Assembly (NCBI RefSeq): GCF_988242995.1
Contig: NZ_OZ547043.1
Reading direction: 5' to 3' (one strand)
DNA length: 64,000 bases
In this document: positions 1-64,000 of the stretch, one piece after another
Position numbering within the stretch: the first letter of the stretch is position 1
Layout: every line of letters begins with the position of its first letter
Program-made: the position numbers and the translations under genes
The notes under the pieces: model-generated
What the model saw: only the letters and a program-made list of their open reading frames with translations
Database searches by the model: none
What the model was told of the DNA's origin: nothing

Positions 1-219
1 TACCATGTTTACCGTGCTAGTGAAATCTACGTATGGCGTGGACAGACGCCATTCGTGATGTCGATAGCTGCCACAAGGCAACGGTCTTCTCACCGTAGAC
101 CCAGGCATTGCGCGCCGTGAATCTTCATGATTTCGGTCTATCGTGACGGGTAGCGACTCTGAACAGTGATGTTTCAGGGTCAGACAGGAGTAGGGAAGGA
201 ATACAGAGAGACAATAATA

Positions 220-714
220 ATGGTAGATAGCAAGAAGCGCCCTGGCAAAGATCTCGACCGTATCGATCGTAACATTCTTAATGAGTTGCAAAAGGATGGG
301 CGTATTTCTAACGTCGAGCTTTCTAAACGTGTGGGACTTTCCCCAACGCCGTGCCTTGAGCGTGTGCGTCGGCTGGAAAGACAAGGGTTTATTCAGGGCT
401 ATACGGCGCTGCTGAACCCCCATTATCTGGATGCATCACTTCTGGTATTCGTTGAGATTACTCTGAATCGTGGCGCACCGGATGTGTTTGAACAATTCAA
501 TACCGCTGTACAAAAACTTGAAGAAATTCAGGAGTGTCATTTAGTATCCGGTGATTTCGACTACCTGTTGAAAACACGCGTGCCGGATATGTCAGCTTAC
601 CGTAAGTTGCTGGGGGAAACCCTGCTGCGTCTGCCTGGCGTCAATGACACACGGACATACGTTGTTATGGAAGAAGTCAAGCAGAGTAATCGTCTGGTTA
701 TTAAGACGCGCTAA
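220..714 (+). CDS. lrp: Leucine-responsive regulatory protein Lrp (164 aa)
   Basis: ORF 166..714 contains the Lrp sequence from MVDSKKRPGKDLDRIDRNILNELQKDGRISNVELSKRVGLSPTPCLERVRRLERQGF; start placed at that Met, the in-frame upstream extension is probably not translated. Confidence 0.93.
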   Translation: MVDSKKRPGKDLDRIDRNILNELQKDGRISNVELSKRVGLSPTPCLERVRRLERQGFIQGYTALLNPHYLDASLLVFVEITLNRGAPDVFEQFNTAVQKLEEIQECHLVSGDFDYLLKTRVPDMSAYRKLLGETLLRLPGVNDTRTYVVMEEVKQSNRLVIKTR

Positions 715-848
715 CACGGAACAGGTGCAAAATCGGCGTATTTTGATTACACTCCTGTTAATCCATACAGCAACAGTACTGGGGTAACCTGGTACTGTTG
801 TCCGTTTTAGCATCGGGCAGGAAAAGCCTGTAACCTGGAGAGCCTTTC

Positions 849-3800
849 TTGAGCCAGGAATACACTGAAGACAAAGAAGTCACATTGACAAAGTTAAGTA
901 GCGGCCGCCGCCTTCTGGAGGCGTTGCTGATCCTTATTGTCCTGTTTGCCGTCTGGTTGATGGCTGCCTTACTAAGCTTTAACCCTTCGGACCCCAGCTG
1001 GTCGCAAACGGCCTGGCATGAACCTATCCATAATTTAGGTGGGATGCCCGGTGCGTGGCTGGCAGATACGCTGTTCTTTATTTTTGGCGTGATGGCTTAC
1101 ACCATTCCCGTCATTATTGTCGGCGGTTGTTGGTTTGCCTGGCGTCATCAGTCCAGCGACGAATACATTGATTATTTTGCCGTTTCGCTACGCATCATTG
1201 GCGTTTTGGCGCTCATCCTTACCTCCTGTGGTCTGGCGGCAATCAACGCTGACGATATCTGGTATTTTGCCTCCGGTGGCGTCATTGGCAGCTTACTAAG
1301 CACTACGCTACAACCACTGCTACACAGTAGCGGGGGAACTATTGCGCTGCTCTGCGTTTGGGCTGCGGGTCTGACGCTGTTCACCGGTTGGTCATGGGTG
1401 ACCATTGCTGAAAAACTCGGCGGCTGGATTTTAAACATTCTCACCTTCGCCAGTAATCGTACACGTCGCGATGATACCTGGGTCGATGAAGATGAGTATG
1501 AAGATGACGAAGAGTATGAAGATGAAAATCACGGCAAACAGCATGAATCACGCCGTGCCCGTATTCTTCGCGGCGCGCTAGCGCGTCGTAAACGGTTGGC
1601 GGAAAAATTCATTAATCCGATGGGGCGGCAAACAGATGCTGCGTTGTTCTCCGGTAAGCGGATGGATGATGAAGAAGAGATTACCTACACTGCACGCGGT
1701 GTGGCTGCCGACCCTGACGACGTCCTCTTTTCGGGCAATCGTGCAACGCAGCCAGAATATGACGAGTACGATCCATTATTAAACGGTGCGCCAATTACCG
1801 AACCTGTTGCTGTAGCAGCTGCTGCTACCACGGCGACGCAAAGCAGGGCTGCACCGGTTGAACCTGTGACTCAGACGCCACCTGTTGCCTCTGTTGATGT
1901 TGCACCTGCACAACCTACAGTAGCCTGGCAGCCTGTACCGGGGCCACAAACGGGAGAGCCGGTGATTGCTCCGGCACCGGAAGGTTACCCACAGCAGCCA
2001 CAATATGCGCAGCCTGCAGTGCAATATAATGAGCCGCTGCAACAACCTGTACAGCCACAGCAGCCGTATTATGCGCCTGCGGCGGAACAACCTGTTCAGC
2101 AACCGTATTACGCAACTGCGCCGGAACAGTCTGCGCAACAGTCGTATTACGCCCCTGCGCCGGAACAGTCTGCGCAACAGCCGTATTACGCCCCTGCGCC
2201 AGAACAATCGGTGGCAGGTAACGCCTGGCAAGCCGAAGAGCAGCAATCCACTTTTGCTCCACAGTCTACATACCAGACTGAGCAAACTTATCAGCAGCCA
2301 GTCGCTCAGGAGCCGTTGTACCAACAGCCGCAACCTGTTGAACAGCAGCCTGTTGTGGAGCCTGAACCCGTTGTAGAAGAGACAAAACCCGCGCGTCCGC
2401 CGCTTTACTACTTTGAAGAAGTGGAAGAGAAGCGAGCCCGTGAACGTGAACAACTTGCGGTCTGGTATCAACCGATTCCAGAACCGGTTAAAGAACCAGA
2501 ACCGATCAAATCTTCGCTGAAAGCACCTTCTGTTGCAGCAGTACCTCCAGTAGAAGCCGCTGCCGCTGTTTCTCCGCTGGCATCTGGCGTGAAAAAAGCG
2601 ACACTGGCGACGGGGGCTGCCGCAACCGTTGCCGCGCCAGTCTTCAGTCTGGCAAATAGCGGTGGACCGCGTCCGCAGGTCAAAGAGGGGATTGGCCCGC
2701 AGTTGCCACGACCGAAACGTATCCGCGTGCCAACTCGTCGTGAACTGGCGTCTTACGGTATTAAGCTGCCCTCACAGCGTGCGGCAGAAGAAAAAGCCCG
2801 TGAAGCCCAGCGTAATCAGTACGATTCTGGCGATCAGTACAACGATGATGAAATCGATGCGATGCAGCAGGATGAACTGGCACGTCAGTTCGCCCAGACA
2901 CAGCAGCAACGCTATGGCGAACAGTATCAACATGATGTGCCCGTGAACGCAGAAGATGCAGATGCTGCGGCAGAGGCTGAACTGGCTCGTCAGTTTGCGC
3001 AAACTCAACAACAACGTTATTCCGGCGAACAACCGGCTGGGGCGAATCCGTTCTCGCTGGATGATTTTGAATTTTCGCCAATGAAAGCGTTGCTGGATGA
3101 TGGTCCACACGAACCGTTGTTTACGCCAATTGTTGAACCTGTACAGCAGCCGCAACAACCGGTTGCACCGCAGCAGCAGTATCAGCAGCCACAACAGCAG
3201 GTTGCGCCGCAGCCGCAGTATCAGCAGCCGCAACAGCCGGTTGCACCGCAGCAGCAATATCAGCAGCCACAACAACCGGTTGCACCGCAGCCGCAATATC
3301 AGCAGCCGCAACAGCCGGTTGCACCACAGCCGCAATATCAGCAGCCGCAACAGCCAGTTGCGCCGCAGCCGCATGATACCCTGCTTCATCCGCTGTTGAT
3401 GCGCAATGGTGACAGCCGTCCGTTGCATAAACCGACGACGCCGCTGCCTTCTCTGGATTTGCTGACGCCGCCGCCGAGCGAAGTGGAGCCGGTAGATACC
3501 TTTGCGCTTGAACAAATGGCGCGCCTGGTGGAAGCGCGTCTGGCTGATTTCCGTATTAAAGCCGATGTCGTCAATTATTCTCCGGGGCCGGTTATCACTC
3601 GCTTTGAATTGAACCTGGCACCGGGAGTAAAAGCGGCGCGTATTTCTAACTTGTCACGTGACCTTGCCCGTTCACTTTCGACGGTGGCGGTGCGTGTCGT
3701 TGAAGTTATTCCTGGCAAACCCTATGTAGGTCTGGAGTTACCGAATAAAAAACGACAAACCGTTTATCTGCGCGAAGTTTTGGATAACGCCAAATTCCGC

Positions 3801-4916
3801 GATAATCCGTCGCCATTAACCGTGGTGCTGGGTAAAGATATCGCCGGTGAGCCGGTGGTTGCCGATCTGGCGAAAATGCCGCACTTGTTGGTTGCGGGGA
3901 CTACCGGTTCCGGTAAGTCTGTCGGTGTGAACGCGATGATCCTGAGCATGCTTTATAAAGCACAGCCAGAAGATGTGCGTTTCATCATGATCGACCCGAA
4001 AATGCTGGAGCTTTCGGTTTATGAAGGCATCCCGCATCTGTTAACGGAAGTCGTTACTGATATGAAAGATGCCGCCAACGCGCTGCGCTGGTGTGTTAAC
4101 GAGATGGAGCGTCGTTATAAACTGATGTCTGCGCTGGGTGTGCGTAATCTGGCGGGTTATAACGAAAAAATTGCTGAAGCCGATAGGATGATGCGTCCGA
4201 TTCCAGACCCGTACTGGAAGCCGGGTGACAGTATGGATGCCCAGCATCCGGTGCTGAAAAAAGAACCGTACATTGTGGTGTTGGTGGACGAATTTGCCGA
4301 CCTGATGATGACGGTAGGTAAAAAAGTGGAAGAGCTGATAGCACGTCTGGCGCAAAAAGCCCGTGCCGCGGGTATCCACCTCGTACTGGCAACGCAGCGT
4401 CCATCGGTTGATGTTATTACTGGTCTGATTAAAGCGAATATTCCGACCCGTATCGCCTTTACCGTATCCAGTAAGATTGACTCACGTACCATTCTTGATC
4501 AGGCTGGCGCGGAATCACTGCTGGGTATGGGGGATATGCTTTACTCTGGGCCGAACTCCACGTTGCCGGTACGTGTTCATGGTGCTTTTGTTCGCGATCA
4601 GGAAGTTCATGCCGTGGTGCAGGACTGGAAAGCGCGTGGTCGCCCACAGTATGTTGATGGCATCACCTCCGACAGTGAAAGCGAAGGTGGCGCGGGCGGT
4701 TTCGATGGCGCTGAAGAACTGGATCCGTTGTTCGATCAGGCGGTGCAGTTTGTCACTGAAAAACGCAAAGCATCAATTTCAGGCGTACAGCGCCAGTTCC
4801 GCATTGGTTATAACCGTGCAGCGCGTATTATCGAACAGATGGAAGCGCAGGGGATTGTCAGCGAACAGGGGCACAACGGTAATCGTGAAGTGCTGGCCCC
4901 ACCGCCGTTTGACTAA
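849..4916 (+). CDS. ftsK: DNA translocase FtsK (1355 aa, TTG start); N-terminal membrane domain, long PQ-rich linker, C-terminal motor with Walker A GTTGSGKS
   Basis: ORF 849..4916 begins [36 protein letters not shown] and ends with the FtsK gamma domain; 1355 aa versus 1329 aa recalled for K-12. Confidence 0.93.
2059..2215 (+). repeat. In-frame degenerate ~39-bp tandem repeats in the ftsK linker ([13 protein letters not shown] units)
   Basis: Repeated ccgtattacgcccctgcgccggaacagtctgcgcaacag-like units visible in the sequence; protein shows QQPYYA.APEQ units three to four times. Confidence 0.6.
3139..3372 (+). repeat. In-frame 39-bp tandem repeat array (~6 units) in the ftsK linker encoding [13 protein letters not shown]
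   Basis: Unit cagcagccgcaacagccggttgcaccgcagccgcaatat recurs with minor substitutions; protein shows PQQPVAPQ(P/Q)QYQQ repeated. Confidence 0.75.
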
Positions 4917-4926
4917 TTAATGCATC

Positions 4927-4966
4927 GTAGGCCGGATAAGGCGTGGTAGCGTTGCATCCGGCACTC
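4927..4966. repeat. REP-like (repetitive extragenic palindrome) element in the ftsK-lolA intergenic region
   Basis: taggccggataaggcgtggtagcgttgcatccggca carries the ggccggataaggcg / gcatccggc motifs typical of E. coli REP units. Confidence 0.5.
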
Positions 4967-5074
4967 TATGAATTGAAAATTCAGTATTTTCTTCTTTCCT
5001 CAAGCTGATTATTAGCCTGGAATAGAGAGTAGAGGGAACTCCCGGTCGGGAGTGACGTAATTTGAGGAATAATG

Positions 5075-5686
5075 ATGAAAAAAATTGCCATCACCTGTGC
5101 ATTACTCTCAAGCTTAGTAGCAAGCAGCGTTTGGGCTGATGCCGCAAGCGATCTGAAAAGCCGCCTGGATAAAGTCAGCAGCTTCCACGCCAGCTTCACA
5201 CAAAAAGTGACTGACGGTAGCGGCGCGGCGGTGCAGGAAGGCCAGGGCGATCTGTGGGTGAAACGTCCAAACTTATTCAACTGGCATATGACTCAACCTG
5301 ATGAAAGCATTCTGGTTTCTGACGGTAAAACACTGTGGTTCTATAACCCGTTCGTTGAGCAAGCTACGGCAACCTGGCTGAAAGATGCCACCGGTAATAC
5401 GCCGTTTATGCTGATTGCCCGCAACCAGTCCAGCGACTGGCAGCAGTACAATATCAAACAGAATGGCGATGACTTTGTCCTGACGCCGAAAGCCAGCAAT
5501 GGCAATCTGAAGCAGTTCACCATTAACGTGGGACGTGATGGCACGATCCATCAGTTTAGCGCGGTGGAGCAGGACGATCAGCGCAGCAGTTATCAGCTGA
5601 AATCCCAGCAAAATGGGGCTGTGGATGCAGCGAAATTTACCTTCACCCCGCCGCAAGGCGTCACGGTAGATGATCAACGTAAGTAG
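5075..5686 (+). CDS. lolA: Outer-membrane lipoprotein carrier protein LolA
   Basis: ORF 5072..5686; [45 protein letters not shown] matches LolA; start taken at the second Met. Confidence 0.93.
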
Positions 5687-5696
5687 AGGCACCTGA

Positions 5697-7040
5697 GTGA
5701 GCAATCTGTCGCTCGATTTTTCGGATAACACTTTTCAACCTCTGGCCGCGCGTATGCGGCCAGAAAATTTAGCACAGTATATCGGTCAGCAACATTTGCT
5801 GGCTGCGGGGAAGCCGTTGCCGCGTGCAATCGAAGCCGGGCATTTGCATTCGATGATCCTCTGGGGGCCACCGGGTACCGGCAAAACAACCCTCGCTGAA
5901 GTGATTGCCCGCTATGCGAATGCTGATGTGGAACGTATTTCTGCCGTCACCTCTGGCGTGAAAGAGATTCGCGAGGCGATAGAGCGCGCTCGGCAAAACC
6001 GCAATGCAGGTCGCCGCACTATTCTTTTTGTTGACGAAGTTCACCGTTTCAACAAAAGCCAGCAGGATGCATTTCTGCCGCATATTGAAGACGGCACCAT
6101 CACTTTTATTGGCGCAACCACTGAAAACCCGTCGTTTGAGCTTAATTCGGCACTGCTTTCCCGTGCCCGTGTCTATCTGCTGAAATCCCTGAGTACAGAG
6201 GATATTGAGCAAGTACTGACTCAGGCGATGGAAGACAAAACCCGTGGCTATGGTGGTCAGGATATTGTTCTGCCAGATGAAACACGACGCGCCATTGCTG
6301 AACTGGTGAATGGCGACGCGCGCCGGGCGTTAAATACGCTGGAAATGATGGCTGATATGGCCGAAGTCGATGATAGCGGTAAGCGGGTCCTGAAGCCTGA
6401 ATTACTGACCGAAATCGCCGGTGAACGTAGCGCCCGCTTTGATAACAAAGGCGATCGCTTTTACGATCTCATTTCCGCACTGCATAAGTCGGTACGTGGT
6501 AGCGCACCCGATGCGGCGCTGTACTGGTATGCACGAATTATTACTGCCGGTGGCGATCCGTTATATGTCGCGCGTCGCTGTCTGGCGATAGCGTCGGAAG
6601 ATGTGGGTAATGCTGATCCACGAGCGATGCAGGTGGCAATTGCGGCCTGGGATTGCTTTACCCGAGTTGGCCCGGCGGAAGGTGAACGCGCCATTGCTCA
6701 GGCGATTGTTTACCTGGCCTGCGCGCCAAAAAGCAACGCTGTCTACACTGCGTTTAAAGCCGCGCTGGCGGATGCTCGCGAACGTCCGGATTATGACGTG
6801 CCGGTTCATTTGCGTAATGCGCCGACGAAATTAATGAAGGAAATGGGCTACGGGCAGGAATATCGTTACGCTCATGATGAAGCAAACGCTTATGCTGCCG
6901 GTGAGGTTTATTTCCCGCCGGAAATAGCACAAACACGCTATTATTTCCCGACAAACAGGGGCCTTGAAGGCAAGATTGGCGAAAAGCTCGCCTGGCTGGC
7001 TGAACAGGATCAAAATAGCCCCATAAAACGCTACCGTTAA
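5697..7040 (+). CDS. rarA: Replication-associated recombination protein A RarA/MgsA (AAA+ ATPase, GTG start)
   Basis: ORF 5697..7040, 447 aa, Walker [12 protein letters not shown]; matches RarA (YcaJ). Confidence 0.93.
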
Positions 7041-7109
7041 TGTTATCGTTGCGGTAATGTTGTTACTGTATCCCTGTGGTCGCAGGCTGTGGCCACATCT
7101 CCCATTTAA

Positions 7110-8423
<1,314 letters not shown>

Positions 8424-8444
8424 TACCCAATTTTTCTGAATCTA

Positions 8445-8469
8445 AAAAGCGCCTGCGGGCGCTTTTTTT
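8445..8469 (+). terminator. Rho-independent terminator of serS
   Basis: aaaaagcgcctgcgggcgcttttttt: GC stem agcgcc/ggcgct with a T7 run, directly after the serS stop. Confidence 0.65.
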
Positions 8470-9180
8470 GTGCACAGAAAACCCCCAGCTAGGCTGGGGG
8501 TTCCGGAAAGCTTTCAGCTTTGAGCCAGTTATTAAAACCCCTTTTGATTTGTTAAAACACCTTGCGGTCTGGCAACTGCAAGTGTCAAACAAGAAATCAA
8601 AAGGGGGTCCCAATGGGGGACGAAAAGAGCTTAGCGCACACCCGCTGGAACTGTAAATATCACATAGTTTTTGCGCCGAAATACCGAAGACTGGCGTTTT
8701 ACGGAGAGAAGCGTAGGGCGATAGGCAGTATTTTGAGAAAGCTGTGTGAGTGGAAAAGCGTACGGATTCTGGAAGCAGAGTGCTGCGCAGATCATATCCA
8801 TATGCTTGTGGAAATCCCACCCAAAATGAGCGTATCCGGCTTTATGGGATATCTGAAAGGGAAAAGCAGTCTGATGCTTTACGAGCAGTTTGGGGATTTG
8901 AAATTCAAATACAGAAACAGGGAGTTCTGGTGCCGAGGGTACTATGTCGATACGGTGGGTAAGAACACGGCGAAGATACGTGACTACATAAAGCACCAGC
9001 TTGAAGAGGATAAAATGGGGGAGCAGTTATCGATTCCATATCCGGGCAGCCCGTTTACGGGCCGTAAGTAACGAAGTTGAATGCAAATGTCAGATCGTAT
9101 GCGCCTGTTAGGGCGCGGCTGGTAACAGAGCCTTACAGGCGCATTTGAAAAACCTCCGGCTATGCCGGAGGATATTTATT
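8467..9180 (+). mobile_element. IS200 insertion sequence, copy 1 (IS200/IS605 family, ~714 bp)
   Basis: Identical to the second copy at 13344..14057 over ~714 bp (both boundaries offset by 4877 bp); encodes IS200 TnpA; left-end hairpin aacccccag/ctgggggtt at 8480..8502 and right-end hairpins including cctccggc/gccggagg. Ends are inferred from where the two copies' flanks diverge, so +/- a few bp. Confidence 0.85.
8613..9071 (+). CDS. tnpA: IS200 transposase TnpA (Y1/HUH transposase, 152 aa)
   Basis: MGDEKSLAHTRWNCKYHIVFAPKYRR...HIHMLVEIPPKMSVS...YYVDTVGKN is the IS200 TnpA sequence with the HuH motif and catalytic Tyr; start taken at the internal Met of ORF 8562..9071. Confidence 0.9.
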   Translation: MGDEKSLAHTRWNCKYHIVFAPKYRRLAFYGEKRRAIGSILRKLCEWKSVRILEAECCADHIHMLVEIPPKMSVSGFMGYLKGKSSLMLYEQFGDLKFKYRNREFWCRGYYVDTVGKNTAKIRDYIKHQLEEDKMGEQLSIPYPGSPFTGRK

Positions 9181-9188
9181 GTCTCCCT

Positions 9189-9202
9189 TTGATACCGAAC
9201 AA
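9189..9202 (+). promoter_or_regulatory. Candidate FNR box of the dmsA promoter (TTGATaccgAACAA)
   Basis: Near match to the FNR consensus TTGAT-N4-ATCAA about 170 bp upstream of the dmsA start; dmsABC is known to be FNR-activated. Assignment is from memory, not verified. Confidence 0.4.
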
Positions 9203-9372
9203 TAATTACTCCTCACTTACACGTAATACTACTTTCGAGTGAAAATCTACCTATCTCTTTGATTTTCAAATTATTCGATGTATACAAGCCTATATAGCGA
9301 CCTGCTATAGAAATAATTACACAATACGGTTTGTTACTGGAATCAATCGTGAGCAAGCTTGAGTGAGCCATT

Positions 9373-11817
9373 ATGAAAACGAAAATCCCTGATGCGGTAT
9401 TGGCTGCTGAGGTGAGTCGCCGTGGTTTGGTAAAAACGACAGCGATCGGCGGCCTGGCAATGGCCAGCAGCGCATTAACATTACCTTTTAGTCGGATTGC
9501 GCACGCTGTCGATAGCGCCATTCCAACAAAATCAGACGAAAAGGTTATCTGGAGCGCCTGTACAGTTAACTGTGGTAGTCGCTGCCCGCTACGTATGCAC
9601 GTCGTGGACGGTGAAATCAAATATGTTGAAACGGATAATACTGGCGATGACAACTATGACGGCCTGCACCAGGTGCGCGCCTGTCTGCGTGGTCGTTCCA
9701 TGCGTCGCCGTGTCTACAATCCGGACCGCCTGAAATATCCGATGAAACGAGTCGGGGCGCGCGGTGAAGGCAAATTCGAGCGCATTAGCTGGGAAGAAGC
9801 CTACGACATCATCGCGACCAATATGCAGCGCCTGATCAAAGAGTACGGCAACGAGTCTATCTATCTGAACTATGGTACCGGTACGCTGGGCGGCACCATG
9901 ACCCGCTCCTGGCCGCCGGGAAATACCCTGGTCGCTCGCCTGATGAACTGCTGCGGCGGTTATCTGAACCATTACGGTGACTACTCTTCCGCGCAAATTG
10001 CGGAAGGTTTGAACTATACCTACGGCGGCTGGGCAGATGGTAACAGCCCGTCGGATATCGAAAACAGTAAACTGGTAGTGCTGTTTGGTAATAACCCTGG
10101 CGAAACGCGAATGAGTGGCGGTGGGGTGACTTACTATCTTGAACAGGCGCGCCAGAAATCTAATGCTCGCATGATCATCATCGATCCGCGCTATACCGAC
10201 ACCGGTGCCGGGCGCGAAGATGAGTGGATCCCTATTCGTCCGGGAACAGATGCCGCACTGGTTAACGGTCTGGCGTATGTCATGATCACCGAAAACCTGG
10301 TGGATCAGGCATTCCTCGATAAATTTTGCGTTGGCTACGACGAGAAAACACTGCCAGCCAGTGCGCCGAAAAATGGTCACTATAAAGCTTATATTCTGGG
10401 TGAAGGGCCAGATGGCGTGGCTAAAACGCCGGAATGGGCCTCGCAAATCACCGGTGTTCCGGCAGACAAAATCATCAAATTGGCTCGTGAAATCGGTAGT
10501 ACCAAACCGGCGTTTATCAGCCAGGGATGGGGCCCGCAGCGTCACGCTAACGGTGAAATCGCAACCCGTGCTATCTCGATGCTGGCGATTCTGACCGGTA
10601 ACGTTGGTATTAATGGAGGGAACAGCGGCGCGCGTGAAGGTTCATACAGCTTACCGTTTGTGCGTATGCCGACCCTCGAAAACCCGATCCAGACCAGCAT
10701 TTCTATGTTTATGTGGACCGATGCCATTGAACGTGGCCCGGAAATGACAGCGCTGCGTGATGGTGTGCGCGGGAAAGATAAGCTGGATGTGCCGATCAAA
10801 ATGATCTGGAACTATGCCGGTAACTGCCTGATTAACCAGCATTCTGAAATCAACCGTACCCATGAAATCCTTCAGGATGATAAGAAGTGCGAGCTGATTG
10901 TGGTTATCGACTGCCACATGACCTCATCAGCGAAATATGCTGACATCCTGCTGCCTGACTGCACCGCTTCCGAACAGATGGACTTTGCACTGGATGCATC
11001 CTGCGGGAATATGTCTTACGTGATTTTCAACGATCAGGTGATTAAACCGCGCTTTGAATGTAAGACCATCTATGAAATGACCAGCGAACTGGCAAAACGT
11101 CTTGGCGTTGAGCAACAGTTTACTGAAGGCCGTACACAGGAAGAGTGGATGCGGCATCTGTATGCCCAGTCGCGGGAAGCGATTCCTGAACTGCCAACGT
11201 TTGAAGAGTTCCGCAAGCAGGGGATCTTTAAAAAGCGCGACCCACAAGGGCACCACGTTGCTTATAAAGCTTTCCGTGAAGATCCTCAGGCAAATCCACT
11301 GACCACGCCATCGGGTAAAATTGAGATTTATTCGCAGGCGCTGGCTGACATTGCCGCGACCTGGGAATTGCCAGAAGGCGATGTGATCGATCCACTGCCG
11401 ATCTATACGCCGGGCTTTGAAAGTTATCAGGATCCGCTGAACAAACAATATCCGCTGCAGCTTACTGGCTTCCACTACAAATCTCGCGTTCACTCAACTT
11501 ACGGCAACGTTGATGTGCTGAAAGCAGCTTGCCGTCAGGAAATGTGGATCAACCCGCTTGATGCACAAAAACGCGGTATCAACAACGGCGATAAAGTCAG
11601 GATCTTTAACGATCGTGGTGAGGTTCATATTGAGGCGAAAGTGACGCCACGAATGATGCCGGGTGTGGTCGCACTGGGTGAAGGTGCCTGGTATGACCCG
11701 GATGCAAAACGTGTCGATAAGGGCGGTTGTATCAACGTACTGACCACTCAACGTCCGTCTCCTCTCGCGAAGGGGAATCCGTCGCATACAAACCTTGTTC
11801 AGGTTGAAAAGGTGTAA
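9373..11817 (+). CDS. dmsA: Anaerobic DMSO reductase catalytic subunit DmsA (molybdopterin, Tat signal)
   Basis: ORF 9373..11817, 814 aa; twin-arginine signal SRRGLVKTTAIGGLAMASSALTLPFSRIAHA and CTVNCGSRC FeS motif. Confidence 0.95.
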   Translation: MKTKIPDAVLAAEVSRRGLVKTTAIGGLAMASSALTLPFSRIAHAVDSAIPTKSDEKVIWSACTVNCGSRCPLRMHVVDGEIKYVETDNTGDDNYDGLHQVRACLRGRSMRRRVYNPDRLKYPMKRVGARGEGKFERISWEEAYDIIATNMQRLIKEYGNESIYLNYGTGTLGGTMTRSWPPGNTLVARLMNCCGGYLNHYGDYSSAQIAEGLNYTYGGWADGNSPSDIENSKLVVLFGNNPGETRMSGGGVTYYLEQARQKSNARMIIIDPRYTDTGAGREDEWIPIRPGTDAALVNGLAYVMITENLVDQAFLDKFCVGYDEKTLPASAPKNGHYKAYILGEGPDGVAKTPEWASQITGVPADKIIKLAREIGSTKPAFISQGWGPQRHANGEIATRAISMLAILTGNVGINGGNSGAREGSYSLPFVRMPTLENPIQTSISMFMWTDAIERGPEMTALRDGVRGKDKLDVPIKMIWNYAGNCLINQHSEINRTHEILQDDKKCELIVVIDCHMTSSAKYADILLPDCTASEQMDFALDASCGNMSYVIFNDQVIKPRFECKTIYEMTSELAKRLGVEQQFTEGRTQEEWMRHLYAQSREAIPELPTFEEFRKQGIFKKRDPQGHHVAYKAFREDPQANPLTTPSGKIEIYSQALADIAATWELPEGDVIDPLPIYTPGFESYQDPLNKQYPLQLTGFHYKSRVHSTYGNVDVLKAACRQEMWINPLDAQKRGINNGDKVRIFNDRGEVHIEAKVTPRMMPGVVALGEGAWYDPDAKRVDKGGCINVLTTQRPSPLAKGNPSHTNLVQVEKV

Positions 11818-11827
11818 GGAGTAACCG

Positions 11828-12445
11828 ATGACAACCCAGTATGGATTTTTAATTGATTCCAGCCGTTGCACCGGTTGCAAAACCTGCGAGCTGGCCTGTA
11901 AAGACTATAAAGATCTGACGCCGGAAGTCAGCTTCCGCCGCATTTATGAATATGCTGGCGGTGACTGGCAGGAAGATAACGGTGTCTGGCATCAGAACGT
12001 GTTTGCCTACTATCTGTCGATTTCATGTAACCACTGCGAAGATCCGGCTTGTACTAAAGTCTGCCCGAGTGGTGCGATGCATAAACGTGAAGATGGTTTT
12101 GTTGTAGTCGATGAAGATGTGTGCATTGGCTGCCGCTACTGCCATATGGCTTGCCCGTATGGCGCACCGCAATATAACGAAACGAAAGGCCATATGACCA
12201 AATGCGATGGTTGTTATGACCGTGTTGCGGAGGGGAAAAAGCCGATCTGTGTTGAATCTTGCCCGCTGCGGGCGCTGGATTTCGGCCCTATCGACGAGCT
12301 GCGTAAAAAACATGGCGATCTGGCGGCCGTTGCGCCGTTGCCGCGAGCTCACTTTACCAAACCGAATATTGTGATCAAACCCAATGCCAACAGCCGCCCG
12401 ACCGGGGATACCACTGGCTATCTGGCAAACCCGAAGGAGGTGTGA
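11828..12445 (+). CDS. dmsB: DMSO reductase iron-sulfur subunit DmsB (4x[4Fe-4S])
   Basis: ORF 11828..12445, 205 aa, several CxxCxxCxxxCP ferredoxin motifs. Confidence 0.95.
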   Translation: MTTQYGFLIDSSRCTGCKTCELACKDYKDLTPEVSFRRIYEYAGGDWQEDNGVWHQNVFAYYLSISCNHCEDPACTKVCPSGAMHKREDGFVVVDEDVCIGCRYCHMACPYGAPQYNETKGHMTKCDGCYDRVAEGKKPICVESCPLRALDFGPIDELRKKHGDLAAVAPLPRAHFTKPNIVIKPNANSRPTGDTTGYLANPKEV

Positions 12446-12446
12446 G

Positions 12447-13310
12447 ATGGGAAGTGGATGGCATGAATGGCCGCTGATGATCTTCACGGTCTTCGGGCAA
12501 TGTGTAGCGGGTGGTTTTATCGTTCTGGCTTTGGCGCTGCTCAAAGGCGACCTGCGAGCAGAAGCCCAGCAGCGTGTTATTGCCTGCATGTTTGGTTTAT
12601 GGGTGCTGATGGGCATTGGCTTTATCGCCTCTATGCTTCATCTTGGTTCACCGATGCGCGCCTTTAACTCGCTCAACCGGGTAGGGGCTTCAGCACTCAG
12701 TAACGAAATCGCCAGCGGTTCGATCTTTTTTGCTGTTGGTGGCATCGGCTGGTTACTGGCAATGCTGAAAAAGCTGTCACCGGCATTGCGTACGCTGTGG
12801 CTGGTGGTGACGATGGTTCTTGGCGTCATCTTTGTCTGGATGATGGTGCGTGTCTATAACAGCATCGATACCGTACCCACCTGGTACAGCATCTGGACAC
12901 CGATGGGCTTCTTCCTGACGATGTTCATGGGCGGCCCGTTACTGGGTTACCTGTTGCTGAGTCTGGCTGGCGTCGATGGCTGGGCGATGCGTCTGCTGCC
13001 AGCCATTTCTGTACTGGCACTGGTAGTGAGTGGCGTGATGTCAGTGATGCAGGGCGCAGAGCTGGCGACTATTCATAGTTCTGTGCAGCAGGCCGCAGCG
13101 CTGGTGCCGGACTATGGTGCGCTGATGTCCTGGCGGATCGTGCTTTTGGCTGTTGCCCTGTGTTTGTGGATTGCACCACAGCTAAAAGGTTATCAGCCTG
13201 CGGTTCCGCTACTATCCGTCTCATTCATTTTGCTTCTGGCAGGAGAATTAATCGGCCGCGGCGTATTCTATGGTTTGCATATGACCGTGGGGATGGCCGT
13301 CGCAAGCTAA
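12447..13310 (+). CDS. dmsC: DMSO reductase membrane anchor subunit DmsC
   Basis: MGSGWHEWPLMIFTVFGQCVAGGFIVLALALL within ORF 12384..13310; start chosen at the Met following an aggagg RBS, 1 bp after the dmsB stop. Confidence 0.9.
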   Translation: MGSGWHEWPLMIFTVFGQCVAGGFIVLALALLKGDLRAEAQQRVIACMFGLWVLMGIGFIASMLHLGSPMRAFNSLNRVGASALSNEIASGSIFFAVGGIGWLLAMLKKLSPALRTLWLVVTMVLGVIFVWMMVRVYNSIDTVPTWYSIWTPMGFFLTMFMGGPLLGYLLLSLAGVDGWAMRLLPAISVLALVVSGVMSVMQGAELATIHSSVQQAAALVPDYGALMSWRIVLLAVALCLWIAPQLKGYQPAVPLLSVSFILLLAGELIGRGVFYGLHMTVGMAVAS

Positions 13311-13318
13311 TCAGTAAC

Positions 13319-13346
13319 AACCGGGGTTTCGACCCCGGTTCTCTTT
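13319..13346. terminator. Hairpin after dmsC (aaccgggg...ccccggtt), probably the native bidirectional dmsC/ycaC terminator
   Basis: Perfect 8-bp GC-rich stem with a T-rich tail ctcttt; lies between the dmsC stop and the left end of IS200 copy 2. Confidence 0.5.
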
Positions 13347-14057
13347 GTGCACAGAAAACCCCCAGCTAGGCTGGGGGTTCCGGAAAGCTTTCAGCTTTGA
13401 GCCAGTTATTAAAACCCCTTTTGATTTGTTAAAACACCTTGCGGTCTGGCAACTGCAAGTGTCAAACAAGAAATCAAAAGGGGGTCCCAATGGGGGACGA
13501 AAAGAGCTTAGCGCACACCCGCTGGAACTGTAAATATCACATAGTTTTTGCGCCGAAATACCGAAGACTGGCGTTTTACGGAGAGAAGCGTAGGGCGATA
13601 GGCAGTATTTTGAGAAAGCTGTGTGAGTGGAAAAGCGTACGGATTCTGGAAGCAGAGTGCTGCGCAGATCATATCCATATGCTTGTGGAAATCCCACCCA
13701 AAATGAGCGTATCCGGCTTTATGGGATATCTGAAAGGGAAAAGCAGTCTGATGCTTTACGAGCAGTTTGGGGATTTGAAATTCAAATACAGAAACAGGGA
13801 GTTCTGGTGCCGAGGGTACTATGTCGATACGGTGGGTAAGAACACGGCGAAGATACGTGACTACATAAAGCACCAGCTTGAAGAGGATAAAATGGGGGAG
13901 CAGTTATCGATTCCATATCCGGGCAGCCCGTTTACGGGCCGTAAGTAACGAAGTTGAATGCAAATGTCAGATCGTATGCGCCTGTTAGGGCGCGGCTGGT
14001 AACAGAGCCTTACAGGCGCATTTGAAAAACCTCCGGCTATGCCGGAGGATATTTATT
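13344..14057 (+). mobile_element. IS200 insertion sequence, copy 2 (same orientation as copy 1)
   Basis: Identical to 8467..9180 judging by identical six-frame ORFs and visible sequence; flanks differ on both sides. Right end abuts the ycaC stop codon. Confidence 0.85.
13490..13948 (+). CDS. tnpA: IS200 transposase TnpA (second copy)
   Basis: Translation identical to the TnpA at 8613..9071. Confidence 0.9.
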   Translation: MGDEKSLAHTRWNCKYHIVFAPKYRRLAFYGEKRRAIGSILRKLCEWKSVRILEAECCADHIHMLVEIPPKMSVSGFMGYLKGKSSLMLYEQFGDLKFKYRNREFWCRGYYVDTVGKNTAKIRDYIKHQLEEDKMGEQLSIPYPGSPFTGRK

Positions 14058-14683
14058 TATTTCTGCTTCGTTAATGTGTCATAACTGGTCATCAAATTAC
14101 GATAATCAGGAATGTGGTTAGAGAACAACGTCGCCAGTCCTTCAATATCATTACGCCAGTCACGGTGCAGCTCGCACGCCACGCCGAACCATGTCATCAA
14201 TTGCGCACCAGCTTGCGACATGCGATCCCATGCCGAATGCCGGGTAATTTCATTAAAGGTCCCTGACGCGTCAGTCACGACAAATACATCAAACCCTTCT
14301 TCAATGGCTGAAAGCGCCGGGAATGCCACGCAAACTTCGGTTACCACACCGGCAATAATTAACTGTTTTTTACCTGTCGCTTTGACAGCTTTTACAAAAT
14401 CTTCGTTATCCCAGGCGTTAATATTTCCCGGGCGAGCAATGTAAGGTGCATCGGGAAACTGTGCTTTCAGTTCTGGAACTAATGGGCCGTTAGGACCGGT
14501 TTCAAAACTGGTGGTAAGAATAGTAGGTAAGTTGAAATACTTAGCCAGGTCGCCCAGCGCCAGCACGTTATTTTTAAACTTATCGGGTTCGATATCCCGT
14601 ACAAGGGAAAGTAAACCAGCCTGGTGATCAACAAGCAAAACGGCAGCATCATTTTTATCAAGACGAACATACGGTTTGGTCAT
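14057..14683 (-). CDS. ycaC: Isochorismatase-family hydrolase YcaC
   Basis: ORF 14057..14683 (-), 208 aa, MTKPYVRLDKNDAAVLLVDHQAGLLSLVRD with the cysteine-hydrolase fold signature. Confidence 0.9.
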   Translation of the reverse strand: MTKPYVRLDKNDAAVLLVDHQAGLLSLVRDIEPDKFKNNVLALGDLAKYFNLPTILTTSFETGPNGPLVPELKAQFPDAPYIARPGNINAWDNEDFVKAVKATGKKQLIIAGVVTEVCVAFPALSAIEEGFDVFVVTDASGTFNEITRHSAWDRMSQAGAQLMTWFGVACELHRDWRNDIEGLATLFSNHIPDYRNLMTSYDTLTKQK

Positions 14684-14997
14684 CCTCTTCTCCTTTCGAG
14701 AGTCAGTGGTACGTCTGAAATCGGTCAGACGCGATGCATTGCTCTGAAAGCATAGACGGGAAATATGAGTTTGCTGTGACCATGAAATTTTTCGACTGAA
14801 CGAAGCGTATGGAATTTGTGTTAGATCAATAAAAACAATCAGATGAGATTAATCGTCTCTCCAGCATTAGCGTTATGAATGAGTAATATAAATCGATAAT
14901 ACCTCCGCTGCGATATGCGCGTATTTTCACCCATTGACAATGTTTTTGGCGGTGGCATGATGCGCATGAAATTTGAACTTCCTCACGGTTTTAATTC

Positions 14998-16146
14998 ATG
15001 TCCACGTATACCCGGCCTGTCATGCTTTTGCTGTCTGGCCTGCTTTTGTTGACTCTGGCGATCGCAGTGTTAAATACACTCGTGCCGCTTTGGCTCGCCC
15101 AGGAACACATGTCCACATGGCAGGTAGGCGTTGTCAGCTCATCCTATTTTACCGGCAACCTGGTCGGTACATTGCTGACAGGGTATGTCATTAAGCGCAT
15201 TGGCTTTAACCGCAGCTATTATCTGGCCTCCTTCATTTTTGCCGCTGGCTGTGCCGGCCTTGGCCTGATGATTGGATTCTGGAGCTGGTTGGCTTGGCGT
15301 TTTGTCGCCGGCGTCGGCTGTGCCATGATTTGGGTGGTTGTTGAGAGCGCGCTGATGTGCAGTGGGACGTCACGTAACCGTGGGCGTTTGCTTGCTGCGT
15401 ATATGATGGTTTATTACGTGGGAACGTTTTTAGGCCAGTTACTGGTCAGCAAAGTTTCAACCGAGCTGATGTCCGTATTGCCGTGGGTTACAGGTTTGAC
15501 GTTGGCAGGGATCTTACCGCTGTTGTTTACGCGTGTGCTGAATCAGCAGGCTGAAAAGCATGATTCGACGTCAATTACGTCAATGCTAAAACTCCGTCAG
15601 GCGCGGCTTGGCGTGAATGGCTGTATTATCTCAGGAATCGTTCTGGGATCTCTATATGGCCTGATGCCGCTGTACCTCAATCACAAAGGGGTGAGCAATG
15701 CCAGCATTGGTTTCTGGATGGCGGTACTGGTCAGTGCGGGTATCCTTGGACAATGGCCGATTGGACGTCTGGCGGATAAGTTTGGTCGACTGCTGGTGTT
15801 GCGTGTTCAGGTCTTTGTCGTCATTCTCGGCAGTATCGCGATGCTTAGCCAGGCGGCGATGGCCCCAGCGTTATTCATCCTCGGTGCCGCTGGCTTTACG
15901 CTATATCCGGTGGCGATGGCATGGGCTTGCGAGAAAGTTGAACATCATCAACTGGTGGCAATGAACCAGGCCTTACTGTTGAGCTATACCGTGGGAAGTC
16001 TGCTTGGCCCGTCATTTACTGCCATGCTAATGCAGAATTTCTCCGATAATTTATTGTTTATCATGATCGCCAGCGTATCGTTTATCTATTTGCTGATGCT
16101 GCTTCGCAACGCCGGTCATACGCCGAAACCCGTTGCTCACGTGTAA
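14998..16146 (+). CDS. ycaD: MFS transporter YcaD
   Basis: ORF 14998..16146, 382 aa, 12-TM hydrophobic profile; matches YcaD. Confidence 0.9.
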
Positions 16147-16160
16147 ATGAATTCAAGCAA

Positions 16161-16195
16161 AGTGTGAACTTACTGTTTCACACTCTGCTTTTTTG
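16161..16195 (+). terminator. Probable ycaD terminator hairpin (agtgtgaac...gtttcacact followed by a T-run)
   Basis: Inverted repeat plus ctgcttttttgtttc immediately after the ycaD stop. Confidence 0.4.
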
Positions 16196-16355
16196 TTTCT
16201 TCTATCTGACTTGCTTTATTCCAAATTTTATTCGTTTAAAAATAAAATGTGCAGCAGGTTATAATTTTGCATTTCGCTATTTCCGCACTTCTTATTTGCC
16301 GCGCATAATCCCTCGTTTTACAGATGCCCCTTTAATTTTGGCGAAGGATTTGTCT

Positions 16356-17786
16356 ATGGCTGGGAATGTTCAGGAAAAACAGCTGCGATGGTACAACATT
16401 GCGCTGATGTCTTTTATCACTGTCTGGGGTTTTGGCAACGTTGTTAATAACTACGCCAACCAGGGGCTGGTGGTTGTTTTTTCATGGGTGTTTATCTTTG
16501 CGCTCTATTTCACACCTTATGCGCTAATTGTTGGTCAGTTAGGCTCGACCTTCAAAGATGGGAAGGGCGGGGTCAGTACCTGGATTAAACACACGATGGG
16601 ACCCGGACTGGCTTACCTCGCCGCGTGGACCTACTGGGTAGTGCATATTCCCTATCTGGCACAAAAACCCCAGGCAATACTGATTGCGCTCGGTTGGGCG
16701 ATGAAAGGCGACGGTTCGTTAATCAAAGAATATTCAGTCGTAGCGTTACAGGGGTTAACGCTGGTGCTGTTTATCTTCTTTATGTGGGTTGCTTCACGCG
16801 GTATGAAATCGCTGAAAATCGTCGGTTCTGTGGCAGGGATTGCGATGTTTGTTATGTCGCTCCTGTATGTGGCGATGGCGGTAACCGCGCCTGCGATTAC
16901 TGAAGTGCATATTGCGACCACAAACATTACCTGGGAAACGTTCATTCCTCATATCGACTTTACCTACATTACCACTATTTCAATGCTGGTTTTCGCGGTT
17001 GGCGGAGCAGAGAAGATTTCTCCTTACGTTAATCAAACGCGCAACCCAGGAAAAGAATTTCCAAAAGGGATGTTATGCCTGGCGGTGATGGTTGCGGTTT
17101 GTGCCATTCTGGGCTCACTGGCGATGGGGATGATGTTTGACTCGCGTAATATCCCGGATGACTTAATGACTAACGGTCAGTATTACGCCTTTCAGAAGCT
17201 GGGCGAGTATTACAACATGGGTAATACTTTAATGGTGATTTATGCCATTGCGAATACCCTGGGACAAGTAGCTGCGCTGGTATTCTCGATTGATGCGCCG
17301 CTTAAAGTGTTATTAGGCGATGCTGACAGCAAATATATTCCAGCCAGTTTATGTCGTACCAACGCTTCTGGTACGCCCGTTAATGGCTATTTTCTGACCC
17401 TGGTGCTGGTGGCGATCCTGATAATGCTACCGACTCTCGGCATTGGTGATATGAACAATCTCTATAAATGGCTGTTGAATCTTAACTCGGTAGTGATGCC
17501 GCTGCGTTATTTATGGGTATTTGTTGCATTTATTGCAGTTGTTCGCCTGGCGCAGAAATATAAACCAGAATATGTCTTTATTCGTAATAAGCCGCTGGCA
17601 ATGACCGTCGGAATTTGGTGTTTTGCCTTTACCGCTTTTGCCTGCCTGACTGGTATTTTCCCGAAAATGGAAGCCTTCACCGCAGAGTGGACATTCCAGT
17701 TGGCGCTGAATGTTGCAACGCCGTTTGTGTTGGTAGGATTAGGACTGATATTCCCGCTGCTGGCGCGTAAAGCGAATGGTAAATAA
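16356..17786 (+). CDS. ycaM: APC-family amino acid transporter YcaM
   Basis: ORF 16164..17786 contains MAGNVQEKQLRWYNIALMSFITVWGFGNVVNNYANQG; start set at that Met (476 aa). The upstream ORF extension is AT-rich promoter sequence. Confidence 0.9.
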   Translation: MAGNVQEKQLRWYNIALMSFITVWGFGNVVNNYANQGLVVVFSWVFIFALYFTPYALIVGQLGSTFKDGKGGVSTWIKHTMGPGLAYLAAWTYWVVHIPYLAQKPQAILIALGWAMKGDGSLIKEYSVVALQGLTLVLFIFFMWVASRGMKSLKIVGSVAGIAMFVMSLLYVAMAVTAPAITEVHIATTNITWETFIPHIDFTYITTISMLVFAVGGAEKISPYVNQTRNPGKEFPKGMLCLAVMVAVCAILGSLAMGMMFDSRNIPDDLMTNGQYYAFQKLGEYYNMGNTLMVIYAIANTLGQVAALVFSIDAPLKVLLGDADSKYIPASLCRTNASGTPVNGYFLTLVLVAILIMLPTLGIGDMNNLYKWLLNLNSVVMPLRYLWVFVAFIAVVRLAQKYKPEYVFIRNKPLAMTVGIWCFAFTAFACLTGIFPKMEAFTAEWTFQLALNVATPFVLVGLGLIFPLLARKANGK

Positions 17787-17953
17787 TTATTGTGGTCGGT
17801 GACGCTGACTCTGGCAGATCTGACCCGTTTTTACATAATCGAGAAATGCGCGCAAGCCGCAGGACATATACTGGCGGTTTGGGTAATACATTTGGAAGCT
17901 GTGCTGTAAGGGCGTTAGAAATAGAGCTCTGAATTATTATGCAGCGCGGAATA

Positions 17954-17984
17954 AAAAAGCGGCAACTCAATAAAGTTGCCGCTT
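17954..17984 (-). terminator. Rho-independent terminator downstream of pflA
   Basis: aaaaagcggcaactcaataaagttgccgcttt: on the minus strand an 11-bp stem aaagcggcaac/gttgccgcttt followed by a T-run. Confidence 0.55.
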
Positions 17985-17994
17985 TACGGGGAAA

Positions 17995-18735
17995 TTAGAA
18001 CATTACCTTATGACCGTACTGCTCAAGAATGCCTTTCACGCGTTCCATGGTTTCTTTCTTAGGTGGTTTAACACCATCGAGTTTGTATTCTTCACCCATC
18101 GCCACCCATTTGTGTTTGCCCAGTTCGTGGTAGGGGAGAAGCTCGATTTTCTCAACGTTGCCCATATCACGGGTAAATTCACCGAGGCGATGCGCTGAAT
18201 CGTCATCGTCAGACCAGCCTGGGACAACAACGTAGCGGATCCACACCTTCACATTTTTGTTCGCCAGATATTTGGCGAACTCCAGCGTGCGGTGGTTTGA
18301 AACTCCAACCAGATTTTGGTGGATCTCGTCGTTCATCTGTTTGAGATCGAGCATTACCAGGTCGGTTACTTCCAGCAGTTCATCAATCACCGGATCGTAA
18401 CGACGAACAAAACCGTTGGTGTCCAGACAGGTATGAATGCCTTCTTTTTTGCAGGCGCGGAACCAGTCACGAACAAACTCAGCTTGCAGGATTGCTTCAC
18501 CGCCGGATGCGGTAACGCCGCCGCCGGAAGCGTTCATAAAGTGGCGATAGGTCACCACCTCTTTCATTAAATCTTCAACGGTAACTTCTTTACCGCCATG
18601 CGTGTCCCAGGTGTCGCGGTTATGACAATACAGGCAGCGCATCAGGCAGCCCTGGAAAAAGGTGATAAAGCGAATACCCGGGCCGTCTACGGTTCCACAG
18701 GATTCAAAGGAGTGAATGCGACCAATAACTGACAT
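17995..18735 (-). CDS. pflA: Pyruvate formate-lyase activating enzyme PflA (radical SAM)
   Basis: [43 protein letters not shown] carries the CxxxCxxC radical-SAM motif; start at the internal Met of ORF 17995..18762. Confidence 0.95.
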
Positions 18736-18856
18736 TGCGGTGTTTCTCCAGATGTGGCCCATCTGAGGCCGTGTTGGTGCGCAGCTCGAAGGCTACGTCG
18801 AGTCTGTTTTGGCAGTCACCTTAAAGTATAGATAGCTGACAAAAAAGGCTCTCGTG

Positions 18857-18886
18857 CTAAAAAAGGCCCCACTTTCGTGGAGCCTT
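18857..18886 (-). terminator. Rho-independent terminator of pflB
   Basis: Minus-strand hairpin ggctccacgaaagtggggcc followed by a T-run, about 45 bp downstream of the pflB stop. Confidence 0.55.
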
Positions 18887-18926
18887 TATTGTACGCTTTT
18901 TACTGTACGATTTCAGTCAAATCTAA

Positions 18927-21209
18927 TTACATAGATTGAGTGAAGGTACGAGTAATAACGTCCTGCTGCTGTTCTTTAGTCAGCGAGTTGAAACGTACTG
19001 CGTAGCCAGATACACGGATGGTCAGCTGCGGATATTTTTCCGGGTTTTCCATCGCGTCGAGCAGCATTTCACGGTTCATCACGTTAACGTTCAGGTGCTG
19101 ACCACCTTCGATGGATGCTTCGTGGTGGAAGTAACCATCCATCAGACCAGCCAGGTTGGTCTTACGAACTTCGTCGTCTTTACCCAGTGCGTTCGGAACG
19201 ATAGAGAAGGTGTAGGAGATACCATCTTTAGCGTAAGCAAACGGCAGTTTAGCAACGGAAGTCAGAGAGGCTACTGCACCTTTCTGGTCACGACCGTGCA
19301 TCGGGTTAGCACCCGGTCCGAACGGCGCGCCAGCACGACGACCGTCTGGGGTGTTACCAGTTTTCTTACCATACACAACGTTAGAAGTGATGGTCAGAAC
19401 AGACTGAGTCGGGATAGCGTCACGGTAGGTGTGCAGTTTCTGAATTTTCTTCATGAAACGTTCTACCAGGTCAACAGCCAGGTCATCTACACGCGGATCG
19501 TTGTTACCAAACTGCGGGTATTCGCCTTCGATTTCGAAGTCGATAGCCAGACCGTCTTCGTCACGAATCGGTTTAACTTTCGCATATTTGATTGCAGACA
19601 GGGAGTCAGCAGCAACGGACAGACCAGCGATACCACACGCCATAGTGCGGATAACGTCACGGTCGTGCAGCGCCATCAGAGAGGCTTCGTAGCTGTACTT
19701 GTCGTGCATGTAGTGGATGATGTTCAGTGCAGTGATGTACTGTTTAGCCAGCCAGTCCATGAAGTGATCCATGCGCTCCATCACTTCATCGTAGTTCAGG
19801 AGATCGCCTTTGATCGGTTCAGACTTCGGACCAACCTGCATTTTCAGTTTTTCGTCAACGCCGCCGTTGATTGCGTACAGCATGGTTTTCGCCAGGTTTG
19901 CACGCGCACCGAAGAACTGCATTTGTTTACCAACGATCATCGGGCTTACGCAGCAAGCGATAGCGTAGTCATCGTTGTTGAAGTCCGGACGCATCAGGTC
20001 ATCGTTCTCATACTGCAGAGAAGAGGTGTCGATGGACACTTTAGCGGCGAATTTCTTGAAGTTCAGCGGCAGTTTTTCAGACCACAGAATGGTCATGTTC
20101 GGTTCCGGAGACGGACCCATGGTGTACAGGGTGTTCAGGAAACGGAAGCTGTTTTTGGTAACCAGGGTACGACCGTCGAGGCCCATACCACCGATAGATT
20201 CGGTTGCCCAGATCGGGTCGCCAGAGAACAGTTCATCGTATTCCGGAGTACGCAGGAAGCGAACCATACGCAGTTTCATGACCAGGTGGTCAACCATTTC
20301 CTGCGCTTCTTGTTCGGTGATCTTGCCAGCTTTCAGGTCACGTTCGATGTACACATCCAGGAAGGTGGAGGTACGACCGAAGGACATTGCAGCGCCGTTC
20401 TGAGACTTAACAGCAGCCAGGTAGCCAAAGTAAGTCCACTGGATAGCTTCCTGAGCGTTGGTAGCCGGACCAGAGATGTCGTAGCCGTATTTCGCAGCCA
20501 TTTCTTTCATCTGACCCAGAGCGCGGTGCTGTTCAGCGATTTCTTCGCGCAGACGGATAGTCTGTTCCAGGTTTACGCCGTTTTCCAGATCAGCCTGCAG
20601 AGAGGTGAACTGTGCAAGTTTGTCTTTCATCAGGTAGTCGATACCGTACAGCGCAACGCGACGGTAGTCACCGATGATACGACCACGGCCATAAGCATCT
20701 GGCAGACCGGTCAGAACACCGGATTTACGGCAACGCAGGATGTCCGGAGTGTAAACGTCGAACACGCCCTGGTTGTGAGTTTTACGGTATTCAGTGAAGA
20801 TTTTTTTGATCATCGGGTCCAGTTCGCGGTTGTACGCTTTGCAGGAACCTTCGATCATTTTGATACCACCGAACGGGATAAGAGCACGTTTCAGCGGAGC
20901 TTCAGTCTGCAGACCAACGATTTTCTCAAGCTGCTTGTTGATGTAGCCAGCGTCGTGAGAGGTGATGGTGGAAGCAACAGCGGTGTCAAAGTCAACTGGC
21001 GCGTGAGTGCGGTTTTCCAGTTTAACGCCTTCCATTACTTTGTCCCACAGGGTGGTGGTCGCTTCAGTAGCGCCAGCCAGGAAGGACTCGTCACCCTCGT
21101 ACGGAGTGTAGTTTTTCTGAATGAAGTCACGGACGTTTACTTCATTCTGCCAGTCACCTTTGGTAAAACCTTCCCAGGCTGTGGCTAACTTTTCATTAAG
21201 CTCGGACAT
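18927..21209 (-). CDS. pflB: Pyruvate formate-lyase PflB (glycyl radical enzyme)
   Basis: ORF 18927..21209 (-), 760 aa, ending with the glycyl-radical motif RVSGYAV. Confidence 0.97.
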
Positions 21210-21263
21210 GTAACACCTACCTTCTTAAGTGGATTTTTTATTTACTGCGTACTTCGACAACCA

Positions 21264-22121
21264 TTAATGGTGATCGTTTTCACGCAGATAAATGACCCAG
21301 TATGTCAACCCAACCAACAAACCACCGCCGATAATATTACCGATCGTAACCGGAATCAGGTTATCAGTGATGAAGTTCATCACGGTCAGGTGAGAAAAAT
21401 TTTCCGGTGCAGAACCGACAGCGGTCCAGAATTCCGGAGATGCGAAGTCGCGGATTACAATACCCATCGGGATCATAAACATGTTTGCGATACTGTGCTC
21501 AAAACCGCTGGCAACAAACATCGCGACCGGCAGCACCATAATGAACGCTTTATCCATCAGGCTGCGGCCAGAATAACTCATCCATACTGCCAGACATACC
21601 ATCAGGTTTGCCAGGATACCAAGACAGACGGCCTCAATAAAAGTATGGTGCACTTTGTGGTCGGCGGTTTGTAGGACGTTTAGTCCCCATTGACCATTCG
21701 CGGTCATATACTCGCCGGAAAGCCACATTAAAAGTACAAACAGCAGTGCGCCGACCAGGTTGCCAAAATAGACATTTAGCCAGTTTTTCGCCAACTGACC
21801 CCAGGTGATTCGCCCACTCGCCTTAGCAACAACAATCAACACTGTGGAAGTAAAGAGATCGGCTCCGCAGACAACACAAAGAATCAGCCCCAGAGAGAAG
21901 CAAATGCCGCCAACCAGTTTTGCCATGCCGAAGGGCATTGTGCCTGTGCCAGTGGTTGCTGTGATATAGAAGACGAATGCGATTGAGATGAAAACACCGG
22001 CGGTAATCGCCAGATAGAAAGTCTTAAGCGGATGTTTCGTTGCTTTATAGACACCTGCCTCTTCGGCCACTTTGGCCATTGCTGCAGGAAGTAAAAGATC
22101 AAAAGGGTTGTCAGCTTTCAC
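21264..22121 (-). CDS. focA: Formate channel FocA (285 aa, GTG start)
   Basis: ORF 21264..22460 contains KADNPFDLLLPAAMAKVAEEAGVYKATKHPLKTFY; start set at the GTG giving the 285-aa FocA, upstream extension discarded. Confidence 0.9.
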   Translation of the reverse strand: MKADNPFDLLLPAAMAKVAEEAGVYKATKHPLKTFYLAITAGVFISIAFVFYITATTGTGTMPFGMAKLVGGICFSLGLILCVVCGADLFTSTVLIVVAKASGRITWGQLAKNWLNVYFGNLVGALLFVLLMWLSGEYMTANGQWGLNVLQTADHKVHHTFIEAVCLGILANLMVCLAVWMSYSGRSLMDKAFIMVLPVAMFVASGFEHSIANMFMIPMGIVIRDFASPEFWTAVGSAPENFSHLTVMNFITDNLIPVTIGNIIGGGLLVGLTYWVIYLRENDHH

Positions 22122-22460
22122 ACTAACTCTCTCTTTATTAAGTCGGCGACGAGATACTAACAAAGCATTATAGATGAGAAATTGATATAGATCATATCTC
22201 GCCTGGCTTATAGGCCCGTAACTCGCATGGTTTTTATGCAAATACGGAGTAACTATTTGATTATCCAAATAAAAATAAATTTTAAAAATTAACAAATGAG
22301 TTGAATTTTTTCCGCATCCTCCGCTAAAACAGTTAATTAAAAGGGAGCACCAGGCGAATAAAGTAACAATATCGATCGTATTTATTAAATACAAATTACC
22401 GATATTTAACTTTATAATTACAATTATTTTATTAATGCAAATATATGTAAAGCGGGGCAT
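22122..22460 (-). promoter_or_regulatory. AT-rich focA-pflB upstream regulatory region; candidate FNR palindrome ttgatatagatcat at 22182..22195
   Basis: Very AT-rich; contains near-consensus TTGAT-N4-ATCA(T). The focA-pflB operon is known to be driven by several FNR/ArcA-dependent promoters. Individual sites are not verified. Confidence 0.5.
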
Positions 22461-22526
22461 TAAAAAAACGCCCCGTAATATAACTCAGACGAATCATTAA
22501 GCCTACATTGCGAAGGCTATTTGATT

Positions 22527-24287
22527 TTATTTTGCCCAGAATGCTGCTTTGGCGCGCTGCAGCTTTTCGTAGGCCTTCAACAACGACTGATGTGCAGCAA
22601 ACGCGTGCAGATCGCTATCTACTGGTTGCAAGCCATAAAACGCCGCTTCGCCGCTCATTGCCGCACTGGCGGCTTCCACGGCATCTGCGCCGTACATGCG
22701 AACAAACGCATTCAGATATTGCAGCGGCTGGCGATCTTCTTCCTGCGCCAGTAATAACAACGTTTGCAGGCAGCGATAATAGTTGGCGCGTTCCGGACTA
22801 AATACTGATGAGTTAAACTCCATCGTCCATTCGGTCCAGACCAGAGCCTGTTCCAGATCGCCACCAGCCAGCGCCAGCATGGCTTTTAATTCTCCGATAC
22901 GCAGGGTGTACCAACCGTTATCCGACCCGGTCGCCAGACCCAACAGCTCACGCACGCGAGTAAAGTCATCAAAACCTTCTTCATCCAGTTGCTCGATAAG
23001 GTTCAGGTAATCTTCTTTTTCCCACTCGCTGCCTGGTAACGAAAGAATCGTTTCACGTAAATGGCTGCCCATACTGTTATTCGCTAACCACAAATCTTCA
23101 GCCGGATAAATATCGGACATGCCAGGCACGATAATTCGGCAAGCATAAACGCCCAGATGCTCGTAATCGGCAATATAAACTTCTTTATCTTCTTTGTTGA
23201 AGATAGCCATCAGCGTAGCAAACTCTTCTTCCGTAGTGCCGGAGAAATTCCAGTCCACAAACGGATAATCGGCATCCAGCTTGAACAGGTCCCAGGAGAT
23301 TAAACCGCTGGAATCGATAAAGTGCGTTTCGAGGTTGGTATGTTCAGCAACTTCTTCATCATCGAAGGTTGGCGGAGTAAACACATCCAAATCTTTCAGG
23401 CCACGACCTTGCAGCAGCTCGGTCACGGTACGTTCCAGTGCTACGCCAAAATCAGGATGCGCACCGAAAGAGGCAAAGCAGGTACCGTTAGCAGGATTGA
23501 ACAGTACCACGCAAATCACCGGATACTGGCCGCCAAGCGAACCATCATAAGCAAAGATTGGGAAACCTTCTGCTTCCAGTGTTTCGATCGCTTCAACCAC
23601 CGCTGGGTAACGCGCCAGCACGTCTGCCGGGATTTCCGGCAAGCTGATGCTTTCAGCAATAATGCGGTTTTTCACGTAGCGTTCGAAAACTTCGGACAAC
23701 CCCTGAACGCGTGCTTCGTTTCGGGTATTGCCAGCGGACATACCGTTAGAAACGTACAGGTTACCAATGATATTCATCGGAATATAAACGATCTGATTGT
23801 CGGACTGGCGCGTAAACGGCAGACCGCAAATACCACGATCTTCGTTACCGGATTGCAGGTCAATCAGCATACTGCCGGTCAGTTCATTCTCCGGATCGTA
23901 AAATGCGCGCAGACGGTCATCGAGCAGCCCTTCTGGCACATCGTCATTTTCGCTCAGTGGGAACCATTTTTCGTTGGGATAATGCACGAACGGACCGTTG
24001 GCGATGGTTTCGCCCAGCCAGAAATCAGCAAAAAAGTAGTTGGTTGAGAGACGCTCGAAATATTCACCGAGTGCAGAAGCCAGCGCCGCTTTTTTGGTTG
24101 CGCCTTTACCGTTGGTAAAACACAGTGCGCACTCTTTGTCGCGAATATGTACAGACCAGACGTTAGGCACCGGATTCAACCAGGAGGCCTCTTCAATCTG
24201 AAAGCCGAGGTCTGAAAGTTTTTGCTGGAAGCGAGCGATGGAATCTTCCAGTGCGGCATCTTTGCCGGGGATAAATGTTTGCGTCAT
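22527..24287 (-). CDS. ycaO: YcaO (ribosomal protein S12 methylthiotransferase accessory factor, YcaO-domain protein)
   Basis: MTQTFIPGKDAALEDSIARFQQKLSDLGFQIEEASWLNPV within ORF 22527..24320; start at the internal Met (586 aa). Confidence 0.9.
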   Translation of the reverse strand: MTQTFIPGKDAALEDSIARFQQKLSDLGFQIEEASWLNPVPNVWSVHIRDKECALCFTNGKGATKKAALASALGEYFERLSTNYFFADFWLGETIANGPFVHYPNEKWFPLSENDDVPEGLLDDRLRAFYDPENELTGSMLIDLQSGNEDRGICGLPFTRQSDNQIVYIPMNIIGNLYVSNGMSAGNTRNEARVQGLSEVFERYVKNRIIAESISLPEIPADVLARYPAVVEAIETLEAEGFPIFAYDGSLGGQYPVICVVLFNPANGTCFASFGAHPDFGVALERTVTELLQGRGLKDLDVFTPPTFDDEEVAEHTNLETHFIDSSGLISWDLFKLDADYPFVDWNFSGTTEEEFATLMAIFNKEDKEVYIADYEHLGVYACRIIVPGMSDIYPAEDLWLANNSMGSHLRETILSLPGSEWEKEDYLNLIEQLDEEGFDDFTRVRELLGLATGSDNGWYTLRIGELKAMLALAGGDLEQALVWTEWTMEFNSSVFSPERANYYRCLQTLLLLAQEEDRQPLQYLNAFVRMYGADAVEAASAAMSGEAAFYGLQPVDSDLHAFAAHQSLLKAYEKLQRAKAAFWAK

Positions 24288-24416
24288 GAAAATCACTTTA
24301 GTCGTACGGAAAGCGCGCAATAATACGGGTTTTATCTCAAAGGCGCTATCACCGCCGCCATGCCGATGAACTGTTGACTATGCTTTTAGTGGATAAACCA
24401 CGATAAGAGCATAAAA

Positions 24417-25109
24417 ATGAAGGCGTTTGATCTCCACCGTATGGCATTTGATAAAGTGCCTTTTGATTTCCTTGGCGAAGTGGCACTACGTAGTCTTTAT
24501 ACCTTTGTACTGGTTTTTTTGTTCCTCAAAATGACCGGAAGACGCGGTGTGCGGCAGATGTCGCTTTTTGAAGTGTTAATCATTCTGACGCTGGGATCAG
24601 CGGCGGGAGATGTGGCGTTTTATGATGATGTACCGATGGTCCCGGTACTTATCGTCTTTATTACTCTGGCGTTGTTATACCGCCTGGTAATGTGGTTGAT
24701 GGCGCACAGTGAAAAACTGGAAGATCTTCTGGAAGGCAAGCCGGTTGTCATTATTGAAGATGGCGAGCTGGCTTGGTCAAAACTCAATAACTCCAACATG
24801 ACGGAATTTGAGTTCTTTATGGAGCTACGATTGCGCGGTGTAGAGCAGTTGGGGCAGGTACGTCTGGCGATTCTCGAAACCAACGGGCAAATCAGTGTCT
24901 ATTTCTTTGAAGATGACAAGGTGAAACCGGGCTTACTTATTTTACCCAGTGACTGTACTCAGCGTTACAAAGTGGTACCCGAGTCGGCGGACTATGCCTG
25001 CATTCGTTGCAGTGAAATCATTCATATGAACGCGGGGGAAAAACAATTATGTCCGCGCTGTGCAAATCCAGAATGGACGAAGGCAAGTCGGGCAAAACGG
25101 GTGACGTGA
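24417..25109 (+). CDS. ycaP: DUF421-family inner-membrane protein YcaP
   Basis: ORF 24417..25109, 230 aa, N-terminal TM segments; matches YcaP. Confidence 0.85.
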   Translation: MKAFDLHRMAFDKVPFDFLGEVALRSLYTFVLVFLFLKMTGRRGVRQMSLFEVLIILTLGSAAGDVAFYDDVPMVPVLIVFITLALLYRLVMWLMAHSEKLEDLLEGKPVVIIEDGELAWSKLNNSNMTEFEFFMELRLRGVEQLGQVRLAILETNGQISVYFFEDDKVKPGLLILPSDCTQRYKVVPESADYACIRCSEIIHMNAGEKQLCPRCANPEWTKASRAKRVT

Positions 25110-25307
25110 CAGTAAAAACATCGGCTTTTTGCTAATAATCCGAGAGATTCTTTTGTGTGATGCAAGCCACATTTTTGCCCTCAACGGTTTTACTCATTGC
25201 GATGTGTGTCACTGAATGATAAAACCGATAGCCACAGGAATAATGTATTACCTGTGGTCGCAATCGATTGACCGCGGGTTAATAGCAACGCAACGTGGTG
25301 AGGGGAA

Positions 25308-26396
25308 ATGGCTCAAATCTTCAATTTTAGTTCTGGTCCGGCAATGCTACCGGCAGAGGTGCTTAAACAGGCTCAACAGGAACTGCGCGACTGGAACGGT
25401 CTTGGTACGTCGGTGATGGAAGTGAGTCACCGTGGCAAAGAGTTCATTCAGGTTGCAGAGGAAGCCGAGAAGGATTTTCGCGATCTTCTTAATGTCCCCT
25501 CCAACTACAAGGTATTGTTCTGCCATGGCGGCGGTCGCGGTCAGTTTGCTGCTGTTCCGCTGAATATTCTCGGTGATAAAACCACTGCAGATTATGTTGA
25601 TGCCGGTTACTGGGCGGCAAGTGCCATTAAAGAAGCGAAAAAATACTGCACGCCTAATGTCTTTGACGCCAAAGTGACTGTTGATGGTCTGCGCGCGGTT
25701 AAACCAATGCGTGAATGGCAACTCTCTGATAATGCTGCTTATATGCATTATTGCCCGAATGAAACTATCGACGGTATCGCCATCGACGAAACGCCAGACT
25801 TCGGCAAAGATGTGGTGGTCGCCGCCGACTTCTCTTCAACCATTCTTTCCCGTCCGATTGACGTCAGCCGTTATGGCGTGATTTACGCTGGCGCGCAGAA
25901 AAATATCGGCCCGGCAGGCCTGACAATCGTCATCGTTCGTGAAGATTTGCTGGGCAAAGCGAATATCGCGTGTCCGTCGATTCTGGATTATTCCATCCTC
26001 AACGATAACGGCTCCATGTTTAACACGCCGCCGACATTTGCCTGGTATCTGTCTGGTCTGGTCTTTAAATGGCTGAAAGCGAACGGCGGTGTAGCTGAAA
26101 TGGATAAAATCAATCAGCAAAAAGCAGAACTGCTGTATGGGGTGATTGATAACAGCGATTTCTACCGTAATGACGTGGCGAAAGCTAACCGTTCGCGGAT
26201 GAACGTGCCGTTCCAGTTGGCGGACAGTGCGCTTGACAAATTGTTCCTTGAAGAGTCTTTTGCTGCGGGCTTACATGCGCTGAAAGGTCACCGAGTGGTC
26301 GGCGGAATGCGTGCGTCTATTTATAACGCCATGCCGTTGGAAGGTGTTAAAGCACTGACAGACTTCATGGTTGAGTTCGAACGCCGTCACGGCTAA
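25308..26396 (+). CDS. serC: Phosphoserine aminotransferase SerC
   Basis: ORF 25308..26396, 362 aa, [46 protein letters not shown]. Confidence 0.96.
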
Positions 26397-26416
26397 TGTC
26401 GAAATTTTGCATAATC

Positions 26417-26445
26417 CCCACAGCCAGCCTGTGGGGTTTTTATTT
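26417..26445 (+). terminator. serC-aroA intergenic hairpin (attenuator/partial terminator)
   Basis: ccccacagccagcctgtggggtttttatttctgtt: 8-bp stem ccccacag/ctgtgggg followed by a T-run. Confidence 0.55.
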
Positions 26446-26466
26446 CTGTTGTAGAGAGTTGAGTTC

Positions 26467-27750
26467 ATGGAATCCCTAACGTTACAACCCATCGCTCGTG
26501 TCGATGGCACTATTAATCTGCCCGGTTCCAAGAGCGTTTCTAACCGCGCTTTATTGCTGGCGGCATTAGCACATGGCAAAACATTATTAACCAATCTGCT
26601 GGATAGCGATGACGTGCGCCATATGCTGAATGCATTAACAGCGTTAGGGGTAAGCTATACGCTTTCAGTTGATCGTACGCGTTGCGAAATTATCGGTAAC
26701 GGCGGTCCATTACACGCAGAAGGTGCCCTGGAGTTGTTCCTCGGAAACGCCGGAACGGCAATGCGCCCGCTGGCGGCAGCTCTTTGTCTGGGTAGCAATG
26801 ATATTGTGCTGACCGGTGAACCGCGTATGAAAGAGCGCCCGATTGGTCATCTGGTGGATGCGCTGCGCCTGGGCGGGGCGAAGATCACTTACCTGGAACA
26901 AGAACATTATCCGCCATTGCGTTTACAGGGCGGCTTTACTGGCGGCAACGTTGACGTTGATGGCTCTGTTTCCAGCCAGTTCCTCACCGCACTATTAATG
27001 ACTGCGCCTCTTGCGCCGGAAGATACGGTGATTCGTATTAAAGGCGATCTGGTTTCTAAACCTTATATCGACATCACACTCAATCTGATGAAGACGTTTG
27101 GTGTTGAAATTGAAAATCAGCACTATCAACAATTTGTCGTTAAAGGCGGGCAGTCTTATCAGTCTCCGGGTACTTATTTGGTCGAAGGCGATGCATCTTC
27201 CGCTTCTTACTTTCTGGCAGCAGCAGCAATCAAAGGCGGCACTGTAAAAGTGACCGGTATTGGACGCAACAGTATGCAGGGTGATATTCGCTTTGCTGAT
27301 GTGCTGGAAAAAATGGGCGCGACTATTTGCTGGGGCGACGATTATATTTCCTGCACGCGGGGTGAACTGAACGCTATTGATATGGATATGAACCATATTC
27401 CCGATGCGGCGATGACCATTGCCACGGCGGCGTTATTTGCAAAAGGCACCACCACGCTGCGCAATATCTATAACTGGCGTGTTAAAGAGACCGATCGCCT
27501 GTTTGCGATGGCAACAGAACTGCGTAAAGTTGGTGCGGAAGTAGAAGAGGGGCACGATTACATTCGTATCACTCCACCGGAAAAACTGAACTTTGCCGAG
27601 ATCGCGACATACAATGATCACCGGATGGCGATGTGTTTCTCGCTGGTGGCGTTGTCAGATACACCAGTGACGATTCTTGATCCCAAATGTACGGCCAAAA
27701 CATTTCCGGATTATTTCGAGCAGCTGGCGCGGATTAGCCAGGCAGCCTGA
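26467..27750 (+). CDS. aroA: EPSP synthase AroA
   Basis: ORF 26467..27750, 427 aa, [35 protein letters not shown]. Confidence 0.96.
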
Positions 27751-27791
27751 ATGAACAACGGGCAATAAATAGCCAAATCTTTCTTTATCAA

Positions 27792-27820
27792 AACGTCGGC
27801 ACATTGTCGGCGTTTTTTTT
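27792..27820 (+). terminator. Rho-independent terminator of aroA
   Basis: acgtcggcacattgtcggcgtttttttt: hairpin with G-U wobble pairs followed by T8. Confidence 0.55.
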
Positions 27821-27918
27821 CGGACCTTGTGAGTCATTTTGATTAATGGTAGCGTCGTTTGTCAATGTAAGTTATTGATACATAATATTTATATATGATT
27901 AATCAACGGATGATTCAC

Positions 27919-28683
27919 ATGAAGAATACTAAATTACTGCTGGCGATTGCGGCCTCTGCAGCATTACTGACAGGGTGTCAAAATACCCACGGTATTGATA
28001 CCAATATGGCTATCAGCTCAGGTTTAAATGCCTATAAAGCAGCAACGTTAAGCGATGCTGATGCAAAAGCGATTGCCAATCAGGGCTGTGCCGAAATGGA
28101 CAGCGGCAATCAAGTCGCAAGTAAATCCAGCAAGTACGGTAAACGTCTGGCAAAAATCGCCAAAGCATTGGGTAACAATATTAATGGCACGCCGGTCAAC
28201 TATAAGGTTTATATGACCAGCGACGTCAACGCATGGGCGATGGCGAACGGCTGTGTTCGTGTCTACAGTGGCCTGATGGACATGATGAACGACAACGAAA
28301 TTGAAGGCGTTCTGGGTCATGAACTGGGCCACGTCGCGTTGGGTCACTCGCTGGCTGAAATGAAAGCTTCTTATGCGATCGTGGCCGCACGTGATGCGAT
28401 TTCCGCTACCAGCGGTGTGGCTTCCCAGCTTTCTCGCTCACAATTAGGTGATATCGCAGAAGGCGCGATCAATGCTAAATACTCCCGCGATAAAGAGTCC
28501 GAAGCAGATGATTTCTCCTTTGATCTGTTGAAGAAACGTGGCATCAGCACCCAGGGGCTGGTTGGCAGCTTTGAAAAACTGGCCAGCCTGGATGGCGGTC
28601 GTACCCAGTCCATGTTTGACTCTCACCCACCATCAACAGAGCGTGCGCAACACATCCGTGATCGTATCGCCTCTGGTAAGTAA
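27919..28683 (+). CDS. ycaL: M48-family metalloprotease lipoprotein YcaL
   Basis: MKNTKLLLAIAASAALLTGCQ lipobox and HELGH zinc motif; start at the internal Met of ORF 27895..28683. Confidence 0.88.
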   Translation: MKNTKLLLAIAASAALLTGCQNTHGIDTNMAISSGLNAYKAATLSDADAKAIANQGCAEMDSGNQVASKSSKYGKRLAKIAKALGNNINGTPVNYKVYMTSDVNAWAMANGCVRVYSGLMDMMNDNEIEGVLGHELGHVALGHSLAEMKASYAIVAARDAISATSGVASQLSRSQLGDIAEGAINAKYSRDKESEADDFSFDLLKKRGISTQGLVGSFEKLASLDGGRTQSMFDSHPPSTERAQHIRDRIASGK

Positions 28684-28855
28684 ATCATTGTCATCTTTCG
28701 GGCTGGTCTTCTGCCAGCCCGCTATAATTGCGCAATAAATCCCCATCTGAATACAGACAAAACTGGTTTTTGCACACAACGTTAACGATTTGTGGCGTCG
28801 GCGCGTATAATGCGCGCGGTTATGTTAACGGTACGCCTGTTTTAAGGAGATAAAG

Positions 28856-29539
28856 ATGACGGCAATTGCCCCGGTTATTACCATTGATGGCCCAAGCGGT
28901 GCAGGGAAAGGCACCTTGTGTAAGGCTATGGCGGAAGCGTTGCAATGGCATCTGCTGGACTCGGGTGCAATTTATCGCGTACTGGCACTGGCGGCATTAC
29001 ATCACCATGTTGATGTTGCATCGGAAGATGCGCTGGTGCCGCTGGCATCCCATCTGGATGTACGTTTTGTGTCGACCAATGGCAATCTGGAAGTGATCCT
29101 CGAAGGGGAAGATGTCAGCGGCGAAATTCGTACTCAGGAAGTGGCGAATGCTGCTTCACAAGTCGCGGCATTCCCACGCGTTCGTGAAGCATTATTGCGT
29201 CGCCAACGCGCGTTTCGCGAATTACCAGGCTTGATTGCCGATGGCCGCGATATGGGAACGGTGGTATTCCCTGATGCGCCAGTGAAAATTTTCCTTGACG
29301 CCTCCTCGGAAGAACGTGCGCATCGCCGCATGCTACAGTTGCAGGAGAAGGGCTTTAGTGTTAACTTTGAGCGCCTTTTGGCCGAGATCAAAGAACGCGA
29401 CGACCGCGATCGTAACCGAGCGGTAGCGCCACTGGTTCCGGCAGCCGATGCTTTAGTGTTGGATTCCACCACCTTAAGCATTGAGCAAGTGATTGAAAAA
29501 GCGCTACAATACGCGCGCCAGAAATTGGCTCTCGCATAA
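28856..29539 (+). CDS. cmk: Cytidylate kinase Cmk
   Basis: ORF 28856..29539, 227 aa, P-loop [13 protein letters not shown]. Confidence 0.95.
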
Positions 29540-29649
29540 GCGACCGAATTTGCAGTACCCCCGTTGCAATGGAATGACAGCGGGTATGTTAAACAACCCC
29601 ATCCGGCATGGAGCCAGGTGGACGTTAAATATAAACCTGAAGATTAAAC

Positions 29650-31323
29650 ATGACTGAATCTTTTGCTCAACTCTTTGAAGAGTCCTTAAAAGAAATCGAA
29701 ACCCGCCCGGGTTCTATCGTTCGTGGCGTTGTTGTTGCTATCGACAAAGACGTAGTACTGGTTGACGCTGGTCTGAAATCTGAGTCCGCCATCCCGGCTG
29801 AGCAGTTCAAAAACGCCCAGGGCGAGCTGGAAATCCAGGTAGGTGACGAAGTTGACGTTGCTCTGGACGCAGTAGAAGACGGCTTCGGTGAAACTCTGCT
29901 GTCCCGTGAGAAAGCTAAACGTCACGAAGCCTGGATCACGCTGGAAAAAGCTTACGAAGATGCTGAAACTGTTACCGGTGTTATCAACGGCAAAGTTAAG
30001 GGCGGCTTCACTGTTGAGCTGAACGGTATTCGTGCGTTCCTGCCAGGTTCTCTGGTAGACGTTCGTCCGGTGCGTGACACTCTGCACCTGGAAGGCAAAG
30101 AGCTTGAATTCAAAGTAATCAAGCTGGATCAGAAGCGCAACAACGTTGTTGTTTCTCGTCGTGCCGTTATCGAATCCGAAAACAGCGCAGAGCGCGATCA
30201 GCTGCTGGAAAACCTGCAGGAAGGCATGGAAGTTAAAGGTATCGTTAAGAACCTCACTGACTACGGTGCATTCGTTGATCTGGGCGGCGTTGACGGCCTG
30301 CTGCACATCACTGACATGGCCTGGAAACGCGTTAAGCATCCGAGCGAAATCGTCAACGTTGGCGACGAAATCACTGTTAAAGTGCTGAAGTTCGACCGCG
30401 AACGTACCCGTGTATCCCTGGGCCTGAAACAGCTGGGCGAAGATCCGTGGGTAGCTATCGCTAAACGTTATCCGGAAGGTACCAAACTGACTGGTCGCGT
30501 GACCAACCTGACCGACTACGGCTGCTTCGTTGAAATCGAAGAAGGCGTTGAAGGCTTGGTACACGTTTCCGAAATGGATTGGACCAACAAAAACATCCAC
30601 CCGTCCAAAGTTGTTAACGTTGGCGATGTAGTGGAAGTTATGGTTCTGGATATCGACGAAGAACGTCGTCGTATCTCCCTGGGTCTGAAACAGTGCAAAG
30701 CTAACCCGTGGCAGCAGTTCGCGGAAACCCACAACAAGGGTGACCGTGTTGAAGGTAAAATCAAGTCTATCACTGACTTCGGTATCTTCATCGGCCTGGA
30801 CGGCGGCATCGACGGCCTGGTTCACCTGTCTGACATCTCCTGGAACGTTGCAGGCGAAGAAGCAGTTCGTGAATACAAAAAAGGCGACGAAATCGCTGCA
30901 GTTGTTCTGCAGGTTGACGCAGAACGTGAACGTATCTCCCTGGGCGTTAAACAGCTCGCAGAAGATCCGTTCAACAACTGGGTTGCTCTGAACAAGAAAG
31001 GCGCTATCGTAACCGGTAAAGTAACTGCAGTTGACGCTAAAGGCGCAACCGTAGAACTGGCTGACGGCGTTGAAGGTTACCTGCGTGCTTCTGAAGCATC
31101 CCGTGACCGCGTTGAAGACGCTACCCTGGTTCTGAGCGTTGGCGACGAAGTTGAAGCTAAATTCACCGGCGTTGATCGTAAAAACCGCGCAATCAGCCTG
31201 TCTGTTCGTGCGAAAGACGAAGCTGACGAGAAAGATGCAATCGCAACTGTTAACAAACAGGAAGATGCAAACTTCTCCAACAACGCAATGGCTGAAGCTT
31301 TCAAAGCAGCTAAAGGCGAGTAA
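29650..31323 (+). CDS. rpsA: 30S ribosomal protein S1
   Basis: ORF 29650..31323, 557 aa, [34 protein letters not shown] and repeated S1 domains. Confidence 0.97.
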
Positions 31324-31333
31324 TTCTCTGACT

Positions 31334-31362
31334 CTTCGGGATTTTTATTCCGAAGTTTGTTG
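31334..31362 (+). terminator. rpsA terminator hairpin
   Basis: cttcgggatttttattccgaag followed by tttgttg. Confidence 0.5.
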
Positions 31363-31482
31363 AGTTTACTTGACAGATTGCAGGTTTCGTCCTGTAATCA
31401 AGCACTAAGGGCGGCTACGGCCGCCCTTAATCAATGCAGCAACAGCAGCCGCTTAATTTGCCTTTAAGGAACCGGAGGAATC

Positions 31483-31767
31483 ATGACCAAGTCAGAATTG
31501 ATAGAAAGACTTGCCACCCAGCAATCGCACATTCCCGCCAAGACGGTTGAAGATGCAGTAAAAGAGATGCTGGAGCATATGGCCTCGACTCTTGCGCAGG
31601 GCGAGCGTATTGAAATCCGCGGTTTCGGCAGTTTCTCTTTGCACTACCGCGCACCACGTACCGGACGTAATCCGAAGACTGGCGATAAAGTAGAACTGGA
31701 AGGAAAATACGTTCCTCACTTTAAACCAGGTAAAGAACTGCGCGATCGCGCCAATATTTACGGTTAA
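31483..31767 (+). CDS. ihfB: Integration host factor beta subunit
   Basis: ORF 31483..31767, 94 aa, [51 protein letters not shown]. Confidence 0.96.
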
Positions 31768-31794
31768 GTTTTTACTCAAACTTGAACGCGAGAA

Positions 31795-31817
31795 AAGCAC
31801 CTGTCGGGTGCTTTTTT
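31795..31817 (+). terminator. Rho-independent terminator of ihfB
   Basis: aaaagcacctgtcgggtgctttttt: stem agcacc/ggtgct with a T-run. Confidence 0.6.
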
Positions 31818-31973
31818 CATTTCTCTAATCTGGAACTGGAAGCTGCCTCGCAGAGTTTTGAGCAGTTTTCACCCTCTCGTTAAATTCTTCTGAACGTGCC
31901 TCGGGGAACGCAAAATTCCCACCAGACAACCGCTCAACAAAGTTGCACACTTTCCATAAACAGGGAGGGGTGC

Positions 31974-34238
31974 ATGAAAATAACGACAGTCGGCGTATGC
32001 ATAATTTGCGGAATTTTTCCGTTGCTGGTTTTGCCACAATTGCCTGGGACATTACCCCTTGCGTCTCTGACCGTCTTCGCCTGCGTACTGGTATTTATCC
32101 CTTTTAAAACTGTCCGTTATATCGCGCTGACGTTGCTGTTTTTCGTTTGGGGCATATTAGCAGCAAAGCAAATTTTGTGGGCAGGAGAAACCTTAACTGG
32201 CGCGACGCAGGATGCAATTGTTGAGATCACTGCTACTGGCGGTATGACCACTCATTACGGTCAAATTACTCATCTACAAGGTCGACGTATATTCCCTGCG
32301 CCAGGCCTCGTGCTGTATGGCGAATATCTTCCGCAAGCGGTTTGTGCTGGACAACTGTGGTCAATGAAACTCAAAGTTCGTGCAGTTCATGGCCAATTTA
32401 ATGATGGCGGCTTTGATAGCCAGCGTTATGCCATTGCCCAGCATCAGCCGCTGACCGGCCGCTTTCTGCAGGCAAGTGTCATTGAACCGAATTGTAGCCT
32501 GCGTGCACAGTATCTGGCGTCATTACAAACAACGCTGCAACCCTATCCGTGGAATGCGGTTATTCTTGGTTTAGGTATGGGGGAACGGTTATCCGTTCCC
32601 AAAGAAATCAAAAATATCATGCGCGATACTGGAACGGCGCATTTAATGGCGATATCGGGATTGCATATCGCTTTTGCGGCGTTGCTGGCTGCCGGACTCA
32701 TTCGCAGTGGACAAATTTTTCTGCCTGGGCGCTGGATCCACTGGCAAATGCCATTAATTGGCGGAATCTGCTGTGCTGCTTTTTATGCCTGGCTGACGGG
32801 AATGCAACCTCCTGCATTTCGTACCGTGGTGGCGCTTGCTACGTGGGGAATGCTTAAGTTAAGTGGGCGACAGTGGAGTGGCTGGGATGTATGGATATGT
32901 TGTCTGGCGGCAATTTTGCTGATGGATCCTGTTGCCATTCTCTCGCAAAGTTTATGGCTCTCTGCCGCTGCGGTCGCGGCACTGATTTTTTGGTATCAGT
33001 GGTTTCCCTGTCCGGAGTGGCAACTGCCGCCGGTATTGCGCGCGGTTGTTTCCCTCATCCATCTGCAGCTGGGAATCACCCTCCTGCTTATGCCCGTGCA
33101 AATCGTCATATTTCATGGCATTAGTCTGACCTCGTTTATTGCGAATCTTTTTGCAATTCCCCTGGTGACATTTATCACGGTTCCGTTGATCCTCGCCGCG
33201 ATGGTTGCGCATTTAAGCGGGCCGTTAATTCTGGAGCAAGGGTTATGGTTTCTTGCCGACCGGTCTTTGGCTTTACTTTTCTGGGGGTTAAAGAGTTTGC
33301 CGGAAGGGTGGATCAACATTGCTGAACGTTGGCAATGGCTAACATTTTCCCCATGGTTCTTACTGGTGGTATGGCGATTAAACGCCTGGCGAACGTTGCC
33401 AGCAATGTGTGTGGCTGTAGGCTTGCTGATGTGCTGGCCGCTGTGGCAAAAACCTCGACCTGACGAGTGGCAAGTGTACATGCTTGATGTCGGGCAAGGG
33501 CTGGCAATGGTCATTGCGCGAAACGGCAAAGCGATTCTCTATGACACGGGGCTGGCCTGGCCCGAAGGGGATAGTGGGCAACAACTGATTATCCCCTGGC
33601 TCCACTGGCATAATCTTGAACCGGAAGGCGTTATTCTGAGTCATGAACATCTGGATCACCGGGGAGGGCTGGACTCAATATTGCATACATGGCCGATGTT
33701 ATGGATAAGAAGTCCGTTAAACTGGGAACATCATCAGCCCTGTGTGCGTGGCGAAGCGTGGCAATGGCAAGGATTGCGTTTCAGCGCGCACTGGCCTTTA
33801 CAAGGTAGCAACGATAAAGGAAATAACCATTCCTGTGTGGTTAAGATTGATGACGGGACGAATAGCATTCTTCTAACCGGTGATATTGAAGCCCCCGCTG
33901 AACAAAAGATGCTAAGCCGTTACTGGCAGCAAATGCAGGCAACATTACTTCAGGTACCTCACCATGGCAGTAATACCTCATCATCGTTGCCATTAATTCA
34001 GCGAGTGAATGGAAAAGTGGCACTCGCATCGGCATCGCGCTATAACGCATGGCGACTGCCCTCAAGCAAAGTTAAACATCGCTATCAACAACAGGGTTAT
34101 AAGTGGCTTGATACTCCTCATCAGGGGCAAATAACGGTCAATTTTTCAGCGCAAGGATGGCGGATTAGCAGCCTCAGGGAGCAAATTTTACCTCGTTGGT
34201 ATCATCAGTGGTTTGGCGTGCCAGTGGATAACGGGTAG
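31974..34238 (+). CDS. ycaI: ComEC-family inner-membrane protein YcaI (competence protein homologue with C-terminal metallo-beta-lactamase domain)
   Basis: ORF 31896..34238; start set at MKITTVGVCIICGIF (754 aa); polytopic membrane region plus HEHLDHRGG beta-lactamase-fold motif. Confidence 0.85.
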   Translation: MKITTVGVCIICGIFPLLVLPQLPGTLPLASLTVFACVLVFIPFKTVRYIALTLLFFVWGILAAKQILWAGETLTGATQDAIVEITATGGMTTHYGQITHLQGRRIFPAPGLVLYGEYLPQAVCAGQLWSMKLKVRAVHGQFNDGGFDSQRYAIAQHQPLTGRFLQASVIEPNCSLRAQYLASLQTTLQPYPWNAVILGLGMGERLSVPKEIKNIMRDTGTAHLMAISGLHIAFAALLAAGLIRSGQIFLPGRWIHWQMPLIGGICCAAFYAWLTGMQPPAFRTVVALATWGMLKLSGRQWSGWDVWICCLAAILLMDPVAILSQSLWLSAAAVAALIFWYQWFPCPEWQLPPVLRAVVSLIHLQLGITLLLMPVQIVIFHGISLTSFIANLFAIPLVTFITVPLILAAMVAHLSGPLILEQGLWFLADRSLALLFWGLKSLPEGWINIAERWQWLTFSPWFLLVVWRLNAWRTLPAMCVAVGLLMCWPLWQKPRPDEWQVYMLDVGQGLAMVIARNGKAILYDTGLAWPEGDSGQQLIIPWLHWHNLEPEGVILSHEHLDHRGGLDSILHTWPMLWIRSPLNWEHHQPCVRGEAWQWQGLRFSAHWPLQGSNDKGNNHSCVVKIDDGTNSILLTGDIEAPAEQKMLSRYWQQMQATLLQVPHHGSNTSSSLPLIQRVNGKVALASASRYNAWRLPSSKVKHRYQQQGYKWLDTPHQGQITVNFSAQGWRISSLREQILPRWYHQWFGVPVDNG

Positions 34239-34274
34239 AATATGCGGCTATTTCAACAAATGCTGGTTTTTTGA

Positions 34275-36023
34275 ATGCATAACGACAAAGATCTCTCTAC
34301 GTGGCAGACGTTCCGCCGACTGTGGCCAACCATTGCGCCTTTTAAAGCGGGTCTGATCGTGGCGGGCGTAGCGTTAATCCTCAACGCAGCCAGCGATACC
34401 TTCATGTTATCGCTCCTTAAGCCACTTCTTGATGATGGCTTTGGTAAAACAGATCGCTCCGTGCTGGTGTGGATGCCGCTGGTGGTGATCGGGCTAATGA
34501 TTTTACGTGGTATCACCAGCTATGTCTCCAGCTACTGTATCTCCTGGGTATCAGGAAAGGTGGTAATGACCATGCGTCGCCGCCTGTTTGGTCACATGAT
34601 GGGAATGCCAGTTTCATTCTTTGACAAACAGTCAACGGGTACGCTGTTGTCACGTATCACCTACGATTCCGAACAGGTTGCTTCTTCTTCTTCCGGCGCA
34701 CTGATTACTGTTGTGCGTGAAGGTGCGTCGATCATCGGCCTGTTCATCATGATGTTCTATTACAGCTGGCAACTGTCGATCATTTTGATTGTGCTGGCAC
34801 CGATTGTTTCGATTGCGATTCGCGTTGTATCGAAGCGTTTTCGTAACATCAGTAAAAACATGCAGAACACCATGGGGCAGGTGACCACCAGCGCAGAACA
34901 AATGCTGAAGGGCCACAAAGAAGTATTGATTTTCGGTGGTCAGGAAGTGGAAACGAAACGCTTCGATAAAGTCAGTAACCGAATGCGTCTTCAGGGGATG
35001 AAAATGGTTTCAGCCTCTTCCATCTCTGATCCGATCATTCAGCTGATCGCCTCTTTGGCGCTGGCGTTTGTTCTGTATGCGGCGAGCTTCCCAAGTGTCA
35101 TGGATAGCCTGACTGCCGGTACGATTACCGTTGTTTTCTCTTCAATGATTGCACTGATGCGTCCGCTGAAATCGCTGACCAACGTTAACGCCCAGTTCCA
35201 GCGCGGTATGGCGGCTTGTCAGACGCTGTTTACCATTCTGGACAGTGAGCAGGAGAAAGACGAAGGTAAGCGCGTGATCGAGCGTGCGACTGGCGACGTG
35301 GAATTCCGCAATGTCACCTTTACTTATCCGGGACGTGACGTGCCCGCATTGCGTAACATCAACCTGAAAATTCCGGCAGGGAAGACGGTTGCTCTGGTTG
35401 GACGCTCTGGTTCAGGTAAATCAACCATCGCCAGCCTAATCACACGTTTTTACGATATTGATGAAGGCGAAATCCTGATGGATGGTCACGATCTGCGCGA
35501 GTATACCCTGGCGTCGTTACGTAACCAGGTTGCTCTGGTGTCGCAGAATGTCCATCTGTTTAACGATACGGTTGCCAACAACATTGCTTACGCACGGACT
35601 GAACAGTACAGCCGTGAGCAAATTGAAGAAGCGGCGCGTATGGCCTACGCCATGGACTTCATCAATAAGATGGATAACGGTCTCGATACAGTGATTGGTG
35701 AAAACGGCGTGCTGCTCTCTGGCGGTCAGCGTCAGCGTATTGCCATCGCTCGAGCCTTGTTGCGTGATAGCCCGATTCTGATTCTGGACGAAGCTACCTC
35801 GGCGCTGGATACCGAATCTGAACGTGCGATTCAGGCTGCACTGGATGAGTTGCAGAAAAACCGTACCTCTCTGGTGATTGCCCACCGCTTGTCTACCATT
35901 GAAAAGGCAGACGAAATCGTGGTCGTCGAGGATGGTGTCATTGTGGAACGCGGTACGCATAACGATTTGCTTGAGCACCGTGGCGTTTACGCGCAACTTC
36001 ACAAAATGCAGTTTGGCCAATGA
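34275..36023 (+). CDS. msbA: Lipid A flippase MsbA (ABC transporter)
   Basis: ORF 34275..36023, 582 aa, Walker [10 protein letters not shown] and signature LSGGQRQR. Confidence 0.96.
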
Positions 36024-37006
36024 TCGAAAAAATCTGGTCTGGTGAATCCCCTTTGTGGCGGCTATTGCTGCCACTCTCCTGGTTGTATGGCCTGGTGAGT
36101 GGCGCGATCCGTCTTTGCTATAAACTAAAACTGAAGCGCGCCTGGCGTGCCCCCGTACCGGTTGTCGTGGTTGGTAATCTCACCGCAGGCGGCAACGGAA
36201 AAACCCCGGTCGTTGTCTGGCTGGTGGAACAGTTGCAACAGCGCGGTATTCGCGTGGGGGTCGTATCGCGGGGATATGGTGGTAAGGCTGAATCTTATCC
36301 GCTGTTATTGTCGGCAGATACCACCACAGCACAGGCGGGTGATGAACCTGTGTTGATTTATCAACGCACTGGCGCGCCCGTTGCGGTTTCTCCCGTGCGT
36401 TCTGATGCGGTAAAAGCCATTCTGGCGCAACGCCCTGATGTGCAGATCATCGTAACCGACGACGGTTTACAGCATTACCGTCTGGCGCGTGATGTGGAAA
36501 TTGTCGTTATTGATGGTGTGCGTCGCTTTGGCAATGGCTGGTGGTTGCCGGCGGGGCCAATGCGTGAGCGAGCGGGGCGCTTAAAGTCGGTTGATGCGGT
36601 AATCGTCAACGGCGGTGTCCCCCGCAGCGGTGAAATCCCCATGCATCTGCTGCCGGGTCAGGCGGTGAATTTACGTACCGGTACGCGTTGTGACGTTGCT
36701 CAGCTTGAACATGTAGTGGCGATGGCGGGGATTGGACATCCGCCGCGCTTTTTTGCCACGCTGAAGATGTGCGGCGTACAACCGGAAAAATGTGTACCGC
36801 TGGCCGATCATCAGTCTTTGAACCATGCGGATGTCAGCGCGTTGGTAAACGCCGGGCAAACGCTGGTAATGACTGAAAAAGATGCGGTGAAATGCCGGGC
36901 CTTTGCAGAAGAAAATTGGTGGTATTTGCCTGTAGACGCACAGCTTTCAGGTGATGAACCAGCGAAACTGCTTGCGCAACTAACCTCGCTGGCTTCTGGC
37001 AACTAG
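36020..37006 (+). CDS. lpxK: Tetraacyldisaccharide 4'-kinase LpxK
   Basis: ORF 36020..37006, 328 aa, overlaps the msbA stop (ATGA); [13 protein letters not shown]-loop. Confidence 0.95.
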
Positions 37007-37042
37007 TTACGCCGCGGCAGCGTTCGATTGATGGAGTCATGA

Positions 37043-38275
37043 ATGTCGCTGCCGCACCTCTCTCTTGCTGATGCGCGTAATCTTCACCTCGCCGCGCAAG
37101 GCCTGTTAAACAAACCCCGCCGTCGAGCATCGTTGGAGGATATTCCGGCAACGATCTCCCGCATGTCCTTGCTGCAAATCGATACCATTAATATTGTTGC
37201 CCGTAGTCCATATCTGGTGCTTTTCAGTCGTCTGGGAAATTATCCTGCCCAGTGGCTGGATGAGTCTCTGGCGCGTGGCGAATTAATGGAATACTGGGCG
37301 CATGAAGCCTGCTTTATGCCGCGTAGCGACTTTCGTCTTATTCGCCACCGCATGCTGGCACCTGAAAAAATGGGCTGGAAATACAAAGACGCCTGGATGC
37401 AGGAACATGAGGCGGAAATTGCACAGTTAATTCAGCATATTCATGATAAGGGGCCGGTACGTTCAGCCGATTTTGAGCATCCTCGTAAAGGTGCAAGCGG
37501 CTGGTGGGAGTGGAAGCCGCATAAACGGCATCTGGAAGGTTTATTTACAGCCGGGAAAGTGATGGTGATTGAACGGCGCAACTTCCAGCGCGTTTATGAT
37601 TTAACCTACCGTGTCATGCCTGACTGGGATGATGAGCGCGATCTCGTTTCGCAAACAGAAGCAGAAATCATCATGCTGGATAACAGTGCGCGTAGCCTGG
37701 GAATATTCCGCGAACAGTGGCTGGCAGATTACTATCGGCTGAAACGTCCGGCACTGGCAGCGTGGCGCGAAGCGAGGGCTGAACAGCGGCAAATCATTGC
37801 TGTGCATGTTGAAAAATTGGGCAATCTTTGGCTGCATGCTGATTTGCTGCCGCTACTCGAGCGTGCGCTGGCCGGAAAGCTCACTGCAACGCACAGCGCG
37901 GTACTTTCGCCTTTTGATCCTGTTGTCTGGGATCGCAAACGCGCAGAGCAGCTTTTTGATTTTAGCTACCGGCTGGAGTGCTATACCCCAGCGCCGAAAC
38001 GCCAGTATGGCTATTTTGTTCTGCCGTTATTACATCGTGGGCAATTAGTTGGGCGAATGGATGCCAAAATGCATCGCCAGACAGGCATCCTTGAAGTTAT
38101 CTCTCTGTGGTTACAGGAAGGCATTAAACCAACGACAATGCTGCAAAAAGGGTTACGTCAGGCGATTACTGATTTCGCGAGCTGGCAGCAGGCAACGCGG
38201 GTGACATTAGGACGCTGCCCGCAAGGTCTCTTTACTGATTGCCGCACTGGCTGGGAAATAGACCCCGTCGCATAA
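37043..38275 (+). CDS. ycaQ: YcaQ (winged-helix DNA-binding protein, AlkZ-like DNA glycosylase family)
   Basis: ORF 37043..38275, 410 aa, matches YcaQ. Confidence 0.85.
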   Translation: MSLPHLSLADARNLHLAAQGLLNKPRRRASLEDIPATISRMSLLQIDTINIVARSPYLVLFSRLGNYPAQWLDESLARGELMEYWAHEACFMPRSDFRLIRHRMLAPEKMGWKYKDAWMQEHEAEIAQLIQHIHDKGPVRSADFEHPRKGASGWWEWKPHKRHLEGLFTAGKVMVIERRNFQRVYDLTYRVMPDWDDERDLVSQTEAEIIMLDNSARSLGIFREQWLADYYRLKRPALAAWREARAEQRQIIAVHVEKLGNLWLHADLLPLLERALAGKLTATHSAVLSPFDPVVWDRKRAEQLFDFSYRLECYTPAPKRQYGYFVLPLLHRGQLVGRMDAKMHRQTGILEVISLWLQEGIKPTTMLQKGLRQAITDFASWQQATRVTLGRCPQGLFTDCRTGWEIDPVA

Positions 38276-38326
38276 ATGATTATGATAAGATTTATGCATT
38301 CATAACCCGATCCATCTGGAGGAACT

Positions 38327-39252
<926 letters not shown>

Positions 39253-39405
39253 TTTCACTTCACGACACTCCAGCCAATTTTGGGAGGAGTGTCGTACCGT
39301 TACGATTTTCCTCAATTTTTCTTTTCAACAATTGATCTCATTCAGGTGACATCTTTTATATTGGCGCTCATTATGAAAGCAGTAGCTTTTATGAGGGTAA
39401 TCTGA

Positions 39406-40299
39406 ATGGAACAGCTGCGTGCCGAATTAAGCCATTTACTGGGCGAAAAACTCAGTCGTATTGAGTGCGTCAATGAAAAAGCGGATACGGCGTTGTGGGC
39501 TTTGTATGACAGCCAGGGAAACCCAATGCCGTTAATGGCAAGAAGCTTTAGTACGCCCGGAAAAGCCCGACAACTGGCATGGAAAACCACCATGCTGGCA
39601 AGAAGTGGAACTGTCCGTATGCCGACTATTTATGGTGTGATGACGCATGAAGAACACCCCGGCCCCGATGTCCTGCTACTGGAGCGGATGCGTGGTGTTT
39701 CGGTGGAGGCACCAGCCCGAACACCAGAACGCTGGGAACAGCTCAAAGATCAAATCGTTGAAGCCTTACTGGCCTGGCACCGTCAGGACAGTCGCGGTTG
39801 CGTCGGCGCGGTCGACAATACTCAGGAAAATTTCTGGCCCTCATGGTACCGGCAACATGTTGAAGTGCTATGGACCACGCTCAATCAGTTCAATAACACC
39901 GGTCTAACGATGCAGGATAAGCGGATCCTGTTTCGTACTCGCGAATGTCTCCCGGCATTATTTGAAGGCTTTAACGACAATTGTGTGCTGATTCACGGTA
40001 ACTTCTGTTTACGCAGCATGCTGAAAGATTCGCGCAGCGATCAGTTACTGGCGATGGTCGGGCCGGGACTAATGCTTTGGGCACCGCGAGAATACGAACT
40101 GTTCCGACTAATGGATAATTCTCTGGCGGAAGATTTGCTCTGGAGTTACCTGCAACGCGCGCCAGTGGCGGAGTCGTTCATCTGGCGGCGTTGGTTGTAT
40201 GTGTTATGGGATGAAGTTGCGCAACTGGTTAATACCGGACGATTTAGTCGGCGCAACTTCGATCTGGCATCAAAATCACTCTTGCCGTGGCTCGCCTGA
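39406..40299 (+). CDS. ycbJ: YcbJ (putative phosphotransferase/kinase-like protein)
   Basis: ORF 39406..40299, 297 aa, matches YcbJ. Confidence 0.8.
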   Translation: MEQLRAELSHLLGEKLSRIECVNEKADTALWALYDSQGNPMPLMARSFSTPGKARQLAWKTTMLARSGTVRMPTIYGVMTHEEHPGPDVLLLERMRGVSVEAPARTPERWEQLKDQIVEALLAWHRQDSRGCVGAVDNTQENFWPSWYRQHVEVLWTTLNQFNNTGLTMQDKRILFRTRECLPALFEGFNDNCVLIHGNFCLRSMLKDSRSDQLLAMVGPGLMLWAPREYELFRLMDNSLAEDLLWSYLQRAPVAESFIWRRWLYVLWDEVAQLVNTGRFSRRNFDLASKSLLPWLA

Positions 40300-41055
40300 C
40301 GAACTTTTTAGCCACTGCCAGATGCGGCCAAGCGTTTCATAGCCAACACGATCGCTATGCATCAACCAGACTGGAGAAGGGATTGCCCGTTCCCACGGGT
40401 TAAGCGGCGAGTCGATGGCCAACTGATTCGCCGGGGCTGGCAGCGGATTTAACCCTTCCTGCTGAAAAAAGATCATCGCCCGCGGCAAATGAGACGCGGA
40501 TGTCACCAGCAGGAAAGGGGCGTCACCAATTGCCTGTTTCACTGCCGCAGCTTCTTCTTCGGTATCTTTTGGCAAATCCAGAGTGATAATTTGCTCGCGC
40601 GGCACGCCCAGCGATTGCGCAACTCGGGCACCTACTTCGGCTGTACTCACCGTATTGGTTTTTGCTACGCCTCCCGTGAAGATCAGTTTTGATCCCGGAT
40701 TTTCGCGCCATAAGCGAATACCTTCATTCAGGCGGGGCAGACTGTTATTGATTAAATTCGAGCTTGGTGCCCACTGCGGGTTCCAGGTATAACCACCTCC
40801 GAGCACCACGATATAGTCCACTTTTTGCGAATTATTCCATGTCGGATAGGTGCTTTCGATGGGACGCAGCAGGCGGTCGGCTACCGGTTGCAAACTCAAT
40901 AACAAGAGCGCCAGCCACCCAATGCTAATAAAAATCTTCCCGGTTTTTTGAAAACGGCTAAACCACAGCAGCGCCAGGCCAGCGCCAATAATCAACAACA
41001 TTAGCGGAAGTGGCAGCAACATATTGCCAATCACTTTTTTCAGTGTAAAAAGCAT
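40276..41055 (-). CDS. elyC: Envelope biogenesis factor ElyC (YcbC, DUF218)
   Basis: ORF 40276..41055 (-), 259 aa, MLFTLKKVIGNMLLPLPLMLLIIGAGLALLWFSRF; 3' end overlaps ycbJ by 24 bp. Confidence 0.88.
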   Translation of the reverse strand: MLFTLKKVIGNMLLPLPLMLLIIGAGLALLWFSRFQKTGKIFISIGWLALLLLSLQPVADRLLRPIESTYPTWNNSQKVDYIVVLGGGYTWNPQWAPSSNLINNSLPRLNEGIRLWRENPGSKLIFTGGVAKTNTVSTAEVGARVAQSLGVPREQIITLDLPKDTEEEAAAVKQAIGDAPFLLVTSASHLPRAMIFFQQEGLNPLPAPANQLAIDSPLNPWERAIPSPVWLMHSDRVGYETLGRIWQWLKSSSGEPRQE

Positions 41056-41065
41056 CCTTTCTGGT
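41055..41065. repeat. Left copy of the 11-bp IS4 target-site duplication (tcctttctggt)
   Basis: Identical 11-mer directly flanks both IS4 ends (second copy at 42492..42502). Confidence 0.85.
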
Positions 41066-42491
41066 TAATGCCGATCAGTTAAGGATCAGTTGACCGATCC
41101 AGTGGCTGTGTAAGAATCCGGAAACGCTCACTTGTTTCCGGATTTTTTTATGCACATTGGACAGGCTCTTGATCTGGTATCCCGTTACGATTCTCTGCGT
41201 AACCCACTGACTTCTCTGGGGGATTACCTCGACCCCGAACTCATCTCTCGTTGCCTTGCCGAATCAGGTACTGTAACGCTACGCAAGCGCCGTCTTCCCC
41301 TCGAAATGATGGTCTGGTGTATTGTTGGCATGGCGCTTGAGCGTAAAGAACCTCTTCACCAGATTGTGAATCGCCTGGACATCATGCTGCCGGGCAATCG
41401 CCCCTTCGTTGCCCCCAGTGCCGTTATTCAGGCCCGCCAGCGCCTGGGAAGTGAGGCTGTCCGCCGCGTGTTCACGAAAACAGCGCAGCTCTGGCATAAC
41501 GCCACGCCGCATCCGCACTGGTGCGGCCTGACCCTGCTGGCCATCGATGGTGTGTTCTGGCGCACACCGGATACACCAGAGAACGATGCAGCCTTCCCCC
41601 GCCAGACACATGCCGGGAACCCGGCGCTCTACCCGCAGGTCAAAATGGTCTGCCAGATGGAACTGACCAGCCATCTGCTGACGGCTGCAGCCTTCGGCAC
41701 GATGAAGAACAGCGAAAATGAGCTTGCTGAGCAACTTATAGAACAAACCGGCGATAACACTCTGACGTTAATGGATAAAGGTTATTACTCACTGGGACTG
41801 TTAAATGCCTGGAGCCTGGCGGGAGAACACCGCCACTGGATGATACCTCTCAGAAAGGGAGCGCAATATGAAGAGATCAGAAAACTGGGTAAAGGCGATC
41901 ATCTGGTGAAGCTGAAAACCAGCCCGCAGGCACGAAAAAAGTGGCCGGGACTGGGAAATGAAGTGACTGCCCGCCTGCTGACCGTGACGCGCAAAGGAAA
42001 AGTCTGCCATCTGCTGACGTCGATGACGGACGCCATGCGCTTCCCCGGAGGAGAAATGGGGGATCTGTACAGTCATCGCTGGGAAATCGAACTGGGATAC
42101 AGGGAGATAAAACAGACGATGCAACGGAGCAGGCTGACGCTGAGAAGTAAAAAGCCGGAGCTTGTGGAGCAAGAGCTGTGGGGTGTCTTACTGGCTTATA
42201 ATCTGGTGAGATATCAGATGATTAAAATGGCGGAACATCTGAAAGGTTACTGGCCGAATCAACTGAGTTTCTCAGAATCATGCGGAATGGTGATGAGAAT
42301 GCTGATGACATTGCAGGGCGCTTCACCGGGACGTATACCGGAGCTGATGCGCGATCTTGCAAGTATGGGACAACTTGTGAAATTACCGACAAGAAGGGAA
42401 AGGGCCTTCCCGAGAGTGGTAAAGGAGAGGCCCTGGAAATACCCCACAGCCCCGAAAAAGAGCCAGTCAGTTGCTTAACTGACTGGCATTA
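41066..42491 (+). mobile_element. IS4 insertion sequence (1426 bp) with 18-bp imperfect terminal inverted repeats
   Basis: IR-L taatgccgatcagttaag (41066..41083) and IR-R cttaactgactggcatta (42474..42491; reverse complement taatgccagtcagttaag, 16/18 match); encodes an IS4-type DDE transposase; flanked by an 11-bp direct repeat. Confidence 0.9.
41150..42478 (+). CDS. insG: IS4 transposase (InsG-like, DDE family)
   Basis: [24 protein letters not shown]...DKGYYS...[15 protein letters not shown] in ORF 41132..42478; start could be 41132 or 41150. Confidence 0.88.
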
Positions 42492-42502
42492 TCCTTTCTG
42501 GT
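42492..42502. repeat. Right copy of the 11-bp IS4 target-site duplication (tcctttctggt)
   Basis: Identical to 41055..41065. Confidence 0.85.
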
Positions 42503-42627
42503 TCCTTTTTTAACCATATAGCAAGGGATCGCCAGCGATATTACACCAGACGGGTTCATTCTCGCCGTGGCTGTGACAAAATAGCGTCTTTATCAGAAAA
42601 CGTCTTAGCCAACCGGTGGAGAAAGCA

Positions 42628-43413
42628 ATGCAGGATCGCAATTTTGATGATATTGCGGAAAAGTTTTCCCGTAACATTTACGGCACCACCAAAGGGCAGC
42701 TTCGACAGGCTATTCTGTGGCAGGATCTCGATCGCGTGCTGGCGGAAATGGGCCCGCAAAAACTGCGTGTGCTGGATGCTGGCGGTGGAGAAGGGCAGAC
42801 CGCAATCAAAATGGCTGAGCGCGGGCATCAGGTCATTTTATGCGATCTTTCTGCGCAGATGATCGACCGCGCAAAACAGGCGGCAGAAGCAAAAGGTGTG
42901 AGCGACAACATGCAATTTATACATTGCGCCGCTCAGGATGTTGCTTCGCATTTGGAAACGCCCGTTGATCTGATATTGTTCCATGCGGTGCTCGAGTGGG
43001 TGGCCGATCCCCGCAGCGTATTACAGACCCTGTGGTCAGTGTTGCGTCCAGGCGGTGTGTTGTCGTTAATGTTCTACAATGCGCACGGCTTGCTGATGCA
43101 TAACATGGTCGCCGGGAATTTTGATTACGTGCAGGCGGGAATGCCGAAAAAGAAAAAACGGACGCTTTCGCCAGATTATCCACGCGACCCGGCGCAGGTT
43201 TATCTGTGGCTGGAAGAAGCTGGTTGGCAAATTATGGGTAAGACAGGCGTTCGCGTGTTTCATGATTATCTGCGCGAGAAGCACCAGCAGCGCGACTGCT
43301 ATGAAGCATTACTTGAATTAGAAACGCGTTATTGCCGTCAGGAACCGTATATTACCCTGGGGCGTTATATTCATGTCACCGCGCGCAAACCGCAGAGCAA
43401 GGATAAAGTATGA
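42628..43413 (+). CDS. cmoM: SAM-dependent methyltransferase CmoM (SmtA)
   Basis: [38 protein letters not shown] with [11 protein letters not shown] motif; start at the internal Met of ORF 42616..43413; stop overlaps the mukF start. Confidence 0.9.
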
Positions 43414-44732
43414 GTGAATTTTCCCAGACAGTCCCCGAACTGGTTGCCTGGGCCAGAAAAAATGACTTCTCCATCTCGCTGCCGGTAGACCGACTCTCTT
43501 TTCTGCTGGCGGTTGCCACGCTGAACGGCGAGCGTCTGGATGGTGAGATGAGTGAAGGCGAGCTGGTGGATGCATTCCGCCATGTGAGTGATGCGTTTGA
43601 GCAAACCAGCGAAACCATCGGCGTGCGCGCCAACAACGCGATCAACGACATGGTGCGTCAACGTCTGCTGAACCGCTTTACCAGCGAGCAGACGGAAGGG
43701 AACGCAATTTACCGTCTGACGCCGCTCGGCATTGGCATCACTGACTATTACATTCGTCAGCGCGAGTTTTCTACGCTGCGCCTTTCTATGCAATTGTCGA
43801 TTGTGGCGGGTGAGCTCAAACGCGCAGCAGATGCCGCCGAAGAGGGCGGTGATGAATTTCACTGGCACCGTAATGTTTATGCGCCACTGAAATATTCGGT
43901 AGCAGAAATTTTCGACAGTATCGACCTGACGCAACGTCTGATGGATGAACAGCAGCAGCAGGTGAAGGATGATATCGCCCAGTTGTTGAACAAAGACTGG
44001 CGGGCGGCGATTTCCAGCTGTGAATTGTTGCTTTCAGAAACTTCCGGCACGCTGCGTGAATTGCAGGATACGCTGGAAGCGGCAGGCGATAAATTGCAGG
44101 CCAACCTGTTACGCATTCAGGATGCGACGATGACCCATGACGATCTGCATTTTGTCGATCGTCTGGTATTCGATCTGCAGAGCAAACTTGACCGTATTAT
44201 CAGCTGGGGCCAGCAATCCATCGATTTGTGGATTGGCTACGACCGCCACGTACACAAATTTATTCGTACTGCGATCGATATGGATAAAAACCGCGTCTTT
44301 GCTCAGCGGTTACGTCAGTCGGTACAAACCTATTTTGATGAGCCGTGGGCGCTAACTTATGCCAATGCCGATCGTCTGTTGGATATGCGTGACGAAGAGA
44401 TGGCTCTGCGCGATGAAGAAGTGACAGGAGAACTTCCTGAGGATCTGGAGTACGAAGAGTTTAACGAGATCCGCGAACAGTTGGCGGCGATCATCGAAGA
44501 ACAACTCGCCGTGTACAAAACCAGACAAGTGCCGCTGGATCTTGGTCTGGTGGTACGCGAATATCTGTCACAGTATCCGCGTGCACGTCACTTTGACGTT
44601 GCGCGCATTGTTATTGATCAGGCGGTACGTCTTGGCGTAGCGCAAGCAGATTTCACCGGACTGCCAGCGAAATGGCAGCCGATTAATGATTACGGAGCCA
44701 AGGTACAGGCGCATGTCATCGACAAATATTGA
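43410..44732 (+). CDS. mukF: Condensin kleisin subunit MukF
   Basis: ORF 43410..44732, 440 aa, [45 protein letters not shown]. Confidence 0.96.
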
Positions 44733-45417
44733 ACAAGTGATGCCGGTTAAGCTGGCGCAGGCGCTGGCGAATCCGTTATTTCCGGCGCTGGATAGCGCCT
44801 TACGTTCAGGCCGCCATATTGGCCTCGACGAACTGGATAATCATGCATTCCTGATGGATTTTCAGGAATATCTGGAAGAGTTTTACGCGCGTTATAACGT
44901 TGAGCTTATTCGTGCACCGGAAGGGTTCTTCTATTTACGCCCACGTTCCACCACGCTGATCCCTCGTTCCGTCTTGTCGGAACTGGATATGATGGTCGGG
45001 AAAATCCTCTGTTATCTCTATCTCAGCCCGGAACGGCTGGCGAACGAGGGGATTTTCACCCAGCAGGAACTGTACGACGAACTGCTCACCCTGGCCGATG
45101 AAGCGAAACTGCTGAAACTGGTGAACAACCGTTCAACCGGTTCAGACGTTGACCGCCAGAAGTTGCAGGAAAAAGTACGTTCTTCGCTCAACCGTCTGCG
45201 TCGTTTGGGTATGGTGTGGTTTATGGGCCACGACAGCAGCAAGTTCCGCATTACCGAATCGGTGTTCCGCTTCGGAGCCGATGTGCGTGCTGGCGACGAT
45301 CCCCGTGAAGCACAGCGTCGCCTGATTCGTGATGGCGAAGCAATGCCGATTGAAAATCATCTGCAACTCAACGATGAAACCGAAGAGAGTCAGCCAGATA
45401 GCGGAGAGGAAGAATAA
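44713..45417 (+). CDS. mukE: Condensin subunit MukE
   Basis: [50 protein letters not shown] in ORF 44686..45417; start ambiguous (44686, 44713 or 44740). Confidence 0.9.
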
Positions 45418-48400
45418 TGATTGAACGCGGTAAATTTCGCTCACTGACGCTGATTAACTGGAACGGCTTTTTTGCCCGAACTTTTGACCTCGATGAGCTG
45501 GTTACGACGCTCTCCGGCGGTAACGGGGCGGGTAAATCCACCACCATGGCGGCGTTCGTTACGGCGCTGATCCCCGACCTGACCCTGCTGCATTTCCGTA
45601 ACACCACGGAAGCCGGGGCCACCAGCGGTTCGCGCGATAAAGGTCTGCACGGTAAGCTGAAAGCGGGTGTCTGTTATTCGATGCTCGACACCATTAACTC
45701 GCGCCACCAGCGTGTGGTGGTCGGTGTGCGTTTGCAACAGGTTGCCGGACGCGATCGTAAAGTCGATATCAAACCGTTTGCCATTCAGGGCCTGCCGATG
45801 TCGGTGCTGCCGACGCAGCTGGTGACCGAAACCCTCAACGAACGCCAGGCGCGTGTACTGCCGCTGAACGAGCTGAAAGACAAGCTCGAGGCGATGGAAG
45901 GCGTGCAGTTTAAGCAGTTCAACTCCATTACCGATTACCACTCGCTGATGTTCGATCTGGGCATCATCGCGCGTCGTCTGCGCTCAGCGTCTGACCGTAG
46001 CAAATTCTATCGTCTGATCGAAGCTTCGCTGTACGGCGGGATCTCCAGCGCCATTACGCGCTCTCTGCGCGACTACCTGTTGCCGGAAAACAGCGGCGTG
46101 CGGAAAGCGTTCCAGGACATGGAAGCGGCGCTGCGCGAAAACCGCATGACGCTGGAAGCGATTCGTGTCACCCAGTCGGACCGTGACCTGTTTAAGCATC
46201 TGATCAGCGAAGCCACCAACTACGTGGCGGCGGACTACATGCGTCACGCCAACGAGCGCCGTGTCCATCTCGACAAAGCCCTGGAATTTCGTCGCGAGCT
46301 ACACACTTCGCGTCAGCAACTGGCGGCTGAGCAGTACAAACACGTCGATATGGCGCGTGAGCTGGCAGAGCACAACGGTGCCGAAGGCGATCTGGAAGCA
46401 GATTATCAGGCGGCCAGCGATCACCTGAACCTGGTGCAAACCGCACTGCGTCAGCAGGAGAAGATCGAACGTTACGAAGCGGATCTCGATGAGCTGCAGA
46501 TCCGTCTGGAAGAGCAAAACGAAGTGGTGGCAGAAGCCATCGAACGCCAGGAAGAGAACGAGGCTCGTGCGGAAGCTGCCGAACTGGAAGTGGACGAGCT
46601 GAAAAGCCAGCTTGCTGACTATCAGCAGGCGCTGGACGTCCAGCAAACGCGCGCGATCCAGTATAACCAGGCGGTTGCTGCGCTTAATCGTGCCAAAGAA
46701 CTGTGCCATCTGCCGGACTTAACCGCCGACAGCGCCGCCGAATGGCTGGAAACCTTCCAGGCGAAAGAGCTGGAAGCGACTGAAAAAATGCTCTCTCTTG
46801 AGCAGAAAATGAGCATGGCGCAAACCGCGCACAGCCAGTTTGAGCAGGCTTATCAGCTGGTGGTGGCAATTAATGGCCCGCTGGCGCGTAACGAGGCGTG
46901 GGATGTCGCTCGCGAACTATTGCGCGAAGGGGTCGATCAGCGTCACCTGGCAGAGCAGGTTCAACCGTTGCGGATGCGCTTAAGCGAACTGGAACAGCGT
47001 CTGCGCGAGCAGCAAGAAGCCGAACGCCTGCTGGCAGATTTCTGCAAACGTCAGGGCAAGAATTTTGATATTGATGAACTGGAAGCTCTGCATCAGGAGC
47101 TGGAAGCACGCATTGCCTCTCTTTCCGATAGCGTGTCTAACGCCCGTGAAGAGCGCATGGCTCTGCGCCAGGAACAGGAACAGCTGCAGTCTCGCATTCA
47201 GAGTTTGATGCAGCGTGCGCCGGTTTGGCTGGCTGCGCAAAACAGCCTCAACCAGTTGAGCGAACAGTGCGGCGAAGAGTTCTCCTCTAGCCAGGATGTC
47301 ACCGAATATCTGCAACAGTTGCTGGAGCGTGAGCGCGAAGCCATTGTTGAACGCGATGAAGTAGGCGCGCGCAAAAACGCCGTCGATGAAGAGATCGAAC
47401 GTTTAAGCCAGCCAGGTGGTTCTGAAGACCAGCGTTTGAATGCGCTGGCGGAGCGTTTTGGCGGCGTGCTGCTGTCCGAAATTTATGACGACGTGAGTCT
47501 GGAAGATGCGCCGTACTTCTCGGCACTGTATGGCCCGTCACGCCACGCCATCGTGGTGCCAGATCTGTCACAGGTAACCGAGCACCTGGAAGGCTTGACC
47601 GATTGCCCGGAAGATCTCTATCTGATCGAAGGGGATCCGCAGTCATTCGATGACAGCGTGTTCAGCGTTGATGAGCTGGAAAAAGCGGTAGTGGTGAAAA
47701 TCGCCGATCGTCAGTGGCGTTATTCACGTTTCCCGGAAGTGCCGCTGTTTGGTCGTGCTGCGCGTGAAAGCCGTATTGAAAGCCTCCATGCCGAGCGTGA
47801 AGTGCTTTCCGAACGCTTCGCCACGCTCTCCTTTGATGTACAGAAAACCCAGCGTCTGCATCAGGCGTTCAGCCGCTTTATCGGCAGCCATCTGGCGGTG
47901 GCGTTTGAGTCTGATCCGGAAGCCGAAATCCGTCAACTGAACAGCCGTCGCGTCGAACTGGAGCGGGCGTTGAGTAATCATGAAAATGATAACCAGCAGC
48001 AACGCATTCAGTTTGAGCAGGCGAAAGAAGGCGTTACGGCGCTGAACCGCATTCTGCCGCGTCTCAACCTGTTGGCTGATGACAGCCTGGCAGATCGCGT
48101 CGATGAAATCCGCGAACGTCTGGATGAAGCCCAGGAAGCCGCGCGTTTTGTTCAGCAGTTCGGTAATCAACTGGCGAAACTGGAACCGATCGTTTCGGTA
48201 TTGCAGAGTGACCCGGAACAGTTCGAACAGTTAAAAGAAGATTACGCGTACTCTCAGCAGATGCAGCGCGATGCCCGTCAGCAGGCGTTTGCCCTGACGG
48301 AAGTGGTGCAGCGTCGTGCGCACTTTAGCTACTCTGACTCGGCAGAAATGCTGAGCGGTAACAGCGATCTCAACGAAAAACTGCGTGAACGTCTGGAACA

Positions 48401-49877
48401 GGCGGAAGCGGAGCGTACCCGCGCGCGTGAAGCGTTGCGCGGACACGCAGCGCAGTTGAGTCAGTACAACCAGGTGCTGGCTTCGCTGAAAAGTTCTTAC
48501 GACACCAAAAAAGAGCTACTTAACGATCTGCAACGTGAATTGCAGGATATAGGCGTGCGTGCTGATAGCGGGGCAGAAGAGCGGGCACGTATTCGCCGTG
48601 ACGAGCTGCATGCGCAACTGAGCAATAACCGTTCACGCCGCAATCAACTGGAAAAAGCGCTCACCTTCTGCGAAGCGGAGATGGACAACCTGACCCGCAA
48701 ACTGCGCAAGCTGGAGCGTGATTACTTTGAGATGCGCGAGCAGGTAGTGACCGCGAAAGCGGGCTGGTGTGCAGTCATGCGCATGGTGAAAGATAACGGC
48801 GTTGAGCGTCGCTTACACCGTCGTGAGCTGGCTTATCTCTCCGCTGATGATTTGCGCTCTATGTCGGATAAGGCGTTAGGTGCGCTGCGTCTGGCGGTGG
48901 CGGATAACGAACATCTGCGCGACGTGCTGCGCATGTCGGAAGATCCGAAACGTCCGGAGCGTAAAATTCAGTTCTTCGTGGCGGTTTATCAGCATCTGCG
49001 TGAACGTATTCGTCAGGATATTATTCGTACCGATGATCCGGTGGAAGCTATCGAACAGATGGAGATCGAACTTAGCCGTCTGACCGAAGAATTAACCTCC
49101 CGCGAACAGAAACTGGCGATCAGTTCCCGCAGCGTGGCGAACATCATTCGCAAAACCATTCAGCGCGAGCAGAACCGTATCCGTATGCTCAACCAGGGGT
49201 TGCAGAACGTATCGTTTGGTCAGGTGAACAGCGTGCGCCTCAACGTGAACGTGCGTGAAACGCACGCCATGCTGCTGGATGTGCTCTCTGAACAGCATGA
49301 GCAGCATCAGGATCTGTTTAACAGCAACCGTCTGACCTTCTCGGAAGCGCTGGCGAAATTGTATCAGCGTCTTAATCCGCAGATTGATATGGGGCAGCGC
49401 ACGCCGCAGACCATTGGCGAAGAACTGCTGGATTACCGCAACTATCTGGAAATGGAAGTTGAGGTTAACCGTGGTTCTGATGGCTGGTTGCGCGCAGAGT
49501 CTGGTGCATTGTCGACCGGTGAGGCGATTGGTACCGGTATGTCGATTCTGGTGATGGTGGTACAAAGCTGGGAAGATGAATCTCGCCGCCTGCGCGGTAA
49601 AGATATCTCTCCTTGCCGCCTGCTGTTCCTCGATGAAGCAGCGCGACTGGATGCTCGTTCTATTGCCACGCTGTTTGAATTGTGTGAACGTTTGCAAATG
49701 CAGCTCATCATCGCAGCGCCGGAAAATATCAGCCCGGAGAAAGGCACCACCTATAAACTGGTGCGTAAAGTCTTCCAGAATACCGAACACGTTCACGTCG
49801 TCGGCCTGCGTGGCTTTGCGCCGCAACTCCCTGAAACGCTTCCAGGAAGTGACGAAGCGCCTTCTCAGGCGAGTTAA
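45417..49877 (+). CDS. mukB: Chromosome partition protein MukB (SMC-like)
   Basis: ORF 45417..49877, 1486 aa, Walker [10 protein letters not shown], long coiled coils, C-terminal head. Confidence 0.97.
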
Positions 49878-49881
49878 AATT

Positions 49882-49911
49882 AAGGCGGCAGCAATGCCGC
49901 CTTTTCTTTTT
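49882..49911 (+). terminator. Rho-independent terminator of the cmoM-mukFEB operon
   Basis: aaggcggcagcaatgccgccttttctttttcc: 8-bp stem followed by a T-run. Confidence 0.65.
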
Positions 49912-50137
49912 CCGAAAACTCCGTTTCTGCACTAAAAAAGTGGCACATTACGGCGCGCTTTTCTTTAAACTTCTTTACATTAGGTTATGTAAAAACGTAT
50001 CGGCGTTTATATACTGAAGATAAGCCTGATGAGTAACAGGCTTGCTCGTCATACTTTCGTGAGTATTGGCGTTGTACAGGCAAGTCGTAAAATAACAGCC
50101 TGGCTATTCAGAGTATGATAAAAACAGGGGGCAAGGG

Positions 50138-51985
50138 ATGTTGCTTAATATGATGTGTGGTCGTCGGCTGTCGGCAATCAGTTTGTGCCTGGCCGTAACA
50201 TTCGCTCCACTGTTCAATGCGCAGGCCGATGAGCCTGAAGTAATCCCTGGCGACAGCCCGGTGGCTGTCAGTGAACAGGGCGAGGCACTGCCGCAGGCGC
50301 AAGCCACGGCAATAATGGCGGGGATCCAGCCATTGCCTGAAGGTGCGGCAGAAAAAGCCCGCACGCAAATCGAATCTCAATTACCCGCAGGTTACAAGCC
50401 GGTTTATCTTAACCAGCTTCAACTGTTGTATGCCGCACGCGATATGCAACCCATGTGGGAAAACCGTGATGCTGTTAAAGCCTTCCAGCAACAGCTGGCA
50501 GAGGTGGCGATTGCCGGTTTCCAGCCGCAGTTTAATAAATGGGTAGAGTTACTGACCGATCCTGGTGTTAACGGGATGGCACGCGACGTCGTGCTCACTG
50601 ATGCGATGATGGGCTATCTCCATTTCATTGCAAATATTCCGGTCAAAGGCACTCGCTGGCTATATAGCAGTAAACCTTATGCGCTTGCAACGCCGCCGCT
50701 TTCGGTGATTAACCAATGGCAGCTGGCGCTGGATAAAGGTCAATTGCCGACGTTTGTTGCAGGACTGGCGCCGCAGCATCCGCAATATGCGGCGATGCAT
50801 GAATCGTTACTGGCCTTACTCAGTGACACCAAACCGTGGCCTCAACTGACCGGTAAAGCAACGTTGCGCCCAGGGCAGTGGAGTAACGACGTACCGGCGT
50901 TGCGCGAAATATTGCAACGCACAGGCATGTTGGACGGGGGGCCAAAAATTACTCTCCCTGGCGATGACACGCCAACTGACGCAGTAGTCAGCCCATCCGC
51001 TGTTACTGTTGAAACAGCAGAAACTAAGCCGATGGACAAGCAAACGACGTCTCGTAGTAAACCTGCGCCTGCCGTTCGTGCCGCCTACGATAATGAACTG
51101 GTGGAGGCCGTTAAACGTTTTCAGGCATGGCAAGGATTGGGGGCAGATGGCGCTATTGGCCCGGCAACGCGTGACTGGTTAAACGTAACGCCCGCCCAGC
51201 GTGCTGGCGTGTTGGCACTCAACATCCAGCGATTGCGCTTGCTGCCAACAGAGCTTTCTACCGGGATCATGGTTAACATTCCAGCCTATTCGCTGGTCTA
51301 CTATCAGAACGGCAATCAGGTACTGGATTCGCGAGTCATTGTCGGTCGCCCCGATCGCAAAACGCCGATGATGAGCAGTGCACTTAACAACGTAGTGGTA
51401 AACCCGCCGTGGAACGTACCACCAACTCTGGCACGCAAAGATATTCTGCCGAAAGTGCGCAACGATCCGGGATACCTCGAAAGCCATGGCTATACGGTGA
51501 TGCGCGGCTGGAACAGCAGAGAAGCGATTGACCCATGGCAGGTTGACTGGTCTACAATCACGGCCTCGAATTTACCGTTTCGCTTCCAGCAGGCTCCAGG
51601 CCCACGGAACTCGCTGGGGCGCTATAAATTCAATATGCCGAGTTCAGAGGCCATTTATTTGCATGACACGCCGAACCACAATCTGTTCAAGCGTGATACA
51701 CGCGCATTGAGCTCAGGCTGTGTACGAGTGAATAAAGCTTCCGATCTGGCGAATATGCTGTTGCAGGATGCAGGATGGAATGACAAACGTATTTCTGATG
51801 CGCTGAAGCAGGGCGATACGCGTTACGTCAATATTCGGCAGTCGATTCCGGTGAATCTCTACTACCTGACGGCCTTTGTTGGTGCAGATGGTCGTACCCA
51901 GTATCGTACAGATATTTACAATTATGATCTGCCTGCGCGATCCAGCTCGCAAATCGTATCGAAAGCGGAACAATTAATCAGGTAA
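50138..51985 (+). CDS. ldtD: L,D-transpeptidase LdtD (YcbB)
   Basis: ORF 50138..51985, 615 aa, signal peptide, PG-binding and YkuD-type L,D-transpeptidase regions; matches YcbB. Confidence 0.92.
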
Positions 51986-52165
51986 ATGAAGCAGTTCGGG
52001 GAAATCCGTTGTCGTAATAATTAGCATGATCGGGGGCGATTCTCTGCAGCCCCCGTCACTGCTGGGGTTGAGTCATCTTGACGTCTGCTTTACGGGCGGT
52101 TAAGGTGCCTCTTGTGCGCCAGAAGTGCATATAAACGATAACATTGACCTGTAGACTTGATTATC

Positions 52166-52714
52166 ATGGACAAATTCGACGCTAATCGCCGCAAACTGCT
52201 GGCGCTTGGTGGCGTTGCACTCGGTGCCGCCATCCTGCCGACTCCTGCGTTTGCAACACTCTCTACCCCACGCCCGCGCATTTTGACACTCAATAATCTT
52301 CATACCGGAGAGTCAATCAAAGCGGAGTTTTTCGATGGCAGAGGCTATATTCAGGAAGAATTGGCAAAACTTAACCATTTTTTCCGCGATTACCGCGCGA
52401 ACAAAATAAAGTCCATCGACCCAGGATTATTCGATCAGTTGTATCGCCTGCAAGGGTTATTAGGTACCCGCAAACCGGTGCAACTCATTTCCGGTTATCG
52501 TTCCATTGATACCAACAATGAACTACGCGCCCGCAGCCGTGGAGTAGCGAAGAAAAGCTATCACACGAAAGGGCAGGCGATGGATTTCCATATTGAAGGT
52601 ATCGCGTTAAGCAATATTCGCAAAGCCGCGTTATCTATGCGCGCAGGTGGTGTAGGATATTACCCACGTAGTAACTTTGTGCATATTGATACCGGGCCAG
52701 CACGGCACTGGTAG
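52166..52714 (+). CDS. mepK: Murein endopeptidase MepK (YcbK), Tat-signal peptidase M15-like
   Basis: MDKFDANRRKLLALGGVALGAAILPTPAFA twin-arginine signal; 182 aa from the internal Met of ORF 52157..52714. Confidence 0.88.
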   Translation: MDKFDANRRKLLALGGVALGAAILPTPAFATLSTPRPRILTLNNLHTGESIKAEFFDGRGYIQEELAKLNHFFRDYRANKIKSIDPGLFDQLYRLQGLLGTRKPVQLISGYRSIDTNNELRARSRGVAKKSYHTKGQAMDFHIEGIALSNIRKAALSMRAGGVGYYPRSNFVHIDTGPARHW

Positions 52715-52740
52715 CAATTGCTTAACGAAACAGGGGCAGT

Positions 52741-53388
52741 ATGAACTATCGTATTATTCCGGTCACCGCATTCTCCCAGAACTGTTCATTGATCTGGTGT
52801 GAACAAACCCGCTTGGCCGCACTGGTCGATCCTGGCGGCGATGCGGAAAAAATCAAACAGGAAGTTGACGCCAGCGGCCTGACACTGATGCAGATCCTGC
52901 TGACGCATGGTCATCTGGACCACGTTGGTGCAGCGGCGGAACTGGCGCAACATTACGGCGTGCCGGTTTTTGGCCCGGAAAAAGAAGATGAGTTCTGGCT
53001 GCAAGGCTTGCCTGCGCAAAGTCGTATGTTTGGTCTGGAAGAGTGCCAGCCGCTGACGCCGGATCGTTGGCTGAACGAAGGCGATACCATCAGCATAGGG
53101 AATGTGGCTTTACAGGTGTTACATTGCCCTGGGCATACGCCGGGTCATGTCGTGTTTTTTGATGATCGGGCAAAGCTGCTGATTTCTGGCGACGTTATTT
53201 TCAAAGGCGGAGTAGGGCGCAGTGACTTCCCGCGTGGCGATCATAATCAACTGATTTCTTCAATCAAAGATAAGTTGCTGCCACTGGGGGATGACGTGAC
53301 ATTTATTCCGGGTCACGGACCATTATCCACACTTGGTTATGAGCGTCTGCATAATCCCTTCCTGCAAGACGAAATGCCCGTCTGGTAA
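52741..53388 (+). CDS. gloC: Metallo-beta-lactamase-fold hydroxyacylglutathione hydrolase GloC (YcbL)
   Basis: ORF 52741..53388, 215 aa, THGHLDH metal-binding motif. Confidence 0.9.
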
Positions 53389-53400
53389 AGGCGCATAAAA

Positions 53401-53423
53401 AAGCCCGCTTTTTAAGCGGGCTT
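53401..53423. terminator. Bidirectional terminator between gloC (+) and aspC (-)
   Basis: Perfect palindrome aagcccgctt ttt aagcgggctt with A/T runs on both sides. Confidence 0.65.
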
Positions 53424-53438
53424 CATTGTTTTTAACGC

Positions 53439-54629
53439 TTACAGCACTGCCACAATCGCTTCGCACAGCGGAGCCATGTTATCTGGTGTCATCCCGGCTA
53501 CGTTCACACGACCAGAAGCAACAGCATACACGCCAAACTCTTCGCGCAGACGCAGCACTTGTTCTTTTGTCAGACCACTGAAGGAGAACATGCCGTTCTG
53601 TTTGATGATAAAGCTGAAGTCGCGGTTTGCGCCTTTTTCCTGCAGCGTATTGACGAACAACTGACGCATACGCTGAATACGCTGGCGCATATCAGTCAGC
53701 TCTTGTTCCCAAATCGCACGTAACGCATCGTTGCTCAGGATGGTGGCAACAACAGAAGCGCCGTGTGCTGGTGGGTTAGAGTAGTTAGCGCGAATCGCCG
53801 CTTTCATTTGGCTGAATGCGCGATCAACGGTTTCACTGTCAGCAGCAACCAGAGTACAAGCGCCAACACGCTCGTTGTACAGGCCAAAGTTTTTAGAGTA
53901 GGAACTGGCAACAATCAGCTCTTTATGCATAGCCGCGAAAGCGCGCAGTCCTTCAGCATCTTCTTCCAGACCACGGGCAAACCCCTGGTAAGCGAAGTCA
54001 AACAGCGGTAACCAGCCTTTCTCAACGGAAAGTTGTGCCAGTGTCTGCCATTGTTCCAGCGTAGGGTCGATACCGGTTGGGTTATGGCAGCAGCCATGGA
54101 ACAGCACTACGTCGCCAGCCTGAGCTTCGTTCAGGCTGTTAATCAGTGCATCGAAGTCAAGGGTGTGATTTTCCGCATCATAATAAGCGTATTCACGAAC
54201 TTCCAGACCTGCAGAGTTAAAGACGCTCTTATGGTTCGGCCAGCTTGGGTTGCTCACCCACACACGCTTAACGCTGGTATTTTTTGCCAGGAAATCGGCA
54301 GCCACGCGTAGTGCGCCAGTGCCACCCGGAGTCTGTGCCGTGCGAGCACGTTTGTCATTGATCAGGGCGCTACCTTTACCAAACAGCAGTTCCTGAGTGC
54401 AGCGACCAAATTCAGGGATGCCGTCAATGCCGAGGTAATTTTTGGTGGTTTCATTTTCGAGCAGATACTGTTCAGCTTTTTTCACGCTGGTCAGTACCGG
54501 GGTTTTGCCCGTCTCATCTTTATAGACACCAATCCCGAGGTTAATTTTGCCGGGACGTTCATCGGCACGAAACAGATCGGCCAGGCCCAGAATCGGGTCG
54601 GCAGGAGCGGCGGTAATGTTCTCAAACAT
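53439..54629 (-). CDS. aspC: Aspartate aminotransferase AspC
   Basis: ORF 53439..54629 (-), 396 aa, [49 protein letters not shown]. Confidence 0.97.
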
Positions 54630-54756
54630 GACGAGGTTCCATTATGGTTACAGAAGGGAAGTCCGCTATCAGGGTAACGGGAGATTTACAAAATTCCAAC
54701 TATTACTGATGAAAACGCAGGCTGTTTTTGCAAGACGTGAGATTGCTCTGGAAGGC

Positions 54757-54788
54757 ATAAAAAAAACAGGACCAAAGTCCTGTTTTTT
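54757..54788 (-). terminator. Rho-independent terminator of ompF
   Basis: aaaaaaacaggaccaaagtcctgttttttcgg: stem caggac/gtcctg with T-runs, directly downstream of the ompF stop on the minus strand. Confidence 0.65.
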
Positions 54789-54813
54789 CGGCATTTAACA
54801 AAGAGGTGTGCTA

Positions 54814-55887
54814 TTAGAACTGGTAAACGATACCCACAGCTACGGTGTCGTCAGAACCTACGCCCAGTTTGTTGTCAGAATCGATCTGGTTGATGATGTA
54901 GTCAACATAGGTGGACATGTTTTTGTTGAAGTAGTAGGTTGCGCCCACTTCAAAGTAGTTCACCAGATCAACATCACCGATACCTTCTACGTCTTTCGCT
55001 TTAGATTTGGTGTAAGCGATGGACGGACGCAGACCGAAATCGAACTGGTATTGCGCAACTAACAGAACGTCTTGCGTTTTGTTGGCGAAGCCGCCTTCAA
55101 TTGGCGTAGCGTTACGGGTTTCACCGTAGTTCGCTGCCAGGTAGATGTTGTTCGCGTCATACTTCAGACCAGTTGCCCACTGTTCAGCTTTTTTACCCTG
55201 ACCGCGGAATTCGGCTTCCTGGGCGTCGGTACGGTCTGCTGCACCGTAAGCACCTACGATACCAAAGCCTTCGAATTCGTAGCTGATAGAGCCACCGACG
55301 CCGTCGCCGTTGGAACGCTCAGGAATACCAGCACGTTCGTTTTTGCCCAGGTACTGAACGGCAAAGTTCAGGCCGTCAACCAGACCGAAGAAGTTGGAGT
55401 TACGATAGGTAGCAACGCCGCCTACACGACCAACGAAGAAGTCATCGCTGTATGCCGTGTCACCGCCAAACTCAGGCAGCATATCGGTGTAACCCAGTGC
55501 GTCGTAAACCACACCGTAGTTACGACCGTAGTCGATAGAACCCGCATCAGCGAATTTCAGACCTGCGAATGCCAGACGAGTTTTGTTACCTTTCTGGGCA
55601 TCAGCGCCTTCAGAGTTGTTACCCTGGAAGTTATATTCCCACTGACCGTAGCCGGTCAGATCGGAATTGATTTGTGTTTCCCCTTTAAAACCAAGACGGG
55701 CATAAGTTTTGTCGCCGTTTCCGCCGTAACTGTTTACACCATTGTCTTTAGAAAAATAATGCAGACCGACAGCTTTACCGTACAGATCTACTTTGTTGCC
55801 ATCTTTGTTATAGATTTCTGCAGCGTTTGCAGTACCTGCTACTAACAGAGCAGGGACGATCACTGCCAGAATATTGCGCTTCATCAT
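54814..55887 (-). CDS. ompF: Outer membrane porin OmpF, allelic variant (357 aa including signal peptide)
   Basis: ORF 54814..55887 (-): [47 protein letters not shown] ... VGIVYQF; five residues shorter than the K-12 protein as I recall it, with differences clustered in loop regions. Confidence 0.93.
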
Positions 55888-56400
55888 TATTTATTACCCT
55901 CATGGTTTTTTTTATGACACCTGCCACTGCCGTCAATAAGTTCTGTCAATAAAAATTTACGGAACTATTGATGAGAGTTTGGTGTCTTTATGTGTCTGCA
56001 GGCATCTTTCCATTCAAACTAACGTTTCGCTACCGTGAAAGTGCTACAAAGATAAAGATTTGGTTTCAAAAAGAAAAAATATGTAACCAAAAGTAAAATT
56101 TAAGGAACTTTGTGAACACCGTCATATTTCCATAGAAGCGTGATGATATTTACAGCAATATTTATCTATTTATATGATTTCATTATATTTAAATTAACTA
56201 AACGGAAATTTTGTTTCTGATGGAAACTTTATCGACCTGGCACTAAATCCTCGTTCAGACATCCAGAACGCCAAAAAATAGTATGAAAATTGTGCTATCA
56301 GCTAAGAAAAAACTAATCCGCAATAAGAATGCGGATTATTTTTTGTGCGCAAATGTTGCAGTGTAATATTCCGTAACAGGATGATCGTTATGGTGGGGTT
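55888..56400 (-). promoter_or_regulatory. ompF 5'UTR and promoter/regulatory region (OmpR F1-F3 region around 56040..56105, AT-rich upstream region)
   Basis: Minus-strand reading of 56041..56100 gives tttacttttggttacatattttttctttttgaaaccaaatctttatc, recognisable as the OmpR-box region of the ompF promoter; sites assigned from memory of the ompF promoter. Confidence 0.55.
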
Positions 56401-56448
56401 GCAAATAGATTGCTTGACTTAACAAACAGATAACTTGACAGAAAGGAT

Positions 56449-56477
56449 AAAAAAAGAGCCAGCGGGCGCTGGCTCTT
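56449..56477 (-). terminator. Rho-independent terminator of asnS
   Basis: Minus strand: agagccagcgcccgctggctct followed by ttttttt, immediately downstream of the asnS stop. Confidence 0.65.
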
Positions 56478-56489
56478 GAAGACGCTAAA

Positions 56490-57890
56490 TTAGAAGCTGG
56501 CGTTACGTGGAGTACGTGGGAACGGAATCACATCACGCACGTTTTGCACGCCTGTTACGTAAGCAATCAGGCGTTCAAAACCAAGACCGAAACCGGAATG
56601 CGGAACAGTACCGTAGCGACGCAGATCGCGATACCACCAGTAATCTTCTTTGTTCAGGCCCATTTCCAGCATACGCTCGTCCAGCACGTCCAGACGCTCT
56701 TCACGCTGGGAGCCACCAATGATCTCACCGATGCCCGGAGCCAGAACGTCCATAGCCGCAACGGTTTTACCGTCTTCGTTAAGGCGCATATAGAACGCTT
56801 TAATATCTTTCGGATAGTTTTTAACCACTACCGGTGCTTTAAAGTGTTCTTCCGCCAGATAACGCTCATGCTCAGAAGAGAGATCGACGCCCCAGTAAAC
56901 CGGGTTTTCAAACTTCCTGCCGCAGTTTTCGAGAATGGTCACTGCGTCGGTGTAATCCACCTGCGCGAAATCGGCCTCAATAAAGCGTTCCAGACGTGAA
57001 ACGGCATCTTTATCTACGCGTTCAGCGAAGAATTTCATGTCGTCAGCGCGTTCTTCGAGAACCGCTTTGAAGACATATTTCAGCATGGCTTCAGCCAGAC
57101 CCGCAATATCGTTCAGGTTAGCAAACGCCACTTCCGGCTCCAGCATCCAGAATTCCGCCAGGTGACGGCTGGTGTTGGAGTTTTCAGCACGGAAAGTCGG
57201 GCCGAAGGTATAAATTTTGGACAATGCGCAAGCGTAGGTTTCGCCGTTCAACTGGCCAGATACGGTCAGGAAAGACTCTTTACCAAAGAAGTCTTTGTCG
57301 AAATCCACTTTGCCCTGATCGTTACGCGGCAGGTTTTCCAGATCCAGCGTAGAAACGCGGAACATTTCGCCAGCCCCTTCGGTATCAGACGCAGTAATCA
57401 GTGGCGTTGAAACCCAGAAGAATCCCTGCTCGTTAAAGAAGCGATGCAGCGCCTGCGCCAGCGTATGGCGAACGCGCGCGACGGCACCAATCAGGTTTGT
57501 GCGCGGACGCAGGTGAGCGACTTCACGCAGATACTCAATGCTGTGGCGTTTTGCCGCCATCGGGTAAGTGTCTGGATCTTCAACCCAACCAGCAACTTCA
57601 ACCTTGCTGGCCTGAATTTCAAATTGTTGCCCCTGGCCCGGCGATGCCACGACTTTACCCGTCACAATGACCGAGCAACCGGTGGTCAGACGCAGGACGT
57701 CTTCATTGTAATTGGGCAGAGAATTATTGATGACAGCCTGTACAGGATCAAAGCAGGAACCGTCATAAACGGCGAGGAAGGAGATGCCAGCTTTTGAATC
57801 TCGGCGGGTACGTACCCATCCGCGCACGGTGACTTCGCTGTCAACGGCTACGCGGCCCTGGAGTACGTCGGCTACAGGCACAACGCTCAT
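56490..57890 (-). CDS. asnS: Asparaginyl-tRNA synthetase AsnS
   Basis: [51 protein letters not shown] in ORF 56490..57935; start at the internal Met (466 aa). Confidence 0.95.
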
Positions 57891-58058
57891 AATATTCTCT
57901 CTGTTAATAGTCGGAAAAAATAAACACTTGTCCACCCGTAAATGGGGGGATACCTATGTTACCTGGCATCTGCAATCAGACAAGCAGAATTCGCAAATGC
58001 AGCGAAAGATTTCGGAATTAAAGGTAAAAAAAGGGAGCCGATTAGCTCCCTGATGATA

Positions 58059-59261
58059 TTAACTGGCTTTTTTAATATGCGGAAGGTCGAACGCTTTGCG
58101 CAGCGCCCGAACAAACGCTTTATCGTGGCAGATAGTTTTGCCAGGGCTGTCAGAAAGTTTCGCCACCGGTTTACCGTTACACTCTACCAACTTAATGACA
58201 ATATTCAGGGGTTTTACCTGGGGGATATCGCAGGTCAGGCGAGTCCCAATACCAAAACTTAATTGCACGCGGGAAGAGAAATGGCGGTATAGCTCAACCG
58301 CTTTGCGTAAATCCAGATTGTCAGAGAAAACCAGCGTTTTACTCTGTGGATCAATTCCCAGCTTCTCATAATGTGCAATGGCTTTTTCACCCCATTCAAC
58401 CGGGTCGCCGGAGTCATGACGCAGGCCCTGATAGCGACTGGCGAACTCGACACCGAAATCACGCAGGAAAGCATCCATAGTGATGCAGTCGGTTAATGCA
58501 ATGCCAAGTTGGTCGGGATATTCTTCCAGCCAGGCAGCAAGTGCAGCTCGCTGGCTGTTGGCTAGATCCGGGCTGATTTGCTGATGCGCCTGGAACCATT
58601 CGTGTGCCTGTGTTCCCATCGGCGTGAGGGAAAGCCGACGCGCCAGATCGTAGTTGCTGGTGCCCACGAACCAGGATTCCTGTTGCAGACGTTTCACGAT
58701 GGTTTCTTGTACTTCACGAGAAAAACGTCGGCGGGTGCCAAAATCCATCAGATGGAAGCGCGACATATCAAGACCGGCGGTTAATGCCGAGAAGTCGGCT
58801 AATTTGCTTTCCAGCGTGTCGAGGGCTTGCGCAACGTCGGCCTGCGGTGAGCGATAGCGATGTACCATTTCACTGATAACCGCCAGCAAAGGAACTTCCC
58901 AGAGGATGACTTCACGCCACGGGCCGCTTAAACGAATATCCAGCTTGCCATTATCGTTGGACACGGTGACTTGTTCCGGGTTAAAGCGGAACTCGCGTAG
59001 CCAGTTAAGATAGTCGGCCTTAAAGAAAGGCAGGGCTGAGAGCCATTGATATTCATCATCCTGCAGGCGCAGGTGCTGCATCGCCTGAACCTGTTCACGA
59101 ATAGCATCGGCATAAATACCCAGCAGATCGTCACCTCGGCAACGAAACTCCGCCGCGACATGCACATCGTAATAGTGATGAAACACGGCTTGCTGCATAT
59201 GCAACTTATAAGCATCTGTATCCAGCAACGAGTGCAGAACAGGAGAAGCGAATTGTGTCAT
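58059..59261 (-). CDS. pncB: Nicotinate phosphoribosyltransferase PncB
   Basis: [39 protein letters not shown] in ORF 58059..59309; start at the internal Met (400 aa). Confidence 0.93.
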
Positions 59262-59526
59262 AGGTGCGCAGTAGCGTCCTCGTACAGGAGCGTTTAGTAC
59301 AATAAACATCTTCAGGAACTGCTGGAGTATACCTTGTTTCGCAATTTATTGAACCCCGATCACACCATATGCCACCTTTCTGGTCGATGGCATTACGCGG
59401 TGCATGTTATAAAAATGTAGCAATAAAGGCGTTTGTACCTGAAAAGATGAAGATTCTGCATAGCGCGATTTACGCAACAGGAATAGACTGAACACCAGAC
59501 TCTATAAAAGATGCTAAAGGTTATTT

Positions 59527-62139
59527 ATGACTCAACAGCCACAAGCCAAATACCGTCACGATTATCGTGCGCCGGATTACCAGATTACTGATATTGACTT
59601 GACCTTTGACCTGGACGCGCAAAAGACGGTCGTTACCGCGGTCAGCCAGGCTGTCCGTAATGGTGCATCAGATGCTCCGCTTCGTCTTGATGGCGAAGAT
59701 CTTAAACTGGTTTCTGTTCATATTAATGATGAGCCGTGGACCGCCTGGAAAGAAGAAGAGGGCGCACTGGTCATCAGTAATTTGCCGGAGCGTTTTACGC
59801 TTAAGATCGTTAATGAAATTAGCCCGGCGACGAATACCGCGCTGGAAGGGCTTTATCAGTCAGGCGATGCGCTTTGCACTCAGTGTGAAGCCGAAGGTTT
59901 CCGCCATATTACGTATTATCTTGACCGCCCGGACGTACTGGCGCGTTTTACCACCAAAATTATTGCCGATAAAACCAAATATCCCTTCCTGCTTTCCAAC
60001 GGTAACCGCGTTGCGCAAGGCGAACTGGAAAACGGACGTCATTGGGTACAGTGGCAGGACCCGTTCCCGAAACCGTGCTACCTGTTTGCGTTGGTGGCAG
60101 GCGACTTCGACGTGCTGCGCGACACCTTCACCACGCGTTCTGGTCGCGAAGTGGCGCTGGAGCTGTACGTCGATCGCGGCAACCTTGATCGTGCGCCGTG
60201 GGCGATGACCTCGCTGAAAAACTCCATGAAATGGGATGAAGAACGCTTCGGCCTGGAGTATGACCTCGACATCTATATGATCGTCGCGGTGGATTTCTTC
60301 AATATGGGCGCAATGGAGAATAAAGGTCTGAATATCTTTAACTCCAAATATGTGCTGGCCCGTACCGACACCGCCACCGATAAAGATTACCTCGATATTG
60401 AGCGTGTTATTGGTCACGAATATTTCCACAACTGGACCGGTAACCGTGTGACCTGCCGCGACTGGTTCCAGCTCAGCCTGAAAGAAGGTTTAACCGTGTT
60501 CCGCGATCAGGAGTTCAGCTCTGACCTTGGTTCCCGCGCGGTAAACCGTATCAACAACGTGCGCACCATGCGCGGATTGCAGTTTGCGGAAGACGCCAGC
60601 CCGATGGCGCACCCGATCCGCCCGGATATGGTCATTGAGATGAACAACTTCTACACCCTGACCGTTTACGAGAAGGGCGCGGAAGTGATTCGCATGATCC
60701 ACACCCTGCTGGGCGAAGAAAACTTCCAGAAAGGGATGCAGCTTTATTTCGAGCGTCATGATGGTAGTGCAGCGACCTGTGACGACTTTGTGCAGGCGAT
60801 GGAAGATGCATCGAATGTCGATCTCTCTCATTTCCGCCGTTGGTACAGCCAGTCCGGTACGCCGGTTGTGACCGTCAAAGACGACTACAATCCAGAAACC
60901 GAGCAGTACACCCTGACCATCAGCCAGCGCACGCCAGCTACGCCGGATCAGGCAGAAAAACAGCCGCTGCATATTCCGTTTGCCATCGAACTGTATGATA
61001 ACGAAGGCAAAGTGATCCCGTTGCAGAAAGGCGGTCATCCGGTCAATTCGGTGCTGAACGTCACCCAGGCGGAACAGACCTTTGTCTTTGATAATGTCTA
61101 CTTCCAGCCGGTGCCTGCGCTGCTGTGCGAATTCTCTGCGCCAGTGAAACTGGAATATAAGTGGAGCGATCAGCAACTGACCTTCCTGATGCGTCATGCG
61201 CGTAATGATTTCTCCCGCTGGGATGCGGCGCAAAGCCTGCTGGCAACCTACATCAAGCTGAACGTCGCGCGTCATCAGCAAGGGCAGCCGCTGTCTCTGC
61301 CGGTGCATGTGGCTGACGCTTTCCGCGCGGTGCTGCTTGATGAGAAGATTGATCCGGCACTGGCGGCAGAAATCCTGACGCTGCCTTCCGTCAATGAAAT
61401 GGCAGAACTGTTCGATATCATCGACCCGATTGCTATTGCTGAAGTACGCGAAGCACTCACTCGTACTCTGGCGACTGAACTGGCGGATGAGCTACTGGCT
61501 ATTTACAACGCGAATTACCAGAGCGAGTACCGTGTTGAGCATGAAGATATTGCAAAACGCACTCTGCGTAATGCCTGCCTGCGCTTCCTTGCTTTTGGTG
61601 AAACGCATCTGGCTGACGTGCTGGTGAGCAAGCAATACCATGAAGCAAACAATATGACCGATGCGCTGGCAGCGCTTTCTGCGGCGGTTGCTGCACAGCT
61701 GCCTTGCCGTGACGCGCTGATGCAGGAGTACGACGACAAGTGGCATCAGGATGGTCTGGTGATGGATAAATGGTTTATCCTGCAAGCCACCAGCCCGGCG
61801 GCGAATGTGCTGGAGACGGTGCGTGGCCTGTTGCAGCATCGCTCATTTACCATGAGCAACCCGAACCGTATTCGTTCGTTGATTGGTGCGTTTGCGGGCA
61901 GCAACCCGGCAGCGTTCCATGCCGAAGATGGCAGCGGTTACCAGTTCCTGGTGGAAATGCTAACCGATCTCAACAGCCGTAACCCGCAGGTGGCTTCACG
62001 CCTGATTGAGCCGCTGATTCGCCTGAAACGTTACGATGCCAAACGTCAGGAGAAAATGCGCGCGGCGCTGGAGCAGTTGAAAGGGCTGGAAAATCTCTCT
62101 GGCGATCTGTACGAGAAGATAACTAAAGCACTGGCTTGA
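59527..62139 (+). CDS. pepN: Aminopeptidase N PepN
   Basis: ORF 59527..62139, 870 aa, GAMEN and HEYFHNWTGN zinc motifs. Confidence 0.97.
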   Translation: MTQQPQAKYRHDYRAPDYQITDIDLTFDLDAQKTVVTAVSQAVRNGASDAPLRLDGEDLKLVSVHINDEPWTAWKEEEGALVISNLPERFTLKIVNEISPATNTALEGLYQSGDALCTQCEAEGFRHITYYLDRPDVLARFTTKIIADKTKYPFLLSNGNRVAQGELENGRHWVQWQDPFPKPCYLFALVAGDFDVLRDTFTTRSGREVALELYVDRGNLDRAPWAMTSLKNSMKWDEERFGLEYDLDIYMIVAVDFFNMGAMENKGLNIFNSKYVLARTDTATDKDYLDIERVIGHEYFHNWTGNRVTCRDWFQLSLKEGLTVFRDQEFSSDLGSRAVNRINNVRTMRGLQFAEDASPMAHPIRPDMVIEMNNFYTLTVYEKGAEVIRMIHTLLGEENFQKGMQLYFERHDGSAATCDDFVQAMEDASNVDLSHFRRWYSQSGTPVVTVKDDYNPETEQYTLTISQRTPATPDQAEKQPLHIPFAIELYDNEGKVIPLQKGGHPVNSVLNVTQAEQTFVFDNVYFQPVPALLCEFSAPVKLEYKWSDQQLTFLMRHARNDFSRWDAAQSLLATYIKLNVARHQQGQPLSLPVHVADAFRAVLLDEKIDPALAAEILTLPSVNEMAELFDIIDPIAIAEVREALTRTLATELADELLAIYNANYQSEYRVEHEDIAKRTLRNACLRFLAFGETHLADVLVSKQYHEANNMTDALAALSAAVAAQLPCRDALMQEYDDKWHQDGLVMDKWFILQATSPAANVLETVRGLLQHRSFTMSNPNRIRSLIGAFAGSNPAAFHAEDGSGYQFLVEMLTDLNSRNPQVASRLIEPLIRLKRYDAKRQEKMRAALEQLKGLENLSGDLYEKITKALA

Positions 62140-62146
62140 TAAATAA

Positions 62147-62177
62147 CCGAATGGCGGCAATAGCGCCGCCATTCGGG
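62147..62177. terminator. Bidirectional terminator hairpin between pepN (+) and ssuB (-)
   Basis: ccgaatggcggcaatagcgccgccattcgg: 11-12 bp GC-rich stem. Confidence 0.6.
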
Positions 62178-62180
62178 AAT

Positions 62181-62948
62181 TTACCCCTGTTTTCTCAGGC
62201 GAGTTTCAGATTCACCACGCTGCATCACCCGTTGCAACACTTCCGCTTCCAGCTCCGCTAATCGCACCGACCCTAACCGGCGCGGACGGGGGATATCCAC
62301 CGTCAAATCCAGACCAATTTTTCCCTCTTCAATTAACAACACCCGGTCAGCCATTGCTACCGCTTCGCTCACATCATGCGTCACCAACAGTACGGTAAAG
62401 CCGTGCTCCTGCCAAAGTGACACAATCAAATCCTGCATCTCGAGCCGAGTCAGGGCGTCCAGCGCCCCGAGCGGTTCATCAAGCAATAATAAACCCGGTC
62501 GATGAATCAACGCTCTTGCCAGCGCCACTCGCTGTTTCTGCCCGCCTGAAAGTGCGGCAGGCCATTCCCCTGCGCGATTCTCCAGTCCTACTGCAGCCAA
62601 CGCCCGACGCGCGGCATCGCGCCACTGGCCTTTAAGGCCTAACCCAACGTTATCAATCACCGATTTCCACGGCAGCAGACGCGCATCCTGAAACATCATT
62701 CGCGTGTCTTCCTGAATCTCAGCCAGCGGTGTGGAACCCGCTAACACATCGCCAGCGGTTGGCGTTTCCAGACCTGCCAGCAGGCGCAGCAGGGTACTTT
62801 TGCCACCACCGCTGCGGCCCACCACCGCCACAAACTGACCAGCCGGAATATGTAAATCCAGTTGGTTCAGGACGATATTTTCCGCGTAATGTTTGCTTAC
62901 TGCATTGAGCAACAATGGTGTGCCCTGGTTCAGACGAGCAGTATTCAT
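62181..62948 (-). CDS. ssuB: Aliphatic sulfonate ABC transporter ATP-binding protein SsuB
   Basis: ORF 62181..62948 (-), 255 aa, Walker [10 protein letters not shown] and signature LSGGQKQR. Confidence 0.93.
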
Positions 62949-63736
62949 ACCGTGGCCTCCTTCAAATGATAAGCCGGGTTCCAGCGCAACCAGAGGCGCT
63001 CTAACAGCTGCGCGCTGACGTCAGCCAGTTTGCCGAGCAGGGCGTAAAGAATAATGGCGACCACCACCACGTCCGTTTGCAAAAACTCCCGCGCATTCAT
63101 CGCCAGATAACCAATGCCGGAATTGGCAGAAATGGTTTCGGCAACAATCAACGTCAGCCACATCAGGCCCAATGCAAAACGCACGCCGACCATAATTGAG
63201 GGCAGGGCACCAGGCAGGATCACATGGATAAACAGCGGTATGCCGGATAATCCATAGCTACGCGCCATTTCCACCAGACCGCGATCGATATTACGGATGC
63301 CGTGCCAGGTGTTGATATAAATGGGGAATAGCGTGCCGAGCGCCACCAGAAAGATTTTTGCGGATTCATCAATGCCAAACCACAAAATCACCAGCGGGAT
63401 CAGCGCCAGATGCGGCACGTTACGCAACATCTGAATGGAGGTATCCAGCAGCCGTTCTCCCCAGCGAGATAGCCCGCTAATCAGTCCCAAAATCAACCCC
63501 AGCGATCCGCCAATTGAAAAGCCAATGAGCGCCCGCCAGGAGCTGATCGCCAGATGCTGCCACAATTCGCCGCTGGCGGAGAGCGTCCAGAACGCCATCA
63601 CCACTCCTTCCGGTGAGGGCAAAATACGCGTTGACAGCCAGCCAACTGAGGAGGCCAGTTGCCACACCGCCACGATGCCCACCGGTAAAAACCAGGGGGC
63701 AACGCGCAATAACCACTTTTTCACTGGCGTTGCCAT
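62945..63736 (-). CDS. ssuC: Aliphatic sulfonate ABC transporter permease SsuC
   Basis: ORF 62945..63736 (-), 263 aa, polytopic permease; 4-bp overlap with ssuB. Confidence 0.93.
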
Positions 63737-63747
63737 TATCGTATTCC

Positions 63748-64000
63748 TTAGCTTTGCGCGACTTTACGGGGGATAAAATCATTTGCCACCGCTTCGCCTT
63801 GCAGATTCAGCGGTTGTGGCTGGGGTATTTCCGGGATGGCAACATCCAGATGCGGAAACAGCAACTCGCCAACCCGATACGCTTCTTCCAGATGCGGGTA
63901 GCCCGAAAGCACAAAACTGTCGATGCCAAGTGCAGCGTATTCGTTGATTCGCGCGGCGACCGTCGGACCATCGCCCACCAGCGCCGTCCCGGCACCGCCG
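63748..64000 (-). CDS. ssuD: Alkanesulfonate monooxygenase SsuD, C-terminal part only (gene continues beyond the window end)
   Basis: Minus-strand translation ...[75 protein letters not shown] matches the SsuD C-terminus; the 5' part lies beyond the window end. Confidence 0.85.

Follow-up and report, generated by a model that had tools for sequence, protein, structure and literature searches.

The window analysed here is a stretch of 64,000 nucleotides from contig NZ_OZ547043.1 (assembly GCF_988242995.1). In it the genes serS, dmsA, dmsB, dmsC and ycaC follow one another, and two copies of the insertion sequence IS200 are interposed, one between serS and dmsA, the other between dmsC and ycaC. 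The three dms genes are intact between the copies, and each copy lies within the T-tract of an intrinsic terminator and points in the same direction as that terminator. The features of the locus are collected in Table 1.

Table 1. Features of the serS-dmsABC-ycaC region (positions in the window)
Feature	Position	Strand	Details
serS CDS	7131..8423	+	ORF list; gene order same in relatives and K-12
serS intrinsic terminator	8444..8469	+	AAAAAGCGCC-TGCG-GGCGCTTTTT and 7-T tract (8463-8469); DNA fold; target of copy 1
IS200 copy 1	8470..9180	+	100% identity to copy 2; limits from filled/empty comparison
Copy 1 left-end hairpin	8480..8502	+	AACCCCCAGC-TAG-GCTGGGGGTT; fold; GAAAA directly 5'
Rfam STnc490 match (IS200 5'UTR/art200 region)	8480..8603	+	146 bits, gathering score 56
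tnpA copy 1	8613..9071	+	152 aa, Y1/HUH transposase
Rfam STnc130 sRNA match	9140..9282	-	Alignment to Rfam model
Copy 1 right-end hairpin	9153..9171	+	CCTCCGGC-TAT-GCCGGAGG; GAAAAA 5'; then ATATTTATT to element end
dmsA upstream regulatory region	9181..9372	+	192 bp, intact
dmsA	9373..11817	+	ORF list
dmsB	11828..12445	+	ORF list
dmsC	12447..13310	+	Start by analogy with K-12 and RefSeq annotation; C-terminus translated
dmsC intrinsic terminator	13319..13346	+	AACCGGGG-TTTC-GACCCCGGTT and tail CTCTTT; fold; target of copy 2
IS200 copy 2	13347..14057	+	711 bp; orientation as copy 1
tnpA copy 2	13490..13948	+	Sequence identical to copy 1, offset 4877 bp
ycaC	14057..14683	-	ORF list; stop codon 14057-14059

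When the match between the copies is extended, it runs without interruption at 100% identity for 714 bp (8467-9180 and 13344-14057), in direct orientation and with 4877 bp from start to start. Chance cannot account for such a pair. Beyond the match the flanks are unrelated on either side, and a BLAST search of the whole window with the element yields these two copies and no others. Comparison of filled with empty sites in other genomes sets the mobile unit at 711 bp; the surplus 3 identical bases are T's of the two target T-tracts, and T's at both ends leave up to 2 nt of play in the placing of the boundary. IS200 is likewise 711 bp long at other E. coli sites. Both sites have received a simple 711-bp insertion, without target duplication, and no inverted repeats are reported between 7000 and 16000, the element beginning with GTGCAC and ending with TTTATT. 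The initial annotation had described two identical copies of about 714 bp with identical TnpA ORFs, in the same orientation some 4.9 kb apart, one between the serS terminator and dmsA, the other between the dmsC terminator and the ycaC stop codon. All of this holds, and the positions can be sharpened to within the T-tracts themselves.

The element is a standard IS200, as had been proposed. TnpA is its sole ORF—711 bp leaves no space for a second gene—and matches the Y1_Tnp family (Pfam PF01797; 8e-37) and the transpos_IS200 model (NCBIfam NF033573; 144 bits, cutoff 55). An HUH motif (DHIHMLV) and a tyrosine region (YYVDT) are visible in its 152 residues, and relatives with solved structures include the TnpA proteins of IS608 and ISDra2 (PDB 2a6m/2vhg and 2xm3; E 1e-15 to 1e-19). 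The match to the model for REP-associated tyrosine transposases (RAYTs) is weak (29.8 bits, below the cutoff of 80). STnc490 is matched in both copies, and a long stem-loop (8538-8606) spans the Shine-Dalgarno sequence of tnpA. Folding gives z-scores of -5.4 for the left-end hairpin, -3.3 for the right-end hairpin and -6.2 for that of the 5'UTR; the right-end hairpin is terminator-like on both strands. The left-end hairpin is the published left-end terminator, located at IS200 nt 12-34 (PMC4513863), and presumably the hairpin that TnpA binds, and the layout of hairpins and 5'UTR as a whole is consistent with that description. In RefSeq the nearest E. coli elements, 96-99.6% identical, bear the label of IS200/IS605 family or IS200C family transposase; some E. 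coli have copies that are 99.6-100% identical, and for IS200C-type copies the figure is about 96%.

Both insertions leave the neighbouring genes intact. The empty serS-dmsA site reads GCGGGCGC-TTTTTTT-GTCTCCC in sequences L002 and L004, and the 192 bp that precede dmsA are those of the same empty sites, save one base in L004. Even the -35-like TTGTCT at the copy 1 junction is present in the empty site. The empty dmsC-ycaC site reads GGTTCTC-TTTT-ATTTCTGC in L001 and L005. Copy 2 adjoins the ycaC stop codon and regenerates it: the element's final T becomes part of the codon, and ycaC keeps its reading frame. Each insertion is probably nearly neutral, since every gene and the whole 192-bp stretch before dmsA escape disruption, the ycaC stop codon is restored, and each end of the element carries a terminator-like hairpin.

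Terminators recur as IS200 targets well beyond this locus. Of 42 distinct left flanks of IS200, drawn from E. coli and other Enterobacterales, 41 show the terminator geometry seen here. Among species-representative genomes 28 of 29 distinct left flanks are terminator-like, against 53 of 20,000 random control positions (Fisher p = 1e-68), and T occupies positions -1 and -2 in all 29. An earlier classifier, replaced for these counts, scored 19/31, an under-count that arose when A:T pairs were added to the stems at the expense of the T-tails. Where TTTTNTT motifs lack IS200, a hairpin of the terminator kind is present in only 10%. With further E. coli sites included, 36/42 distinct flanks place the final G/C pair of the stem at a distance of 6-9 nt from the element. 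This narrow spacing argues for targeting but is no proof of it, since insertions behind terminators are the least harmful, so that targeting and selection are inseparable in genomic surveys. The tail at the copy 2 target, CTCTTT, fits the T-tract consensus poorly. The flanks give a sharp and testable rule, by which IS200 enters the T-tract of a terminator, co-oriented with it and some 7 nt 3' of its GC-rich hairpin. In the literature covered by the search the rule appears, apart from indirect hints, only as a statistical statement in one recent preprint, in which terminator-like sequences are the most over-represented upstream of IS200/IS605 elements (10.1101/2025.07.22.666184); older work on IS200 and IS1541 may already contain part of it.

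Occupied sites at this locus are rare. IS200 is present between serS and dmsA in 2 of 5,426 complete E. coli genomes, one of them covered over only 79% because a prophage lies between serS and the element, and between dmsC and ycaC in 18; none of the 5,426 has both copies. Both sites are empty in K-12 MG1655, as the initial annotation had supposed for IS200 at this locus. In strains S1-CAM-04-C and PCN033 the serS site contains an IS200C-type variant of 96% identity, inserted at the very nucleotide used here and oriented alike. Among the 18 genomes occupied at the dmsC site, no fewer than two element variants occur in combination with two flank haplotypes, and in Citrobacter braakii the orthologous dmsC terminator is occupied by IS200. 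Both sites have been struck independently in other lineages. Such repeated hits at the same nucleotide, in independent lineages and in another genus, are explained by the target rule. What we have, then, is a known element in an arrangement that is rare but unsurprising.

Close relatives supply the empty and half-filled stages. In the RefSeq set of complete E. coli genomes the best match is only 99.3%. Genome CP057479.1 (L051), which is not in that set, matches the window with 0 mismatches over 5,810 + 4,473 nt of flank, lacks IS200 at both sites, and differs in dmsABC by one mismatch. Contig NLZY01000006.1 has the same flanks and an empty serS-dmsA site, and breaks off 78 nt into an IS200 3' of dmsC. 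A metagenome contig (L050) has the structure IS200-dmsABC-IS200 at 99.96% identity to the window, and runs across two of the junctions, from copy 1 (right end) to dmsA and from dmsC to copy 2 (left end). We conclude that one active IS200 variant very probably transposed twice into the native E. coli serS-dmsABC-ycaC region, in separate, successive events that are both very recent. The one-copy stage indicates that IS200 entered the dmsC-ycaC site before the serS-dmsA site, an order that depends on a sample skewed to long contigs. Recent IS200 activity in this lineage is likely from the comparison of genomes. IS200 is reputed to be nearly immobile, and is almost so in the laboratory (PMC4513863), in contrast to its seemingly recent activity here. 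Clones that share identical flanks but have no, one or two copies are direct evidence of recent IS200 jumps in an E. coli lineage.

The dmsABC operon, which is dispensable, is now flanked by 711 bp of 100% identity in direct orientation. The pair is plausibly a substrate for RecA-mediated deletion or amplification of dmsABC, as first suggested. Products of such recombination were sought with synthetic queries for the deletion junction (serS-IS200-ycaC) and the amplification junction (dmsC-IS200-dmsA), at a required query coverage of at least 80%, and no place in the 5,426 complete E. coli genomes reached this threshold for either (0/5,426 each). Recombination between two flanking IS copies is a common route of gene amplification, according to a passage in PMC13423834, which cites Haack and Roth (1995) for frequent duplications by IS200-IS200 recombination in Salmonella. 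L050 closes on itself after exactly one repeat period (4,877 bp), and may hint at a natural IS200-dmsABC circle or array.

The Salmonella duplications and the L050 cycle could be taken to mean that the arrangement is adaptive, selected for deletion or amplification of DMSO reductase or because copy 1 alters dmsA expression. We think this very unlikely. The L050 cycle is possibly an assembly-graph artefact of the direct repeats, both recombinant junctions are missing from the complete genomes, the sequence 5' of dmsA is unchanged down to its -35-like element, and the target rule alone would account for the positions of both copies. A literature search for mapping of the dmsA promoter found nothing usable.

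That the outer ends act jointly, so that dmsABC was brought here or can move as a 5.6-kb unit, is the composite-transposon reading, and the resemblance noted at the outset is structural: two IS copies do flank a passenger, dmsABC, both outer ends are intact, correctly oriented and on one strand, and a Y1 transposase in principle requires just one left and one right end. The resemblance does not extend to origin. In K-12, too, dmsABC lies between serS and ycaC, its ancestral position; the IS-free relative has the operon with one mismatch between flanks that are 100% identical; segment by segment the window is 97.3-99.4% identical to other E. coli, and the value does not jump where the elements begin or end; and the IS200-dmsABC-IS200 block is found at no other location. 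Single-stranded gaps at replication forks average about 1.5-2 kb (PMC5027513), and ends 5.6 kb apart would seldom be single-stranded together. We regard the joint-action reading as extremely improbable, an origin of the block as a composite transposon being refuted by the native locus, the IS-free relative and the lack of a divergence step. By the same comparisons, dmsABC is native at this locus and was not brought by the IS200 pair.

There is also only the slightest chance that one or both copies were misplaced in assembly. E. coli genomes can contain many copies of IS200 (up to 36 matching places in one genome), and such repeats often break or misjoin assemblies (L044 versus L042 is a possible example). 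Against this, L050, an independent metagenome contig, spans the junctions of copy 1 with dmsA and of dmsC with copy 2; NLZY01000006.1 (L052) independently backs the dmsC/left-end junction; and IS200 stands at exactly these nucleotides in other genomes. The serS/left-end junction is backed only by genomes with a different IS200 variant, and no junction of the serS terminator with the left end appeared in the metagenome scan, where assemblies tend to break at IS copies. Segmental duplication, or gene conversion between older, diverged IS200 copies, is most improbable, for although conversion could also yield 100% identity, the flanks are unrelated beyond three T's, genomes of identical flanks, among them CP057479.1, provide an exact empty counterpart of each site, and a one-copy intermediate exists; the initial preference for two insertions over a duplication was thus well founded.

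If the pair arose by two sequential transpositions, as we believe, each would have proceeded as in the IS200/IS605 family at large, by single-strand 'peel and paste' and presumably through a single-stranded circle. Integration would occur about 7 nt 3' of the GC-rich hairpin, inside the T-tract and in the terminator's orientation. Since dmsABC is a unit bounded by two co-oriented terminators, that of serS and its own, and both were struck, the operon came to lie between 711-bp direct repeats. IS608 reads its TTAC target through an AAAG guide 5' of the left-end hairpin (PMC5027513), and by analogy IS200 may recognize the T-tract by pairing with the GAAAA found 5' of its own hairpins. Alternatively, or in addition, a terminator with its T-tail may mimic the right end of the element—a hairpin, nine T-rich nucleotides and a cleavage site. 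A bolder combined proposal, that TnpA reads terminators as right-end mimics, that IS200 pairs box transcription units, and that an IS200-dmsABC circle or tandem array exists in nature, strikes us as unlikely.

Compared with the IS200 of Salmonella and E. coli, the element is alike in its length (~0.7 kb), its single 152-aa Y1/HUH TnpA, its STnc490/art200 region, its left-end terminator, Shine-Dalgarno-covering 5'UTR stem-loop and right-end hairpin, and its lack of inverted repeats and target duplication; for the Salmonella element a length of 707 bp is quoted, against 711 bp here. IS608 and ISDra2 share with it a homologous TnpA, subterminal end hairpins, and insertion 3' of a short specific sequence without duplication; its orientation also agrees with an active strand on the lagging-strand template. 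They differ in their targets, TTAC and TTGAT respectively, which require no hairpin, whereas IS200 uses a T-tract at a fixed distance from one; IS200 also lacks tnpB, and its GAAAA guide is only putative. REP-targeting elements insert into REP sequences, and RAYT is a domesticated gene. Like these, IS200 targets an extragenic hairpin, as does ISPpu9 (PMC8450116), but the hairpin is that of a terminator with its T-tail and not a REP, and IS200 is a mobile IS and not a domesticated gene. The IS200-flanked segments that duplicate in Salmonella likewise have identical direct repeats of ~0.7 kb around a dispensable segment; here the segment is 4.2 kb and exactly one operon, and no recombinant was found among the complete genomes.

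For this genome the consequences are slight: dmsABC and the genes beside it are undamaged, and IS200 itself is here of the textbook kind. The pair is an ordinary mobile-element event and a clear illustration of IS200 aiming at terminator hairpins. Because terminators delimit transcription units, the target rule would tend to box whole operons between direct repeats, and operons so boxed are ready substrates for loss or amplification.

Two smaller observations concern strand and transcription. The + strand has a positive GC skew, and in K-12 the locus maps at 0.94 Mb on the + strand, so that the top strand of the element is the lagging-strand template, where the active strand is reported to lie in the IS200/IS605 family (PMC5027513). 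The end hairpins may insulate the element and replace the terminator that its insertion has displaced from the convergent ycaC and STnc130 transcripts. In the Rfam alignment, the 3' terminator stem of STnc130 is here the IS200 right-end hairpin, in place of the serS terminator.

Two copies of IS200 flank dmsABC in the same orientation, one between serS and dmsA (copy 1) and one between dmsC and ycaC (copy 2). Extension of the match between them gives a single unbroken run of 714 identical bases (8467-9180 against 13344-14057), with a start-to-start spacing of 4877 bp, and a BLAST search of the window with the element returns no further copy. Neither their left nor their right flanks are related. 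Genomes without one or other copy supply the empty sites, which read GCGGGCGC-TTTTTTT-GTCTCCC (serS-dmsA) and GGTTCTC-TTTT-ATTTCTGC (dmsC-ycaC). The filled sites are therefore plain insertions of a 711-bp unit, GTGCAC...TTTATT, without target duplication at either. The three surplus bases of the 714-bp run are target T's, and because T's occur at both ends, the limits of the element carry a 2-nt ambiguity. Other E. coli copies of the same element likewise measure 711 bp. Copy 1 leaves the 192 bp upstream of dmsA wholly unchanged; copy 2 adjoins the ycaC stop codon and restores it with its own last T. K-12 and other E. coli have the same annotated gene order, and K-12 carries IS200 at neither site. 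The initial annotation had described two identical IS200 insertions, not a segmental duplication, at a locus not known to carry IS200 in K-12; with unrelated flanks and a precise empty site for each copy, this finding is real and was correctly interpreted.

Features of the dmsABC region and its two IS200 copies (window coordinates)
Feature	Coordinates	Strand	Position or note	Basis
serS	7131-8423		upstream of copy 1	ORF
IS200 unit, 711 bp	8470-9180 and 13347-14057		GTGCAC...TTTATT	filled versus empty sites
Left-end hairpin, copy 1	8480-8502			fold
5'UTR stem-loop, long			over ribosome-binding site	fold
tnpA, copy 1	8613-9071		152 aa	ORF
Right-end hairpin, copy 1	9153-9171			fold
STnc130 sRNA match	9140-9282	minus	extends into IS200 right end	Rfam
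dmsA	9373-11817		between copies	ORF
dmsB	11828-12445		between copies	ORF
dmsC	12447-13310		between copies	ORF
ycaC	14057-14683	minus	downstream of copy 2	ORF

The sole ORF of copy 1 encodes a Y1/HUH transposase, TnpA, that matches Pfam Y1_Tnp (8e-37) and NCBIfam transpos_IS200 (144 bits; cutoff 55), and that is related in sequence to transposases of solved structure, those of IS608 and ISDra2 among them. Both copies match the Rfam model STnc490, an IS200-specific region, and the folds of the element agree with the hairpin layout published for IS200 (PMC4513863); together these matches bear out its identity. RefSeq labels the closest elements in E. coli ‘IS200/IS605 family’ (99.6% identical) or ‘IS200C family’ transposases (~96% identical). 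The element itself is already known; the arrangement around dmsABC is rare. Among 5,426 complete E. coli genomes, IS200 occurs at serS-dmsA with full coverage in one and at dmsC-ycaC in 18, and no genome has both sites occupied. The best identity of the window backbone to any genome of this set is 99.3%, so the window's lineage is not represented there. Strain PCN033 also has IS200 at serS-dmsA, separated from serS by a P2-like prophage. This prophage (retrieved locus L005, 1-7020) encodes an integrase, Cox and a replication endonuclease, and has a copy of the serS-terminator hairpin at its right edge; a similar integrase/Cox module adjoins pflA in strain B20105 (locus L003, 12782-15314).

Relatives were picked, with a bias towards long contigs, from those encoding the exact DmsA of the window, which also fall into shorter classes (26 blocks of 2-5 kb and 12 of 5-10 kb). 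The complete genome CP057479.1 shows no flank mismatches to the window over 5,810 and 4,473 nt and a single mismatch in the dmsABC stretch, and both of its IS200 sites are empty. In the draft genome NLZY01000006.1 the flanks are the same and the serS-dmsA site is empty; its contig ends 78 nt inside an IS200 directly after dmsC. On the metagenome contig L050, which is 99.96% identical to the window, one IS200 precedes dmsABC and a second begins behind it. Neither copy, copy 2 only, and both are therefore all present in one clone, and copy 2 was most likely inserted before copy 1. Identity of window segments to other E. coli stays at 97.3-99.4% and does not jump where the elements begin and end; the operon is native to the locus and was not imported. 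This clean before-and-after series is among the most useful by-products of the analysis.

Each copy lies inside the T-tract of an intrinsic terminator, and is co-oriented with it. A cross-species scan, using one genome per species and the element's first 20 bases as query, returned 32 loci from Citrobacter, Kluyvera, Brenneria, Mangrovibacter, Pluralibacter, Entomohabitans, Kosakonia, Yersinia pekkanenii and others. A GC-rich hairpin with a T-rich tail runs directly into the element in 28 of 29 distinct informative left flanks, compared with 53 among 20,000 positions drawn at random from those loci (p = 1e-68), and the two bases preceding the element are T in all 29. Only 10% of TTTTNTT motifs without IS200 have such a hairpin, so the hairpin matters, and not the T's alone. 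The same geometry is found at E. coli sites behind amtB, yfeX, recA, the ccm operon, the Gly-Cys-Leu tRNA cluster, and genes of the CNNM, YdgH/BhsA, purL-type FGAR amidotransferase and RNB-family exoribonuclease kinds. In 36 of 42 distinct flanks, 6-9 nt separate the element from the stem's last G/C pair; several outliers arise from tail G or C bases pulled into the predicted stem. At both dms sites, more than one variant of the element, on more than one flank haplotype, has hit the same nucleotide in the same orientation, and in Citrobacter braakii the orthologous dmsC terminator is occupied by IS200 too. A recent preprint (10.1101/2025.07.22.666184) finds terminator-like sequences to be the most over-represented upstream of IS200/IS605 elements, and the Yersinia IS1541 between pheL and pheA is consistent with the pattern. 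The positions of both copies follow from a strong IS200 target preference, and this sharp rule is likewise among the most useful by-products. Selection for harmless sites may contribute to the pattern in a way that genome surveys cannot separate; the narrow range of spacings speaks for genuine targeting.

At the E. coli loci examined (L038, amtB-IS200-tesB; L040, yfeX-IS200-pbp4b; L041-L044), IS200 often lies between convergent genes, directly behind the co-oriented gene's terminator and against the opposing stop codon, as at dmsC/ycaC. Only left-end fragments, ~30 to 505 nt long, remain beside the terminator at the Enterobacterales loci L007, L008, L009, L010, L011, L012 and L035; in the last of these (Y. 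pekkanenii), IS200 is interrupted at nt 71 by ~1.3 kb of other DNA. The same IS200 right flank, on the response-regulator gene side, occurs in GCA_964045655.1 (L042) and GCA_005384585.1 (L044), but on the left one locus has the terminator of the ccm operon and the other that of the purL-type FGAR amidotransferase gene; this points to IS200-mediated rearrangement or to misassembly across the repeat.

How might a terminator be chosen? IS608 reads its TTAC target with an AAAG guide just 5' of the left-end hairpin (PMC5027513). In the window element, GAAAA stands 5' of both the left-end and the right-end hairpin, and the target T-tract could therefore pair with this A-rich guide. A terminator with a ~7-nt tail would also closely resemble IS200's own right end, a hairpin followed by ATATTTATT. 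GC skew and K-12 map position make the top strand of IS200 the lagging-strand template, in agreement with the orientation expected for the IS200/IS605 family. On either strand the right-end hairpin has the form of a terminator. It now closes ycaC on the minus strand, and in the STnc130 alignment the model's terminator stem, usually the serS terminator read in reverse, is replaced by this hairpin with TTTTT after it. Such replacement of the ycaC and STnc130 terminators fits near-neutral insertion.

RecA could reasonably act on the 711-bp direct repeats to delete or amplify dmsABC, as the initial annotation proposed. Recombination between IS200 copies is reported to give duplications in Salmonella (Haack & Roth 1995, as cited in PMC13423834); no dmsABC deletion or amplification junction occurs in the 5,426 complete E. 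coli genomes. L050 (ENA ERZ27271663, contig k141_65833) spans 5,017 bp, corresponding to window 8468-13484. Its last 140 bases equal its first 140, which is k-1 of a k=141 assembly, and its net length, 5,017 - 140 = 4,877 bp, is exactly the repeat period; in the assembly graph the contig therefore closes on itself as a cycle. The cycle could represent a circular or tandem IS200+dmsABC form at higher copy number, or could be a graph artefact from pruned flank branches. With single-stranded gaps at replication forks averaging 1.5-2 kb (PMC5027513), IS200-dmsABC-IS200, 5.6 kb long, is unlikely to move as one unit. A composite transposon as the origin of the block is excluded by the native operon, the IS-free relative with identical flanks and the lack of a divergence step.

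Two other repeats occur in the window. Six tandem copies with a 39-nt period, 65-100% identical, occupy 3105-3412, within ftsK by alignment with CP057479.1 and NLZY01000006.1, and are probably its repetitive linker region. Three 72-nt direct repeats (30361-30954; 261-nt spacing; 69-100% identical) lie where relatives have rpsA annotated and would fit its repeated S1 domains.

Follow-up and report, generated by a model that had tools for sequence, protein, structure and literature searches.

The window, a stretch of 64,000 nucleotides of DNA, carries the serine-tRNA ligase gene serS upstream of the dmsABC operon, with one copy of IS200 standing between them and a second, identical copy behind dmsC. 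The features of the locus and the evidence for each are collected in Table 1.

Table 1. Features of the serS-dmsABC locus, with positions numbered from the first nucleotide of the window.
Feature	Position	Strand	Remarks
serS (serine-tRNA ligase)	7131-8423	+	ORF list and RefSeq annotation of syntenic loci; upstream of dmsABC and co-oriented
serS intrinsic terminator, AAAAAGCGCCTGCGGGCGCTTTTTTT	8444-8469	+	Intact; -15.4 kcal/mol on +, -14.1 on -
IS200 copy 1	8470-9180	+	711 bp; ends set by the K-12 empty site and the comparison of the two copies
IS200 left-end hairpin	8480-8502	+	-18.7 kcal/mol; nt 12-34 of IS200; published bidirectional terminator
tnpA 5'UTR / art200 (STnc490) region	8480-8603	+	Rfam RF01405, 146.4 bits (gathering score 56)
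tnpA	8613-9071	+	Y1 HUH transposase, 152 aa, intact
STnc130 match (Rfam RF02084)	9140-9282	-	Putative antisense sRNA of the serS-dmsA spacer
IS200 right-end subterminal hairpin, CCTCCGGC-TAT-GCCGGAGG	9153-9171	either	8-bp stem, 7 GC
Right-end tail, ATATTTATT	9172-9180	+	About -65 to -57 of the dmsA promoter, where the serS T-run stood
Native 8-nt spacer, GTCTCCCT	9181-9188	+	Insertion point to FNR box; same in K-12
FNR box (very probable), TTGATaccgAACAA	9189-9202	+	dmsA class II promoter, about -48 to -35
Predicted NarL heptamers, TACTCCT at 9207 and TACCTAT at 9248	9207-9254	+	Perfect matches in TACYYMT scan; downstream of the IS
Candidate -10 hexamer, TAATAC	9224-9229	+	Located where the -41.5 rule expects it
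Predicted dmsA start	about 9237	+	From box centre 9195.5 + 41.5
dmsABC	9373-13310	+	dmsA 9373-11817, dmsB 11828-12445, dmsC 12447-13310; frames all intact; synteny with annotated loci
dmsC intrinsic terminator, AACCGGGGTTTCGACCCCGGTTCTCTTT	13319-13346	+	-15.6 kcal/mol; target of copy 2
IS200 copy 2	13347-14057	+	100% the same as copy 1, same orientation

The size of copy 1 agrees with that expected for the family (~707-711 bp), and the translation of its tnpA, which shows the HIH and YY motifs, matched the NCBIfam model NF033573 (transpos_IS200) with 144.3 bits (cut-off 55, E = 2e-42). Alignment to the empty site of K-12 revealed neither terminal inverted repeats nor a target duplication, the register of the ends being ambiguous by 1-2 nt owing to T's. 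A first-pass annotation of this DNA had placed the last shared base of the right end at about 9180, and the two-copy comparison gave exactly 9180; the hairpin it had described in the right end was likewise present and was matched by a terminator scan on both strands. This hairpin lies 9 nt from the end of IS200, and the right end finishes in TATT while target flanks finish in TNTT. By analogy we presume it to be the recognition hairpin of TnpA, and together with the TNTT/TATT ends it is consistent with the IS200/IS605 family mechanism, in which subterminal hairpins are bound by TnpA and guide/target tetranucleotides set cleavage (PMC6006769). The left-end hairpin has been described as a bidirectional terminator (PMC4513863, PMC5435999), and its position agrees with that given in PMC4513863. 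The GC skew of the + strand was +0.041 and positive in 7 of 8 bins, both IS200 copies being + oriented, which indirectly points to the lagging-strand template as the active strand of IS200 (origin and terminus lie outside the window). We found no structural differences from the IS200 of Salmonella and E. coli (IS200C alleles; IS1541 in Yersinia), which likewise measures about 710 bp with a lone tnpA encoding a 152-aa Y1 HUH transposase, has a left-end terminator hairpin (nt 11-33), a 5'UTR stem-loop with art200 and a subterminal right-end hairpin, and lacks inverted repeats and target duplications.

Alignment with K-12 gave the empty site GCGCTTTTTTT^GTCTCCCTTTGATACCGAACAA, the junction reading GCGCTTTTTTT^GTCTCCC. 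The serS-dmsA spacer measured 238 nt in K-12 and was exactly 711 nt longer in the window (949 nt), and the insertion was clean, with no bases deleted and none duplicated. Copy 1 begins exactly where the T-run of the serS terminator stops, its other end adjoining the 8 nt that lead up to the FNR box, and from 9181 to the ATG of dmsA 192 of the 193 nt were the same as in K-12. Apart from the sole SNP (at 9301), the FNR box, -10 region, NarL heptamers and leader are identical to those of the class II dmsA P1 promoter of K-12, in which the serS terminator lies upstream of -57 where the window has the right end of IS200 instead. Because the IS adjoins the T-run exactly, the DNA upstream of about -57 in IS-free strains is the serS terminator and is not specific to dmsA; IS200 has displaced this terminator, which abuts the dmsA promoter in IS-free strains, by 711 bp. 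The first-pass annotation had claimed that the IS ends about 9 bp from the FNR box and that its right end replaced upstream promoter elements, and had proposed the K-12 comparison as a check. The adjacency to the box was borne out, with a measured gap of 8 nt, but the comparison contradicted the supposed loss of promoter elements, only the serS terminator having been displaced.

Compared with TTGAT-N4-ATCAA, TTGATaccgAACAA agreed at 9 of 10 consensus positions and was the top match in the serS-dmsA spacer, the runner-up (8 of 10) lying inside tnpA. Direct activation of dmsABC by FNR from a site at -41.5 has been reported (Myers et al. 2013, Table 1, PMC3688515), and the sentence of Bearson 2002 that is quoted in PMC11363960 describes the dmsA promoter as class II with FNR at -41.5. 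The ChIP peaks of Myers 2013 were given at 939,992 for FNR and 940,050 for anaerobic sigma-70 (PMC3688515). The spacer match, the published position and the ChIP peaks together back the earlier reading that TTGATaccgAACAA is very probably the dmsA FNR site. With the offset assumed for converting the published coordinates, the peaks fit TTGATaccgAACAA and a start near 9237. The abstract of Bearson 2002 reportedly gives TTGATaccgAACAA as the wild-type Fnr site. A full-text literature search for TTGATaccgAACAA returned no match, and one for the positions of ModE or IHF sites at dmsA returned nothing usable. In K-12, the 110 nt upstream of the box contained no perfect NarL heptamer, and no better FNR box was present upstream of the insertion point. 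IS200 has displaced no recognisable regulatory site. A new hybrid promoter at the junction was also considered and rejected, as the sole sigma-70-like match, TTGTCT-16-AATAAT (9179-9206), is the same in K-12; TTGTCT (9179-9184) is unchanged because the T-run and the IS both end in TT.

The right-end hairpin (-15.9 kcal/mol on the + strand, -15.5 on the -) proved as stable as the displaced serS terminator (-15.4 and -14.1, respectively). Its two tails differed, with a good one on the - strand (UUUUUCAAAU) and an interrupted one with a poor U-tract on the + strand (AUAUUUAUU). Along the + strand stand three terminator-like hairpins, that of serS and one at either end of IS200; the - strand has the right-end hairpin followed by TTTTT. 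According to published work, about 85% of incoming transcripts stop at the left-end terminator (PMC5435999), and the tnpA promoter is weak (PMC5435999, PMC4513863). From this arrangement, transcription from serS would already be halted at the intact serS terminator and then at the left-end terminator of IS200, while transcripts from tnpA may run into the dmsA promoter, given the poor U-tract on the + strand.

On the minus strand, the insertion also touches a match to STnc130, a putative enterobacterial sRNA antisense to the dmsA promoter, which scored 100.9 bits here and 140.1 bits at the uninterrupted K-12 locus (gathering score 55). The body of the match (9282-9181) is native and its 3' hairpin comes from the right end of IS200, replacing the serS terminator, which matches the terminator part of the Rfam STnc130 model on this strand. 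IS200 therefore separates the putative STnc130 from its native terminator. STnc130 has been given only as a 'putative sRNA' (PMC3632133), and the match in the window mainly reflects conservation of the spacer.

We consider copy 1 to be most likely an ordinary and nearly neutral IS200 insertion, the position of which was set by the target preference of the element and not by dmsA. The insertion is conservative and leaves the FNR box, -10 region, NarL heptamers, leader and dmsABC intact. The region from about -57 to -84 now consists of the right end of IS200, whose 8-bp GC hairpin and tail ATATTTATT closely resemble the displaced GC hairpin followed by TTTTTTT. Because of this resemblance, the A/T-rich stretch just upstream of FNR, the expected seat of the alpha C-terminal domain of RNA polymerase at a class II promoter, is kept. 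Insulation would be retained as well, on the + strand by all three hairpins and on the - strand by the right-end hairpin with its TTTTT. We predict essentially normal FNR-dependent induction of dmsABC and a neutral phenotype, with at most small effects from weak tnpA read-out or an altered upstream contact; given the anatomy of the insertion, a small effect on anaerobic induction is to be expected.

A meaningful change in the anaerobic regulation of dmsABC, whether by removal or displacement of upstream DNA, by read-through from tnpA or by an altered edge of regulator binding, is an unlikely outcome. It would draw on the IS ending at -57, within the zone of the alpha C-terminal domain and possibly of distal NarL-phosphate contacts, on the weak U-tract of the + strand tail, and on the altered 3' end of the putative antisense STnc130. 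The sequence upstream of -66 does differ, and contacts of the alpha C-terminal domain or DNA bending could be affected. NarL-phosphate reportedly protects a region of about 97 bp that covers part of the FNR and polymerase sites (Bearson et al. 2002); should this footprint reach upstream beyond -57, IS DNA now takes the place of its distal part, and a change in nitrate repression could follow. Against such a change, nothing was deleted, the DNA displaced is in IS-free strains simply the serS terminator, and its substitute is a look-alike hairpin with an A/T tail. The FNR box, the -10 hexamer and the perfect NarL heptamers all lie unchanged downstream of the IS, and a weak tnpA promoter combines with three insulating hairpins on the + strand.

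Since copy 2 stands behind the dmsC terminator, dmsABC is bracketed by IS200. Two identical, co-oriented copies enclosing the operon exactly could suggest a composite mobile unit, IS200-dmsABC-IS200, and the left end of copy 1 and the right end of copy 2 are in principle usable together. We rejected a composite transposon, which is extremely improbable here, as none of 72,556 plasmid records covered at least 80% of the unit. Furthermore, the two copies occurred together in none of 5426 complete E. coli genomes, dmsABC is at its normal chromosomal place, and each copy stands behind its own terminator, as independent insertions would. The two direct copies nevertheless make dmsABC liable to deletion or amplification via homologous recombination.

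The occupancy of the two sites was compared across these 5426 complete E. coli RefSeq genomes, a set to which the strain of the window does not belong and in which the closest dmsABC had 99.5% identity. IS200 occupies roughly 16,000 places in these genomes. The dmsC site was occupied in 18 genomes, and the IS200 of the window differed at 3 of 711 positions from the dmsC-ycaC copy of strain EC21Z-151. The serS-dmsA site was occupied in only two genomes (S1-CAM-04-C and PCN033), in both cases by an IS200C allele that differed from the window IS200 at 29-30 of 711 positions, the flanks being nearly identical. One could see in these three strains a single old insertion, inherited or recombined and with the IS later gene-converted, in place of independent hits; the three junctions agree except for a shift of one T in PCN033, and S1-CAM-04-C and PCN033 carry nearly the same allele. 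We think this rather doubtful, however, since the IS of the window differs at those 29-30 positions despite the nearly identical flanks. It also shares 100% identity with the other copy, at a distance of 4.9 kb, as would be expected after a recent local hop. Repeated hits at the serS site are expected because the rule of insertion at terminators, described below, is general.

In E. coli, each of the 11 distinct IS200 sites that we examined lay directly 3' of a terminator-like hairpin and T-run. Ten of these follow the terminator of an upstream co-oriented gene or operon (serS, dmsC, the tRNA Gly-Cys-Leu operon, rpmG, ydcH, dsbB, rluB, aroA, rnb and serA), and the eleventh, upstream of ivbL, follows a terminator-like hairpin with no upstream gene annotated within the fetched stretch. 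In other bacteria, 96 of 120 unique IS200 sites passed a strict hairpin-plus-T test, compared to 4 of 342 control windows, and the mean fold energy was -18.2 kcal/mol at these sites versus -7.6 in the controls. The target flank ended in TNTT, with T at -2 in 118 and T at -5 in 115 of the 120 sites, and the orientation of IS200 was always co-directional with the adjacent terminator. Further copies in Y. pestis were inserted directly behind a right end, forming tandem copies, so the right end of IS200 itself acts as a target.

On our reading, IS200 integrates directly 3' of an intrinsic terminator hairpin and T-run, on the strand that is the lagging-strand template. With only 8 nt between the end of the serS terminator and the FNR box, an IS200 landing there is bound to end 8 nt from the box. 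More broadly, IS200-group transposases may choose intrinsic terminators as structural mimics of their own right end (hairpin plus T-rich tail, TNTT), with a terminator-like hairpin at each IS end preserving the insulation of the neighbours and the shape of promoter-proximal DNA, a 'safe landing' to which we give an even chance of being right. As far as could be verified, we found no experimental demonstration of terminator targeting by IS200 in the literature. Terminator-like sequences upstream of ISs have been found to be strongest for IS200/IS605 (preprint 10.1101/2025.07.22.666184).

The same association could arise from purifying selection, with harmless insertions surviving and the enzyme having no such preference. 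The 3' intergenic regions are safe places, and the preprint interprets the terminators that precede ISs as a curb on the expression of transposase (10.1101/2025.07.22.666184). Survival of harmless insertions could partly account for the association, but we judge it improbable as the explanation in place of a target preference, considering the nucleotide precision with which the IS begins right after the T-run, the resemblance of the TNTT flank to the element's own TATT, and the invariable co-directionality with the terminator. Selection alone would also hardly account for the tandem copies that follow another right end.

A comparable habit is known from group IIC introns, whose insertion sites follow intrinsic terminators or attC hairpins. 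Like IS200, they insert directly 3' of a hairpin and T-run, on one strand and in the orientation of the terminator; the introns are retroelements, whereas IS200 is a DNA transposon with a single-strand 'peel and paste' HUH mechanism. As in promoter-altering ISs that form hybrid promoters (IS1, IS2, IS5), the end of the IS abuts a promoter here, but unlike them the IS200 of the window creates no new -35 and removes no promoter element.

The consequence for dmsABC is probably slight, given an undamaged promoter and an IS end that mimics the terminator usually found there. An IS adjoining a regulatory site need not reflect selection for regulation, and at this locus the position is given by the target rule. 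The 'safe landing' rule, if true, could account both for the persistence of tens of copies of an IS that is nearly dormant and for the tandem stacking of copies at one another's right ends. The terminator-mimic rule, if true, would also make IS200 sites predictable, which would aid the reading of IS200 typing patterns in Salmonella, E. coli and Yersinia.

The window keeps the gene order rarA, serS, spacer, dmsABC, ycaC of E. coli K-12 (synteny comparison), and two co-oriented IS200 copies lie within it, one in the serS-dmsA spacer and one behind dmsC, identical at 711/711 positions. The left end of copy 1 also matched Rfam STnc490 (art200 / tnpA 5'UTR region; 146 bits). In K-12 the serS-dmsA spacer is 238 nt long and reads ...AAAAAGCGCCTGCGGGCGCTTTTTTT^GTCTCCCTTTGATACCGAACAA..., where the caret marks the insertion point in the alignment. 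The window carries exactly 711 nt extra at this caret, and the insertion was therefore clean, without loss or duplication. IS200 at this site is an event of an already known kind.

Features of the IS200 and dmsABC region and of related loci
Feature	Position	Strand	Details
serS	7131-8423
serS-dmsA spacer			949 nt in the window
IS200 copy 1	8470-9180		711 bp; within the serS-dmsA spacer
IS200 left-end hairpin	8480-8502		equivalent of the bidirectional terminator published at nt 12-34 of IS200 (PMC4513863)
TnpA of copy 1	8613-9071		152 aa; NCBIfam transpos_IS200, 144 bits
-10-like TAATAC	9224-9229
dmsABC	9373-13310
IS200 copy 2	13347-14057		directly 3' of dmsC; orientation as copy 1
STnc130 match	9282-9140	-	100.9 bits; 3' hairpin is the IS200 right-end hairpin
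Native STnc130 terminator, now separate	8473-8446	-	Rfam match
Y. pestis tandem IS1541/IS200 copies	L069 about 280-369; L070 2661-3393; L072 12605-13337; L116		loci of the left-end hairpin scan

The first-pass annotation had correctly placed the last IS base at 9180, the proposed FNR box TTGATaccgAACAA at 9189-9202 and a right-end hairpin (CCTCCGGC/GCCGGAGG), present at 9153-9171 by sequence and terminator scan. Its observation stood, while its interpretation held only in part: the upstream promoter elements it supposed replaced by IS200 were not, the K-12 empty site showing that the displaced DNA is the serS terminator. Going upstream from the FNR box, the IS-free allele has an 8 nt spacer and then the serS intrinsic terminator. 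Between 9181 and the dmsA ATG, 192/193 positions were identical to K-12, the sole difference in promoter and leader being 9301 (about +65; C in the window, A in K-12), where the C allele is shared with E. coli S1-CAM-04-C. Immediately 5' of this position lies CGATGTATACAAGCCTATATAGCG, an A/T-rich palindromic sequence similar to a ModE-type site.

The box was the best TTGAT-N4-ATCAA match in the spacer, at 9/10 positions, the next best (8/10) lying inside tnpA (consensus scan). The abstract of Bearson 2002 reportedly gives exactly TTGATaccgAACAA. Direct activation of dmsABC by FNR from a site at -41.5 has been described, the ChIP peaks lying at 939,992 for FNR and at 940,050 for sigma-70, the latter strongly anaerobic (Myers et al. 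2013 and supplementary tables, PMC3688515), and PMC11363960 quotes a sentence of Bearson et al. 2002 that gives the class II preference for -41.5. With the box centre at 9195.5, this rule predicts a dmsA start near 9237, relative to which copy 1 ends at -57, and perfect NarL heptamers (candidate sites) were found downstream of the IS at -30 and +12 (consensus scan). After conversion of the published peak coordinates with an offset that we take to be about 777 bp, the FNR peak and the box centre were about 12 bp apart, and the sigma-70 peak and the predicted start about 4 bp; the offset agrees with the position of the serS sigma-70 peak in the same dataset.

The right-end hairpin (-15.9 kcal/mol on the + strand, -15.5 on the - strand) was as stable as the serS terminator (-15.4 and -14.1 kcal/mol). 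It scored as terminator-like on both strands; the tail behind it reads ATATTTATT, an interrupted U-tract, on the + strand and TTTTTCAAAT on the - strand. Subterminal hairpins of this kind are TnpA recognition sites in the family (PMC6006769), and by analogy we infer this role for the hairpin of copy 1. At -57 to -65 of dmsA, K-12 has TTTTTTT(GC) and the window ATATTTATT, followed in both by a GC hairpin, and the junction hexamer TTGTCT is identical in the two alleles. On the + strand, transcripts leaving serS first encounter its own terminator, which is intact, and after it the terminator in the IS left end, where about 85% of the transcripts that enter reportedly stop (PMC5435999); the tnpA promoter is reportedly weak (PMC5435999, PMC4513863). 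Given this look-alike hairpin and A/T DNA, the two terminators and the weak promoter, we would expect FNR-dependent induction of dmsA to be little changed by the IS. Induction may still be affected by tnpA read-out via the weak + strand tail, by upstream polymerase contacts, or at the upstream edge of the NarL-phosphate footprint, which is large at dmsA.

On the minus strand, K-12 STnc130 (Rfam RF02084; 140.1 bits) extends from the dmsA leader over the FNR box into the serS terminator. The insertion splits this putative antisense RNA, and the right-end hairpin substitutes for its terminator. STnc130 is an enterobacterial sRNA listed as putative only (PMC3632133), and the match in the window largely reflects spacer conservation. 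If STnc130 exists, it would have a new end at the IS hairpin and a nearly unchanged length.

Only 2/5426 complete E. coli genomes (S1-CAM-04-C and PCN033) held IS200 at the serS-dmsA site. Both carry the IS200C allele, with 29-30/711 differences from the window's IS200, at a junction identical to the window's or displaced by a single T. A single old insertion with gene conversion afterwards is the rival reading; from these alleles and junctions, we read the occupancy as probable independent hits on one target. PCN033 also has a P2-like prophage (integrase, Cox, replication endonuclease; L002 1-6917) between serS and the terminator remnant plus IS200, and the serS 3' terminator region is thus also a phage attachment site. 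The dmsC-ycaC site held IS200 in 18/5426 genomes, the one carrier examined (EC21Z-151) having an allele 3 nt different from the window's, and 0/5426 held it at both sites. The identity of the window's two copies fits a recent hop of 4.9 kb.

Homologous recombination between the two 100% identical copies that bracket dmsABC would delete or amplify the operon. A composite IS200-dmsABC-IS200 transposon was without any support, no carrier of the unit being found among 72,556 plasmid records (coverage at least 80%). Identity of the window's dmsABC (9181-13346) was at most 99.5% to any of the 5426 genomes and at least 99% in only 34; the strain's lineage is poorly represented in, or absent from, this set. 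Elsewhere in the window (3105-3412), a 39-nt unit occurs in six tandem copies (65-93% identity to the reference copy) in a gene upstream of lolA, by synteny ftsK, and probably encodes the product's repetitive linker.

Both insertions follow a T-run directly (serS, ...GCGCTTTTTTT|GTGCACAG; dmsC, ...CCCCGGTTCTCTTT|GTGCACAG), the EC21Z-151 dmsC site having the same terminator-then-IS pattern. Ten further E. coli IS200 loci represented nine distinct sites. At eight (tRNA Gly-Cys-Leu operon, rpmG, ydcH, dsbB, rluB, aroA, rnb, serA) the IS begins right behind the hairpin-plus-T-run of a gene or operon that precedes it in the same orientation; the ninth site (upstream of ivbL) has the same hairpin type, with no preceding gene annotated in the stretch retrieved. 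Thus 11/11 distinct sites, the window's two included, lie behind a terminator-like hairpin plus T-run. The 8 nt distance to the FNR box arises because the serS terminator ends there, a by-product of IS200 landing behind it. The + strand GC skew of the window is positive, which indirectly places the top strand of the IS on the template of lagging-strand synthesis, the side expected from the family mechanism.

A left-end hairpin scan with one genome per species gave 120 unique flanks (Yersinia, Vibrio, Brenneria, Mailhella, Bacillota MAGs and others). A strict test (perfect stem plus T-tail) was passed by 96/120 flanks versus 4/342 control windows 130-300 nt further upstream, with mean fold energies of -18.2 and -7.6 kcal/mol, respectively; the 24 failing flanks were mostly still terminator-like, with a mismatch or larger loop. 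Flanks end in TNTT (T at -2 in 118/120, at -5 in 115/120), resembling IS200's own last four bases, TATT. Insertion behind such hairpins was nucleotide-precise across very different taxa. The exact 23-nt hairpin also occurred, often at contig ends, in MAGs (L004-L064) assigned to Bacillota, Saccharibacteria, Elusimicrobia, Oxalobacter and Desulfovibrionaceae (Mailhella); either IS200 has spread horizontally very widely, or these MAGs contain binning contamination.

Terminator-like sequences upstream of ISs were most enriched for IS200/IS605 in a 2025 preprint (10.1101/2025.07.22.666184), which interprets them as limiting transposase expression. In the Y. pestis tandems the left end abuts another copy's right-end hairpin and tail (…CCTCCGGCTATGCCGGAGGATATTTATT|GTGCCCAGAA), and the right end thus itself behaves as an insertion target. 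The most interesting by-product of this analysis is the apparent targeting of terminators to the nucleotide by the IS200 group, together with a right end that is itself built like a terminator.

Follow-up and report, generated by a model that had tools for sequence, protein, structure and literature searches.

Insertion sequence IS200 shares with IS608 and ISDra2 the lack of inverted repeats, insertion without target duplication 3' of a short specific sequence, and one hairpin at each end. IS608-type elements are known for base pairing between a guide and the cleavage site, and the target is TTAC for IS608 and TTGAT for ISDra2. IS200 differs from both in its target, a T-run (TTTTT) beside a terminator hairpin, and in the absence of tnpB. 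Group IIC introns are also mobile elements that home 3' of intrinsic terminator hairpins with little harm to host genes, although they move by means of a ribozyme and a reverse transcriptase whereas IS200 carries a Y1 single-strand DNA transposase. The left-end hairpin of IS200 (nt 12-34) is described in two sources as a bidirectional Rho-independent terminator that stops ~85% of impinging transcripts (PMC4513863, PMC5435999, citing Beuzon et al., 1999). At the other end of the element, StyR-24 is a 102-nt sense cDNA beginning 4 nt past the tnpA ORF (PMC2943607); by arithmetic it would end at about the IS200 right end, a position compatible with termination on the plus strand. A preprint speaks of a "weaker transcription terminator" of native IS200, in the sense direction. 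Terminator-like sequences are enriched upstream of insertion sequences, most of all for IS200/IS605, and this enrichment has been read as a means of limiting transposase expression (bioRxiv 10.1101/2025.07.22.666184). The ->IS<- arrangement is over-represented for IS200 (PMC9208149). A full-text literature search on the IS200 right end as a terminator, and on the targeting of terminators, returned the left-end terminator, StyR-24, the "weaker terminator" remark and the enrichment preprint only. Termination at the IS200 right end in the antisense direction was not found by this search, which does not reach the earliest IS200 literature.

The window considered here is a stretch of 64,000 nt from contig NZ_OZ547043.1 (NCBI RefSeq assembly GCF_988242995.1). 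It comes from an E. coli-like strain, its dmsAB reaching a best identity of 99.5% in a collection of E. coli genomes that does not include the strain. Two IS200 copies lie within it, the first after serS and the second between dmsC and the convergent ycaC (Table 1). Copy 2 is an ordinary insertion of the IS200 group of the IS200/IS605 family. It is an element of ~0.7 kb with a Y1 TnpA as its only gene, it has a subterminal hairpin at either end, and it carries the STnc490/art200 region in the tnpA 5'UTR. The tnpA gene is intact, identical in both copies and the sole ORF of the element, and RefSeq annotates it at the identical site in strain EC21Z-151. The match to STnc490 has the same score in both copies. 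Folding recovers a hairpin at the left end of each copy, where an earlier note on this DNA had placed it. As to the mode of movement, we infer single-strand "peel and paste" transposition for these copies from family membership only.

Table 1. Features of the window around the two IS200 copies.
Feature	Positions	Strand	Evidence or remark
IS200 copy 1	8470..9180	+	Directly after T7 run of serS terminator (8444-8469)
Copy 1 hairpins	left end 8480-8502; right end 9153-9171		Identity to copy 2
STnc130 sRNA match	9140..9282	-	Rfam, 100.9 bits
dmsC	12447..13310	+	ORF, stop 13308-13310; start from 864-nt annotation in related genomes
Native dmsC terminator	13319..13346	+	Hairpin 13319-13340 plus remaining T-tract ctcttt
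IS200 copy 2	13347..14057 (favoured register)	+	711 bp; identity to copy 1, empty sites, family-wide conservation of ends
Left-end hairpin AACCCCCAGC-TAG-GCTGGGGGTT	13357..13379		Folding; corresponds to published nt 12-34 terminator of IS200
Rfam STnc490 region (tnpA 5'UTR, art200 encoded opposite)	13357..13480	+	RF01405, 146.4 bits vs gathering 56
tnpA, Y1 (HUH) transposase, 152 aa	13490..13948	+	ORF; Pfam Y1_Tnp 126.7 bits vs cut-off 23
A5 run 5' of right-end hairpin	14025..14029		U5 tract when read on minus strand
Right-end hairpin CCTCCGGC-TAT-GCCGGAGG	14030..14048		8 bp, 3-nt loop; folding, terminator scan
Right-end tail ATATTTATT	14049..14057	+	Last T is also third base of ycaC stop codon
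ycaC, isochorismatase-family hydrolase, 208 aa	14057..14683	-	ORF; Pfam Isochorismatase 80.5 bits; related-genome annotation

The boundaries of copy 2 can be placed closely. The two copies are 100% identical over 714 nt (8467-9180 and 13344-14057) and diverge at 9181 and 14058, and the shared sequence ends, as the earlier note had read it, on the first plus-strand base of the ycaC stop codon (plus-strand "tta" at 14057-14059). A K-12-like strain and an O157 strain, both empty at the dmsC-ycaC site, have ...ccccggttctcTTTTatttctgc... there, and the insert thus amounts to 711 nt within a T4 run, without target duplication. Comparison of empty and occupied sites gives TTTT becoming TTT-IS-T between dmsC and ycaC, and an unaltered T7|gtctcc between serS and dmsA. 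The element begins with GTGCAC... and ends with ...TATTTATT, and it has no terminal inverted repeats. With a T-run as left flank and TT as the last bases of the element, the dmsC-ycaC site taken by itself is compatible with three registers (13345-14055, 13346-14056 or 13347-14057). In all three the boundary lies no more than 2 nt from the ycaC stop codon, and nowhere well away from it. Related IS200-group elements start with GT (G in 45 and T in 44 of 61) next to variable flanks, and they end with TTATT, the terminal TT being conserved (T in 61/67 and 63/67, ~60 related elements). This family-wide conservation of both ends favours 13347-14057 as the probable register, in which the insertion would split the ycaC TAA after its second base and the stop codon would be regenerated by the final T of the element. 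The K-12-like junction confirms that the element stands between ycaC and the hairpin that follows the gene there; that hairpin adjoins ycaC in empty sites and is now cut off from it, beyond the element. Occupation of the site is rare. A query for it was matched in 5424 of 5426 complete E. coli genomes, with a match covering at least 80%, and thus an occupied site, in only 18. At the occupied site of strain EC21Z-151 (NZ_CP101197.1) the junctions are those found in the window.

The position of copy 2 at the ycaC stop codon is a by-product of the targeting of terminator T-runs by IS200-group elements and is not specific to ycaC. Left ends were compared at no fewer than 80 loci, one genome per species, from Enterobacterales, Vibrio and many Firmicutes, none of them on a Salmonella or Yersinia chromosome, and nearly all of these left ends have a GC hairpin and a T-run before them. 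Under strict criteria, which are those of the terminator scan, a terminator-like hairpin with a T window adjoins the left end in 48 of the 63 distinct sites among the matches listed, compared with 21 of 2480 random control positions (0.85%). Most of the negative sites have mismatched or bulged hairpins or a left end mis-located by the script. The flank from -5 to -1 has the consensus TTTTT, with T in 56, 55, 44, 55 and 54 of 61 sites, again among the matches listed. Four E. coli IS200 sites fit the rule, namely those after serS, dmsC, the tRNA-Gly/Cys/Leu cluster and aroA, as does a copy on the Yersinia pestis plasmid pFra, found in a plasmid search, which follows ggccactatatttagtggccTTTTTT. 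The empty site of copy 1 reads gcgcTTTTTTTgtctccc, the element lying directly after the T7 of the serS terminator. Strain S1-CAM-04-C carries at the same nucleotide of the serS site a variant, IS200C, that is 95.8% identical to the copy in the window, which suggests, from the sequences compared, independent hits on one target. Between dmsC and ycaC the convergence of the two genes makes the dmsC T-tract overlap the ycaC stop codon, and because of this overlap the left end of the element adjoins the dmsC hairpin while the right end adjoins a preserved ycaC stop.

Such an arrangement looks typical of the IS200 family. On the minus strand, an open frame of 100 codons or more with its stop no more than 150 nt from the right end was found at 36 of the 57 loci with enough flank, a count made without a control, which includes at least one false positive (L005) and is to be taken as an indication only. 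At seven of those 36 loci, likewise without a control, stop and IS end are no more than 5 nt apart or overlap. The same targeting bears on the published enrichment of terminators upstream of IS200/IS605 elements, and suggests target choice as a cause of it, at least in part; survival bias may also contribute.

The right end of the element has the marks of a transposition signal. Across 67 elements its consensus is GAAAAA-CCNCCNGC-TNN-GCNGGNGG-ATNTTTATT, the A-run 5' of the hairpin reading GAAAAA in most of them. In an alignment of 57 distinct right ends, 99.8% of the stem cells are paired, with covariation that spans phyla: 55 double-sided changes occur, at three of the eight pairs, and the covariation score was reached by none of 500 shuffles. 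As DNA the hairpin has a folding energy of -10 kcal/mol. Position 14027, the third base 5' of the stem, covaries with 14053, the fifth from the end of the element (A:T 43, G:C 8, C:G 3; the counts come from sequences related to one another). This is what guide/cleavage-site pairing of the IS608 type would predict, and it adds to the likeness with IS608 and ISDra2. The A5 run is probably the guide segment of the transposase. For the family it is established that hairpin and A-run are primarily single-strand DNA signals for transposition, and we infer the same for the right end in the window. Because transposition fully explains their conservation, that conservation lends no independent support to a role in RNA.

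Read in the direction of ycaC, the same end resembles an intrinsic terminator. The minus-strand sequence is CCTCCGGCAUAGCCGGAGG and then UUUUUCAAAU, an 8-bp stem (7 GC) with a 3-nt loop that passes the terminator scan, and the corresponding RNA past the stop codon is UAA-AUAAAUAU-(CCUCCGGC AUA GCCGGAGG)-UUUUUCAAAU, with the hairpin in parentheses. The hairpin begins 8 nt past the ycaC stop, on the ycaC strand. Folding of this region bears out the hairpin and U5 that the earlier note had described, at -15.5 kcal/mol (z = -3.4, with 0 of 200 shuffles folding as well). The scan flags the hairpin as terminator-like on both strands. A score of the d'Aubenton-Carafa type (a 1990-type heuristic, here with modern ViennaRNA energies) gives, for minus-strand readings, +26.5 at the right end and +27.5 at the left end, the latter being the art200 side of the published bidirectional terminator. 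On the plus strand, at the 3' end of tnpA, the right end scores -8.5, its tail ATATTTATTT passing the simple scan, and the left end scores -7 to -41. The score is conservative, since it is negative for the left end on the plus strand though the literature gives ~85% termination of impinging transcripts there. Most ycaC transcripts would most likely end at the predicted terminator, at about 14024-14029, and so be kept from running antisense through tnpA.

The U-tract consists of five U followed by CAAAU and is shorter than in the best terminators. Among family members the 8-nt tail window on the minus strand holds at least five T in 61 of 67, and in 31 of 67 relatives fewer than five T follow the hairpin without a break, as in the variants GAAGAA and GAAATA. 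A strong U-tract is not strictly maintained among relatives. In design the right end is nearly the same as the left end of the same element (GAAAA followed by CCNCCNGC-TNN-GCNGGNGG), and both are terminator-like on both strands, the left end protecting the element from outside transcription according to the sources cited above. The two ends differ in that termination at the left end has been measured, at the level those sources give, whereas the right end faces the opposite flank and is a predicted terminator. The right end also resembles the bidirectional intrinsic terminators of convergent genes in its order of A-rich stretch, GC hairpin and T-rich stretch a few nucleotides past a stop codon; it is unlike them in belonging to a mobile element, where it is bound by transposition chemistry, and in its weak plus-strand tail AUAUUUAUU. 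Read on the minus strand, the right end resembles the 3' end of Rfam Ysr202 (28.5 bits), a match that was considered as experimental evidence from Yersinia. It was rejected, since the right end of Yersinia pestis IS1541A is that of the E. coli element and not the Ysr202 hairpin, and the match is one of generic terminator resemblance.

The hairpin that the insertion displaced from ycaC, aaccggggtttcgaccccggtt, lies 9 nt past the dmsC stop. The earlier note had called it a bidirectional terminator, and it is found where that note had it, but the scan flags it as terminator-like only for dmsC transcripts, on the plus strand. Read from the ycaC side it has a poor U-tract and a score of -0.4 to -29, in the window as in the K-12-like strain, and it is predicted to be a weak terminator for ycaC. 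In empty sites this hairpin lies 5 nt past the ycaC stop, with the A-rich stretch AAAAGAG upstream. In the dmsC direction it scores +10.3 at the empty site and +2.2 at the occupied site, the tail having been altered by the insertion from CTCTTTTATTTCTGC to CTCTTTGTGCACAGA. The right end does sit where the native hairpin stood, as the idea of a substitute hairpin requires; because the native hairpin is weak toward ycaC, the substitute may really be a gain.

Copy 1 offers a parallel. The Rfam match to STnc130, scored in the window as given in Table 1, reaches 140.1 bits at the empty site. Its terminator helix is the serS terminator in the empty site, and in the window it is the right-end hairpin of copy 1 with its U5. 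By this reading of the sequences, copy 1 is doing to STnc130 at the serS terminator what copy 2 does to ycaC. The STnc130 model accepts the right-end hairpin as a stand-in terminator, an independent sign of its terminator likeness.

These observations may be joined in a single account. A single-strand Y1 transposase integrates IS200 3' of a T-run, and in the IS200 family the targeted T-run is almost always the T-tract of an intrinsic terminator, here that of dmsC. The A-run, GC hairpin and T-rich tail of the right end would be primarily DNA signals for the transposase. Transcribed from the minus strand, this end would yield a GC-rich 8-bp hairpin followed by UUUUU within a few nucleotides of the ycaC stop, and this structure would end most ycaC transcripts and keep them out of tnpA in the antisense direction. 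With the known terminator at the left end, the element would be flanked by terminator-like hairpins for both reading directions. Taken as a whole, an ordinary IS200 insertion at the dmsC terminator, with a right end predicted to terminate ycaC, is in our judgement a fairly probable explanation, and the side effect of the insertion on transcription is probably real. What would be new here is modest: the right end, like the left, is terminator-like and may replace the minus-strand function of the bidirectional terminators that the element targets.

The evidence that identifies the right end as a transposition signal also lends itself to a reading in which the hairpin is only a single-stranded DNA recognition structure for TnpA, and ycaC transcripts end through Rho, through processing, or by read-through to the left-end hairpin. 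The family-wide covariation of the stem, the guide-like covariation of 14027 with 14053, the stability of the DNA hairpin and the interrupted T-run of many relatives all agree with it, as does the fact that the literature found names the left end alone as a terminator against impinging transcription. Yet a stem of eight pairs, seven of them GC, with an immediate U5 is built as intrinsic terminators usually are, its score equals that of the left-end hairpin on the same strand, and published work supports sense termination just past tnpA, in the reading that has the weaker tail of the two. A role confined to DNA structure is in our view unlikely. The earlier note's proposal that the right end is a plausible terminator for ycaC holds on the scan, the score and the U5, with the reservation that this end is conserved as a transposition signal and its terminator reading may be a by-product.

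It is somewhat doubtful, too, that nothing was substituted at all, the native hairpin having served dmsC in one direction, so that ycaC gained a terminator while that of dmsC was weakened by the cut T-tract. The scan result on the plus strand only, the low scores toward ycaC in both the window and the K-12-like strain, and the lower dmsC score of the altered tail speak for such a one-sided exchange; against it, hairpins between convergent genes often terminate both ways despite imperfect U-tracts, and in the empty site the hairpin stands close to the ycaC stop with an A-rich stretch upstream. Far less credible is retention of the insertion for better expression of ycaC or dmsABC, with the IS end domesticated as a host terminator. 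The kept ycaC stop codon and the nearly unchanged distance from stop to hairpin (8 nt instead of 5 nt) would suit domestication, but the element occupies this site in so few of the complete E. coli genomes, its tnpA is intact and the same in both copies, the target rule of the family fully predicts its position, and identical geometry is seen at unrelated sites. Copy 2 belongs to a known element and acts in the manner of its family; it is not a special adaptation.

A wider generalization of the favoured account, in which right-end termination accompanies ordinary insertion, is that IS200-group elements may be self-compensating. Their A-run guide would target terminator T-tracts and their right end would bring a replacement terminator, leaving the element sealed on both strands; since the right end would carry a terminator, a convergent gene or sRNA would keep one at almost the same distance. 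We put this forward tentatively, as possible and rather unlikely. At the locus itself the effect is small. The stop codon of ycaC is preserved and the gene has probably acquired a good terminator, and the T-tract of the dmsABC terminator is shortened, with the known left-end terminator of IS200 as a backup 16 nt downstream. The window shows twice, at ycaC and at STnc130, IS200 landing on bidirectional terminators whose place its own terminator-like end takes. If termination at the right end is true, IS200 would be an element insulated at both ends, the 3' ends of genes adjoining IS200 copies could be annotated by rule, and the excess of terminators upstream of IS200/IS605 elements could be read as target choice and not as selection alone. 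Self-compensation, if true, would help to explain the long, low-harm persistence of IS200 and its frequent location between convergent genes.

In Enterobacterales, Vibrio and Firmicutes, the left end of IS200-group elements nearly always lies immediately 3' of a GC hairpin and T-run that resemble a terminator (loci L004-L087, and the window at 8444-8470 and 13319-13347). By a strict count among the matches listed, such a hairpin and T-run adjoins the left end at 48 of 63 sites, as against 0.85% of random positions, and the left-flank consensus among these matches is TTTTT. A 2025-26 preprint (bioRxiv 10.1101/2025.07.22.666184) reports the enrichment statistically only and reads it differently. 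The serS-dmsA site of E. coli S1-CAM-04-C (L005) is occupied by IS200C, which is 95.8% identical to window 8470-9180 (copy 1) and lies at the identical insertion nucleotide and in the identical orientation. Because this is a distinct variant at the same nucleotide and orientation, the sequences suggest that IS200C and copy 1 struck the target independently.

Insertion of copy 2 cuts the T-tract of the dmsC terminator back from CTCTTTTATTTCTGC to CTCTTTGTGCACAGA (window 13341-13346 vs 490-503 of L001, the empty dmsC-ycaC site of E. coli ME8067), with the terminator score down from +10.3 to +2.2. A possible back-up for dmsC is the known left-end terminator of IS200, 16 nt further downstream. ME8067 is a laboratory strain, and its annotation lists ycaC as a pseudogene containing an internal stop. 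At copy 1, the element stands between the sRNA STnc130 and the serS bidirectional terminator, which usually forms the sRNA's 3' end (140.1 bits at an empty site with the Rfam model). In the window the same model aligns the STnc130 terminator helix to the right-end hairpin of copy 1 followed by U5 (100.9 bits), and on this alignment copy 1 is the window's second instance of an IS200 right-end hairpin in place of a separated terminator.

Coordinates of matches and repeats in the window
Feature	Window position	Strand	Basis
STnc130 sRNA	9140-9282	-	Rfam model
Copy 1 right-end hairpin	9153-9171		
Ysr202 3'-end local match	14025-14058	-	Rfam
39-nt tandem array	3105-3412		
72-nt direct repeats	30361-30954		

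The weak local match at copy 2 to the 3' end of the Yersinia sRNA Ysr202 (28.5 bits, E = 7e-6) is probably a generic terminator resemblance, since the right end of Yersinia pestis IS1541A (L087) is identical to that of E. coli and differs from the Ysr202 hairpin.

Other repeats were also observed. Upstream of serS, a 39-nt (13-codon) unit is repeated in tandem at least six times, presumably within a coding region, and its copies match the reference copy at 65-93% identity. Three 72-nt direct repeats (261 nt spacing, 69-71% identity) look like repeated domains in a single gene. Locus L012 carries a left-end-hairpin-like IS200 sequence, cctccccagtcaggctgggggtttt, in its right flank (~1764-1800), directly past the IS right end, and the copy's own left-end hairpin arm is replaced; it may represent a rearranged or nested IS200 remnant.

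Within the right end itself, window position 14027, in the A-run 5' of the hairpin, shows Watson-Crick covariation with 14053 in the 3' tail (A:T 43, G:C 8, C:G 3; positions 12 and 38 of A2, the alignment of IS200-group right ends). In IS608 a guide pairs with the cleavage site, and the covarying A-run and 3'-tail bases suggest a similar guide and cleavage-site pairing in IS200.

Follow-up and report, generated by a model that had tools for sequence, protein, structure and literature searches.

A 208-bp ycaM-pflA interval in Escherichia coli that is probably the scar of a ycaN-ycaK deletion

Background

Deletions between short direct repeats, which arise by RecA-independent illegitimate recombination or by replication slippage, were classically described for spontaneous deletions in lacI. 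The genome papers of 2001 that compared E. coli K-12 with O157:H7 reportedly set apart K-12-specific segments under the name of 'K-islands'. For the locus described here, the K-12 YcaN protein has been reported to affect the adjacent genes ycaC, ycaD and focA and the use of formate, and the same paper notes the ycaN-ycaK-ycaM cluster for K-12 and Shigella boydii only (PMC9068703). Our literature searches found no article that discusses a deletion of ycaN-ycaK.

The DNA analyzed here, referred to as the window, is a stretch of 64,000 nucleotides from contig NZ_OZ547043.1 of RefSeq assembly GCF_988242995.1. A first-pass annotation, made from the sequence and from the K-12 gene order, had proposed that ycaN and ycaK are absent between ycaM and pflA, through either a clean deletion or an ancestral absence. 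The interval was compared with the K-12 locus, with the corresponding intervals of complete E. coli genomes and with those of other Escherichia lineages and other genera.

Layout of the ycaM-pflA interval

In the window the stop codon of ycaM (17786) and that of pflA, which lies on the minus strand (17995), are separated by 208 bp, as first reported. In a K-12-lineage locus, L001 (NZ_CP043193), these two stops have 1,680 bp between them, and the genes run in the order ycaD, ycaM on the plus strand, ycaN on the minus strand, ycaK on the plus strand and pflA on the minus strand; the K-12 order given by the first-pass annotation was therefore right. Both genes that border the interval are intact. 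The first, ycaM (16356..17786, plus strand), encodes an APC-family permease of 476 codons with 99.8% protein identity to K-12 YcaM and a match to Pfam AA_permease_2, and is annotated as ycaM in matching genomes; the second, pflA (17995..18735, minus strand), encodes the pyruvate formate-lyase activating enzyme with 100% protein identity to K-12 PflA. BLAST alignment showed window positions 17600-17899 to be collinear with L001 4801-5100, and positions 17939-18099 with L001 6612-6772.

The sequence nearest to pflA consists of a spacer and a terminator. According to the multi-species alignment, the spacer (17910..17955) corresponds to the segment that separates ycaK from the terminator in genomes of the long form. 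From 17910 to 17938 it is far from the K-12 sequence, with substitutions and small indels, and from 17939 onward it is K-12-like again. The pflA terminator, which the first-pass annotation had also placed in the interval, was located by a terminator scan as a hairpin at 17956..17985 with a 13-bp stem and, on the minus strand, a T-run after it. When the plus strand is read, the same hairpin is the first strong one downstream of ycaM, and the fold energy of 17900-17999 gives z = -3.75 for the minus strand and -4.98 for the plus strand.

A separate feature was seen in the 3' end of ycaM, where the window has nine substitutions relative to K-12 within 82 bp (17612-17693) and O157:H7 has one. These clustered substitutions are probably a small recombination patch particular to the window's lineage.

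Remnants of ycaN and ycaK

The first 111 bp of the interval (17787..17897, minus strand) are the end of ycaN, identified both by tblastn and by alignment with K-12: they comprise the stop and the final 36 codons, corresponding to YcaN residues 267-302. In the tblastn search within the window, the 36 codons at 17790-17897 matched YcaN 267-302 at 35 of 36 residues (E = 2e-19); the translation of the stub is SFQMYYPNRQYMSCGLRAFLDYVKTGQICQSQRHRPQ, followed by the stop. At the DNA level 110 of 113 bases are those of K-12, with homology extending to 17899. The stub is orthologous to K-12 ycaN at the syntenic position and abuts the ycaM stop as ycaN does in K-12; a 34-codon minus-strand ORF at 17787-17891 is a portion of it. 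K-12 YcaN, a LysR-type regulator, has 302 codons, with the Pfam domain HTH_1 at residues 7-63 and a LysR_substrate envelope at 91-290; by this envelope the stub agrees with the C-terminal ends of other LysR proteins. The HTH_1 DNA-binding domain is missing from the window, and the LysR_substrate domain is incomplete, only its final 24 residues being encoded; the 36-residue stub by itself gave no Pfam match. Judged by its sequence, the stub is a pseudogene remnant and not a gene.

Less is left of ycaK. K-12 YcaK, an NAD(P)H oxidoreductase, has 196 codons, with the flavodoxin-like domain Flavodoxin_2 at residues 5-181. This domain is missing from the window, where the ycaK tail at 17900..17909 (plus strand) holds the last base of the fourth-from-last codon and the three last codons with the stop, reading T GTG CTG TAA for the T GCA CTA TAA of K-12. 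The plus-strand reading frame that ends at 17909, noted earlier and counted by us as 39 codons, is no gene but antisense ycaN sequence that runs into this stop codon of ycaK. The first-pass annotation was thus correct that ycaN and ycaK are missing as genes, but its statement that no ORF resembles either protein gives way to the 36-codon ycaN stub and the adjoining ycaK tail.

Searches of the 64-kb window by tblastn with K-12 YcaN and YcaK gave no second copy of either gene, and there was no YcaK-like match anywhere in the window. That no displaced copy lies beyond the window would follow only from the analogy of the 1,034 complete short-form genomes described below. A functional RNA within the stub was also considered and rejected; the fold was no better than that of shuffled sequences (z = 0.19 and 1.56), and the stub had no Rfam match above noise. 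With both of these results negative, no evidence was seen that the stub has been kept for a function of its own.

The deletion junction

The K-12 alignment that had been proposed for finding the breakpoints placed them in GATCTGGAAGC (L001 5090-5100, in ycaN) and GATATGGTAGA (L001 6566-6576, in ycaK). These two sequences match at 8 of 11 positions and so form an imperfect 11-nt direct repeat, the copies being exactly 1,476 bp apart. One copy, CATTTGGAAGC, remains in the window at 17889..17899, where comparison with the K-12 repeat and alignment of the flanks show that it holds the junction. When the window was aligned separately to the left and right K-12 flanks, the two local alignments overlapped by 10 nt, ATTTGGAAGC. 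Removal of L001 5101-6576, with one repeat copy kept, reproduces the window, the spacer having in addition net 4 bp of indels relative to K-12. The earlier view that no repeat marks the junction consequently had to be abandoned, whereas the accompanying view that no IS element is present there was upheld, a probe with the end of IS1 finding nothing in the window.

The 39 bp without a BLAST match to K-12 (17900-17938) were considered as foreign filler. This was rejected, as the multi-species alignment resolves them into the ycaK tail and spacer. That alignment took in the window, E. albertii and three other Escherichia short alleles, K-12 and a long-form outgroup contig.

Since stubs of both genes flank the junction, a complete gene pair was once present at this site. 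We conclude, with a probability of roughly 0.85, that the loss of 1,476 bp from an ancestor with the order ycaM-ycaN-ycaK-pflA left the 208-bp interval as its scar, and that roughly one in five complete E. coli genomes has the same junction. Of the two possibilities originally offered, deletion is therefore retained, and primary absence is set aside for this allele. The deletion would have taken ycaN codons 1-266, the 99-bp divergent promoter region between ycaN and ycaK, and 193 of the 196 ycaK codons; what it spared would be the pflA terminator, the stop region of ycaK and, directly next to ycaM, the 36 codons of the ycaN stub.

The spacing of the repeats equals the length of the deletion and one copy is retained, as is typical of recombination between short repeats and of replication slippage. 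One or other of these may have produced the deletion, and they are the best-supported mechanism. The mechanism is no more than suggested because the repeat is short and imperfect and its length was picked after the fact; a binomial estimate puts the chance of 8 matches in 11 in one fixed register at about 1e-3, for a repeat length chosen post hoc.

Distribution among complete E. coli genomes

We surveyed 5,426 complete E. coli genomes. The long form, in which ycaN-ycaK DNA is present, was found in 3,341 genomes (for example K-12 and O104:H4) and the contiguous short form in 1,034 (for example O157:H7 Sakai, O55:H7, O145 and ST2747). In another 1,047, of which CFT073 is an example, ycaD is followed directly by pflA, ycaM having been lost as well. 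The three forms total 5,422 of the 5,426 genomes, from which it follows that the classes are mutually exclusive and that short-form genomes do not carry ycaN-ycaK elsewhere. An 81-bp junction probe matched 1,022 genomes, in every case over its full length and with 95-100% identity, and none of the matches fell under an annotated ycaK. The window's allele is common to about 19% of complete E. coli genomes, and a strain-private event is ruled out. Both long and short forms occur among O169:H41 strains. The RefSeq entry for the stub in O157:H7, O169:H41 and ST2747 is either an incomplete LysR pseudogene or a partial hypothetical protein. Junctions of the L008 and L007 types, which belong to other Escherichia lineages, were not found in the complete E. 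coli genomes.

Other rearrangements were seen at the same site. In the ycaD-pflA allele (L004 5946-6043; CFT073, L055 16202-16299) the ycaD and pflA terminators are joined by 4 bp; this allele looks like a separate 3.2-kb deletion, and it is read as a deletion because ycaM is present at the site in other genera. In strain CUPS04 (L051 1675-3067) an IS1 stands in place of the sequence that begins in the middle of ycaM and stops close to the ycaK end; here the same genes were lost independently, by way of an IS. P2-like prophages adjoin pflA in some strains (L005 1-5888; L006 5026-7938). Next to ogrK, L005 lacks pflA itself; the prophage of L006 carries an integrase, Cox and related genes.

Some features are particular to the window. 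In the run ATTATT(T)ATG at about 17931-17935 it has one T fewer than nearly all short-form genomes and E. albertii, and strain VCSW5 is the only one of the 1,022 genomes that is identical to the window along the whole 81-bp junction probe. For the larger region 8000-30000 the best match among complete E. coli genomes is 99.1% (strain ST2747), which indicates that the window's lineage is poorly represented among finished genomes. The window also carries two copies, of about 720 bp, of an IS200/IS605-family element, one between serS and dmsA (8454-9180) and one between dmsC and ycaC (13338-14057), both 99.3% identical to the tnpA-bearing element of ST2747. The ST2747 copy sits between aroA and ycaL, where the window has no such element. 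A role for an IS in the loss of ycaN-ycaK was considered and rejected; the size difference from the nearest genome is due to the IS200-like copies, which lie elsewhere.

Other Escherichia lineages and other genera

For a wider comparison the locus was fetched by way of YcaM, with one genome per species. A short form with a ycaN stub was present in all four of the non-K-12 Escherichia representatives that have both ycaM and pflA, namely E. albertii, MOD1-EC7003, SCPM-O-B-8794 and E1V33, and none of the non-coli Escherichia representatives retrieved had an intact ycaN-ycaK pair. The short forms fall into three junction classes: one comprises the window, O157 and E. albertii, another SCPM-O-B-8794 and E1V33, and the last MOD1-EC7003. 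No remnant of ycaN lies between ycaM and the pflA that follows it in Citrobacter, Kluyvera, Yokenella, Pluralibacter and Salmonella enterica subsp. arizonae and diarizonae; in the first three genera and in Salmonella this is a primary absence. An intact pflA-ycaK-ycaN-ycaM arrangement was found on one enterobacterial contig outside E. coli, 77% identical to K-12, and Pseudocitrobacter corydidari has a syntenic ycaK-ycaN pair. The long forms outside E. coli, taken together with the three junction classes, indicate that the presence of the pair at this site is ancient and that it has been lost more than once. The overall distribution of YcaN homologues is patchy. A YcaN match of 84% identity was rejected as a distinct homologue, as it came from a K-12-like contig with an internal deletion.

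In other genera the gap between ycaM and pflA is a site of variable cargo (L012 7420-13206; L014, L034, L043; L017, L022, L035). In some Citrobacter and Kluyvera it is occupied by a cassette of about 5 kb which, judged from its ORF sequences, encodes PTS IIA-, IIB- and IIC-like proteins, an RpiR-like regulator and, in two ORFs, transketolase-like proteins; some Citrobacter have a 264-residue secreted protein in the gap. In a genome named 'E. coli strain E69' (L024 7429-13428), ycaM is about 90% identical to that of the window and is followed by three large membrane-protein ORFs (782, 446 and 373 residues), with no pflA within 6 kb.

Age and origin of the scar

Compared with K-12, the window and O157:H7 are identical from 17787 to 17882 and differ at 17883, 17889 and 17892. 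From 17900 to 17938 the divergence is about 40%, with indels, and over 17939-18051 there is again only one difference, so that an island of divergence of about 60 bp surrounds the junction. Within it, the window type and E. albertii share the junction register, TGTGCT in place of TGCACT, AAATA in place of AAACG, and a 7-bp deletion, and have at least five derived characters in common over about 50 bp. The K-12 spacer groups instead with those of SCPM-O-B-8794 and E1V33. The scar is read as old because the junction core resembles the E. albertii allele and not that of K-12; on this comparison, made over about 50 bp with one E. albertii genome, the scar probably predates the diversification of E. 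coli. The ycaN stub of E. albertii agrees with that of the window at 75 of 86 positions (87%), and the ycaM coding sequences of the two agree at 84-88%. The E. albertii stub is thus closer than neutral drift since before the species split would predict, which fits a later transfer between species or separate recent deletions.

Tentatively, and at somewhat less than even odds, we interpret the presence or absence of ycaN-ycaK as two old haplotypes that cross species boundaries, with no recent loss. The O157-like short allele would share its descent with that of E. albertii or have been exchanged between the species, the pair of K-12 would belong to the second haplotype, and recombination would have homogenized all but the island of about 60 bp. 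If so, the haplotype that carries the intact pair in K-12 groups by its spacer with other Escherichia lineages. It is possible, if on balance doubtful, that the E. coli and E. albertii alleles instead arose independently and fairly recently, by deletion between the same repeats in long alleles that had the window-type tail and spacer. Deletion has indeed happened more than once here: the junctions of the genus fall into at least three classes, confined to about 55 bp on the side of ycaN and about 25 bp on that of ycaK and all showing imperfect microhomology, and one strain shows an IS1-mediated deletion; moreover, the E. albertii stub is conserved like coding sequence, as expected had ycaN been functional there until recently. 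Recurrence of this kind has to contend, however, with the derived characters and register common to the window and E. albertii, with a repeat that is weaker (about 5 of 10) in the outgroup long form, and with the finding that the 3,341 long-form E. coli genomes include no long allele with a window-type spacer. A metagenome scan for such an allele used a 17-base degenerate pattern, which was unspecific; the one relevant locus of 120 was a short form.

The remaining explanations fare worse. Had the window's own lineage recently lost the genes from a K-12-type long allele, K-12-type sequence would be expected beside the junction, and the island of divergence contradicts this: the three stub differences are all found no more than 17 bp from the junction, beyond which 39 bp show about 40% divergence as well as indels. 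E. albertii, moreover, has the same junction, as do 1,022 genomes that represent diverse serotypes. The K-12-like flanks, and a stub whose identity (110/113) is level with that of ycaM at 97.3%, speak for such a recent event, which we nevertheless consider improbable. That the lineage never had ycaN and ycaK, and that K-12 gained both by insertion, would agree with the juxtaposition of ycaM and pflA, free of any remnant, in most relatives outside Escherichia, with the lack of an intact pair in the non-coli Escherichia representatives retrieved, and with the patchiness of YcaN homologues. An empty site, however, would have neither the 36 ycaN codons found in the window, which include part of the LysR effector domain, nor the ycaK stop region, and ancestral absence is accordingly very improbable. 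As for a collapse of 1.5 kb through an assembly or sequencing artefact, no point speaks for it, and the identical junction in more than 1,000 independently finished genomes makes it barely conceivable.

Implications

The absence of ycaN-ycaK is a real but ordinary strain polymorphism that is already annotated; its one mildly interesting side is the apparent age and cross-species haplotype structure of the scar. From the gene content, YcaN-dependent regulation and YcaK would be expected to be lost, and ycaM transcripts would extend about 170 nt further, to the shared terminator. Some 40% of complete E. coli genomes, made up of those with the window allele and those with the ycaD-pflA allele, are without the YcaN LysR regulator. 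Since the regulator is missing from these strains, regulatory findings made with K-12 YcaN are not transferable to O157:H7-like or CFT073-like strains. The locus also provides a small, clean marker with three alleles, and the sharp island at the junction illustrates the persistence of an old indel allele in a recombining species.

Comparison with known systems

The window resembles described deletions between short direct repeats in that the endpoints lie in a short repeat whose spacing equals the length of the deletion, one copy is kept, and there is neither a mobile element nor filler. It differs in that its repeat is imperfect (8/11) and that the event itself is unobservable. Like the K-islands, the ycaN-ycaK DNA is present in K-12 and missing from O157:H7 at a collinear backbone position. 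The K-12 locus with ycaN (b0900) and ycaK (b0901) occupies the same site, with the same flanking genes ycaD, ycaM, pflA and pflB, and shares the homologous ycaN 3' end and ycaK stop region; K-12, however, has an intact divergent pair, whereas the window has only stubs, with 39 bp of strongly divergent sequence after the junction. A further counterpart is a pseudogene of O157:H7 in the RefSeq/PGAP annotation (LSI70_RS19690, NZ_CP089034.1), described as 'LysR family transcriptional regulator, incomplete; missing N-terminus'. Apart from the run near 17933, in which the window has one T fewer, the correspondence is close: the O157:H7 allele has the same 111-bp stub, the same junction and the same flanking genes as the window, and the two stubs are identical at 113 of 113 positions.

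Follow-up and report, generated by a model that had tools for sequence, protein, structure and literature searches.

Do the shared last codons of two convergent genes, ycbJ and elyC, serve a purpose, or are they simply the way in which the two genes happen to end? The question arises from a window of 64,000 nucleotides (contig NZ_OZ547043.1 of RefSeq assembly GCF_988242995.1), which is the whole stretch of DNA analysed here. In this window ycbJ occupies positions 39406..40299 on the plus strand and encodes a 297-aa putative phosphotransferase of the YcbJ family and APH type, ending in a TGA at 40297..40299. The elyC gene runs on the minus strand at 40276..41055 and encodes the 259-aa DUF218 envelope biogenesis factor, with its TGA at 40278..40276. 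Both assignments were made from the list of open reading frames, Pfam and RefSeq. ElyC matched DUF218 (PF02698) with an E value of 2e-28 and YcbJ matched the APH phosphotransferase family (PF01636) with an E value of 2e-6. For ElyC, 1425 homologues were found at E <= 1e-10, the window protein being 99-100% identical to the E. coli ElyC clusters, and orthologues of both proteins were present at more than 100 species loci. RefSeq gave the same relative ycbJ and elyC coordinates in a strain identical to the window across the region.

The 24 bp that had been claimed as coding sequence of both genes, 40276..40299, proved exact to the base when the open reading frames and the sequence itself were read. 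They hold YcbJ residues 291-297 plus the stop and ElyC residues 253-259 plus the stop. On the plus strand the end of ycbJ reads TCA CTC TTG CCG TGG CTC GCC TGA, giving S L L P W L A and stop; the reverse complement reads TCA GGC GAG CCA CGG CAA GAG TGA, giving S G E P R Q E and stop in ElyC. The codons of the two genes are in register within the overlap, position 1 lying opposite position 3 and position 2 opposite position 2, and the TGA stop of each gene is the reverse complement of a TCA serine codon of its partner. The pair showed all the features tested for a convergent overlapping protein-coding pair, namely two genuine genes on opposite strands, shared 3' ends including both stops, and conservation in relatives.

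It had been suggested that the arrangement might also be that of K-12, and this was confirmed by the MG1655 annotation, where ycbJ (b0919) lies at 971752..972645 and elyC (b0920) at 972622..973401, with the same genes, the same orientation and an identical 24-bp overlap. K-12 and the window differ by a few substitutions, including G251S in ElyC, and by an IS4 copy 11 bp upstream of the elyC start that only the window carries. The G251S codon (window 40303..40305, minus-strand codon 251) is just outside the overlap, so that the ElyC tail reads KSSSGEPRQE in the window against the usual KGSSGEPRQE. The three best-matching genomes were 100% identical to the window over the overlap region, and one of them (L001) had the same KSSSGEPRQE tail. 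The ycbJ-elyC region was found in 5422 of 5426 complete E. coli genomes. For the 101 bp centred on the overlap, 5424 of the 5426 had a match of at least 95% identity, with both genes annotated there in the records sampled.

For a wider comparison, one genome per species was searched for a conserved ElyC motif by means of a degenerate DNA pattern, which gave 120 loci, and the distance from stop to stop was measured. The tally covers the 106 loci with both ends readable, from Enterobacteriaceae, Erwiniaceae and relatives. High-scoring segments of tblastn may run through stop codons, and the Escherichia sp. MOD1-EC7003 locus (L106) was therefore classed from the sequence itself. The genes overlapped at 98 of the 106 loci, by 24 bp at 60, 21 bp at 29, 36 bp at four, 18 bp at three, 9 bp at one and 83 bp at one, the last being a degenerate symbiont gene. 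The 24-bp form was found in Escherichia, Citrobacter, Klebsiella, Raoultella, Enterobacter, Kosakonia, Kluyvera, Leclercia, Pluralibacter, Siccibacter, Atlantibacter, Salmonella diarizonae and some Erwinia, and the 21-bp form in Salmonella arizonae, Pantoea, Erwinia, Cedecea, Mangrovibacter, Buttiauxella and Shimwellia. At the eight loci where the genes did not overlap, one pair abutted exactly and seven had a spacer: 214 bp in Yersinia aldovae, 61 bp in Biostraticola, 4-15 bp in Tatumella, 10 bp in a record titled Martelella alba (L101), and the remaining two in two Citrobacter strains. Five loci had an elyC homologue with no ycbJ match within several kb (L010, L023 and L064, Rosenbergiella; L033, Mixta; L083, Phaseolibacter), which may mean that these lineages no longer have the pair. 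Because of its spread over the species surveyed, the overlap is, as judged by sequence comparison, older than the split between Enterobacteriaceae and Erwiniaceae. It is not special to the strain of the window but is ordinary, ancient and already published.

The two proteins differ in how far they constrain the shared bases. Of 88 species, ranging from E. coli to Yersinia, nearly all had a YcbJ of 297 aa. Across 41 species, including the non-overlapping Yersinia, P294 and W295 were invariant and L292 nearly so, and the LLPWLx tail was kept also in species where elyC does not overlap. The AlphaFold model of YcbJ had a pLDDT of 92, and its final helix (residues 282-295, pLDDT about 92) holds most of the residues encoded in the overlap. 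The ElyC protein varied from 251 to 275 aa across species. Its conserved core (...WQWLKG) ends about 10 residues before the stop, and its invariant residues end at Q247, with none in the tail. The last helix of the ElyC model extends to residue 250, and residues 251-259 had a pLDDT below 50 and no secondary structure, in a model of low confidence from residue 212 onward, which by itself argues only weakly for a disordered tail.

The composition and length of the ElyC tail follow the codons of ycbJ. Its variable residues (E/Q/K and G/R) are antisense readings of synonymous ycbJ Leu and Pro codons: the Leu codons CTC, CTG, CTT and TTG give ElyC Glu, Gln, Lys and Gln, the Pro codons CCC and CCG give Gly and Arg, and the Trp codon TGG gives a fixed Pro. 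The elyC stop likewise tracks ycbJ codon choice, Ser291 as TCA giving TGA and a 24-bp overlap, and Leu292 as TTA or CTA giving TAA or TAG and a 21-bp overlap. Since codons reverse-complementary to a stop make up only 5.4% of ycbJ, an antisense extension of at least seven codons is unsurprising (P = 0.68). Origin of convergent overlaps by 3' extension to the next stop was described by Kingsford 2007, as summarised in PMC3887535. Alignments and structural models together indicate that the shared bases are constrained by YcbJ, the tail of ElyC being poorly conserved; the last eight residues of ElyC look dispensable.

Several natural variants have altered the junction. Three ElyC clusters of E. 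coli/Shigella flexneri (P0012-P0014) have a nonsense codon at position 252, giving a protein of 251 aa, and the same was found in Escherichia sp. MOD1-EC7003 (about 94..117 of its locus). In these 251-aa variants the elyC stop abuts the ycbJ stop; the overlap is gone and both protein cores are kept. In Citrobacter youngae ATCC 29220 and C. braakii ATCC 51113 a REP-like palindromic insert lies exactly between the two stops (L041, about 2048..2142, and L103, about 4762..4798), leaving the YcbJ end SLLPWLA intact and giving ElyC a new 3-residue tail (KGAEH or KGSEH). In E. coli R9 a Mu-like prophage of about 38 kb with Mor, Gam, transposase and invertase genes (NZ_CP107164.1, about 76.2-114.3 kb; L124 and L125) has entered the 3' end of ycbJ at a distance of 14 nt from the elyC stop, which shortens YcbJ to 291 aa and leaves elyC intact. 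Taken as sequences, these variants agree with an ElyC tail that may be dispensable and an overlap that may be neutral.

We consider it very probable that this is an ordinary ancestral tail-to-tail overlap, set by a constrained YcbJ helix and by the reading of ElyC onward to the first antisense stop, and neutral. ycbJ would end in a structurally constrained C-terminal helix (...LLPWLA). Because no stop belonging to elyC alone follows the conserved core (...WQWLKG), ribosomes translating this gene would read through into the antisense of the last ycbJ codons, and would halt at the first reverse-complement stop, the TGA provided by Ser291 (TCA). This would add the short, low-confidence and unstructured tail SGEPRQE, which is probably largely dispensable. 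The arrangement would have arisen before Enterobacteriaceae and Erwiniaceae diverged and have been kept since it was cost-free. Full-length ycbJ and elyC mRNAs would be complementary over at least 24 nt as an unavoidable consequence. We infer neutrality for the overlap as such; its persistence across two bacterial families is allowed by neutrality, not required by it. The restricted third positions within the overlap (Pro294, Leu296 and the last codon) hint at the opposite and are considered below.

The alternative that survives best, which we nevertheless regard as unlikely, is that the overlap is a selected excludon, in which convergent transcription leads to mutual antagonism, either because polymerases collide or because RNase III cuts the RNA duplex, and which has been conserved for that reason. 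The original prediction that the two transcripts overlap in antisense agrees with what has been reported for MG1655, where ExcludonFinder (NAR 2025, PMC12288877) lists ycbJ-elyC among 165 convergent excludons detected in at least 50% of 58 RNA-seq samples. This listing and the retention of the tail-to-tail overlap at 98 of the 106 species loci speak for such a role. However, the listing shows overlap and not regulation, because a finder that works from coverage is bound to pick up two expressed genes that share coding sequence, and the overlap has been lost several times with both genes retained. Our literature searches found no report of reciprocal ycbJ and elyC expression or of RNase III-dependent processing of a duplex.

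How the two transcripts end also bears on this alternative. The expectation that the genes leave no room for a terminator between them was borne out by the geometry and by a consensus scan. No intrinsic-terminator-like site was found on the minus strand from the elyC stop down to 39200, nor was there one on the plus strand from the ycbJ stop up to a site at 41011, which falls in the 5' part of elyC. A shared bidirectional intrinsic terminator (a G+C-rich hairpin with A-tract and U-tract) was absent from both strands of 40276..40299, and an Rfam scan of 38500..43000 gave no matches at E <= 1. Because neither gene has an intergenic terminator, termination must fall inside the partner gene, where it would be Rho-dependent.

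For the plus strand, a region of Rho-dependent termination has been reported within ycbJ itself, with its peak at MG1655 972120 (Adams et al. 2021, PMC7815308, supplementary file 2). Mapped by the offset of the ycbJ start (971752 = 39406), this peak corresponds to 39774 (+) in the window. Reads upstream and downstream were 135/18 without BCM and 192/140 with BCM, with a Rho score of 5.47 and p = 5e-12 (PMC7815308), which suggests that ycbJ undergoes premature termination in LB. In LB, Rho thus ends most plus-strand transcription some 525 nt short of the overlap (PMC7815308), suggesting that there is little convergent traffic under this condition; interference therefore remains, as had been noted, only a potential. 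The supplements of Adams et al. 2021 (PMC7815308) contain no elyC entry and no elyC 3' end, and those of the SMRT-Cappable-seq study mention neither ycbJ nor elyC.

On the elyC side the excludon alternative draws on RNA structure. The RNA 3' of the ycbJ stop (40270-40410, plus strand) was unstructured by folding (z = +0.41), and that 3' of the elyC stop (40165-40305, minus strand) was unusually structured (-43.6 kcal/mol, z = -4.5). A perfect 10-bp inverted repeat within ycbJ (GAAGTTGCGC at 40213..40222 and GCGCAACTTC at 40251..40260), of a kind of which we estimate about two to occur by chance in 64 kb, forms a hairpin in the elyC-sense (minus-strand) RNA that begins 16 nt beyond the elyC stop and is followed by no U-tract. 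Two stable hairpins were seen on the elyC-sense RNA in all, at 40147..40260 within the ycbJ coding sequence. In E. coli, Klebsiella and Enterobacter no other local structure across the two genes was as strong as the hairpins 3' of the elyC stop (z -4.5 to -6.2), which favours an excludon; this did not hold in Pantoea, Kosakonia, Citrobacter and Erwinia, where the hairpins are not conserved. We also considered them as a conserved substitute for a terminator, which we keep as no more than a hypothesis in view of their restriction to three genera, pairings that differ by species, the absence of a U-tract and the number of such repeats expected by chance. As a hypothesis only, the hairpin could form a protective 3' end of the elyC mRNA.

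A second and clearly less probable alternative, to which we give little credence, is selection on dual coding, with the ElyC tail S-G-E-P-G/R-Q-E acting as a functional periplasmic peptide and both frames under purifying selection. It draws on the codon usage of ycbJ within the overlap. Pro294 of YcbJ (window 40285..40287) was encoded by the non-preferred CCC in 74 of 81 species (91%), which gives Gly257 in ElyC, and its third-position entropy was 0.48, whereas 82 other conserved four-fold sites had a median of 1.59. Leu296 was CTC in 52 of 73 species (71%), giving ElyC Glu255. The last ycbJ codon ended in C in most Enterobacteriaceae, giving ElyC Gly254, even though YcbJ may have A, S, V or T at that position. 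Moreover, ElyC had 259 aa in 100 of the best 120 of its 1425 homologues.

Against dual coding, CCC is used at Pro294 also where there is no overlap, in Yersinia, Tatumella, Sodalis and Biostraticola, and the reading of the CCC bias as selection on ElyC Gly257 is weakened because these non-overlapping species use it too. In the E. coli clade, E. coli itself included, the codon is CCG, giving Arg in ElyC. Furthermore, the tail is absent or replaced in the natural variants of E. coli/Shigella, Escherichia sp. and Citrobacter, and it has no invariant residue and a modelled pLDDT below 50. The third positions are nevertheless not free, which hints at weak selection, either on the G-E-P-G motif of ElyC or on the nucleic acid.

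A bolder reading combines these hints: the hairpins and the fixed CCC-TGG-CTC codons would be a selected RNA-level element that defines or stabilises the 3' end of the elyC mRNA and couples ElyC (envelope and Und-P homeostasis) to the YcbJ kinase as a reciprocal switch, which in the window would have been uncoupled by IS4. We think it very unlikely that all of this holds. Least credible of all, with practically no chance of being right, is an annotation artefact in which one protein really ends earlier, for which no supporting evidence was found and which the reading frames refute: neither gene has an earlier in-frame stop, the domain matches and the orthologues aligned to the last residue back both frames, and a misassigned stop or shorter C-terminus, looked for in both, cannot apply because the C-termini are set by stop codons and neither reading frame is wrong.

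Any effect of the IS4 copy, which is the only strain-specific feature of the locus, does not depend on the tail-to-tail overlap. The element lies at 41067..42492 (+), with ends ambiguous by 1-2 bp, and its transposase gene (41132..42478) points away from elyC. It sits 11 bp upstream of the elyC ATG; in the junction alignment, 41066 is the last position that matches the uninterrupted locus. A 13-mer direct repeat, ATCCTTTCTGGTT, is present at both junctions (41054..41066 and 42492..42504), and the ends of the element read TAATGCCGATCAGTTAAGG and CTTAACTGACTGGCATTA. With a size of about 1.4 kb, terminal inverted repeats, an IS4-family transposase and a target duplication, it has the features of an IS4 member, and it is 99.3-99.5% identical to copies annotated as 'IS4-like element IS4 family transposase'. 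Canonical IS4 is 1426 bp long and makes a target duplication of 11-13 bp. The intergenic region upstream of elyC is 1572 bp compared to 135 bp in the native locus, a net insertion of 1437 bp. None of the 5426 complete E. coli genomes carries IS4 at this site. The target resembles the zapB/rraA IS4 site of strain SCU-116, an AAAAAG ... CCTTTTTT frame being common to both.

Whether elyC is still transcribed past this insertion was approached by scans for promoters and terminators. No match of at least 8/12 to an outward sigma-70 promoter directed toward elyC was found on the minus strand of the left end (41500 to 41040), and the promoter scan found no outward sigma-70-like promoter anywhere in IS4. 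A search of the 135-bp elyC-cmoM spacer for the native elyC promoter gave only one weak 8/12 match, located inside cmoM. The right end of IS4 contains a terminator-like hairpin of 11 pairs followed by TCTTTTT (42462..42487, minus strand), which is a consensus match only in the terminator-like scan; it is on the strand of elyC transcripts from the native promoter, which would meet it. It is plausible that elyC is silenced or weakened by IS4. A delta-elyC mutant undergoes cold-sensitive lysis (PMC3879167), and if IS4 silences elyC, the strain of the window should show the same. The overlap had been said to matter mainly because elyC lost its promoter to IS4. The insertion is real, but its link to the overlap is unsupported, because an effect of IS4 on elyC would be expected with separate 3' ends too. 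With a silent elyC there would be no convergent interference left.

The overlap itself was already known from the K-12 annotation, a 2025 preprint and an excludon catalogue. To this the present analysis adds how old the overlap is, which of the two proteins constrains the bases in common, and a set of natural variants that point to a dispensable ElyC tail. Its importance is mostly practical. Because 24 bp are shared, a deletion or insertion in ycbJ or elyC can damage the partner, and for engineering of the locus the ElyC end is the one that can be trimmed while the YcbJ end is constrained. The preprint that states the overlap also reports that the ycbJ deletion of the Keio collection inactivates elyC (bioRxiv 10.1101/2025.02.11.637708); therefore, phenotypes assigned to the uncharacterised kinase YcbJ may be those of ElyC.

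The mRNAs of mscL and arfA overlap in untranslated regions, not in coding sequence. Like ycbJ-elyC, this pair and the excludon concept involve adjacent genes on opposite strands with 3'-overlapping mRNAs (PMC7154746, PMC12288877), and both pairs are in the ExcludonFinder list (PMC12288877). The arfA antisense RNA is reported to regulate MscL (PMC10070815), and a regulatory consequence is described for that pair only, whereas ycbJ-elyC is known from the overlap alone. The closer likeness is to the convergent overlapping prokaryotic pairs of Fukuda 2003 and Kingsford 2007, which, as summarised in PMC3887535, are likewise two real genes with shared 3' ends. As in those pairs, the length of the ycbJ-elyC overlap fits random extension to the first antisense stop, and the extended tail, that of ElyC, is poorly conserved. 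Convergent overlaps of 4 bp are very common (10.1101/2025.11.07.687268), and the present one, at 24 bp, exceeds them in length; being common to Enterobacteriaceae and Erwiniaceae, it is also unusually old among convergent overlaps.

Follow-up and report, generated by a model that had tools for sequence, protein, structure and literature searches.

Insertion sequences that land in the 5' regions of genes can be polar or can uncouple a gene from its promoter, as in the original gal and lac IS mutations, and elements such as IS1, IS2, IS5, and IS10 (through pOUT) can activate their neighbours by way of outward or hybrid promoters. IS4 reportedly inserts in pseudo-palindromic targets of the form AAA-N20-TTT, as Mayaux et al. 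are said to have described in 1984. For the IS4 family, the transposases are defined by a Y-(2)-R-(3)-E-(6)-K motif, and the target-site duplications (TSDs) known for IS4 range from 10-13 bp (PMC2266710).

The copy described here occupies positions 41066-42491 of the window, by which we mean the whole 64,000-nt stretch of contig NZ_OZ547043.1 (assembly GCF_988242995.1) that was analysed. It is a complete, 1426-bp element on the plus strand, oriented with its transposase toward cmoM, and was identical at 1426/1426 positions to the curated mobile_genetic_element IS4 of Escherichia coli K-12 MG1655 (NC_000913.3), and IS4 copies from distinct loci of other strains likewise matched it with 0 mismatches. 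The element is ISfinder IS4, of the IS4 family and IS4 subgroup. Its terminal inverted repeats, IRL (TAATGCCGATCAGTTAAG, 41066-41083, plus strand) and IRR (TAATGCCAGTCAGTTAAG, 42474-42491, minus strand), were 18 bp each and matched at 16 of the 18 positions. The InsG transposase (41150-42478, plus strand, 442 aa) was intact in a single reading frame without frameshift, was identical to the K-12 InsG protein, and scored 299.6 bits against NCBIfam NF033592 (cutoff 115), with the YREK motif readable in its translation; PGAP-style annotation places the start of this protein at TTG 41132. Judging from the intact ends, the intact transposase, and the fresh TSD, this copy of IS4 is presumably transposition-competent.

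The element was flanked by two perfectly matching 11-bp copies of TCCTTTCTGGT (41055-41065 and 42492-42502), a length within the known range for IS4. The exact repeat around IS4 is 13 nt long (41054-41066 and 42491-42503) because the last and first bases of the element match the flanks by coincidence, and the canonical IS4 ends define the duplication as 11 bp. The left copy covers positions +1 to -10 of elyC and shares base 41055, the A of the elyC ATG, with the coding sequence, placing IS4 between positions -11 and -10 of elyC in the 135-bp gap between elyC and cmoM, with 10 nt between the ATG and the element. The original prediction, made from the letters of this stretch, had described a recent insertion of a 1426-bp IS4 with 18-bp imperfect inverted repeats and this 11-bp duplication, 10 bp upstream of the elyC start within the divergent intergenic region, the left copy of the duplication overlapping the elyC ATG and the transposase reading toward cmoM from an element that ends 136 bp before the cmoM start, and our analysis agreed with it on each of these points. 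When IS4 and one copy of the repeat were removed, the rebuilt empty site matched many E. coli at 100% identity across 800 bp. The closest genome, that of E. coli NY1601, was 100% identical to the window over 42503-64000 (21.5 kb), had 2 mismatches over 36000-41065, and was without IS4 between elyC and cmoM. With a 21.5-kb flank identical to that of an E. coli, a Shigella origin of this DNA was judged unlikely. The empty site was also found in all 10 contigs examined that encode an identical ElyC, and an exact search for the 42-nt junction among JGI metagenome contigs gave 0 matches. Since the empty site was present in 5425 of 5426 complete E. coli genomes, and IS4 occupied the elyC-cmoM site in 0 of the 5426, the insertion is real, recent, and private to one E. 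coli lineage. Taken together, the evidence from the ends, the TSD, the sequence identity, and the empty site far exceeds chance expectation.

The elyC coding sequence (40276-41055, minus strand) was itself an intact reading frame of 259 aa (NF007794, 511.9 bits) with 10 nt of native 5' sequence left, and the ElyC protein was identical to the common allele, the exact protein being present in thousands of assemblies. IS4 lies between the expression signals of the gene and its start codon, and a distance of 1437 bp separates elyC from every conserved upstream element. A phylogenetic footprint placed the displaced blocks at 42501-42549 (minus strand), namely ATGGTTAAAAAAGGAAC (42501-42517) and CTGGTGTAATATC (42537-42549), the second of which contains a candidate elyC -10 element, TAATAT, at 42543-42538. 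Searches of the literature found no mapped transcription start sites for elyC or smtA/cmoM and no paper linking IS4 with elyC or ycbC. The conclusion of the original prediction that elyC was severed from its native promoter stands, everything upstream being separated from the gene by IS4. Its further claim that the gene keeps its ribosome-binding site was not supported. In an alignment of 25 taxa, the conserved Shine-Dalgarno (SD) sequence of elyC was AAGGA at native positions -15 to -11, now found on the minus strand at 42503-42507 and 1.4 kb from the ATG, having been split from the gene because IS4 inserted between -11 and -10. AGGA was present at -17 to -10 of elyC in 76 of 80 Enterobacteriaceae species, and the displaced AAGGA would form an anti-SD duplex of -5.6 kcal/mol. 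Thus, elyC has probably lost its native ribosome-binding site.

Based on these data, we favoured with considerable confidence the reading that a recent, canonical IS4 insertion has most probably silenced or strongly reduced elyC and has had little effect on cmoM-mukFEB. In this sequence of events, canonical IS4 jumped between -11 and -10 of elyC in a single E. coli lineage and created an 11-bp duplication, and the elyC reading frame stayed whole while being parted from all of its conserved upstream elements, including the SD. Transcripts from the displaced native promoter would then meet a terminator-like hairpin at the right end of IS4, the left end offers no outward promoter above background to replace the one that was lost, and elyC would be silenced or strongly down-regulated in both transcription and translation, giving a functional knock-down with an undamaged reading frame.

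The alternative that survives best, although we consider it unlikely, is that elyC is still expressed from an IS4-internal promoter, a hybrid promoter, or read-through, with the retained AGAAAGG as its ribosome-binding site. In its favour, the reading frame is intact and the same as the common allele, but an insertion that happened very recently would leave the reading frame whole just as well. A purine-rich AAGGA does remain beside the ATG, with an anti-SD energy of -5.4 kcal/mol, and is the only such sequence still adjoining elyC, but it overlaps the start codon and ends at +1, so that the SD-AUG spacing is zero or negative, an arrangement known to be non-functional. Moreover, the AGAAAGG that contains the retained purines lies right against the ATG or runs into it, and it lacks conservation; the tract from -8 to -1 was variable, with an SD-like 4-mer in 49 of the 80 Enterobacteriaceae species, in contrast to the conserved AAGGA that was displaced. 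Weak or non-canonical initiation at the elyC ATG is possible.

With respect to transcription, weak promoter-like sites were found on the minus strand of IS4, the best being TTTACC-17-CATATT (41893-41865) with a score of 8.4, but every minus-strand match was at the level of shuffled sequence, in which about 9 matches scoring 6 or more were expected by chance. The sole match at the junction of the left end of IS4 with elyC, TTAACT-17-AAGGAT (6.5 bits), would initiate downstream of the ATG, inside the elyC reading frame. No outward promoter from the left end toward elyC rose above background in the position weight matrix (PWM) scan of the minus strand, and a consensus scan found no outward promoter or -35 element at an IS4 end; we therefore rejected an outward or hybrid IS4 promoter for elyC, all of the matches being at background level. 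The only site to pass the consensus scan was a putative promoter for the transposase on the plus strand (41090-41117), with TTGACC, a 16-nt spacer, TG, and AAGAAT, which scored 12.4 bits and was far over background.

Both ends of IS4 also carry hairpins that resemble inward-facing terminators. The left-end hairpin (41112-41149, plus strand) is an inverted repeat with arms at 41112-41125 and 41134-41147, after which a T7 run leads up to the transposase ATG. It has a predicted RNA fold of -27.6 kcal/mol (z = -6.7) and is terminator-like toward transcripts that arrive from the left; because the hairpin extends over the transposase -10, transcripts of IS4 itself would be made without its left arm. 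The right-end hairpin (42452-42487, minus strand) runs from 42487 to 42462 with an 11-bp stem and a 4-nt loop, is followed by UCUUUUUCGG, was matched in a terminator scan, and has a predicted fold of -25.9 kcal/mol (z = -3.7). It is terminator-like toward transcripts from the displaced elyC promoter region, and those entering IS4 from the right would run into its stem and U-tract. With no outward promoter above background and with terminator-like hairpins facing inward at both ends, elyC is most likely silenced, and the earlier suggestion that an IS4 promoter or read-through might rescue its expression found no support in the sequence. Some elyC mRNA could still arise from weak antisense promoters inside IS4 or where termination is incomplete.

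The position of the insertion is in keeping with the target preference of IS4. The left half of the target motif lies at 41047-41065, and the native site, which continues at 42503-42511, reads AAAAAG-CATCC-TTTCT-GGTTC-CTTTTTT, that is, an A-tract, a pseudo-dyad of CC, loop, and GG, and a T-tract. The motif A4+ N1-5 CC N4-6 GG N1-5 T4+ occurred 3 times in 62.6 kb of the window against an expectation of 0.085, the elyC site being one of the three, and the native site AAAAAGCATCCTTTCTGGTTCCTTTTTT also fits AAA-N20-TTT and resembles the other IS4 sites that were sampled. Most of those other distinct sites (n=13) had the A-tract/hairpin/T-tract arrangement and many were intrinsic terminators, the terminator-type sites being those at zapB-rraA, adhE-tdk, rpoD-mug, typA, eno, bamD-raiA, glgP, yhdZ, and proL. 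The first sample of sites was biased toward query-like flanks because matches were ranked by query coverage; a further 8 sites, sampled in a 'spread' manner, were less biased. The site that IS4 occupies in K-12 does not form a hairpin. The A-run, SD, and Met-Leu-Phe codons of the elyC start region are conserved across Enterobacteriaceae, and IS4 probably chose this region because it resembles the A-tract/hairpin/T-tract targets of IS4 elsewhere.

In the elyC site, as in the terminator sites occupied by IS4 in other E. coli, an A-tract is followed by a short dyad that ends in CC, a T-rich loop of 4-6 nt, GG, and a T-tract, with the insertion in the loop; the TSDs of this group are 11-14 bp. Those other targets, however, are stable hairpins 3' of genes (-13 to -29 kcal/mol), whereas the elyC site is a look-alike of -6 kcal/mol, and insertions in terminators affect the 3' ends of genes, whereas this one affects expression signals through its overlap with the start codon and the SD. 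We rejected the native elyC site as a real terminator on account of this weak fold and its overlap with the start codon. The locus is thus a small example of how a strong IS4 target preference can strike a gene start that resembles a terminator. A broader reading, which we regard as quite doubtful, is that IS4 recognises dyads flanked by A- and T-tracts, such as bidirectional intrinsic terminators, that the start of elyC is a latent look-alike of these, and that the outcome is a clean, reversible-looking knock-down, perhaps selected in warm-host-restricted lineages. If true, the knock-down of elyC would alter enterobacterial common antigen (ECA) and the balance of peptidoglycan precursors.

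On the other side of the element, cmoM (smtA; 42628-43413, plus strand) was intact (NF008264, 504 bits) and, by the annotation of the identical NY1601 region, is the first gene of the cmoM-mukFEB operon; its ATG at 42628 lies 136 nt past the end of IS4. We consider it very unlikely that the insertion acts mainly by altering the expression of cmoM-mukFEB, through transposase read-through or lost upstream regulation, and was perhaps retained on that account. The transposase is co-oriented with cmoM, and termination on the plus strand at the right end may be incomplete because the U-tract of the hairpin in that direction is poor and interrupted (beginning AUUAUCCUUU), but transposase promoters of IS elements are typically weak, and all 135 bp of native intergenic DNA, with every conserved block, remain contiguous with cmoM. 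A candidate core promoter from the PWM scan was intact at 42555-42582 (plus strand), with a -35 of TTCATT (42555-42560), TG at 42574-42575, and a -10 of CAAAAT (42577-42582); each of the two hexamers belongs to a block that is conserved among Enterobacteriaceae, and IS4 ends 63 bp upstream of this -35. The insertion was found in 0 of the 5425 other genomes, giving no sign of recurrent selection. A major change in mukFEB regulation is unlikely because the whole native intergenic region and the candidate promoter elements remain with cmoM, and the earlier proposal of a possible change in the control of the condensin operon was rated weak for the same reason. Finally, an assembly artefact, with a repeated IS4 copy misplaced between elyC and cmoM, seems barely conceivable. 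Some genomes do carry IS4 in many copies (up to 32 places), and the junction was seen in no other genome, but misassembly would not generate a perfect duplication whose 11 bp are just what IS4 produces, a precise excision that recovers the universal empty site, and a site that fits the IS4 target motif.

Under the reading that we favour, in which elyC is knocked down and cmoM-mukFEB is little affected, the relevance is mainly to annotation and to strain phenotype, since gene callers would score elyC as intact and yet its expression is probably absent. In elyC mutants ECA-PG is raised, and the envelope and peptidoglycan are defective at low temperature (PMC3879167, PMC8609368). As elyC is probably unexpressed, the strain may behave as an elyC mutant, and there is no good reason to expect changed MukBEF expression.

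The phenomenon is ordinary biology: a strain-private IS4 transposon insertion with no new element type or mechanism. Compared with IS4 of K-12, the element has the same 1426 bases, the same inverted repeats, and the same 442-aa DDE/YREK transposase, and differs in location alone; the K-12 copy is in a region that also holds nanX and IS911 and IS30 remnants, whereas the copy described here is between elyC and cmoM. As with the activating elements IS1, IS2, IS5, and IS10 pOUT, the end of an IS element directly precedes a gene, but unlike in those cases the left end of IS4 has neither an outward -35 nor a complete promoter that exceeds background. The classical polar insertions are similar in that an IS element with transcription-stopping structures lies between a promoter and a coding sequence, although at elyC the ribosome-binding site has also been split from the ATG, and the loss of expression is predicted from this arrangement.

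The IS4 element was read from the sequence, by repeat detection and direct extraction, as occupying positions 41066-42491 (1426 bp). Its ends, TAATGCCGATCAGTTAAG and the reverse complement of TAATGCCAGTCAGTTAAG, match at 16/18 positions, and the 11-bp target-site duplication (TSD), TCCTTTCTGGT, lies on both flanks at 41055-41065 and 42492-42502, in agreement with the original prediction of a 1426-bp IS4 with 18-bp imperfect terminal inverted repeats and a duplication at these positions. The exact flanking repeat is 13 nt, as against the 11-bp TSD, because terminal IS4 bases happen to equal the adjoining flank bases. All 1426 bases of this copy agree with those of 'insertion sequence:IS4' as curated for E. 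coli K-12 MG1655; copies of IS4 in other strains, located at several different loci, are likewise identical to it. Its transposase, encoded by an intact ORF at 41150-42478, is identical to K-12 InsG, scores 299.6 bits against NF033592 (cutoff 115), and has the family-defining Y-(2)-R-(3)-E-(6)-K signature (PMC2266710). The elyC ORF (40276-41055, minus strand, 259 AA; NF007794, 511.9 bits) has its ATG 10 nt from IS4, with the A inside the TSD, and the cmoM ATG at 42628 (NF008264, 504 bits, and the annotation of an identical region) lies 136 nt past the other end; both distances had been predicted correctly.

When IS4 and one repeat copy were deleted, the resulting 800-bp sequence was 100% identical to many E. 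coli, such as strain 042. This site was a single continuous match in 5425/5426 complete E. coli genomes; IS4 itself was found in 2686 of the 5426 (median one place, maximum 32), at the elyC-cmoM site in none. NY1601, the closest genome and one without this IS4, was 100% identical over 42503-64000 and differed at only two positions over 36000-41065, so that IS4 is the only structural difference over ~28 kb. The elyC-cmoM spacer was 117-137 bp in all 80 Enterobacteriaceae species representatives, so that none of them has an insertion there; the exact IS4 junction had no match in JGI metagenome contigs. The ElyC protein is the common allele. An assembly artefact was rejected, since it would not yield a perfect TSD of the right length at a consensus target. 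Taken together, the data point to a transposition that is real, private to this strain and very recent in evolutionary terms, and the recency proposed earlier is upheld by the perfect TSD, the universal empty site, and the near-identical NY1601 without IS4.

An alignment of the elyC-cmoM intergenic region from 25 taxa, with motif counts over 80 species, revealed four conserved blocks, in elyC orientation CTATTTTGTCAC, GAATGAAC, CTGGTGTAATATC, and ATGGTTAAAAAAGGAAC, the last ending at -9 of elyC. AGGA occurred at -17..-10 in 76/80 species; positions -8..-1 were variable (Klebsiella catctggc, Buttiauxella cataattc), with a Shine-Dalgarno (SD)-like 4-mer in only 49/80. The two AAGGA motifs of E. 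coli had similar anti-SD duplex energies (-5.6 and -5.4 kcal/mol), and the proximal one ends at +1, where an SD is too near the AUG to function. IS4 lies between -11 and -10, which places the conserved SD and all candidate promoter blocks at 42503-42582, a distance of 1.4 kb from the ATG. The predicted severing of elyC from its native promoter thus holds, but the claim that elyC keeps its ribosome-binding site is probably wrong, given the displaced SD, the variable proximal tract, and the proximal AAGGA that ends at +1. The block GATATTACACCAG (42537-42549; CTGGTGTAATATC in elyC orientation) was almost invariant across Enterobacteriaceae genera and could serve as the -10 region of elyC or as a binding site for a regulator; our search found no literature on it. 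Read directly from the minus strand at 42474-42507, the displaced SD and spacer now precede ATA-ATG-CCA-GTC-AGT-TAA in the right IS4 repeat, creating a 4-codon mini-ORF (MPVS) near the former elyC start.

RNA synthesised from the displaced elyC promoter region would run into IS4 at its right end and immediately meet a hairpin with an 11-bp stem and a 4-nt loop, followed by UCUUUUU. It had been proposed that elyC is expressed from a promoter inside IS4 or by read-through; this hairpin and U-tract face any read-through, and a minus-strand PWM scan gave promoter matches at the shuffled-sequence level only, which argues against an outward promoter. The single junction-spanning match, at the left IS4 end, would initiate within the elyC ORF. 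From the displaced SD and promoter blocks, the right-end hairpin, and the lack of a promoter above background in the scan, we infer that elyC is either silent or much reduced in expression, as position and structure support. Since elyC and ycbJ converge, there is no gene downstream of elyC on which the insertion could be polar. Cells tolerate the loss of ElyC at 37 C but show envelope and peptidoglycan defects at room temperature; the loss also raises ECA-PG (PMC3879167, PMC8609368). The case is a warning: elyC looks intact in this strain and yet probably goes unexpressed. The sole strong promoter-like site in IS4, TTGACC-16-TG-AAGAAT (41090-41117), overlaps through its -10 the left arm of a very stable hairpin (41112-41147; -27.6 kcal/mol, z = -6.7), which is followed by T7 and the transposase ATG. 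This hairpin is predicted to form in transcripts from outside and not in those from IS4's own promoter, an arrangement that would represent a typical IS self-protection layout.

The cmoM-mukFEB operon is driven from upstream of smtA/cmoM (PMC7163298, PMC9239193), and the entire native spacer is still joined to cmoM. The best candidate promoter from the PWM scan (TTCATT at 42555, 16-nt spacer, TG, CAAAAT at 42577-42582) begins 63 bp from the IS4 end and coincides with two conserved blocks. The transposase reads in the same direction, with its stop codon in the loop of the right-end hairpin; read-through into cmoM is possible, with no sign of strong transcription. With native spacer and candidate promoter intact, altered regulation of the condensin operon, as suggested originally, and a meaningful effect on MukBEF are unlikely.

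Elsewhere in the window, two 100%-identical IS200C-like elements (~8467-9180 and ~13344-14057, 714 bp shared; TnpA ORFs at 8562-9071 and 13439-13948, NF033573, 143.8 bits) directly follow the terminator hairpins of serS and dmsC. NY1601 has neither; the serS-dmsA site was occupied in 1/5426 complete genomes and the dmsC-ycaC site in 18/5426. IS4 aside, the window is 100% identical to NY1601 over ~36.2-64 kb, compared with only 99.0% over 14-41 kb (255 mismatches, concentrated left of ~36.2 kb), and this contrast between 14056-36200 and 36200-64000 suggests a recombination mosaic.

To compare targets, we retrieved further IS4 copies together with the flanking DNA. A first set, ranked by query coverage and so biased toward flanks like elyC-cmoM, comprised the terminators of zapB-rraA, typA, adhE-tdk, rpoD-mug, proL-yejO, and yhdZ, plus a phage tail gene. 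In a second, less biased 'spread' sample, the eight sites were the terminators of eno, bamD-raiA, glgP, and adhE-tdk (in opposite orientation), hairpin-like sites within fiu and a diguanylate cyclase gene, an IS200 left-end hairpin, and the K-12 site; dyads made up 7/8. In the shared layout an A-tract leads into a short dyad that ends in CC, after which come a T-rich loop, GG, and a T-tract; IS4 is placed in the loop, and TSDs measure 11-14 bp. At elyC the native sequence is AAAAAG-CATCC-TTTCT-GGTTC-CTTTTTT. In the 62.6-kb IS-free window, three places fit a loose regular expression written for this layout, against 0.085 expected: the terminator of serS, a hairpin at 31793 that resembles a terminator, and the start of elyC. 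That the elyC site is a true terminator was rejected, since it folds at only about -6 kcal/mol versus -13 to -29 kcal/mol for true terminators; it is a sequence look-alike. The zapB-rraA terminator (sampled loci L012, L099, L100) carries IS4 in several different strains, as does that of adhE-tdk (L015, L102, L108) in both orientations, which suggests either hot spots that are hit repeatedly or shared insertions of old date. In strain N1024 (L109) an IS200-type element carries IS4 within its left-end hairpin, in the loop (CCCCCAGCTAGGCTGGGGG), and in strain E04 the IS4 match (H68) is broken into three parts that alternate with two copies of IS200C; both are nested IS arrangements.

What the analysis usefully adds is a corrected view of the elyC ribosome-binding site, a rationale for site choice, and the warning on an intact-looking elyC. 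Mayaux et al. reportedly described, in 1984, an AAA-N20-TTT target rule for IS4, and the elyC and K-12 sites both fit it. Strong target-arm specificity has already been described for some IS4-subgroup elements (PMC2266710). The TSD at the elyC site, ATCCTTTCTGGT, is nearly the same as the one at yhdZ, ATCCTTTCGGAT. Full-length identity, inverted repeats, transposase family and motif, TSD length, and target type are all those of IS4: the element is a known IS4 at a new chromosomal position, acting as IS4 is known to act.
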